A stretch of 29,206 nt of DNA from a virus (taxonomy: Duplodnaviria; Caudoviricetes). This document shows positions 1-29,206 of the stretch, piece by piece. The first letter of the stretch is position 1. Every line of letters starts with the position of its first letter. The stretch is taken from the IMG/VR virus record IMGVR_UViG_3300048598_000265, positions 1-29,206 of that record. The stretch is one strand, 5' to 3'. The position numbers and the translations under genes were made by a program. The notes beneath the pieces are model-generated. The model made no database searches and had not been told where the DNA came from. It saw only the letters and a list, made by a program, of their open reading frames with translations.

Positions 1-170
1 GCCAGGGCCACCAGCGTCTCGGCAGGGATGTCCGTCCGGGAAGCTCCCGCCCGGGCCACGGCCTGGCGAACGCGCCACTCGGGGGAGGACGCCAGGGCCA
101 CCAGCGTCTCGGCAGGGATGTCCGTCCGGGAAGCTCCCGCCTGGGCCACGGCCTGGCGAACCGTCCACTC
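1..170. repeat. 90-bp tandem direct repeat (coding, 30-aa unit)
   Basis: 1-71 matches 91-161 with one mismatch (GCCAGGGCCACCAGCGTCTCGGCAGGGATG...). The period of 90 nt is in frame with the minus-strand CDS. Confidence 0.95.
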
Positions 171-272
171 CTTCGCGGTGGCTGCGTTGAGAAGATCTTC
201 CACCGGCAACTTGGACGTGTCGCCACCCAACGACATGACCGCCGCAAAACGCATTTTGATGTTAAATTTCAC
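1..272 (-). CDS. HEAT/LRV (leucine-rich variant)-like repeat protein, 5' part only (runs off the window); first clear gene of the leftward early operon
   Basis: Not in the ORF track because it is open-ended. GGAGG RBS then GTG at 272. Translation: MKFNIKMRFAAVMSLGGDTSKLPVEDLLNAATAKEWTVRQAVAQAGASRTDIPAETLVALASSPEWRVRQAVARAGASRTDIPAETLVALA..., with the 30-aa unit P.E.L..LA....W.VR.AVA typical of LRV/HEAT-like repeats. Confidence 0.75.
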   Translation of the reverse strand, partial: MKFNIKMRFAAVMSLGGDTSKLPVEDLLNAATAKEWTVRQAVAQAGASRTDIPAETLVALASSPEWRVRQAVARAGASRTDIPAETLVAL

Positions 273-316
273 GTGTCCTCCACCTGTTAAGGTTATTGAT
301 TTTCCCCTTGCCACTT

Positions 317-580
317 CTCGGACCCTCGCCCCAGGCGGGGCGGGAGGGGTCACTCCCCGCCCCTGCCCGGAACCGTTGTGGAGGGCGCGCCAGGCTGGCA
401 GGGCCTGGGGCGAGGGGCCGAGTCTCGAGCTTGGAGAGGATGGCTGGCCGGCCTTGATACCGGCTGGGCAGTCGGGGCAACCACGCTGCAACGCAGCAAC
501 TCTGGATTTCGCGGCCCAGTGCCACATGTCCCCATCAAATGCGTGTCCATCCACGCCGCAGCCACCCTCTCCAAGCTCGA
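317..580 (-). ncRNA. Candidate structured RNA in the PL leader: two adjacent long hairpins with branched interiors
   Basis: Inverted repeats 317-336/403-422 (19/20) and 425-446/559-580 (21/22; the mismatch becomes a G-U pair on the minus strand), each enclosing smaller hairpins. Confidence 0.55.
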
Positions 581-783
581 TATTCAAAGATCTGCTGATA
601 CCAGCCTTCACGCGCCCTTGGCCCTTGGATTGTTCCGATAACGTGGATGTCCCCCGTCTAGCGGGCGCTTATCCCCTCGGCGCTTCCAGGTGCGCTCTGG
701 CCCAAGCCGCCAACTCCTTCACCCTTGGCCCCGGGCCATCTGGCCGCGGTGCGGTTGGGTTCGTGGGTGGCGTTGTTGAAAGA

Positions 784-835
784 AAGATACCAAACGGTAT
801 CTATATCGTCTAGATAAAAATACCAATTGGATTCA
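784..835 (-). promoter_or_regulatory. Leftward early promoter PL with CI operators (OL)
   Basis: Minus strand reads TAGACG(812-807)-17 nt-TATCTT(789-784). A palindrome with perfect 7-bp arms, AGATACC-AAAC-GGTATCT (785-802), overlaps the spacer and -10. A degenerate copy AAATACCAATTGGATTCA lies at 818-835. The same motif and layout recur at OR. Confidence 0.8.
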
Positions 836-841
836 TCAGGC

Positions 842-865
842 AAAAAAAAACCCGCCGAAGCGGGG
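842..865 (-). terminator. Rho-independent terminator ending the cI-pilin transcript (analogue of lambda t-imm)
   Basis: Minus strand: CCCGC-TTCG-GCGGG followed by T9 (cUUCGg tetraloop plus U-tract), immediately before OL/PL. Confidence 0.9.
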
Positions 866-878
866 CTGAATGAATTGA

Positions 879-1028
879 GGCGGGGTGGTGCTTTGCGATC
901 CGGGACTATTCGCCCCACCCGCCAAGGAGTGTCCTAGCCTTGCGGAAGTCTATGCGAAATCCCAACCGGCAGGCTGGGATCATCTCTAGGCTGTGCCGTC
1001 ATCACCGAAGCCATCAAGCGCGGGCACA
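879..1028 (-). ncRNA. Candidate structured RNA / 3' UTR element between the PilX-like gene and the terminator
   Basis: GC-rich island beside an AT-rich gene, with stems 879-888/915-923, 933-937/986-990 enclosing 959-967/972-980 (G-U pair on the minus strand), and 992-997/1023-1028. Confidence 0.4.
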
Positions 1029-1037
1029 AGCAGTATT

Positions 1038-2750
1038 TTACCAATTGTTCTTAGCATAATTCGATTGAACATATGTTATGCTTGAACTCCATGAAACTGC
1101 TTGCGACGATAAAGACGCATAAACGCCTATAATTTTATTCGCTCCATCAAATTGAATTGTTGAACTTGAAAATAATGTCCCAAACCAATTGCTTAAATAC
1201 GTTAGCTCAATTGCGCTATGACATTCTAAATAAACTTTAGCTGCTAAACTTATGTCTGCTGATGAAAATGGATATTCTTCACCCTTATATATAATATAAA
1301 CACCACCATATTTATCTTTTTTTCCATCTATCCTGGTATCGATCTTAGTTACTCCATTCACAAAAATTAAAATATCTCCGGATGTAACATCCAAATATAA
1401 CTTTGTTCCATAACCAAGAGTTAAAGAGTCAAAATAATATGTTCCAGATAAAAGTTCAATTGTCGAATATTGGCCTGTTGTAGCATCACCATACCATCCA
1501 GGAGCAATGGGGTCCTTCGGATGCCCTTCATACCCGATAGTAGGAAATGTCTTCTTTGTAGCCGTTAGGCCAGCTGGTGAAGTCGGGGGATTAAACGTGG
1601 TTAGCTTTGGATTGTCGTACTTGGTACAGGAAACTGGCAAACCCGATGGTGCAACATTTTTGTTTGTATCTGGAGGAGGATAGGCGGCGTTACTGATTGG
1701 CGTTCCAATATATATACCATTGCCGCTTGGAGCGCTGTTTGCAGTGACTCCATTCCCCCAAATGCTATTTCCGTATCCCATTGTAAGCGCCCCGCCAGCA
1801 TAACCATTTGTCATGATAGTCCCTCCATGCGCGGACGGTTCCGCCCCAGAGGTCCACGGCGTCCCTCCTCCGCCCATAGCCAGAGCCCCTTTTGTGTAAG
1901 CACTCCCAACAACTGTTATCCCATAGTTCAGTGTGATGTTACCAGTTGCATCAATGTCTCCACCAACCCTAGATTGGTTGTCCATTGATACAGTTTTGTC
2001 AGAATAAATAGTTCCACCGACTGTATTGGCATTGGGCAAAGAAACATCAGAATTTGATTTTAAATCTCCAGATATAGTAGCTGCCTGCGCCATTGTTACC
2101 GTTCCAACGGAGCATAAGTTACCCTTAATCTTTTGATTATAATATAAATTTGTTGTGCCAAGTGACGTGACATTGCCCGTGATGGTAGCCTGGGAAACTG
2201 TCAATGAGCCAACATACAAATCACCCGTTATTACAGCATCGCCACTAATTGTAACATCTCCAGACGATATCATAACTTTACCATCATATGTATTTGTTGT
2301 TGTCGGTGTAAATGTCAAAGTATCTGTTGACGACACTTGAAATTTTGCTTGATTTGGACCAGATACAGTTTGCCCAGTTGAAGTTACCGAAAGTTTATAA
2401 CTTGAGACATCACCCGAACAATTTGAACTAAGCGTAAAACTTCCAAGACCACCACCAATGTCAAATGTTCCATTCAAAGCAGAACATAAATCATCCGTAG
2501 TCTTGCTGCTAGAATTAATCATTGGTGTGTAATAAGCAACAATTCCATTTTTATATTCTAGACCAGAGTATGCTAAATTTTTAGCTTGGTTCGTTTGGTT
2601 AAACATTAATTCATTTACAACTGCGACAGATGATATTTTTTGTATCCCGATAGCAAGCGCACCAACAGCCAATATTGCCAAAATAACAAACAACAGCGTT
2701 GATCCGCAGCAGCATTGTTCTTTGTTTATTATTTTATCATCAACGGACAT
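1038..2750 (-). CDS. PilX/MshP/GspK-like minor pilin fused to a beta-helix (bactofilin/polymer-forming-like repeats) adhesin domain
   Basis: N-terminus G|STLLFVILAILAVGALAIGI (class III-like signal lacking Glu5, as in the PilX class), then NQTNQAKNLAYSGLEY (PilX-type QA...A.SG.E motif). Repeated ~17-aa units such as ITGDLYVG, ITGNVTSLG, IKGNLCSVG, ISGDLKSNS, VGGDIDATG. AT-rich. Overlaps the upstream gene by 11 nt. Confidence 0.75.
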   Translation of the reverse strand: MSVDDKIINKEQCCCGSTLLFVILAILAVGALAIGIQKISSVAVVNELMFNQTNQAKNLAYSGLEYKNGIVAYYTPMINSSSKTTDDLCSALNGTFDIGGGLGSFTLSSNCSGDVSSYKLSVTSTGQTVSGPNQAKFQVSSTDTLTFTPTTTNTYDGKVMISSGDVTISGDAVITGDLYVGSLTVSQATITGNVTSLGTTNLYYNQKIKGNLCSVGTVTMAQAATISGDLKSNSDVSLPNANTVGGTIYSDKTVSMDNQSRVGGDIDATGNITLNYGITVVGSAYTKGALAMGGGGTPWTSGAEPSAHGGTIMTNGYAGGALTMGYGNSIWGNGVTANSAPSGNGIYIGTPISNAAYPPPDTNKNVAPSGLPVSCTKYDNPKLTTFNPPTSPAGLTATKKTFPTIGYEGHPKDPIAPGWYGDATTGQYSTIELLSGTYYFDSLTLGYGTKLYLDVTSGDILIFVNGVTKIDTRIDGKKDKYGGVYIIYKGEEYPFSSADISLAAKVYLECHSAIELTYLSNWFGTLFSSSTIQFDGANKIIGVYASLSSQAVSWSSSITYVQSNYAKNNW

Positions 2751-3231
2751 AAATAATCTCTTCGTATTTTTTCGTCAGGCTATTGGAAAAACTAGTTGTG
2801 ATTTGTATATTCAATAACCCCGATCCCGATGTTGCTCCTGCGATCGGTGCAAAATTCGCAGAAAAGCCACTCCCAGCGACAACATTGTCAAGCAAAATAT
2901 GGTTGGCATCATCTGAGGATGTATACAGAACTAAATTAGTGTCCAATAAGAAAATTGATCTGGTCCCGTCATATGTATATGATATAATATTATTCGTTGT
3001 TGACACAGACGATGCATTTTCCATTTCCCGCATGACTCGCACGATTGCAATTTGACATTTTTGGACCTGTGAATAATCTTGGTCAGAATTAACGTAAGAT
3101 TTAATAATATTACTATATATCTTCATGGATGCAACCAGAAAAAAACCTACCAGCAAAAGGACGCATAGAATTTCGATTAATGTAAACCCCAACAAAGGTT
3201 GTTTCTTAATACGTTTGAACGGAAAAAACAT
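2740..3231 (-). CDS. Prepilin-type N-terminal cleavage/methylation protein (PilW/MshO/GspJ-like minor pilin)
   Basis: Basic leader then G|FTLIEILCVLLLVGFFLVASM, followed by the PilW/J-type helix QKCQIAIVRVMREMENA. Confidence 0.85.
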   Translation of the reverse strand: MFFPFKRIKKQPLLGFTLIEILCVLLLVGFFLVASMKIYSNIIKSYVNSDQDYSQVQKCQIAIVRVMREMENASSVSTTNNIISYTYDGTRSIFLLDTNLVLYTSSDDANHILLDNVVAGSGFSANFAPIAGATSGSGLLNIQITTSFSNSLTKKYEEIIYVR

Positions 3232-3619
3232 GGCTCAAAGTCTCTTTAGTGCTATTATTTGTTATGGTAACAAGCACCGCTCCAGTAGAGGGTAGCTTCC
3301 AACCGCTCACTGAAGTTATATTTTGTACACTCGCTGTACAATTTGGACATTTTGTTCCATAGTTATCAGAAAAATTACTAACTTTTTCTATAATTGATGA
3401 TGCATCTTTTGTTGATAGATTTTCATAATCAGAAACAACAGAATTCATTGTATTATTCAAAAAAGAGCTTTCTTTTAATCTTTCTATCGGAACGTAGTTT
3501 GAGGTAATCCCAGAAAAAAAGAACGGGATTACCATCGTTGAAAAAATAGCTATCACCACCAGCGTAAGAATTACTTCTACTAGGGTAAAACCTTTCTTAT
3601 TTTTCCCCAAATTTTTCAT
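3206..3619 (-). CDS. Prepilin-type N-terminal cleavage/methylation protein (PilV/MshD/GspI-like minor pilin)
   Basis: MKNLGKNKKG|FTLVEVILTLVVIAIFSTMVIPFF is a canonical class III signal peptide with Glu5. AAGGA RBS. A CPNC cysteine pair lies in the globular part. Confidence 0.9.
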   Translation of the reverse strand: MKNLGKNKKGFTLVEVILTLVVIAIFSTMVIPFFFSGITSNYVPIERLKESSFLNNTMNSVVSDYENLSTKDASSIIEKVSNFSDNYGTKCPNCTASVQNITSVSGWKLPSTGAVLVTITNNSTKETLSHVFSVQTY

Positions 3620-3683
3620 AATCCTTCAAACCGTCAGAACCTAGTAGCCAGCATGTTCTGCAATTACTGAACAATAGGTATAT

Positions 3684-4112
3684 TTAACCGCGTAACAATG
3701 CACTATCGCGCTTTAGAGACGCATTGTGTTTATTTTTTACCGTATATAGCAACGGAATTTGCATAACAATATTACATACAAAACTTGCCATTACATAAAC
3801 TACCCCTTGAATATGAAAAAACATTATACATATTAAAGCGTGGAATGAAATAATTATACTTAAAGACACATATAAAATGCTTTTTTTAGCAAAAAAAATG
3901 AGTGCAGTTTCTCTGTTTAAAAAAAATAGTGGCAGTAGCGATAGCACTCCAACGATTATATAAAAAATGACAATATATTCGTATGCACTTTTAAAGAAAA
4001 AAGCTTCCTGGTATTTTTTAAAAAAATATATTGCCCCAAACAAATATAAGCCTGATATAACTAATCGAATTATCCTTTCATGACTCGTGATCATCTTGCC
4101 TTCACCTATCAT
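3684..4112 (-). CDS. Small polytopic (~4 TM) inner-membrane protein directly downstream of cI
   Basis: Four hydrophobic segments, very AT-rich, co-oriented with cI and the pilin genes. The start may be the ATG at 4094. Confidence 0.65.
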   Translation of the reverse strand: MIGEGKMITSHERIIRLVISGLYLFGAIYFFKKYQEAFFFKSAYEYIVIFYIIVGVLSLLPLFFLNRETALIFFAKKSILYVSLSIIISFHALICIMFFHIQGVVYVMASFVCNIVMQIPLLYTVKNKHNASLKRDSALLRG

Positions 4113-4166
4113 ACGGCGCCTCGATTATTTATAACGATTCGTATTTTCCATAAAAGTTCGAATATA

Positions 4167-4916
4167 TCATTTGTCCGTCATATCCGAGAAGCACACGACC
4201 ACTCGGCCAACTATAGCCTTGACAACGCTATCTTCAAAAGTTTCGTGAAAATCAAAAACCTTCGGGGGGTGGTTTGTGGCATCTTGCGAATAAAAAACGA
4301 TATCAAGATTCCCTTTTTTACTTTCCTGAAAAATGACGCGCTTTATCATGACGCCACCCGGCGAATCAGGGTCGCGCACAAGATATATATTCCCCGGAGG
4401 CTTGGGGTTCTTCGGAATATCCTCTCTATCAACAACAACTATATCGCCGGGGTTCATAAGCCCCGTCATGCTTGTTTCCCCTTTGGCGATTCGTACCCCG
4501 ATAAGATTTGTCCGTGTCCGGATAGAAGGATGGTTTTGAATTACCATTAGATAATTCCCATCTAGTTCAATCGGTTCGTCCACCCCTGTCCCTGCACCAG
4601 ACCATGCCACCATGGGCACAGCGAGATAATTATGGGCAACAGGCGGGGGAGCCCCCTCCGGGACATTCACTAGCTTGGGGTTGGCGAAGACCACCTCCCT
4701 GGTCATCTCTTGTTGCGCGCCAGGGAAGACGATGCGGGCGCCGAGCTTATCTAGCACGTCGGCCAAGTCTTCAAATCTAGGCTTCCGCTCCCCAGCAAAC
4801 CAGCGCGTAAAAAGATTCGCATTTTTCCCAAAAGCTTCGGCCATTTGTTTTGGGTTCTTATACCGCGTGGTGGACTCGGCCTTGAGCCGGTCCATGGTAT
4901 CCCTAAAAATCCCCAT
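4167..4916 (-). CDS. cI: CI-like phage repressor (N-terminal HTH, C-terminal S24 autopeptidase)
   Basis: HTH QMAEAFGKNANLFTRWFAGERKPRFEDL; S24 serine motif GETSMTGLMNPGDIVVVD and lysine motif VMIKRV; divergent from a cro-like gene. The ATG at 4916 (GAGGG upstream) is preferred over the track's TTG at 4952, which lies inside an operator. Confidence 0.9.
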   Translation of the reverse strand: MGIFRDTMDRLKAESTTRYKNPKQMAEAFGKNANLFTRWFAGERKPRFEDLADVLDKLGARIVFPGAQQEMTREVVFANPKLVNVPEGAPPPVAHNYLAVPMVAWSGAGTGVDEPIELDGNYLMVIQNHPSIRTRTNLIGVRIAKGETSMTGLMNPGDIVVVDREDIPKNPKPPGNIYLVRDPDSPGGVMIKRVIFQESKKGNLDIVFYSQDATNHPPKVFDFHETFEDSVVKAIVGRVVVCFSDMTDK

Positions 4917-4950
4917 ACCAAACCCTCTGCCAAGATTTTTCAGGTCTCGC

Positions 4951-5000
4951 AAATACCTTCCGGGATTTTATTGACGAAAATAGATACCATTTGGTATTTA
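4951..5000 (+). promoter_or_regulatory. OR operators and rightward promoter PR
   Basis: AAATACCTTCCGGGATTT (4951-4968) and AGATACCATTTGGTATTT (4982-4999) flank TTGACG (4971-4976). TTGACGaaaaTAGATACCaTTTGGTAT closely mirrors PL TAGACGataTAGATACCgTTTGGTAT. Confidence 0.8.
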
Positions 5001-5007
5001 CGCCTTC

Positions 5008-5223
5008 ATGAACGCACTGCGAGAATTTATCGATGCCCAAGGACTTTCACTTGCCGAAGCGGCGAGGATTTCCGGGGTCAACCCGGTAAATGTTCATCGG
5101 CACTACCACGGTGAACGTAGAATCTCTTCCAATTTAGCCCTCAGATACCATCGGGCGTTTGGCATCCCGCTCGTTGACCTGCTTGCAGCGCCCACCCAGC
5201 CCCACCCCGACGAGGCCGCGTGA
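5008..5223 (+). CDS. cro: Cro-like HTH repressor
   Basis: 71 aa with HTH LSLAEAARISGVNPVNVHRHYHGERRIS; divergent from cI across the operators. Confidence 0.85.
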   Translation: MNALREFIDAQGLSLAEAARISGVNPVNVHRHYHGERRISSNLALRYHRAFGIPLVDLLAAPTQPHPDEAA

Positions 5224-5248
5224 TGCTGTTTCCCCAAGGAGTGCTGTA

Positions 5249-5338
5249 ATGGAATCATTATCTTTTTTCATCGGGTCAATCATGGGCGCGATTATTTTTT
5301 ACGCCGGTTTCTATGTTGGCATGCATTCCAAGGAGTAA
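5249..5338 (+). CDS. 29-aa single-TM micropeptide
   Basis: AAGGAG RBS, ATG at 5249, MESLSFFIGSIMGAIIFYAGFYVGMHSKE. Its last codons carry the AAGGAG RBS of the next gene. Below the ORF-track cutoff. Confidence 0.6.
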   Translation: MESLSFFIGSIMGAIIFYAGFYVGMHSKE

Positions 5339-5342
5339 CCGA

Positions 5343-5678
5343 ATGTCACGGTATCGCCCTCCTCGGCGCCTCCCCTGGTACGCCCAGCCCACAAAATATG
5401 AGGCTCGCATGCGGATTGGAATGACCCAGGGGAGAAGAAAGCGTTTGCTGGAGCAACACAATGCCGAGAGGAAAGCGGAACGCGAAAGGGCGCGTCTCTC
5501 TCCTGAAACTCCTCCGATACCCCAACCAGAGAAAGTCAAGCAGTGGATATTCCGTATGACGGAAGATCATTTTATGGAGCATGTAGTATTCCCTTTACTG
5601 TTCACGATGGCTTCACTTGTTTGGATTGGATTTTTTGTCGGAATATTCTTTGAGCTTTTCCAATTGGGCGTGAAATAA
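5343..5678 (+). CDS. Hypothetical protein with a basic N-terminus and C-terminal TM helix
   Basis: AAGGAG RBS 7 nt before the ATG at 5343 (MSRYRPPRRLPW...); hydrophobic C-terminus. Confidence 0.5.
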   Translation: MSRYRPPRRLPWYAQPTKYEARMRIGMTQGRRKRLLEQHNAERKAERERARLSPETPPIPQPEKVKQWIFRMTEDHFMEHVVFPLLFTMASLVWIGFFVGIFFELFQLGVK

Positions 5679-5873
5679 GCCTACGGCCGTATCAGGATAT
5701 CCAGGGGCAGCGGAGACAAGCAATGCGCAAATCATATTATTCAGTAGTTCTTGAATCTTTTTTTGGTCAGCATCGGAGTCTCGTTTGACTCTATAAGCAA
5801 GACATGCAGTTACAATGGTAGACACCATGATTACCAAACTTGAAATAGCCATTATCCAATTTGGCCAATCCAT
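5613..5873 (-). CDS. Antisense-oriented membrane-anchored accessory (moron-like) protein
   Basis: AGGAG RBS; N-terminal TM MDWPNWIMAISSLVIMVSTIVTACLAY followed by a helical soluble part. Confidence 0.65.
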   Translation of the reverse strand: MDWPNWIMAISSLVIMVSTIVTACLAYRVKRDSDADQKKIQELLNNMICALLVSAAPGYPDTAVGLFHAQLEKLKEYSDKKSNPNK

Positions 5874-6113
5874 TTCGTCTCTCCTCTCAGTTTGGGTTTG
5901 GGTCGCACCGATTCAATACCGAGAGGGGCGAGAAAAAATAAAGGACTCGATATAATGATCGTATCATGGAACGCCAATAACGATCTGGACAATATCCGCT
6001 GTGTGATGTGGGCGCTCCCCCTGCCCCCTCTTCCCGCCCGGTCCCGTCGCTTGGATCGTCTGGCCCTGCCCCTTGCGCGTCGTCGCACGACGACATGCAG
6101 ATGCAGCATGCGG

Positions 6114-6317
6114 TCAGGCATTGCCATAGGTGGCGGGGACCTCGCATTGCAACCAAGGCAACGTCCGAATAGCCTGCTGAAGCGATGGCAACGATGTGGC
6201 CTCTACCCCTATACAGGAAATTTCTCCCGTATCTGTGACATATCGCAACAACGCCACCCCTTGATTTTCATCAAATATGGGCTCCAAAAATTCCGAGACG
6301 ACGATCCCTCGCGCCAT
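6114..6317 (-). CDS. Small hypothetical protein (possible paralogue of 6320-6505)
   Basis: GGAGG RBS lies inside the end of the upstream gene; contains the S-L-P-S-L motif. Confidence 0.55.
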   Translation of the reverse strand: MARGIVVSEFLEPIFDENQGVALLRYVTDTGEISCIGVEATSLPSLQQAIRTLPWLQCEVPATYGNA

Positions 6318-6319
6318 GA

Positions 6320-6505
6320 CTACGCCTCCTGCCGTGTTTCGACGCGGCGAAGATTGACGAGGACGTTGTGTAATGATGGAATCGACGAGACCGAAAACCG
6401 CAAGTTTATAAGTCCTTGTGGTGTTTCAGCCTGTAGGAATACGTCGCGTCCATTGTCGGCAACCAATTCGTCAAAAGCCAAGATATGAATTTCTTTCATG
6501 CTCAT
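6320..6505 (-). CDS. Small hypothetical protein
   Basis: Ends in the phage-typical QEA tail carrying the RBS of the next gene; contains the S-I-P-S-L motif. Confidence 0.55.
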   Translation of the reverse strand: MSMKEIHILAFDELVADNGRDVFLQAETPQGLINLRFSVSSIPSLHNVLVNLRRVETRQEA

Positions 6506-6519
6506 TCCGGGAGGTCGTT

Positions 6520-6840
6520 ATGGGTTGGTTAAAAAGGTTGTTTAGTAGCAAAAAAGAAAATTCTTTTTCAAAATTTTCCATAGATCAATTAAACGATAAA
6601 GATCTTTCCCCACTCCGCGACCACATGGATGCCTCTTTGAGAATTAAGAAAAAAGGCGAAGTTAACTACACTCAATTCAACATCACTATCGAGCCAGAAA
6701 TATTTGATAGAATTTGTAAATTGTCAGATGCTTCTAAGAAGGCTCGATCAGAGATAGCCAGGGGGCTTATAAAAGCGAATCTGGAAAATTTCGAACGTCA
6801 TCATGAATTGATTGTTATATTCGACAGAGAACTTAAATGA
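6520..6840 (+). CDS. Ribbon-helix-helix (CopG/Arc-like) DNA-binding protein
   Basis: GGAGG RBS before the ATG at 6520 (MGWLKRLFS...); RHH pattern TQFNITIEPEIFDRICKLSDASKKARSEIARGLI. Confidence 0.65.
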   Translation: MGWLKRLFSSKKENSFSKFSIDQLNDKDLSPLRDHMDASLRIKKKGEVNYTQFNITIEPEIFDRICKLSDASKKARSEIARGLIKANLENFERHHELIVIFDRELK

Positions 6841-6934
6841 TCAATCACATTTTCTCTCTTTCGTGTTCATAAAAAACAAAGGGTTACAGGAGACAGATGT
6901 AACCCAAACCATCTACAGGGAATAAGGCGCCATC

Positions 6935-8884
6935 ATGATCCAGGCCCCTATCGAACTCGTGGAAATCAACCACGCGCACCTGTATTGCGGGCTTGGTGGG
7001 GGGGCCCGAGGGTTCAACAGAGGCCGGGCGTCGGTCGGATCGCTACGCGCCCGGTTCCGCTGCCTCGGCGGCATTGATGTCAGCCCGGCCGCCATCGCCG
7101 ATTTTTCACGGATGGCTGGTGTCCCAGGCACCTGCATGGACCTCATGGACCGGGAGCAATATCAGGCGTTCCATGGCCAGGAGCCGCCAGCCGGCTGGCG
7201 CGAGGCCATGCCCGACGACATTCGCCGAGCCTTCCGTTACCTGCATCCCCATATTCTTTTCCTCTCAGCCCCGTGCAAAGGGTTTTCCGGGCTCCTGTCG
7301 GAGAGCAAAAGCCACTCCGAACGCTATCAGGCCCTCAACCGCCTGACCCTGCGGGGCATCTGGCTGGCCCTGGAGGCTTATCGGGATGACCCCATCGAAT
7401 TGATCCTTTTCGAGAATGTGCCCCGCATCGCCAGCCGCGGCCGCCACCTCCTGGACCAGATTGGCGCGCTGCTGCGCCACTACGGCTACGCCGTGGCCGA
7501 GACCACGCACGACTGCGGTGAGCTCGGCGGTCTGGCGCAGTCCCGTAAGCGTTTTTTGCTGGTGGCCAGGCACCGCGAGAAGGTGCCCCCGTTCCTGTAT
7601 CAGCCGAGCAAGCGCCCACTCCGGGCCGTGGGTGACGTCCTGGGCCGGATGCCCCTGCCCGGGGCGGCCATAGCCGGCCCCATACACCGGATGCCGGCGT
7701 TGCAGTGGCGCACATGGGTCCGGCTGGCGTTCGTGGAGGCGGGCAGCGACTGGCGGTCGCTGTCGAAGCTGCGCGTCCAGGACGGGGTGTTGGCGGATTA
7801 CGGCATCGTGCCGGATAGGGGCTATCAGGATGGCACCCTCGGCGTGCTCCCCTGGGCGGCTACCGCCGGCGCCGTGACAGGAAATGCCGGTCCGACCTGC
7901 GGCCGCTATTCCGTAGCCGACCCGAGAGCGTTCAACGGCCGACGCGCCACGCTCGGCGTTACCCCTTTCGAGGCCCCGGCCAATACCGTCGCCGGCCGGA
8001 GCCTCCCGACAAACGGCACGTTCGCCGTTGCCGATCCCCGTGGCTACCGTGCTGCCCGGGGCCACACGCTCGGCGTCCTCCCCTTCGATGCCCACGCCGG
8101 GACCATCACGGCCCGGGGGCTGGCAACAACGGGACGATTTTCGGTTGCTGATCCGCGTTGCGCCCTGGGTCACGAGTACGGCCAGTACGGAGTCCTGCCC
8201 TGGTCTTCGGCCATGGGGGCAGTATCCGGACAGAGCGCCCCGGGCGGGGGCCGGTACACCATCGCCGATCCGCGTCAGCAGGGTCCAGCCTATGGCAAGT
8301 ACGCCGTGGTGGCCTACGATGCCTCGGCTGGGACCGTCATTGGCGGCAGCACGACGGGCCAGGGGGCATTCGCCGTGTCCGATCCGCGCACCCCCTGGAA
8401 CCGTGATGGCAAGGAGGTCTACCTCACCCAGGCCAATTTCGGCGTGGTCCCCTGGAGCCGTCCGGCTGGGTCGGTGACAGGCCATGGCCAGCACGACAAC
8501 GGCGCGTGGTCCGTGGCCGATCCACGCCCGGCTGCAGGCGACCTCATGGAGACACTGCCGGCTCCGGCTGACCGTCTGGTCGCCGTAATCCGCGCCCTCG
8601 ACGGCACGTGGCATCGGCCGTTTACCACACTCGAATTGGCCGCCCTGCAGGGCCTCGTGGATCCCGAGGAACGCCTCGAACTCGACGGGCTATCGGATCA
8701 GGCCTGGCGCGAGCGCATCGGCAACGCCGTACCGCCGCCGGCGGCCGCTGCCATCGCCGAGGTGATGGGGGCCACGCTACTCCTCGCATGGTCCGGCGAG
8801 ACGTTTTCGATGAGCTCCACGCCCGTGTGGGTGGCGCCGGTGGCTGCGGCTTTGGCCGTGGAGACTATGGAGGTGGGGGCGTGA
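6935..8884 (+). CDS. DNA (cytosine-5) methyltransferase with a repeat-expanded variable region
   Basis: Motif I HLYCGLGG, catalytic motif IV SAPCKGFS, motif VI FENV, motif VIII QSRKRF, motif X IGNAVPP. Confidence 0.92.
   Translation: MIQAPIELVEINHAHLYCGLGGGARGFNRGRASVGSLRARFRCLGGIDVSPAAIADFSRMAGVPGTCMDLMDREQYQAFHGQEPPAGWREAMPDDIRRAFRYLHPHILFLSAPCKGFSGLLSESKSHSERYQALNRLTLRGIWLALEAYRDDPIELILFENVPRIASRGRHLLDQIGALLRHYGYAVAETTHDCGELGGLAQSRKRFLLVARHREKVPPFLYQPSKRPLRAVGDVLGRMPLPGAAIAGPIHRMPALQWRTWVRLAFVEAGSDWRSLSKLRVQDGVLADYGIVPDRGYQDGTLGVLPWAATAGAVTGNAGPTCGRYSVADPRAFNGRRATLGVTPFEAPANTVAGRSLPTNGTFAVADPRGYRAARGHTLGVLPFDAHAGTITARGLATTGRFSVADPRCALGHEYGQYGVLPWSSAMGAVSGQSAPGGGRYTIADPRQQGPAYGKYAVVAYDASAGTVIGGSTTGQGAFAVSDPRTPWNRDGKEVYLTQANFGVVPWSRPAGSVTGHGQHDNGAWSVADPRPAAGDLMETLPAPADRLVAVIRALDGTWHRPFTTLELAALQGLVDPEERLELDGLSDQAWRERIGNAVPPPAAAAIAEVMGATLLLAWSGETFSMSSTPVWVAPVAAALAVETMEVGA
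7832..8527 (+). repeat. Six tandem ~38-aa repeats in the MTase variable region
   Basis: Units of the form GV.P[WF]...AGT[VI]TG......G.[FYW][SA]VADPR, ending ADPR five times and SDPR once. Confidence 0.85.
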
Positions 8885-9636
8885 TCGACCTCAACAGCAC
8901 ATCCGCCCTGGGCGACCGCATCAACGACCGCATCGATGCCGTCATGGCGGCGGCCCGGGACGCCGAGACACCCCGGGACTACCTCGGGGCCTCCATCCTC
9001 GGGGACGCCTGCGAAAGGGCCATCCAGTACCGGCACCTGCAGGTGGCGCCGGACCCAGGCAAAGGCTTCCCGCCGCGCGTGCTGCGCTGTTTCGACCGAG
9101 GTCGGTGGGCCGAGGACTACGCGATCGCGCTCCTCAAGCGATCCGGGTTTGTGCTGCTCGAGAACGATCCGGACACCGGGGAGCAATGGGCGTTCGAGGC
9201 CATGGACAGCCGGGTGAAGGGGCATGCCGACGGCGTACTGGTCATGTGGCGCGGCGAGGGGCCGGCGCTCATCCCGCTGCCGGCGGTCTGGGAGTGCAAG
9301 TGCCTCAACAACAAGTCCTGGAGCAAATCCAAGCGCGACAAGTTGAGGGTCGCCCATCCCCGCTACTTCGGCCAGATGCAGCTTTACATGGGCGAGATGC
9401 GGTTGACCCAGGGGCTGTTCACCTCCCTCAACGCCGATACCATGGAGCTCCATCACGAGCTCGTGGCCTACGAGGCCCAGGCGCATCAGGCGTTGCTGGA
9501 TCGGGCGCAGCGCATCCTCAACGCCTGCGATATGGGCGAGATGCTGCCGCGCGGGCTGGCCGATCCGTCCCGGCTGGAATGCAAATGGTGCGATTGGGCG
9601 GAGAGATGTTGGGAAAAAGGAGGAGAAAATGTCTAG
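8881..9636 (+). CDS. Cas4-like PD-(D/E)XK exonuclease with a 4-Cys Fe-S motif
   Basis: GTG start overlapping the MTase stop (GTGA); motifs ASILGDAC, GHADG, WECK, QMQLYM and C-terminal CKWCDWAERC. Confidence 0.85.
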   Translation: MIDLNSTSALGDRINDRIDAVMAAARDAETPRDYLGASILGDACERAIQYRHLQVAPDPGKGFPPRVLRCFDRGRWAEDYAIALLKRSGFVLLENDPDTGEQWAFEAMDSRVKGHADGVLVMWRGEGPALIPLPAVWECKCLNNKSWSKSKRDKLRVAHPRYFGQMQLYMGEMRLTQGLFTSLNADTMELHHELVAYEAQAHQALLDRAQRILNACDMGEMLPRGLADPSRLECKWCDWAERCWEKGGENV

Positions 9637-9802
9637 CAATAAAACCGTTCAAATTGGGATTCGGGTAACACCTGAAATGAAGATTGCCATTCAGACAATC
9701 GCAAGCAAAGAATCAAGATCACTTAGTCAGCAGATTCTTCATTTCGTGAAGGCTGGAATTCAAAAGTCTTCAGAAACTGAGGCAAAAAATCAGGGTGATT
9801 AA
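9629..9802 (+). CDS. Arc/Mnt-like RHH repressor (57 aa)
   Basis: AGGAG RBS; MSSNKTVQIGIRVTPEMKIAIQTIASKESRSLSQQILHFVKAGIQKSSETEAKNQGD. Not in the ORF track (<60 aa). Confidence 0.8.
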   Translation: MSSNKTVQIGIRVTPEMKIAIQTIASKESRSLSQQILHFVKAGIQKSSETEAKNQGD

Positions 9803-9947
9803 GATGGTATTCGCGGAGACCTTGCTTAATAAAATGCTCAACTTGTTGCGAAATACTTCGCGTCTCACGGATGGCGCACAGAGCTACGGCGTCACGCAGG
9901 TCTTCGGTCACTCGAATGCCAATCTGAACGGTTTTTTTGTCGCTCAT
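9723..9947 (-). CDS. Arc/Mnt-like RHH repressor, convergent paralogue of 9629-9802
   Basis: MSDKKTVQIGIRVTEDLRDAVALCAIRETRSISQQVEHFIKQGL...; AGGAG/GGGA upstream. Confidence 0.8.
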   Translation of the reverse strand: MSDKKTVQIGIRVTEDLRDAVALCAIRETRSISQQVEHFIKQGLREYHLNHPDFLPQFLKTFEFQPSRNEESAD

Positions 9948-10014
9948 TTGGATTCCCTAACTCCTGTCAGACTATAGCGCAAGCTAAATAATGTTTATGA
10001 ATACTATACAATCG

Positions 10015-10044
10015 TTGACAATCATTAGAAGGCGTGGATAGGGT
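10015..10044 (+). promoter_or_regulatory. Putative sigma70 promoter for the replication module
   Basis: Perfect TTGACA (10015-10020), an 18-nt spacer and TAGGGT (10039-10044), in an AT-rich divergent intergenic gap. Confidence 0.5.
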
Positions 10045-10050
10045 CTCCGC

Positions 10051-12276
10051 ATGACCGACGAAACGGAGGCATCCCCCATGGGCCAACCACGCCGGCGCGT
10101 CATCGACCTGAACCAGTACGCGCGCCAGGACGATCCCATGCCGCAGCAGCAGGCGCGCCCGCAGCCCGTGAGTGCCGCTGTCGAGGCGTTCCGGGATGCC
10201 ATGGCCGCCACCGGGCTGGGACGGCCGGAGATCGTCCCTGACGGAGCCCTGCACCGGTTTGATCTTCCCGATGAGGCGCGGGGAAAGAAATCCGGCTGGT
10301 ACAAGTTCCACCCGGACGGGACCCCAGCCGGAGCATTTGGTTCTTGGAAGCACGAGATATCCGAGAGGTGGTGTTCCAAGGCCAATTACGAGATGAGCCG
10401 CGAAGAGATCGCGGCCGTCAACGATTTCTATCGCCGGGCCCGGGAAGAGGCCGAAGCCGAACGTGCGCGCGAAGCCAATTCAGCGGCGACCCGGGCGGCA
10501 AAAATTTTCGAGGCGGCCACCGAGGCCACGGAACACCCCTACCTTGCGAGGAAAGGGGTCGCGGCCTTCGGTGTCCGTGTCGATCAACGCGGTGAGCTGC
10601 TCATCCCCATGTACAATAGCCGCGGCGAAGTGCGCGGGGTGCAGCGTATCATGCCCGACGGTGAGAAGCGGTTCCTGTCTGGCCAGGCCAACCCGGGTCT
10701 TATCCACGTCATCACGTCATCGTCGCCTGATGCGTCCAGGACGGTGTACGTGTGCGAGGGCTACGCGACCGGGGCCAGCCTCCACATGGCAACCGGCGAA
10801 ACCGTCGTTATCGCCTTCAACGCGAAAAATCTCGAGCCGGCCGGTATGGTCGCAAAGGAGGTGTTCCCCGCAGCGAAAATCATCTTCGCCGCCGACAACG
10901 ACCGATGGACACAGGTCAATGGTGTCCCCAAAAACGTCGGGATAGAAGCAGCGCGGAAAGCCGCCAGCACCGTCGGTGCGTCCGTGGTCTGGCCGGAATT
11001 CCATGATCTCTCCAGTCACCCAAAGGATTTTAACGACTTATACGCCCTGGAAGGGCCGGATGCGGTCCGGACACAGGCCAAGGGGTATGGCGTCAGAATC
11101 CGTGACTGGAGCATCTCCAGGCTGTCTGGGCAGAAAGCCCCGGTCCGGCAATGGCTCGTCCAGGACGTTCTTCCTCTCGGATCGGCTATGATTCTCGCCG
11201 CTCCAGGCGGGACAGGCAAGGGGATGCTGACTCTCAACTTGGCCTTGCACGTGTCCCGAGAACCACAACCCGGCATCGACCTCAATCCATCGTCTCTCTT
11301 CTTCGGTCATCAGCTCGTAACCCATGGCCCCGTGGTCATGCTGGCGGCAGAGGACGACATGGACGAGGTGCACCGCCGGATAGAAAACCTGGGTGGAGAG
11401 TTCCCGGAGAGTCTGTACGCCATCTGTTTGCCTGATCTCGACAAGCCGGCGGCCCTCTTTACGTCCGAAAGAGGGTCTCTCCGGACAACTGCATTTTGGG
11501 AGGAGATAGCCGAGCAGATAAAGTCGATCAGGCCCGTCTTCGTCGTTATCGACCCCATCTCTTGCTTCGTCCTGGCTGATCTCAATGACCGCAACGTGGG
11601 CGCTTTCGTCATGGGCTGTTTCACCTGCCTTGCGAGGCAAAGTGGCGCCCTGGTACTCGGCGTTCACCACATGAACAAGTTGCGCGATAAGATCAGAAAC
11701 CTCGATGACGCCAGAAACGCAATCGCGGGTAGCGCCGGATTCGTCGATCATGGGCGCGGAGCCTATGTCCTCTGGCCCGAAGAGGAGCAGAAGGCCAAGA
11801 CGCTCTGCAAACACATGGGTGTGGAGTACGCCAGAGGACGTGTGGTTCGCGGCGGACTGCCCAAGTCCAACTTCGGCGGTGATGAAGATGAAAAGATCTT
11901 CATTCGAAACGATGTCGGCCTTCTCGTGGGCATGGATGACGAGGCGCAGCGCATCAAGCGCCTCGAAGAAGAGCGCCTCATGGATCTTCTGGCGGAAGCC
12001 ATCGCCAGCGCCGCTGCTCAAGGCCATCCGTTCCAACATACCGGGAAGCAGGGCCTCTTTGAAAAACGTGAACGGCTACCCAAGAGCCTCCGCGAACTCG
12101 GGAAGAACGCCCTCGACCGCCTCGGGAGACGTTTGCTCGACGCGAAGCGAATCGACAAATACCGCCCGGCCAAGGGTGGATCGGTTGAGCAGTGGCTCGA
12201 CGTGCCCGGTGGTCCATTTGCCCTTGGTGTCGGCATCCTTGAGCTCGGGGAGTTTGAAAATGTATCTGAATCGTAG
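10051..12276 (+). CDS. Primase-helicase (TOPRIM primase fused to a RepA/AAA_25 helicase)
   Basis: TOPRIM motifs VCEGYATG, AADND and KDFND; Walker A APGGTGKG, Walker B VVIDP, and HHMNK. An alternative start is the ATG at 10078 with GGAGG. Confidence 0.9.
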   Translation: MTDETEASPMGQPRRRVIDLNQYARQDDPMPQQQARPQPVSAAVEAFRDAMAATGLGRPEIVPDGALHRFDLPDEARGKKSGWYKFHPDGTPAGAFGSWKHEISERWCSKANYEMSREEIAAVNDFYRRAREEAEAERAREANSAATRAAKIFEAATEATEHPYLARKGVAAFGVRVDQRGELLIPMYNSRGEVRGVQRIMPDGEKRFLSGQANPGLIHVITSSSPDASRTVYVCEGYATGASLHMATGETVVIAFNAKNLEPAGMVAKEVFPAAKIIFAADNDRWTQVNGVPKNVGIEAARKAASTVGASVVWPEFHDLSSHPKDFNDLYALEGPDAVRTQAKGYGVRIRDWSISRLSGQKAPVRQWLVQDVLPLGSAMILAAPGGTGKGMLTLNLALHVSREPQPGIDLNPSSLFFGHQLVTHGPVVMLAAEDDMDEVHRRIENLGGEFPESLYAICLPDLDKPAALFTSERGSLRTTAFWEEIAEQIKSIRPVFVVIDPISCFVLADLNDRNVGAFVMGCFTCLARQSGALVLGVHHMNKLRDKIRNLDDARNAIAGSAGFVDHGRGAYVLWPEEEQKAKTLCKHMGVEYARGRVVRGGLPKSNFGGDEDEKIFIRNDVGLLVGMDDEAQRIKRLEEERLMDLLAEAIASAAAQGHPFQHTGKQGLFEKRERLPKSLRELGKNALDRLGRRLLDAKRIDKYRPAKGGSVEQWLDVPGGPFALGVGILELGEFENVSES

Positions 12277-12285
12277 CACGAAAAG

Positions 12286-12418
12286 CGTTCCCGGCGACAC
12301 CGACTTGCATTTTGGGAACGCCGGGAACGGTCGCCAAAATCCAGGTTTTATGCGGGCTAGCGGTTACCGGGCGGTGGCCCCCCTATAATACAGCGGAGCT
12401 GTATATAGGGGGGGGCCA
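12286..12418. other. Candidate replication origin (inverted repeats downstream of the primase-helicase)
   Basis: Perfect 11-bp IR CGTTCCCGGCG (12286-12296)/CGCCGGGAACG (12319-12329); ~20-bp-arm hairpin TGGCCCCCCTATAATACAGC-GGA-GCTGTATATAGGGGGGGGCCA (12375-12418). Confidence 0.45.
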
Positions 12419-12458
12419 GGTGGGGATGATTTTTGGGAATGGGAAAATGAGGTGAGAG

Positions 12459-12722
12459 ATGGAAGAAAAACAAAAGCTCATTTGGACAGTATGGTTTAGG
12501 CCGAAAGAAAATGGTTGGTGGAGCATTCTGGCAAGAAGAGCTGAGCCGATGGAGAGAACGACAGGGAAAGGGAGGGCCAGGCAACACTTGCATCTGGGCT
12601 GGAATGGAGAACGTTTTTCTGGAGGTTCCGAGTTGGCCGCATTCGAAAGATTTCCCGAAGAAGAACGCGCCTGCATTTTGAAACAGATTGAAAATGCCAA
12701 AGCGGTTGGGTGGTTGGAGTAG
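12459..12722 (+). CDS. Hypothetical protein
   Basis: GAGGTG RBS; fills the gap between the origin-like region and rusA. Confidence 0.6.
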   Translation: MEEKQKLIWTVWFRPKENGWWSILARRAEPMERTTGKGRARQHLHLGWNGERFSGGSELAAFERFPEEERACILKQIENAKAVGWLE

Positions 12723-12724
12723 CC

Positions 12725-13093
12725 ATGATCCGTGACTTGATCCGCCTGATCCTCCCATGGCCACCAAGCACGAATAAAACGTGGCGTCGGTCACGAAGTC
12801 ACATGCACTTGTCCAACAAATCGACGACGTATCGTCTAGCTGTTCGTTCTCTTGTGCTTGGGGAAAAGCTCTCTTCTATCCCTCTCCATGGACAGCTGGA
12901 GGTCAGCGTCACGCTGTATCCTCCGGACAAACGCCGGAGGGATGAAGACAACTTCGCGGGCAAGGCTCTCTTCGACGCCTTGACCAAGGCAGGTGTATGG
13001 GGAGACGATTCGCAAATACGAGCCAAGCACGTGTACTGGGGCGACGTCGTCAAAGGTGGATATGTTTCTGTAGAAATACAACCACTTCAATAA
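12725..13093 (+). CDS. rusA: RusA-family Holliday junction resolvase
   Basis: LPWPPSTN, PPDKRRRDEDN, KALFDAL, GVWGDDSQI. The start is placed at the ATG at 12725 after GGAG. Confidence 0.9.
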   Translation: MIRDLIRLILPWPPSTNKTWRRSRSHMHLSNKSTTYRLAVRSLVLGEKLSSIPLHGQLEVSVTLYPPDKRRRDEDNFAGKALFDALTKAGVWGDDSQIRAKHVYWGDVVKGGYVSVEIQPLQ

Positions 13094-13115
13094 TTTTAAA
13101 AACATGGAGGACTCC

Positions 13116-13520
13116 ATGGAAGACTCTCTGAAAGCAGCCTTGGAAATCGTGAAGGCCCAAGCCTCGGTCCGCAATATGACCGACGAGGAAGTCATCTCGA
13201 TGCTCAAAAATGTGGCTGCTGGCATCCAAGCGGCCGCAGATGCCTCCCAGGTTAGCTACAGCGAGGGAGGAAGCGATTCCCCCGCTGTCGACCCGGCCAA
13301 GGCAATCAAGGATCGCTCTATCACCTGCCTCGAATGCGGAAAGACTTTTAAGGTGCTCACCAAAAAGCATCTCACGGCGCATGGCCTCACGCCCGACGAG
13401 TATCGGGCCAAGTGGGGCTACAAGAAGGGCGCGCCCCTGTGCGCCAAGGGCCTGCAGCGCGAACGGCGCAAGAAGATGAAGGACATGCGCCTGTGGGAGA
13501 GGCGAAAAAAAGCTGAGTAA
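13116..13520 (+). CDS. mucR: Ros/MucR-family zinc-finger transcriptional regulator
   Basis: ITCLECGKTFKVLTKKHLTAHGLTPDEYRAKWG...PL; GGAGG RBS before the ATG at 13116. Confidence 0.92.
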   Translation: MEDSLKAALEIVKAQASVRNMTDEEVISMLKNVAAGIQAAADASQVSYSEGGSDSPAVDPAKAIKDRSITCLECGKTFKVLTKKHLTAHGLTPDEYRAKWGYKKGAPLCAKGLQRERRKKMKDMRLWERRKKAE

Positions 13521-13577
13521 TACCTATAGCAACTTTAAGAGGCCCGGCCGACGCTGGACCGGGCAGGGACGGATAAA

Positions 13578-13826
13578 ATGCGGCAACATGACCTGCACGC
13601 AGCAATAGCTGAGCGTATCGGACCAGAACTGGCTACAGCAGCTGTTGACGCCATCATTGCCAATTGGGGGGGAGGATCACAAATGATCCCCAATGGGAGC
13701 AAAACGGCCATCATAAATAGAAACCAAGAAATTCGCAGACTTGCTTCAGATGGAATCGACCATGAATCCATCGCCAAACGATTCGGTCTCTCCGTGAGGC
13801 ATGTACAGCGCATCCTTGGCAATTAA
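13578..13826 (+). CDS. Mor/C-family transcription activator (probable late-gene activator)
   Basis: IG......AII..WGG...IP dimerisation motif, RNQEIR, and HTH IAKRFGLSVRHVQRIL; located just before the lysis and packaging genes. Confidence 0.85.
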   Translation: MRQHDLHAAIAERIGPELATAAVDAIIANWGGGSQMIPNGSKTAIINRNQEIRRLASDGIDHESIAKRFGLSVRHVQRILGN

Positions 13827-13886
13827 TTTCGCACACAGGACATAACCCCACAAGATTTTGTCCCGAAATCCCTCCATGCTGGAGAC

Positions 13887-14234
13887 ATGGAGCGCGAGCC
13901 AAAACCCATCCTCGAAGACGGCACCCTGATTTTTTCGAATCCAACCTCGATTCGTCTTTGTCGCGCCTGCGCCACCACCAGTCGATTCAACGTCCCGGCT
14001 GACAAGCCTTGGGAATGCCCCTTCTGCCACTGCCGGGAGTTCATCCCGCTCCAGTATTCCTCCGCTGACGACCTCAACCTCCCCGAGCCTCTTCGACGTT
14101 TCTGGGACGCTTTGACCAAGCAAACGGCTCGGGACGCCCTTGCCCTGGGAGAGGCTAAACAGGCCGAAAAATCTCTACGTTCGGCAGGGTTCCCAGCGCC
14201 GCCATATGGTTTCACTACGGCTAAGGCCAGGTAA
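13887..14234 (+). CDS. Zinc-ribbon hypothetical protein
   Basis: GGAG RBS; CRAC...CPFC. Confidence 0.65.
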   Translation: MEREPKPILEDGTLIFSNPTSIRLCRACATTSRFNVPADKPWECPFCHCREFIPLQYSSADDLNLPEPLRRFWDALTKQTARDALALGEAKQAEKSLRSAGFPAPPYGFTTAKAR

Positions 14235-14266
14235 GACCTGGCGAAAATAATTTTATCGCTGACGAG

Positions 14267-15223
14267 GTGGAAGTCATGAGTTTCGAGCAGGCCGACAAGT
14301 TCCGGATGCGCTGGGAAGGTGGTCTCTCCGACGATGCGGCCGATCCGGGTGGCATCACGAACTACGGCGTCTCATTGCGTTTTTTGCGGTCGCTCGGACA
14401 CGACGTGGACGGCGATGGCGACATCGATGCCGACGATATCCGATGCCTCACCCCCGCGGGTGCGGCCCTGATCCTGCGCCAGGAATTTTGGACCTGCCAG
14501 GATCTGGATTCCTTCCCCCCGCTGCTCGCCATTGCCCACTACGACGCTTCGGTCAACTGCGGCCGCGGCCGTGCCATGCGATGCTTGCAGGCGGCCTGCA
14601 ACGCTTTCGACGGTCCCAAGATCGACGAGGACGGCCGGCTTGGGCCAAAGACACGGTCCCGCATTGCTGACCCCGGCCTCAATGACGAGCTCCTTGCGTT
14701 GCGGGTCATTCAGGAGCGGCAGGCGTTCTACAAGCGTCTGGTGTCGGAGACTCCAAAGTTCTCCAAATTCATCGACGGGTGGATGAATCGCACCAATAGC
14801 CTCATCAAGTATTTGCAGGAGATTCCCCATGGGCAAGAGGCTTCTGTCCTTGGCCAGCCAGTTCCTGGAGGGGATGCGACACAAGATCAACCCGGTACAC
14901 CTGTACTGCCGACTGATGGACTGCGGGATGAGCCAGCCGAGAGCCCTGCGGTGGTCCAGACGGTGGGAAGCCCTGTACAAGCGCCTGGGGTTCTGACCAT
15001 CGGCGGAGTTCGACTCAGCAAAAAGTTGTGTGTGACCGCCTTGGGTGCGCTCGTCATTGTGGGAAATTCCGTAGTCCTGCGTTTTTTCAACGTCGGACTG
15101 AACGATTTCCAAATCCAGAAACTCGGCGATCTTCTTACCTGGTACATCGGCGTCCAAGGCGGCTTCGACATCTCCAAGCCGTTCATTCAGTCTCTTTTTA
15201 CGCAGGGAGGCCGCCGTGCGTAA
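14267..15223 (+). CDS. GH108 endolysin (plus PG-binding domain) fused via a long linker to a holin-like membrane domain
   Basis: GH108 motif EGGLSDDAADPGGITNYG; EF-hand-like DVDGDGDIDADD; FIDGWMNR; C-terminal LSKKLCVTALGALVIV...YIGVQGGFD. The start may be the ATG at 14276. Confidence 0.88.
   Translation: MEVMSFEQADKFRMRWEGGLSDDAADPGGITNYGVSLRFLRSLGHDVDGDGDIDADDIRCLTPAGAALILRQEFWTCQDLDSFPPLLAIAHYDASVNCGRGRAMRCLQAACNAFDGPKIDEDGRLGPKTRSRIADPGLNDELLALRVIQERQAFYKRLVSETPKFSKFIDGWMNRTNSLIKYLQEIPHGQEASVLGQPVPGGDATQDQPGTPVLPTDGLRDEPAESPAVVQTVGSPVQAPGVLTIGGVRLSKKLCVTALGALVIVGNSVVLRFFNVGLNDFQIQKLGDLLTWYIGVQGGFDISKPFIQSLFTQGGRRA
14829..14996 (+). CDS. Nested +1-frame 55-aa cationic protein inside the endolysin linker
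   Basis: AGGAG RBS at 14818-14822, ATG at 14829, TGA at 14994-14996: MGKRLLSLASQFLEGMRHKINPVHLYCRLMDCGMSQPRALRWSRRWEALYKRLGF. By my count 48 of 55 codons end in G/C, unlike the overlapping endolysin frame. Confidence 0.7.
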   Translation: MGKRLLSLASQFLEGMRHKINPVHLYCRLMDCGMSQPRALRWSRRWEALYKRLGF

Positions 15224-15581
15224 ACCCACAATCCCCGCCGCGATCGTGCTTCTCCTGTTCCTGGCCTTCCTTCCGGCTTGTGCCAACCTGTCCACCGAGG
15301 GCGGCGCCTCCCCCGCTCTCGGGCCGGACAGGCCTTCGGCATCATCGAACACGGCCACGTCCAGCCCCTCCACACTCCCGGAGCGCATCCGGTGCGGCAT
15401 TGCCTGGCTCTGGGCGAGCTACACGCGGCTCAAGACCGCTGGATCGCTCCCTGGGCTCGATGACCTGCGCGCGGACATCGTGGACCTGGAGTCCGTGGCC
15501 AGCCGGGGCGACTTGCTGGCCGCCCTCGACCTCTACGCCCGGGCCCGGGCTCGCGTGACCAAGATTGCGGAGGGCATGTAG
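15216..15581 (+). CDS. Lipoprotein (possible spanin component)
   Basis: GGAGG + GTG; signal peptide MRKPTIPAAIVLLLFLAFLPA-C with a lipobox, S/T/P linker and helical C-terminus; located in the lysis module. Confidence 0.7.
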   Translation: MRKPTIPAAIVLLLFLAFLPACANLSTEGGASPALGPDRPSASSNTATSSPSTLPERIRCGIAWLWASYTRLKTAGSLPGLDDLRADIVDLESVASRGDLLAALDLYARARARVTKIAEGM

Positions 15582-15583
15582 CC

Positions 15584-16174
15584 ATGGTGATGCCCGATAT
15601 CCCCGTCAGGCCCTACCTCTACGGCGGGCGGGAGCTGTGCGTCACCGGCGCCTGCCTGCTCACGGCGTCTTCGGACTGGCTTGGTCGGGCCATCCGTTTT
15701 TTCGAGGGCGACGACGCTTGGTGCAGCCATGCGGCACCCGTGGTCCGGTTCCCGGCCGACATGGTGGGCGCCGAGCGCGTGACGCTGATCGAGGCCCTGG
15801 AGCATGGACTGACGCCGACCTACCTCAGCCACTACTTCGGCGACGACTTCGACGGCCGGCTGTTCTTGTTCACGCCCTGGGCCCTCACGCCGCAGATTCA
15901 GACAAAATTCCGCGCATGGATGCTCGACAAGATGTTCAGCCAGACCGGGTACGATTACGGCTCTCTCGCCCGCCAGGTTTCCGGGCATGCCCAGGAGGAC
16001 GACGCGCTCCTTTTTTGTTCCGAGGCATGGGGCATAGCCGCTGAGGCCGCCGGCCTGCCGCGGCTCACCGACGCTCCCCAAGGCCTGGCGCCGCAACCAC
16101 CCGACATCCCCCGGTGGTGGGCTGGCAAGGTGGTGGAGCTTATCGGGCCGTTCAAGCCGCAGGAGGCGGCATGA
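15584..16174 (+). CDS. Permuted papain-like NlpC/P60 (YiiX/YaeF, C92) amidase-like protein
   Basis: His motif WCSHAA precedes YDY...LFCSE (catalytic Cys), which is the permuted order. Confidence 0.75.
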   Translation: MVMPDIPVRPYLYGGRELCVTGACLLTASSDWLGRAIRFFEGDDAWCSHAAPVVRFPADMVGAERVTLIEALEHGLTPTYLSHYFGDDFDGRLFLFTPWALTPQIQTKFRAWMLDKMFSQTGYDYGSLARQVSGHAQEDDALLFCSEAWGIAAEAAGLPRLTDAPQGLAPQPPDIPRWWAGKVVELIGPFKPQEAA

Positions 16175-16422
16175 ACGATGTGGAAATTACACGTCTCGCC
16201 GAAGCCATAGCGGCCAAGATCAGTGAGGGGAAATGCGGCCAAGCGGCGTGTTGCGCAAAATGTCCCATCACCCCGGAAGAGCACGCCGAGCAGCACCGGG
16301 CGATGAAGGGGGCGCTTAAAATGCGCTCCATCGTGGTGGTCAAAATCTTGGAGTGGGGCGCCATTGCCCTCGTCGGGTGGTTCGTCATGCGGATGGGATG
16401 GGTCAACGCTCCAAAGCCGTAG
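16171..16422 (+). CDS. Small protein with a C-terminal TM helix (holin/antiholin-like candidate)
   Basis: GGAGG RBS and ATGA overlap; MNDVEITRLAEAIAAKI...ILEWGAIALVGWFVMRMGW. Confidence 0.6.
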   Translation: MNDVEITRLAEAIAAKISEGKCGQAACCAKCPITPEEHAEQHRAMKGALKMRSIVVVKILEWGAIALVGWFVMRMGWVNAPKP

Positions 16423-16434
16423 TGGGAGAATTGT

Positions 16435-16560
16435 ATGAACGGATACCTCATCTATGATTTTGACCTTGAGCGGCTCAAGGAATTGAACCCAGGCCTCACC
16501 GAGAATGAAATCATCAGCATGGTCTGTTACTGGCCAGTTGTGAGCGAATTGGTGCATTAA
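16435..16560 (+). CDS. 41-aa hypothetical protein translationally coupled to terS
   Basis: GGGAG RBS; MNGYLIYDFDLERLKELNPGLTENEIISMVCYWPVVSELVH; its TAA overlaps the terS ATG (TAATG). Confidence 0.5.
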   Translation: MNGYLIYDFDLERLKELNPGLTENEIISMVCYWPVVSELVH

Positions 16561-17105
16561 TGCCTCAGAAGAATCAGCGCAGCATACCACGGGCAGAGAG
16601 ACTCAATGTTCGAGAGGCCTCTTTCGTCCGTGAATACCTTGTCGACTTGTGCGGCAAGGCTGCTGCAATCCGCGCAGGGTACAGCCCCAAACCCGCCGAA
16701 GTTACGGCGTCGAAGATGCTGGCCAAGCCCCGGATTCAGGCGGCCATCGCCAAGGCCATGGAGAATCGTGCGAAGCGGACAGAGAAGTCGGCCGATGATG
16801 TGGTCCGCGAGCTCAACCGTATGGCGTTCACTGACATCCGGGATTTCGTCGAATGGGGTGAAGACGGTCGCCCCAAAGCGAAGGCATCCTCTGCCTTGAC
16901 CAAAGACCAAGCTGCGGCCGTCCAGAAGATCAAGTTCACCAAGAATGCCCAGGGAGAATCCCTGGTGATCGAGCTCGTGGACAAGAAGGGCACCCTGGAA
17001 CTGCTCGGCCGGCATCATGGAATCTTTGACGACAAGCTCACCGTCGGCGGCATCACGTTCGTTTCCGCCGTTCCGGAACCAGACCCGCTTCCGGAGGGCA
17101 TTTAG
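16560..17105 (+). CDS. terS: Terminase small subunit
   Basis: FVREYLVDLCGKAAAIRAGYS...ASKML..P.IQAAI and DK...LELLGRH (Terminase_2 pattern). Confidence 0.92.
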   Translation: MPQKNQRSIPRAERLNVREASFVREYLVDLCGKAAAIRAGYSPKPAEVTASKMLAKPRIQAAIAKAMENRAKRTEKSADDVVRELNRMAFTDIRDFVEWGEDGRPKAKASSALTKDQAAAVQKIKFTKNAQGESLVIELVDKKGTLELLGRHHGIFDDKLTVGGITFVSAVPEPDPLPEGI

Positions 17106-18475
17106 TGTCTCTTCCCCCAACCGCCGATTATCGGCCTCTTCCCAAGCAGATGATGGCCCATCGCAGTCCGGCCAACGAACTGCTTTATGGAGGCGCGGCC
17201 GGTCCGGGGAAGTCTCACTTTTTGCGTATGGAGGCCCTGCATTGGTGCATGCGCATACCTGGCCTGCAGGCCTACTTGTTTCGGCGCACGTTTCCGGAGC
17301 TTGAGAAGAACCACATCCTGGTATCGCAAGCGCAATTCCCAAAGAGCGTTGGCGTCTACAAGCAGCAGGCCAAGCGGTGGGATTTCAACAACGGAAGCCG
17401 ATTGTTCTTCGCCTCGTGCCAGTACGAAAATGACGTTTTTCAGTACCAGGGAGCAGAAATCCATTTTCTCCTGCTTGATGAGCTGACGACGTTTACAGAG
17501 TTCCAGTACGACTATTTGCGCGGCCGTCTACGGTGTGCTTTGGATATCCCCCCCGCCTACCGCCACAAGATCCCGGGCATCGTGGCCGCTACCAACCCGG
17601 GTGGTGTCGGGCATGCCTTCGTCAAGTCTCGTTGGGTGGATTTCGCGCCACCAATGACGCTCAAGCGCGCCCCAAATGACCAGGGTGGCATGGTGCGCGT
17701 CTACATCCCGGGTTTGCTCGAGGATAACCCGCTCCTCATGCTTCGGGACCCAAACTATGCCAAACGCCTGGACGCGCTGCCCGAGCCGTATCGTTCCGCC
17801 TATCGAGACGGCGACTGGAACATTTTCCTGGGCCAAGCCTTCGAATTTCACCGGGACAAGCATGTCATCCCGGCCATGCCCATCCCTGCCGGCGTTTCGC
17901 TCTACATGACCTTCGACTGGGGCTACGGCGCTCCCTTCTCTCTGGGGTGGTGGTGGGAGGATGCTGACGGCCGCTTGATCCGTTGCGCGGAATGGTACGG
18001 ATTCAACGGGACGCCTGGGCAGGGTCTGCGCTTGACGGACCCGGAGATCGCGGCCGGCATCCTTGAGCGTGAGGAGCGCATGGGTATCAAGGGCCGTCCT
18101 ATCACCCGCCTGGCCGGTCCGGACTGTTTCGCCAAGAAACCCGATTACCGGGGCGGCGGCCAGGGGCCGAGCACGGCCGAGGTCTTTGCCGGGAAAGGGG
18201 TCGTCTTAGTTCCTGGCGATCCAACCCGGGCCACGAAAATCAGGCGTTTCCGGGAAAGATTGGACGTCCCGGAGGAAGGCATGCGCCCCATGCTCCAGGT
18301 CTACGACACCTGCGAGCAGTTCATCCGGACGATTCCGCTCCTGCAGATGGACCGCCTCAACGTGGAGGACATCGACACCACGGGCGAGGACCACATTTAC
18401 GATGAGGCGTGCCACGTCTGCATGTTGCGGGCACCCAAAACCGATGGCCTGACGGCCGGGTTGAATCTCGCATGA
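17105..18475 (+). CDS. terL: Terminase large subunit
   Basis: Walker A YGGAAGPGKS, Walker B LLLDE, ATNPGG coupling motif, nuclease motifs FDWG and EDHIYDE. Confidence 0.95.
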   Translation: MSLPPTADYRPLPKQMMAHRSPANELLYGGAAGPGKSHFLRMEALHWCMRIPGLQAYLFRRTFPELEKNHILVSQAQFPKSVGVYKQQAKRWDFNNGSRLFFASCQYENDVFQYQGAEIHFLLLDELTTFTEFQYDYLRGRLRCALDIPPAYRHKIPGIVAATNPGGVGHAFVKSRWVDFAPPMTLKRAPNDQGGMVRVYIPGLLEDNPLLMLRDPNYAKRLDALPEPYRSAYRDGDWNIFLGQAFEFHRDKHVIPAMPIPAGVSLYMTFDWGYGAPFSLGWWWEDADGRLIRCAEWYGFNGTPGQGLRLTDPEIAAGILEREERMGIKGRPITRLAGPDCFAKKPDYRGGGQGPSTAEVFAGKGVVLVPGDPTRATKIRRFRERLDVPEEGMRPMLQVYDTCEQFIRTIPLLQMDRLNVEDIDTTGEDHIYDEACHVCMLRAPKTDGLTAGLNLA

Positions 18476-19248
18476 TGCGCGTCAAACGCCTCACCATTCC
18501 CGGCCGCGACGTGGGCCCGGCGAATCGACACATCGATCGCATGGAGGGGACCACCACCCTGGCCGTCCCCTCCTCGACGGTCTGGCGCGAGCTGGCGACC
18601 GGCCGGGAGTACGGCGCCATCGTAGGCGGCCTGGCCTGGCCGTGCCATCCGCACGAAGGCGCGCTTGTGGTCCTGGGCCTGGAGTGGGATGGCCTGCGCC
18701 CGGTGGCCCATGTCCTGGCCGAGGTGGTCAACGACAACCTCTACAAGCTCCTGGAGCGCTATTTCGAGTTGTCCGAGGCGTGGGGGCTGCTCGATGATGA
18801 CGACATCCGGTGGATCGGTTCCATCGAACACGAAATGTACGAGCCGGCCGTCGGTATCGTTCAAAGCCAGGGGCGCGAACTGCTCCTGGTAGACCTCGCC
18901 TACAAACAGCCTCCACGCTGGTTGGCCCACTGCAACGCTATCCTCGACGCGCTCAACGGCCAGGACAAACGCCTGTACCTGGATGACAGCGACAATTTGC
19001 GCACTGACATCGGCACACTGCGCACGCTGTGGGATGGCCGCGTTACCCCGGAGTCCGAAAAATTGCCGCGGCTGGTCGCTCTAGGCTGTGCCCTGGAGGG
19101 GCTGGCGATCATCACCCCTCCCCGTGGAGTCGTCACCGTTCCGGCCAGGATCGACCCCTGGGACGAAGCCCTGGGGCAAGAGGCCCTGCCTGACCAAGAG
19201 GCCTTGATCCCTACTCTTCCTCGATTCGACGCGGAGGTCTTCGAATGA
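18472..19248 (+). CDS. Hypothetical protein, possibly a degenerate RNase H-like (terminase nuclease-like) fold
   Basis: ATGA overlap with the terL stop; IVGGLAWP...GALVVLG...HVLAE strand pattern. Confidence 0.65.
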   Translation: MMRVKRLTIPGRDVGPANRHIDRMEGTTTLAVPSSTVWRELATGREYGAIVGGLAWPCHPHEGALVVLGLEWDGLRPVAHVLAEVVNDNLYKLLERYFELSEAWGLLDDDDIRWIGSIEHEMYEPAVGIVQSQGRELLLVDLAYKQPPRWLAHCNAILDALNGQDKRLYLDDSDNLRTDIGTLRTLWDGRVTPESEKLPRLVALGCALEGLAIITPPRGVVTVPARIDPWDEALGQEALPDQEALIPTLPRFDAEVFE

Positions 19249-19469
19249 CCATGATCTCGCTGCCCTTGTGGCAACTGCTGGCCATGGCCGGCGCGCTGGT
19301 GGCCCTGCTGTTTGGTGTGCTCAAGCTCGGCTGGCGGCTCGGCCGCGAGAGCCAGGGCAAGCCGGTCTGGATCGCCACAACCAAGCCCGAGCAGGCGGAT
19401 GTGCTCCCAGCCGAAAGCCCGTGGGATCTGGCCGCAACGCTCCCCTCTGACAAGGAGACCGACCGATGA
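19245..19469 (+). CDS. Small membrane-anchored hypothetical protein
   Basis: GGAGG RBS, ATGA overlap, N-terminal TM helix. Confidence 0.65.
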   Translation: MTMISLPLWQLLAMAGALVALLFGVLKLGWRLGRESQGKPVWIATTKPEQADVLPAESPWDLAATLPSDKETDR

Positions 19470-19909
19470 TCCTCCGCTGTGAAATGTGCCTGACCAACAT
19501 CGGGACATTCGACCCTGAGACCCTGGCGTTGCCCCTCCAGGGTGCCATGTTCGCGCCGCTGGGCCCCGGGTACATCCCCCCCTTCCCGGCTGAGGCCGGT
19601 TGGCTCGACCTCCTGTGCCCGATCTGCCGTTTGCGCGCCATGGGGTGGGACCTCAATTCTCATGACATGGTGCGACCAAATCGGCTCCTGACGCCTGAGG
19701 GGTATTTCGTCATCGGCCAGGGTCTGGAGCATCCACCGGCGCCTCCCTACGTCCACAACTCGGAGGACCTGGCCAAGGAGTGGGCGGTTGCCGAGGCCGC
19801 ACGTGCGGCGGCCAGGGCACATCAGCGAGACGAGGCCGGTCCCGAGCCGACGCCTATTGCTTCCCACCTCCCAACGCATCAGCGCGGCATGCAAAAGAGA
19901 CGGCGGTAG
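19466..19909 (+). CDS. Hypothetical protein with two CxxC motifs
   Basis: AAGGAG RBS, CEMC...CPIC, ATGA overlap. Confidence 0.65.
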   Translation: MILRCEMCLTNIGTFDPETLALPLQGAMFAPLGPGYIPPFPAEAGWLDLLCPICRLRAMGWDLNSHDMVRPNRLLTPEGYFVIGQGLEHPPAPPYVHNSEDLAKEWAVAEAARAAARAHQRDEAGPEPTPIASHLPTHQRGMQKRRR

Positions 19910-19912
19910 CCC

Positions 19913-22159
19913 ATGGCCGACGACAGTTTCAATGTCCTGCCCCCGCGTGAGCAGTCCCAGGCAGTGGGACGTCGGGTCGCGCAAATCTTTCTCGACTGCC
20001 AAGCCGAGAAAGAACGGCTTGGGCTCCCTGCCCTCTGGAATCGCAACTACCGATTCGGCAAGGGGAAGCACTGGCAACGCAAGCCGTCCCAGGTCGGCAA
20101 TGTGCCGCTTTCCACGGCGGACTTGTTGCATCTACACCGACAGCGCACGGTGAACACCCTGACCGGGAACAACCCGACATTCAACGTGCATCGGATTGGC
20201 CCGGAAGGTGACGACGAAACGTTTTCTGTATTGGAGCGGGCGGCTGCCTACTGGTGGTGCGAACAGAAGCAACAATCCATTTTCGAGCGCTCGGTCATAA
20301 ACGGCGAGACCTATGGCGTGGCCATCGAGAAGGTCGTGTTCGACCCGGACCTGGAATACGGACTCGGCGAGGTCCAAACCATCGCCGTCGACCCTTACTA
20401 TTTTGGCGTTTACCCCGTGGACACCAAAAGCATCCAGGCTGCCCAGGCCGTTGTACACGTGGTTGCCATGGATATCCGTGAAGCTCGGCGCCGGTGGAAG
20501 GCGCTGGCCAAACAAATCAAGCCCGACAACACGATTCTCTCCCAAGTCAACGACACGCGCCAGGAAGTCGCCTCGGGCCAGACTTCTGGATTTCTTGCCA
20601 AGTTCGCCAACGTCATCACGCCGTTGATCAATCTGGCCTCTCGCGGACAGGACGTAGACAACGACAAGTGCATGGTCATCGAGTGCTGGGCCAAAGATTA
20701 TAGCATGGGAGAGGACGGCCCACTCTACACGGGGAATATCCGCTGTGTTACGGTATGTAACGCTGGGTCCCTCGTGTTGGATGACAGGTCGAACCCGTCC
20801 ATAAACCCCGCGATGTCACGGGATGAGGCCATTAAAACCTACCTGGCAGACAAATTCCCTTTTTCTGTCGCCAACTCCATCACCGACACCGCGAGCATAT
20901 GGGGAGATTGCGATTTCAACCATTTGATTCCCCTGCAAACGGAAATCAACAAGTGCCTGTCGCAAATCACTTACATGAAAGATCAGGCGGCCAGGTCCAA
21001 GATCATCAACCCACGGGACTCGGGCGTCCCTGATTCGGCTTTCACAAACCGCCAGGGCATCATCAAGCCCACGTCCATGGCCACGGCCCAGGGCATCCGC
21101 TATTTGGATTTCCCGCTCAATACGCAGGACGTGCAACTTGTACTTCAAATGCACAAGGATTTCTTCCTTCAGGTCGGTGGGGTGTTCGACCTGGAACGGG
21201 CCGATACGCCCGGCCGAGATGTCATTGCTGCCAAGGCTATTGCCGCACTGATCGAGCAGACCAACATCATGTCGGCGGGGAAGCTCCGCAACTACGGGCT
21301 GATGTTGACCGAACGCGGGCGTATGTTCATCAGCCACGTTCAGAATTGGTATACTGAAAAACGCTGGATCACCTTTTCCGATTCCAGTGGTCAAACACAG
21401 CTCGTGTCCATCAATGGCACGGCCATGCGTATCCCCGCCACACTGACTGTAGTCAACGGGTCCACCATGCCCGTGTCCAAAATTCAGCAGCGCGAAGAGG
21501 CGCTTGAACTCTTCCGGGAAGGGGCCATCGATCGGGAAGAGCTCCTCAAGCGCCTGGATTGGGACAATCCCCGCGAGGTCCTGGAGCGCATGAATGCCGG
21601 CCCTGTGGGGCAAGCTATCCAGAACCTGGAGACAGCCGGGATTCTGCCCCCGGGCGCCGCGGACCAAGCCATGAAGATCGGGACCATGGACCCGAAGGAT
21701 GTGGCCAAAGCGATCCAGGCTGGCGAGATAAAACCCTTGCCTCCGGAGGGACAGCAACCACACGAGCCTGATCCTCAAGCACAGATGGAGCAGCAGGAGC
21801 AAGCCCTGACCCTCCAGAAGCTCCAGGCCGAAATCCGCAAGATCGCTGCCGAGTGCGAAGAAATAATGTTCCGGGCCCAGGTCCATAAAGCTGAGGCGAT
21901 GAAGGCCTCCGCTGACGCACAGGTGGCCGGGCAACGGGAGCAACGCGAGACGCTTCAGGCCGTGGGGGAAATTCACCGCAGTGTGGAGCGACACCGACAT
22001 GACATGGAGATGGACCGTCAAAAGATGATCCAGGATCGCGTTAAGGGGGTCAATGACGCTGCCCAGCAGCAACACGCGCCGCCTATGCCTGTGCAAGCCA
22101 TGTCTCCCGCAATTCCCGCGTCTCCCCAACCATACCCCATCACTCCTCCGACCGAATAA
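19913..22159 (+). CDS. Portal protein (P22-like)
   Basis: 748 aa after terL; GETYGVAIEKVVFD and VDP motifs; long Q-rich coiled-coil C-terminal barrel. Confidence 0.8.
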   Translation: MADDSFNVLPPREQSQAVGRRVAQIFLDCQAEKERLGLPALWNRNYRFGKGKHWQRKPSQVGNVPLSTADLLHLHRQRTVNTLTGNNPTFNVHRIGPEGDDETFSVLERAAAYWWCEQKQQSIFERSVINGETYGVAIEKVVFDPDLEYGLGEVQTIAVDPYYFGVYPVDTKSIQAAQAVVHVVAMDIREARRRWKALAKQIKPDNTILSQVNDTRQEVASGQTSGFLAKFANVITPLINLASRGQDVDNDKCMVIECWAKDYSMGEDGPLYTGNIRCVTVCNAGSLVLDDRSNPSINPAMSRDEAIKTYLADKFPFSVANSITDTASIWGDCDFNHLIPLQTEINKCLSQITYMKDQAARSKIINPRDSGVPDSAFTNRQGIIKPTSMATAQGIRYLDFPLNTQDVQLVLQMHKDFFLQVGGVFDLERADTPGRDVIAAKAIAALIEQTNIMSAGKLRNYGLMLTERGRMFISHVQNWYTEKRWITFSDSSGQTQLVSINGTAMRIPATLTVVNGSTMPVSKIQQREEALELFREGAIDREELLKRLDWDNPREVLERMNAGPVGQAIQNLETAGILPPGAADQAMKIGTMDPKDVAKAIQAGEIKPLPPEGQQPHEPDPQAQMEQQEQALTLQKLQAEIRKIAAECEEIMFRAQVHKAEAMKASADAQVAGQREQRETLQAVGEIHRSVERHRHDMEMDRQKMIQDRVKGVNDAAQQQHAPPMPVQAMSPAIPASPQPYPITPPTE

Positions 22160-22169
22160 GGAGCAGCCC

Positions 22170-22556
22170 GTGCCGATGTACGATTTCACCTGTTCGCAGT
22201 GCGGGCAGGTATTCGAGGACTTGGCAAGCATTCAGGAAGATACGGTCATGTGCCCGCGATGTAAGGGTACCGCAAACCGCTCACCGTTCCCCTTACTCCC
22301 GGTGCAGTCGGGCTACCGGGCGGATGCGCCGTGGATTGGTGACTGCACCACTCCGTTCTCGCGGGACAATCAAAATCCTGACGTTCGCGCCTATTTGGCC
22401 AACCCGGGGGACCGGGCGGCCCTCGGCCGGGCGCTCCAGGCCATGGGGCTTCGCCATCAAGACCACGGGGAGCGATCGCGACCAGGACCGGTGAACATGG
22501 AGCCTATCCGCCGGGAATGCATCGAACGATACCGAGCCCGAAACGGCCGGGATTAA
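22170..22556 (+). CDS. FmdB-family zinc-ribbon protein
   Basis: AAGGAG + GTG at 22170; MPMYDFTCSQCG..FE.......CPRC. Confidence 0.8.
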   Translation: MPMYDFTCSQCGQVFEDLASIQEDTVMCPRCKGTANRSPFPLLPVQSGYRADAPWIGDCTTPFSRDNQNPDVRAYLANPGDRAALGRALQAMGLRHQDHGERSRPGPVNMEPIRRECIERYRARNGRD

Positions 22557-22571
22557 CCAAGGAGGAGAACA

Positions 22572-23477
22572 ATGCCCGATTTGATCGAAACGATGCCCAA
22601 CCAGGGGGGCGGCCCGGCCACACCTGAGGGCCCGGGTGCGACCACCCCGCAGGAAATCGGCTCGCAAGGCACACCGGCGGAAGGCGACAAAGCACAGCCG
22701 TCTCAAGGCCCCGACACGGTCACCCCTACAAGTGGAGAGCTCCCGGGGGACAAAACGACTGTTTCCCCCGACACGACCGTCGCGAAGCCGTCCACGCCTG
22801 CGCGTGATCCGGCTTTGGGCCTCCTGGAAAGCAAGCTCTCCATGATGGAAGGGCTGCTCGGGAAGTTGATGGATATGCGGCAAGCGCCGGCCGCTGCTCC
22901 GGCGTCCACACCATCCCGTGATTTCGGCGCCGAGCTTGAGGCCTTGGGCCAGCAATTCCAGGCCGAAAAGATCAGCCAGCCTGATTATATGGCCAAGGCT
23001 TTCGCGATCATGCGCGAACAAGCCAAGGCCGAAGCTGCGATTGAGGGTGCCGCCGGCGCCAAGGGTACCCTTGAGGAGGTCAAGAACCTCCTTGGACAGT
23101 CCGAGGCGAAACAGCGCCTGGATGCTTTCTATCAAAAGTACCCCGACGCCGTGGACTTCGAGAAAACTCCTGAATTCACCGCGTTGAAGCGTGAGAACGG
23201 AATGCATGACCCGTTCTCGGCGTTTTTCGCCCACAAGTGGCAGCAGGCCGAAGCCGCCAAGGACCAAGCCGTCAAGGACGCCGTCGCGGCCAAGGAAGCG
23301 GAGATGGTCAAAAACTTCAAAGCCAAGGGGGCGGCGTCCGTTGTGGGCGCTCAGGGCGGAGGTGCGCCGAAAGACGCCGAGGATGCCTACAAAGGCAAGC
23401 TCAAGAATGCCGGCAAATTCGGCGGCACCACCCGCGTGTTGGCGGAAAAACTCAGGGCCATGCGCTCTGGTTCGTAA
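22572..23477 (+). CDS. Capsid scaffolding protein
   Basis: Disordered P/T/G-rich N-terminus, helical Ala/Glu/Lys-rich body, position immediately before the capsid gene; AAGGAGG RBS. Confidence 0.7.
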   Translation: MPDLIETMPNQGGGPATPEGPGATTPQEIGSQGTPAEGDKAQPSQGPDTVTPTSGELPGDKTTVSPDTTVAKPSTPARDPALGLLESKLSMMEGLLGKLMDMRQAPAAAPASTPSRDFGAELEALGQQFQAEKISQPDYMAKAFAIMREQAKAEAAIEGAAGAKGTLEEVKNLLGQSEAKQRLDAFYQKYPDAVDFEKTPEFTALKRENGMHDPFSAFFAHKWQQAEAAKDQAVKDAVAAKEAEMVKNFKAKGAASVVGAQGGGAPKDAEDAYKGKLKNAGKFGGTTRVLAEKLRAMRSGS

Positions 23478-23504
23478 CAACCATCAATCCAGGAGGGTTT
23501 CGCC

Positions 23505-24482
23505 ATGGCGCTGAGCCTGTCGGAAATCGAAGCCATCACGAACGATTATTTCTTCGCGGAGGATGGCCGGGCCGTGGACATCTACTTCAGGACGTCCTTT
23601 TTGTTGGACTACCTGATGAACCAGCAGAAAGGGATTTTTGAACGCCCCGCCGGCGGCGAAAAAATCCGTATCCCGCTCAAGTACTCGGGCGCCGAAGGCG
23701 GTTTCTTCGATCGTGCCGACGCGCTGTCGAGCGATGATCGCGAGAGCATCAATGCCGCCTTCTTTCTGTGGAAGTACGCCTACGGCAACGCCACGATCTA
23801 TCTGCAGGACGAAATGAAAAACTCCGGCGAGGAAGCCGAAGTTAGCCTGGTCACCGAAAAAATCGAGACTGCCCAGCAGACCTGTTCCGACAAGCTGGCC
23901 AGGTCCATCTATGCCGCCGGCGGGGACAAGGGAAAAGCGCTGACGGGGCTGCAGTCCCTGACCATGGGCGCCACGGACGTGGAGTATGGCGGTATCGCCG
24001 AGGATGATCTCGTCGCCGCCGATGGGACCAAGCCCTGGACGGCCATCAATATCAATGACGCCGAGCCCATCTCGCTCGACACGCTGCGGACGATGCGCGC
24101 CAAGGGGAAAGTCCGCGATGGCGCGAACGGGCGTCCGAACGTCGCCACAATGCCCCAGAACATTTATGACAAGATCAACAGCATCCTGACGATCCAGCAG
24201 CGTTTTGTCTCCGACAAGAACACCGCCACAGCCGGATTCACGCACCTGGTTTTCGAGGACATGATTTTGGCCGCCGATGATTTTTGCCCGGCCGGTCAGC
24301 TTTATACCCTCAACACTGCCTTCATCGGTTTTGCCATTCACCAGAAGGGCTTTTTCGCGCGCCAGCCATGGGTTGATCTGTCCGGACCGGCCGGACGGTC
24401 CATGAAGATCCTTTGGAGCGGCAACCTCGTCTGCTCCAATCGCAAGGCCCATGTCTCCCACACCAACGTGAGCGTCAACTAA
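23505..24482 (+). CDS. Major capsid protein
   Basis: 325 aa, strong RBS, GGEKIRIPL motif and ILWSGNLVCSNRK terminal strand; located after the scaffold. Confidence 0.85.
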   Translation: MALSLSEIEAITNDYFFAEDGRAVDIYFRTSFLLDYLMNQQKGIFERPAGGEKIRIPLKYSGAEGGFFDRADALSSDDRESINAAFFLWKYAYGNATIYLQDEMKNSGEEAEVSLVTEKIETAQQTCSDKLARSIYAAGGDKGKALTGLQSLTMGATDVEYGGIAEDDLVAADGTKPWTAININDAEPISLDTLRTMRAKGKVRDGANGRPNVATMPQNIYDKINSILTIQQRFVSDKNTATAGFTHLVFEDMILAADDFCPAGQLYTLNTAFIGFAIHQKGFFARQPWVDLSGPAGRSMKILWSGNLVCSNRKAHVSHTNVSVN

Positions 24483-24500
24483 ACCCAGAAGGGAATCACC

Positions 24501-25241
24501 ATGTCCAATCCGCTGTTGATTGTCTTCCCCCAGGACATCCTGGAGACCAGTTCCACCCAGAAATCCGAATTGGGCACCCTGCGTGTCACCGCCGACGGCC
24601 GACGGTTCCGCTACGCCAAGGCCGGCGCCGCGGCGCTTTCGGCCGGCAAGCTCGGTATCGGCGTGGCCGGTATCGCCAACCATGTGGACCTCACCGGCGC
24701 GGTCTACCCCGTCGGCACCACGGCCCTTTCGGTGACTGTCGGCGCCTCGGCCGTGGCCGCCAACGAATACAAGGACGGCATGCTGCAGATCAGCTCCGGG
24801 ACCGGAGGTGGCCTGCAGTACCGCATCATGGACCATCTCGCCTGTGCCGCTTCCGGGACGCTTCTGCTGTCCCTGGCCTCTCCGATCCGTGCGGCCCTGG
24901 ACGCGACCTCGAAGCTCTGCCTGGTGCACAATCCCTGGTTTGGCGTGACCGAATCGGCCACGGCCGCCGGAAAAATTCCGGCCGGTATCGCCCCCTGCGA
25001 TGTCCCGGCCGGCTACTTCTACTGGGCCCAGACCGGCGGCGAGTCGAATGTGCTCATCAACGGCACGCCCCCGGTGGGATCGTGGCTGATCGGCGGCGCC
25101 GTGGCCGGCTCGGTCACCGATTTCACCATTGATCCAACGGCGTCGAGCACCATCATCCCGAGTGCGCCGCTCGTTGGTTTCAAGGTCGGCGTGATTGGCG
25201 ATGACACCGAATACGGCAGCGTTCGTCTGACTATCGACTAG
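24501..25241 (+). CDS. Capsid decoration/cement-like structural protein
   Basis: LGT.....DGRRFRYAKAG and GYFYWAQT.G motifs; directly follows the capsid gene. Confidence 0.65.
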   Translation: MSNPLLIVFPQDILETSSTQKSELGTLRVTADGRRFRYAKAGAAALSAGKLGIGVAGIANHVDLTGAVYPVGTTALSVTVGASAVAANEYKDGMLQISSGTGGGLQYRIMDHLACAASGTLLLSLASPIRAALDATSKLCLVHNPWFGVTESATAAGKIPAGIAPCDVPAGYFYWAQTGGESNVLINGTPPVGSWLIGGAVAGSVTDFTIDPTASSTIIPSAPLVGFKVGVIGDDTEYGSVRLTID

Positions 25242-25250
25242 GGGGTTTCC

Positions 25251-25481
25251 ATGGCGTTCTCCTACAAGAAAACCGGCCATGATGTGACCAGCACCAACCG
25301 GATCGAGACCGGCACGTTTGCCAACGGCAGCGGTTCTACGGGTGGCAGCATCCCCGTAGCGCTTAAAAGTGCCAACTTCGTCAGTGTCACCCCATGCACT
25401 TCGGCTGCATTCTCCAACGGTGTCCTGACCATCGTGACCGCGGCCAACGCCTCGGGCTGGTGGGAAGTCCGGGGAGCGTAG
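25251..25481 (+). CDS. Small virion structural protein
   Basis: 76 aa, beta-rich (S/T/G), within the head-gene cluster. Confidence 0.6.
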   Translation: MAFSYKKTGHDVTSTNRIETGTFANGSGSTGGSIPVALKSANFVSVTPCTSAAFSNGVLTIVTAANASGWWEVRGA

Positions 25482-25484
25482 CCG

Positions 25485-26207
25485 ATGTCCGACGGAACGA
25501 TCACCATCCCCCAGGCAATGGCTGAGGGCGTAAAAGACGCTCACGTCGAGACCTTGCATCAGCTCGCCGAGGAGGTTTTGGATACAGTCAAGTGCCCCTC
25601 GACCGATGAGCCCAAAGTCGTTCGGTGGCTCAATCGCTGCCTGGGGGACATCGTCGCCAAGTTGGCGCGCCGGCGCGTGTATCTGCCGTCCCTGGCCACG
25701 TCGGGCGAGGTGGAGATCGTGACCACTGCCGAGGCCGTAGCCCTCCCGGCTGACTGGCAGGCCAATCTCCATGGCGCGTGGGACGTCACCACGGGCCGGG
25801 CCATCAAGGTTCGGCCCTGGTCGGCCCTGCAGCGCGTGCGCGGCCCGGGAGCACTGCAGCATGGGCAAATCGTTGGCGTGGCCGTCTACGCCCAGCAGCT
25901 TCGGTATTGGCGTGTTCCATCCGAGCCGCGCCGTATCATGCTTCAGTATCACCGGTTGCCGACGCCCCTTATGGGAGGCACGGACAAGCCCCTGGAGTTG
26001 CCTGCCGAGGTGGCCGCGTCCATGCTGATCGATTTCGCCTGCGCCGCCGGGTTTGCTCTGGCCGAGCAGGAGCAGAACGACAGCAAGGTGAACACCGCTT
26101 ACCATCAGAACCGCTACCTGGAAGCCCTGGAGACGCTGGCCGTGGACATCGGCCCATGGCCGGAGGAGGCCACGCCCATCACCGACGCAATGGGGTGGTG
26201 CCAGTGA
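25485..26207 (+). CDS. Head-tail adaptor (P22 gp4/T7 gp11-like)
   Basis: VVRWLNRCLGDI, ALPADW, P.P....LQY...P..L and LELP motifs typical of podoviral adaptors. Confidence 0.7.
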   Translation: MSDGTITIPQAMAEGVKDAHVETLHQLAEEVLDTVKCPSTDEPKVVRWLNRCLGDIVAKLARRRVYLPSLATSGEVEIVTTAEAVALPADWQANLHGAWDVTTGRAIKVRPWSALQRVRGPGALQHGQIVGVAVYAQQLRYWRVPSEPRRIMLQYHRLPTPLMGGTDKPLELPAEVAASMLIDFACAAGFALAEQEQNDSKVNTAYHQNRYLEALETLAVDIGPWPEEATPITDAMGWCQ

Positions 26208-27118
26208 TCACCGTCCCCTTCCGCGCTTGCCTGGGGCTCAATACCAGATCCGATCCGAGCTCGCTTGCCTATGACCCTCAAACGAGTTCCTGGGAAGCGG
26301 CCCGCCTCCTCAACCTGGATGTGCTCGACGGAGGCCGACGCTGGCGCAATCGCCCCGGCTATTCGGTCGCGCTCCAGTTTCCAGCGCCCCCGCACTCGCC
26401 CCAGGTGGACGGTGACATCTGGTACGTGGCCGCCGGCGATACGCTCTACCGCGTGGCCGGAATGGTAAAGACCGCCTTCCTGACCAACCTGACCCCAGGG
26501 TTGCGCCTGGGCTGGTGTCGGTTGGGGCAGTCGCTCTACTGGTCCAACGGCGTGCAGCAGGGGCGGATCACGGATGGCCAAGCCAAAGGCTGGGGCGGCA
26601 TCCCGTTTTCCTCGGACCAACGCGAGGCGGCCGAATACGCCACAGTGTCAGCCGGGAACGTGCTGGCGGCCGCAGCCGGCCGGGTCTGGATCGGCGTCGG
26701 CAACGACGTGGTCTATACCGCCCCCGGCTATCCGCACCATGTGCGCGTCGGCTCCTGCCGGCTGCCGCAGTCCTCTGCCGTGCGCATGATCGCACCGGTC
26801 GATGGCGGCCTGTATGTCGGCACCGACGACCGCATCGTCTACCTGGCCGGCTTCGATCCGGGTTCCATGCAGCAAACCGTTGTCTCCCACGATCCGGTCA
26901 TCCCGCGCATGTGCGTGCCGGTGCTGGCCAGCGACGTGATGTCCAAGCTCAATCCCGTTCGGGCGTACCTCTGGGCCACGGCCAGAGGGCTGGAGCTGGC
27001 TCTCCCCGAAGGCAACATCCTCAAACTCACCTTCGACAAAGTGGCCATGAACGCCACGGCGAGCGGTGGTGCAATACTGCTGCTGCCGCGCCGAGCCGTG
27101 GCCATCTATCATCCGTAG
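26204..27118 (+). CDS. Tail/neck stabilisation protein (beta-propeller-like nozzle)
   Basis: GTGA overlap start at 26204; F.GLN, NLD.....R.RPG and beta-propeller-like blades. The track's earlier start at 25778 is an upstream extension overlapping the adaptor gene. Confidence 0.65.
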   Translation: MITVPFRACLGLNTRSDPSSLAYDPQTSSWEAARLLNLDVLDGGRRWRNRPGYSVALQFPAPPHSPQVDGDIWYVAAGDTLYRVAGMVKTAFLTNLTPGLRLGWCRLGQSLYWSNGVQQGRITDGQAKGWGGIPFSSDQREAAEYATVSAGNVLAAAAGRVWIGVGNDVVYTAPGYPHHVRVGSCRLPQSSAVRMIAPVDGGLYVGTDDRIVYLAGFDPGSMQQTVVSHDPVIPRMCVPVLASDVMSKLNPVRAYLWATARGLELALPEGNILKLTFDKVAMNATASGGAILLLPRRAVAIYHP

Positions 27119-27127
27119 GAGGACGAT

Positions 27128-27586
27128 ATGGCTCTTCGCCTCTCAACCGGCCTGCGCAACAAGCTGCTCGGAACCCAAAGCTTCAAGGACAGCATGGCCG
27201 CCGGCGTCATCCGCGTGTTCTCCGGCGTCCAGCCCTCCTCGGCCGACGATGCCGAAGCCTCCACGGTGCTGCTCGAAATCACCGTGTCCTCCGGGACCTT
27301 CACGGCTGGTTCCACCACCAACGGCCTGAACTTCGGTACGCCCGCGAGCGGCGTCATCGCCAAGTCCACCTCCGAGGTCTGGTCCGGCGTCGCCACCACC
27401 ACCGGTACGGCCGGCTGGTTCCGCTTCTACGCCAATGATCTGACCACCGGCGCCACCACCACGGCCGCCCACTTCGACGGCTCGGTCTCCACCTCCGGCG
27501 CCCAGCTCAACATGAGCTCCACCGCCATCACCGCCGGCGCGACCACCACCATCGACAGCTTCACCGTGGCCATGCCGGCGTCCTAA
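27128..27586 (+). CDS. Virion structural (tail-associated) protein
   Basis: AGGAGG RBS; MALRLSTGLRN..., G.QP..AD, GTAGWFR; T/S/G-rich. Confidence 0.7.
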   Translation: MALRLSTGLRNKLLGTQSFKDSMAAGVIRVFSGVQPSSADDAEASTVLLEITVSSGTFTAGSTTNGLNFGTPASGVIAKSTSEVWSGVATTTGTAGWFRFYANDLTTGATTTAAHFDGSVSTSGAQLNMSSTAITAGATTTIDSFTVAMPAS

Positions 27587-27599
27587 TTCAAGGGAAAGC

Positions 27600-29165
27600 A
27601 TGGATATCCTGGCCGGTCTTTATGGATTCAAGCAGGGCGATTACTTCGCCGGTTTCGCGGGCTCTGTAGAGGCCGGCCTTTCGCATCTTGGCCATGTCCG
27701 AAACGCGCTGCAAACGATGCGTGACATCAACGTGCTCGATCTGCAAATTTACAACCATACCGTCTATTTTGATGATGGGACGGTGGTTTATGTAGAGCGG
27801 TGTTTCAATAAATACACAGCCGAAGTATGCATAGTAAAAACGCATAATGCCACAAACGACTCTGTTTTTCATGACAATCTTATTTTGTTTTACAGGGGGG
27901 ATGATTCTAAAGTCAAAGCTTGCAGGATTGATATGGTGGAGAGTGGGTTTAAATTTTACGACGTAAGCTATTTGATCGGAGGTGGTATTAACTCTGTAAG
28001 TGGATATATGCAGTGCCTATTTAAAAAAGTGAAGATATGCAACAGGGAGATGTATTTAATCCTATCGCCTTTCAGAATTTCTGAAACATCGCTCGATTAT
28101 GCCGGCGACATAATGCAGCCGACGGACTCATGGGGAGTCGCCACTTCTGAACTAGTTTTAAAAGACACTGGGGCGAACTATCTATATCTGTACGATGTTA
28201 GTTCTAAAACCAGGCGCTGTCTTTTTACTTGTGCGGGGTTGATGTTTGGAAGTTTGAACTTTCGCGGCGAATCAAAATGGTTCAATGCAGAATTTAATTT
28301 AAACTATAATAGTACACGAATCTACGTACGCATGTACACAAAAATATATTATTGGACGGTGTCCATTTCCGATGGCGTTGTGAGCATTGCATGCTATAAT
28401 CCGAATCTTACAGCAACTGATATTGATGGAAGTACTGTCAGCGTTAGCGGTCCGATAGATAATCAAGGATGCGTACATTGGTTCTCTTCGTCTAAAAAAG
28501 ACACAGAAAAAAATATTTACATGCGATATTACAATAAAACCAACGTAGAAACAGGAGAGACTACTCAGATAGAGTATGCACCGGCCTATTTCCAGGACCC
28601 ACCTACAAGTTATGGCAGTGGAACAACATTTTCTGAAGATTTCCCACTATACTTCTGCTTAGTAGAAAACGAAGACATCTCTGCTGGATTTAATTTATAC
28701 GCCATAAGAATGAGTTATAAAAGTACCTATACACTAGTCCCCGGCGATAATATGTATTTTACTTGCGTTGAAACTTACCGAATATCGGATGAAGACGGGC
28801 CGTTTCTGACTCAAGAGTACAAATACGGTGATGATCCAGACAGGTTCGTCTGGATTGGTGGTACGTATAAAAACTTGGCGGATTTCACTGGTTGGACGAG
28901 TCCCTTGCGTACCTTCCCATTATCCAAAGCACGTCCTTTCCTGATGATCATGGAGCGCCCTAACAAATTCAGCTACGCGTCATACACTGGATACGTATGC
29001 ACTAAAAAATCAGCGATTCAGTTTGGACCCTACGCAGTAGATGAGGGTCCCCTTATCTACCCGATGTTCAATGTACGGAAAGATGGGGATGCTCTGCAAG
29101 GTTTCATCGCAGGGGATGCCATTGACAATGTTTTTGTAAGTAGGGGCGTTTTTATATTTAGATAG
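27600..29165 (+). CDS. Putative tail/receptor-binding protein with an AT-rich variable C-terminal part
   Basis: 521-aa ORF in the tail region. The first ~200 nt have phage-like GC, then there is an abrupt drop. The protein is aromatic- and beta-rich. Confidence 0.55.
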   Translation: MDILAGLYGFKQGDYFAGFAGSVEAGLSHLGHVRNALQTMRDINVLDLQIYNHTVYFDDGTVVYVERCFNKYTAEVCIVKTHNATNDSVFHDNLILFYRGDDSKVKACRIDMVESGFKFYDVSYLIGGGINSVSGYMQCLFKKVKICNREMYLILSPFRISETSLDYAGDIMQPTDSWGVATSELVLKDTGANYLYLYDVSSKTRRCLFTCAGLMFGSLNFRGESKWFNAEFNLNYNSTRIYVRMYTKIYYWTVSISDGVVSIACYNPNLTATDIDGSTVSVSGPIDNQGCVHWFSSSKKDTEKNIYMRYYNKTNVETGETTQIEYAPAYFQDPPTSYGSGTTFSEDFPLYFCLVENEDISAGFNLYAIRMSYKSTYTLVPGDNMYFTCVETYRISDEDGPFLTQEYKYGDDPDRFVWIGGTYKNLADFTGWTSPLRTFPLSKARPFLMIMERPNKFSYASYTGYVCTKKSAIQFGPYAVDEGPLIYPMFNVRKDGDALQGFIAGDAIDNVFVSRGVFIFR

Positions 29166-29206
29166 GATATCGACGTAACATAGCAAATACTAAACTCCAA
29201 TGGAGT

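Follow-up and report, generated by a model that had tools for sequence, protein, structure and literature searches.

A conserved small gene nested out of frame in the linker of an endolysin-holin-like fusion from a likely Solidesulfovibrio phage

The endolysin gene analyzed here contains a second reading frame between its catalytic and membrane parts, and it raises three questions: whether this inner frame encodes a real protein, which of the two overlapping frames is the older one, and whether the small product takes part in lysis. The window, that is, the whole 29,206-base virus record, carries RusA, ROS/MucR, Mor, endolysin, terminase subunit, P22-like portal, and capsid genes in the neighborhood of the locus. 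One of the closest lysins, P0004, bears the name Solidesulfovibrio carbinoliphilus, and a 97%-identical copy sits within a 1.2-Mb contig; the window is therefore likely a temperate phage of Solidesulfovibrio. Elsewhere in the window, a 570-aa low-GC gene with bactofilin-like matches (1038-2750, minus strand) is probably cargo, and the ROS/MucR regulator gene (13104-13826) adjoins that of the Mor-type late activator. Scans for promoters and terminators gave chance-level results only.

The features of the cassette are collected in Table 1. Its outer gene combines a catalytic domain, a linker, and a membrane segment in one ORF, with no separate start for the tail, as in Enc34-type endolysins. The sequence-only reading had described a lysin-holin fusion, and this description is borne out insofar as the tail is holin-like by profile comparison: the window tail itself matches the phrog_9987 holin weakly (E 0.027), and related tails match the same family with E 1.5e-08 (L233) and E 4.9e-07 (L231), while the other two tail types matched no holin family in PHROG. 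In L001/L004, L143, and L144, relatives at 97% identity, this frame is likewise uninterrupted. A sequencing artefact was ruled out by independent assemblies in which the fused frame is open and by one run contig spanning the region; the gene call P0001 is not independent evidence, since its contig (L145, 2461 bp) lacks 1 nt upstream. The next gene encodes a predicted, unannotated lipoprotein that is kept after the tail in both fused and unfused cassettes and has no Pfam or PHROG match. Tested as a unimolecular spanin, it showed a lipobox, a best mature hydropathy of only 0.88, and no C-terminal transmembrane helix, which is not the pattern of that class; it may be the true outer-membrane factor. 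The second small membrane protein also matched no family in Pfam or PHROG.

Table 1. Coordinates of the lysis cassette in the window, and the loci in which the small gene is nested
Feature	Position	Strand	Evidence or remark
Endolysin-holin-like fusion, 315 aa, frame 0	14276..15223	+	ORF; phrog_315 endolysin, E 1.6e-37
Catalytic part: Glyco_hydro_108 (aa 11-96) and PG_binding_3 (aa 100-173)	14306..14794	+	Pfam, E 5.4e-17 and 1.8e-09
Shine-Dalgarno AGGAG of the nested gene	14817..14821	+	Sequence; Gln-Glu codons in the last helix of the lysin
Lysin-frame linker, aa 185-240, 54% Pro/Ala/Val/Gly, net -6; likely the overprinted frame	14828..14995	+	
Nested +1-frame gene, 55 aa, net +8, HxxNPLHxYCRL family	14829..14996	+	Homologues; purifying selection
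CAA (Gln187), possible site of a lost lysin stop	14834..14836	+	Inferred only
Holin-like membrane tail, aa 241-315, without its own start	14996..15223	+	Hydrophobic segment 250-268
Predicted lipoprotein, lipobox LPAC, no C-terminal TM segment	15216..15581	+	Next cassette gene, conserved
Second small membrane protein, another holin candidate	16174..16422	+	Hydrophobic segment 53-71
Nested GH108 loci			Window, its 97% relative, L005, L006
Nested Phage_lysozyme loci			L013, L043, L184, L215, L216, L229, L231, L232, L246
Nested phrog_873 locus			L233

The nested ORF and its AGGAG site were confirmed, with a spacing of 7 nt between that site and the ATG, and a recount reproduced the earlier figures of 48 G/C-ending codons among 55 and of 11 K/R against 3 D/E residues. 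Across the overlap the lysin frame has 26 of 56 codons ending in G or C, versus 142 of 184 in the catalytic part. As a codon control, we used 539 overlapping 55-codon windows from 10 other gene segments of the window: none reached the +1-frame GC3 of 0.87, and none was as low as the in-frame GC3 of 0.46. Within those 10 segments and the lysin, 14829-14996 is also the only nested ORF of at least 45 aa that has both an ATG and a Shine-Dalgarno sequence. Its ends had been said to fall exactly at the domain borders, which holds approximately: the PG_binding_3 match stops at residue 173, the conserved last helix ends near residue 182, the nested ATG is in codon 185, and the nested stop precedes the hydrophobic segment by about nine codons. 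Three helices are predicted for the product (AlphaFold model, pLDDT 82), and their amphipathicity is moderate (muH 0.47-0.56). The peptide has no hydrophobic signal segment and the outer gene is an endolysin, so that the pair does not have the makeup of an embedded o-spanin of the Rz1 type.

The same arrangement was found in 14 of 14 fused lysin loci for which DNA was available (Table 1), where the lysin frame crosses the small gene and continues as a membrane tail, and where three tail types are mixed with three catalytic families (GH108, Phage_lysozyme, and phrog_873). At all 14 loci, the small gene has a Shine-Dalgarno sequence, a start codon (ATG or GTG), and a frame free of stops, and in the stretch searched none has a start for the tail. 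Two lysins known without DNA were excluded from this set: P0005 is compatible with the +1-frame motif (score 60.8; 0/150 shuffles), and P0003 is marginal (35.1; 1/150 shuffles; short-lysin maximum 34.0). The comparison of selection in both frames, proposed by the sequence-only reading as a check, was made by alignment-based pN/pS in 13 loci and 77 pairs (1 of 78 was skipped, as it had no differences). The ratio is below 1 in 76/77 pairs for the small-gene frame (median 0.52) and in 1/77 for the lysin frame over the overlap (median 1.48), and identity is greater in the small-gene frame in all 77; because the pairs share ancestry, this pattern gives a direction, not a probability. Both SNPs listed within the overlap for close relatives (2/2) leave the small protein unaltered and replace an amino acid of the lysin. 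Both frames are open, and only the small-gene frame is under amino-acid constraint.

It could be argued that the +1 frame is the fossil of a swallowed gene whose product is no longer made, given that the motif Tyr is replaced in several nested copies and that the Shine-Dalgarno sequence could persist as Glu codons through ordinary Glu coding. Retention of the start, the ribosome-binding site, and a stop-free frame beneath three different upstream domains, together with +1-frame constraint even between close pairs, makes such a relic very improbable. The nested-gene architecture itself we regard as close to certain, and the small gene, having its own ribosome-binding site, is likely translated. 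In a tree on 42 columns, a group of phage copies only, with an SH-aLRT of 97, took in 7 of the 8 nested rows and vanished when Trp was masked; trees of this length cannot decide between one and several origins of nesting.

To what kind of protein, then, does the nested gene belong? A word-index search with the single peptide returned only the self-match. A phmmer search of the whole library gave 48 other homologues, and a profile search gave 460 database matches, so that the stand-alone homologues sought by the sequence-only reading do exist, as host and viral copies. A DNA scan of species genomes yielded 408 confirmed matches, and the 80 listed are mostly from Desulfovibrionaceae and other sulfate reducers. 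Two or more copies are present in 25/25 Solidesulfovibrio genomes searched, and the family occurs in 30 of 301 genomes sampled across the phylum. The chromosomal copies examined are stand-alone genes in varied neighborhoods, and their GC3 tracks the locus, from 0.09 to 0.96. Near-invariant residues are H, N, P, H, Y, C, R, and G. The small gene is, by these matches, a member of a widespread, unnamed, and real family. Pfam, NCBIfam, and PHROG hold no model for it, with no family common to more than 2 of 49 members, and the fold searches gave no match that points to a function: Foldseek had none at E<=0.001 (best VIA Z 5.3), the best E of a PDB profile search was 0.19, and ESM Atlas (best 0.77) gave no function. 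No match was found in GenBank plasmids. A zinc site formed by His18, His24, and Cys27 was considered and set aside, as the Cys is replaced in the PAP2 fusions described below. Several single observations concern individual copies. One chromosomal copy (L134:3010-3171) lies between mraY and murD, a single case; two Solidesulfovibrio chromosomal paralogues were examined (L180-L183 and L188; L110 and L124), and these are found downstream of a ferredoxin gene and divergent from the cobU region, convergent with UvrD; and P0074 is a 200-aa protein with the small domain twice in tandem.

Unfused forms of the cassette bear on the relative age of the two frames. In L224, the lysin, small gene, membrane gene, and lipoprotein gene are separate, and the genes of this three-part cassette are linked by stop-start overlaps; the L224 lysin belongs to phrog_873, the PHROG family of the fused L233 lysin, and its membrane gene resembles the window-type tail on visual comparison only (BLASTP E 0.15; no HMM match). 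In prophages with SLT lysins, the lysin stops before the small gene and the tail homologue is a gene of its own (L225, E 2e-06); in L226, the tail-homologue gene is followed by a homologue of the window's lipoprotein gene. In L252, a tail-like gene directly follows the lysin, with no small gene between them. Most GH108 homologues are about 190 aa long and end where the nested gene starts. As unfused cassettes with lysin, small gene, and membrane gene are extant, it is likely that the small gene came first and that the linker of the lysin is a read-through frame printed over it. This agrees with the earlier proposal that the +1 frame is ancestral, which the pN/pS values also favor, and it reverses the earlier title of an overprinted gene: one frame is old, widespread, and constrained, and the other, the linker, is restricted and unconstrained. 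In the SLT-lysin prophages (L178, L217, L218, L219, L225, L226, L236, L028, and L047), the small gene is fused in the other direction, with a hydrophobic segment that follows it and a domain that has no annotation.

Read-through comes easily: among 26 stand-alone copies of the small gene with high GC3, 19 have no stop in the equivalent lysin-type frame, so an open lysin frame alone is no sign of selection for fusion, and synonymous shuffling leaves the frame open in 13-50% of cases. A CAA lies two codons past the nested start in each of the three GH108 lineages, near where the short relatives end, and a single base turns it into TAA silently for the small gene. That this CAA marks the former lysin stop is suggestive only; the T4-lysozyme-type and other non-GH108 loci have no CAA at the equivalent place. 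In the scenario that we favor, a lysin would have lost its stop and been read through a GC3-rich small gene in a usually stop-free frame, and the extended lysin would then have fused with the holin-like gene that followed, with loss of the start codon of the latter. Later exchanges around the common junction would have involved both catalytic domains and tails, and the acidic Pro/Ala/Val/Gly-rich linker would be a by-product of stop loss and fusion. Gene nesting would here be caught in the act, as separate and fully embedded forms of one family both exist.

With regard to function, the sequence-only reading had called the product disruptin-like, meaning a peptide that reaches the outer membrane, weakens it, and replaces spanins, as does gp28 of phage phiKT. 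Gp28 has 56 aa and a net charge of +7 and is encoded between endolysin and holin (10.1101/515445), the same order as in L224, and the nested peptide is similar in length and charge and predicted to be helical; nested copies range from +7 to +10 with 1-5 Trp, and no Rz-like match was found among the window genes scanned. The general features of disruptins (<80 aa, net charge of +4 or more, helical) are seen in the peptide, yet also in 74/78 genome-locus members of the family, and in the gp28 study itself a size and charge filter retains 528 candidates in 91 genomes (10.1101/515445). Rz-like spanins adjoin the copies in L029 (E 5.7e-16), L060 (1.4e-37), L220 (2e-04), and L221 (1.2e-03), and the cassette of the window, with its lipobox ORF at 15216, is not that of a phage without spanin or lipoprotein, whereas phiKT has no lipoprotein at all. 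The multiple stand-alone chromosomal genes of Solidesulfovibrio do not fit such a role either, and the near-invariant residues are more suggestive of a specific surface than of a generic cationic peptide. The disruptin-like label is thus weak, and we consider this activity improbable. As to sequence homology with gp28, a tblastn search of 50,697 GenBank phage records gave no match at E<=1.

A lysis role in a broader sense is retained in part. A PHROG lysis match lies within about 1.3 kb of 13 of 36 de-duplicated stand-alone viral copies, or of 16 if DUF5675 is counted, whose lysin role is deduced from its position; chance adjacency to lysis genes is roughly estimated at 10%. In 20 of the 36, no lysis match is nearby (in part of the survey, 150 ORFs of 213 candidates were scanned). 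The lysin neighbors span seven families (GH108, Phage_lysozyme, SLT, phrog_873, Amidase_2, Glucosaminidase, and Peptidase_M15_4), which makes the lysin an unlikely partner of the small protein. Two or more Trp residues are present in 27/34 lysis-linked copies versus 2/54 genome-locus and 2/20 other phage copies, a contrast that is largely due to one clade, the support of which is lost on masking Trp. At five loci (L254-L258; G573, G510, G477, G440, and G602), probably of one lineage, the small domain forms the N terminus of PAP2-family membrane phosphatases of about 360 aa, in which the conserved Cys is replaced, and a TM-like segment follows the core in 14 of 152 members. These fusions to membrane proteins, including a PAP2 lipid phosphatase, suggest an accessory lysis factor at the inner membrane. 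Among 29 short GH108 lysins in Desulfovibrionaceae genomes, none has the small gene within about 1.5 kb, which implies that it is dispensable for such cassettes. A gene for a DksA/TraR-like zinc finger directly follows the small gene in L179 and L054 (PHROG) and in L220, L221, and L223 (by eye).

The chromosomal copies beside ferredoxin, cobU/UvrD, MFS, and tilS genes, and the viral copies located after capsid genes or Mor or before DksA/TraR-like genes, could also point to a small host-derived regulator with no part in lysis, a late-operon passenger trapped by the fusion that binds a host protein or nucleic acid. The conserved motif and basic helices would suit such a protein; the adjacency to lysins of seven families, the Trp-rich phage subgroup, and the membrane-protein fusions speak against it, and we regard this reading as unlikely. 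In the reading that we favor, the small protein would be a lysis accessory of the inner membrane with its action at the holin step, a claim with somewhat less than an even chance of being right. According to this model, one late transcript would yield a lysin whose tail anchors it in the inner membrane, with a flexible acidic linker in between, as well as a three-helix, Arg/Trp-rich small protein. The latter, bound to the inner leaflet or to a membrane protein of the host, would tune the holin step, either its timing or the passage of the tethered catalytic domain. The explanation as a whole, namely an older nested gene whose translated product would assist lysis from the cytoplasmic face of the inner membrane, has in our judgment slightly less than an even chance. 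More speculatively, and at most as a tentative proposal, the small protein may represent a new class of lysis accessory drawn from a host inner-membrane family, with the DNA acting as a dual-coding tether and a domain-swap junction while separate and embedded forms are both extant. The locus offers a conserved gene inside endolysins that annotation has overlooked, a member of an unnamed small-protein family present in every Solidesulfovibrio genome searched, and, for phages that infect sulfate reducers, a candidate additional lysis factor that is open to testing; in an experiment, the two frames can be told apart by a single silent base change.

Nested lysis genes, endolysins with C-terminal membrane domains, a holin-endolysin fusion, gp28, and Lcc6 are individually known already. 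Neither an out-of-frame gene in an endolysin linker nor the present family was found in the literature covered, which took in few subscription journals. The endolysins of Enc34 and M4Lys have the same order of N-terminal catalytic domain, linker, and C-terminal membrane domain; the GH108 domain in the window is a different catalytic family, and those phages have a separate holin and spanins, with no nested gene described in the accessible text (PMC8943055). The TpeE-holin/endolysin of Clostridium sporogenes is a natural fusion as well, in the opposite order with the holin first and in a Gram-positive host, and the available portions of its description report no nested gene (PMC9527704). The likeness to gp28 lies in size, charge, and helicity and in the endolysin-peptide-holin order of the unfused relatives; gp28 is encoded by a gene of its own, has hardly any homologues, and comes from a phage that lacks lipoproteins (10.1101/515445), whereas the present family is large, includes host copies, and co-occurs with spanins and lipoproteins. 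The functional model favored here is closest to Lcc6 of LambdaSo, a small extra lysis factor at the holin step that has a TM helix and is encoded outside the lysis cassette, the likeness being one of proposed function (10.1101/2024.01.23.576932). In-frame second products of endolysins and the embedded sgl genes of ssRNA phages are likewise hidden lysis products; as far as the consulted parts of these reports go, the former are in frame and the latter newly evolved, in contrast to the hidden gene here, which is likely older (PMC9430671, PMC3111421, PMC7693330). Like lambda Rz/Rz1, the locus has a small gene that is embedded in a lysis gene and read in its +1 frame; unlike in that pair, the small gene does not encode a lipoprotein and lies within an endolysin-holin-like fusion (PMC6139136). 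In the accessible part of the spanin survey, no spanin family has both embedded and separate members, and loss of an upstream stop codon is proposed as one route from separate to embedded genes (PMC6139136). The present small-gene family has members of both kinds, and its pattern fits the stop-loss route that the survey could only propose.
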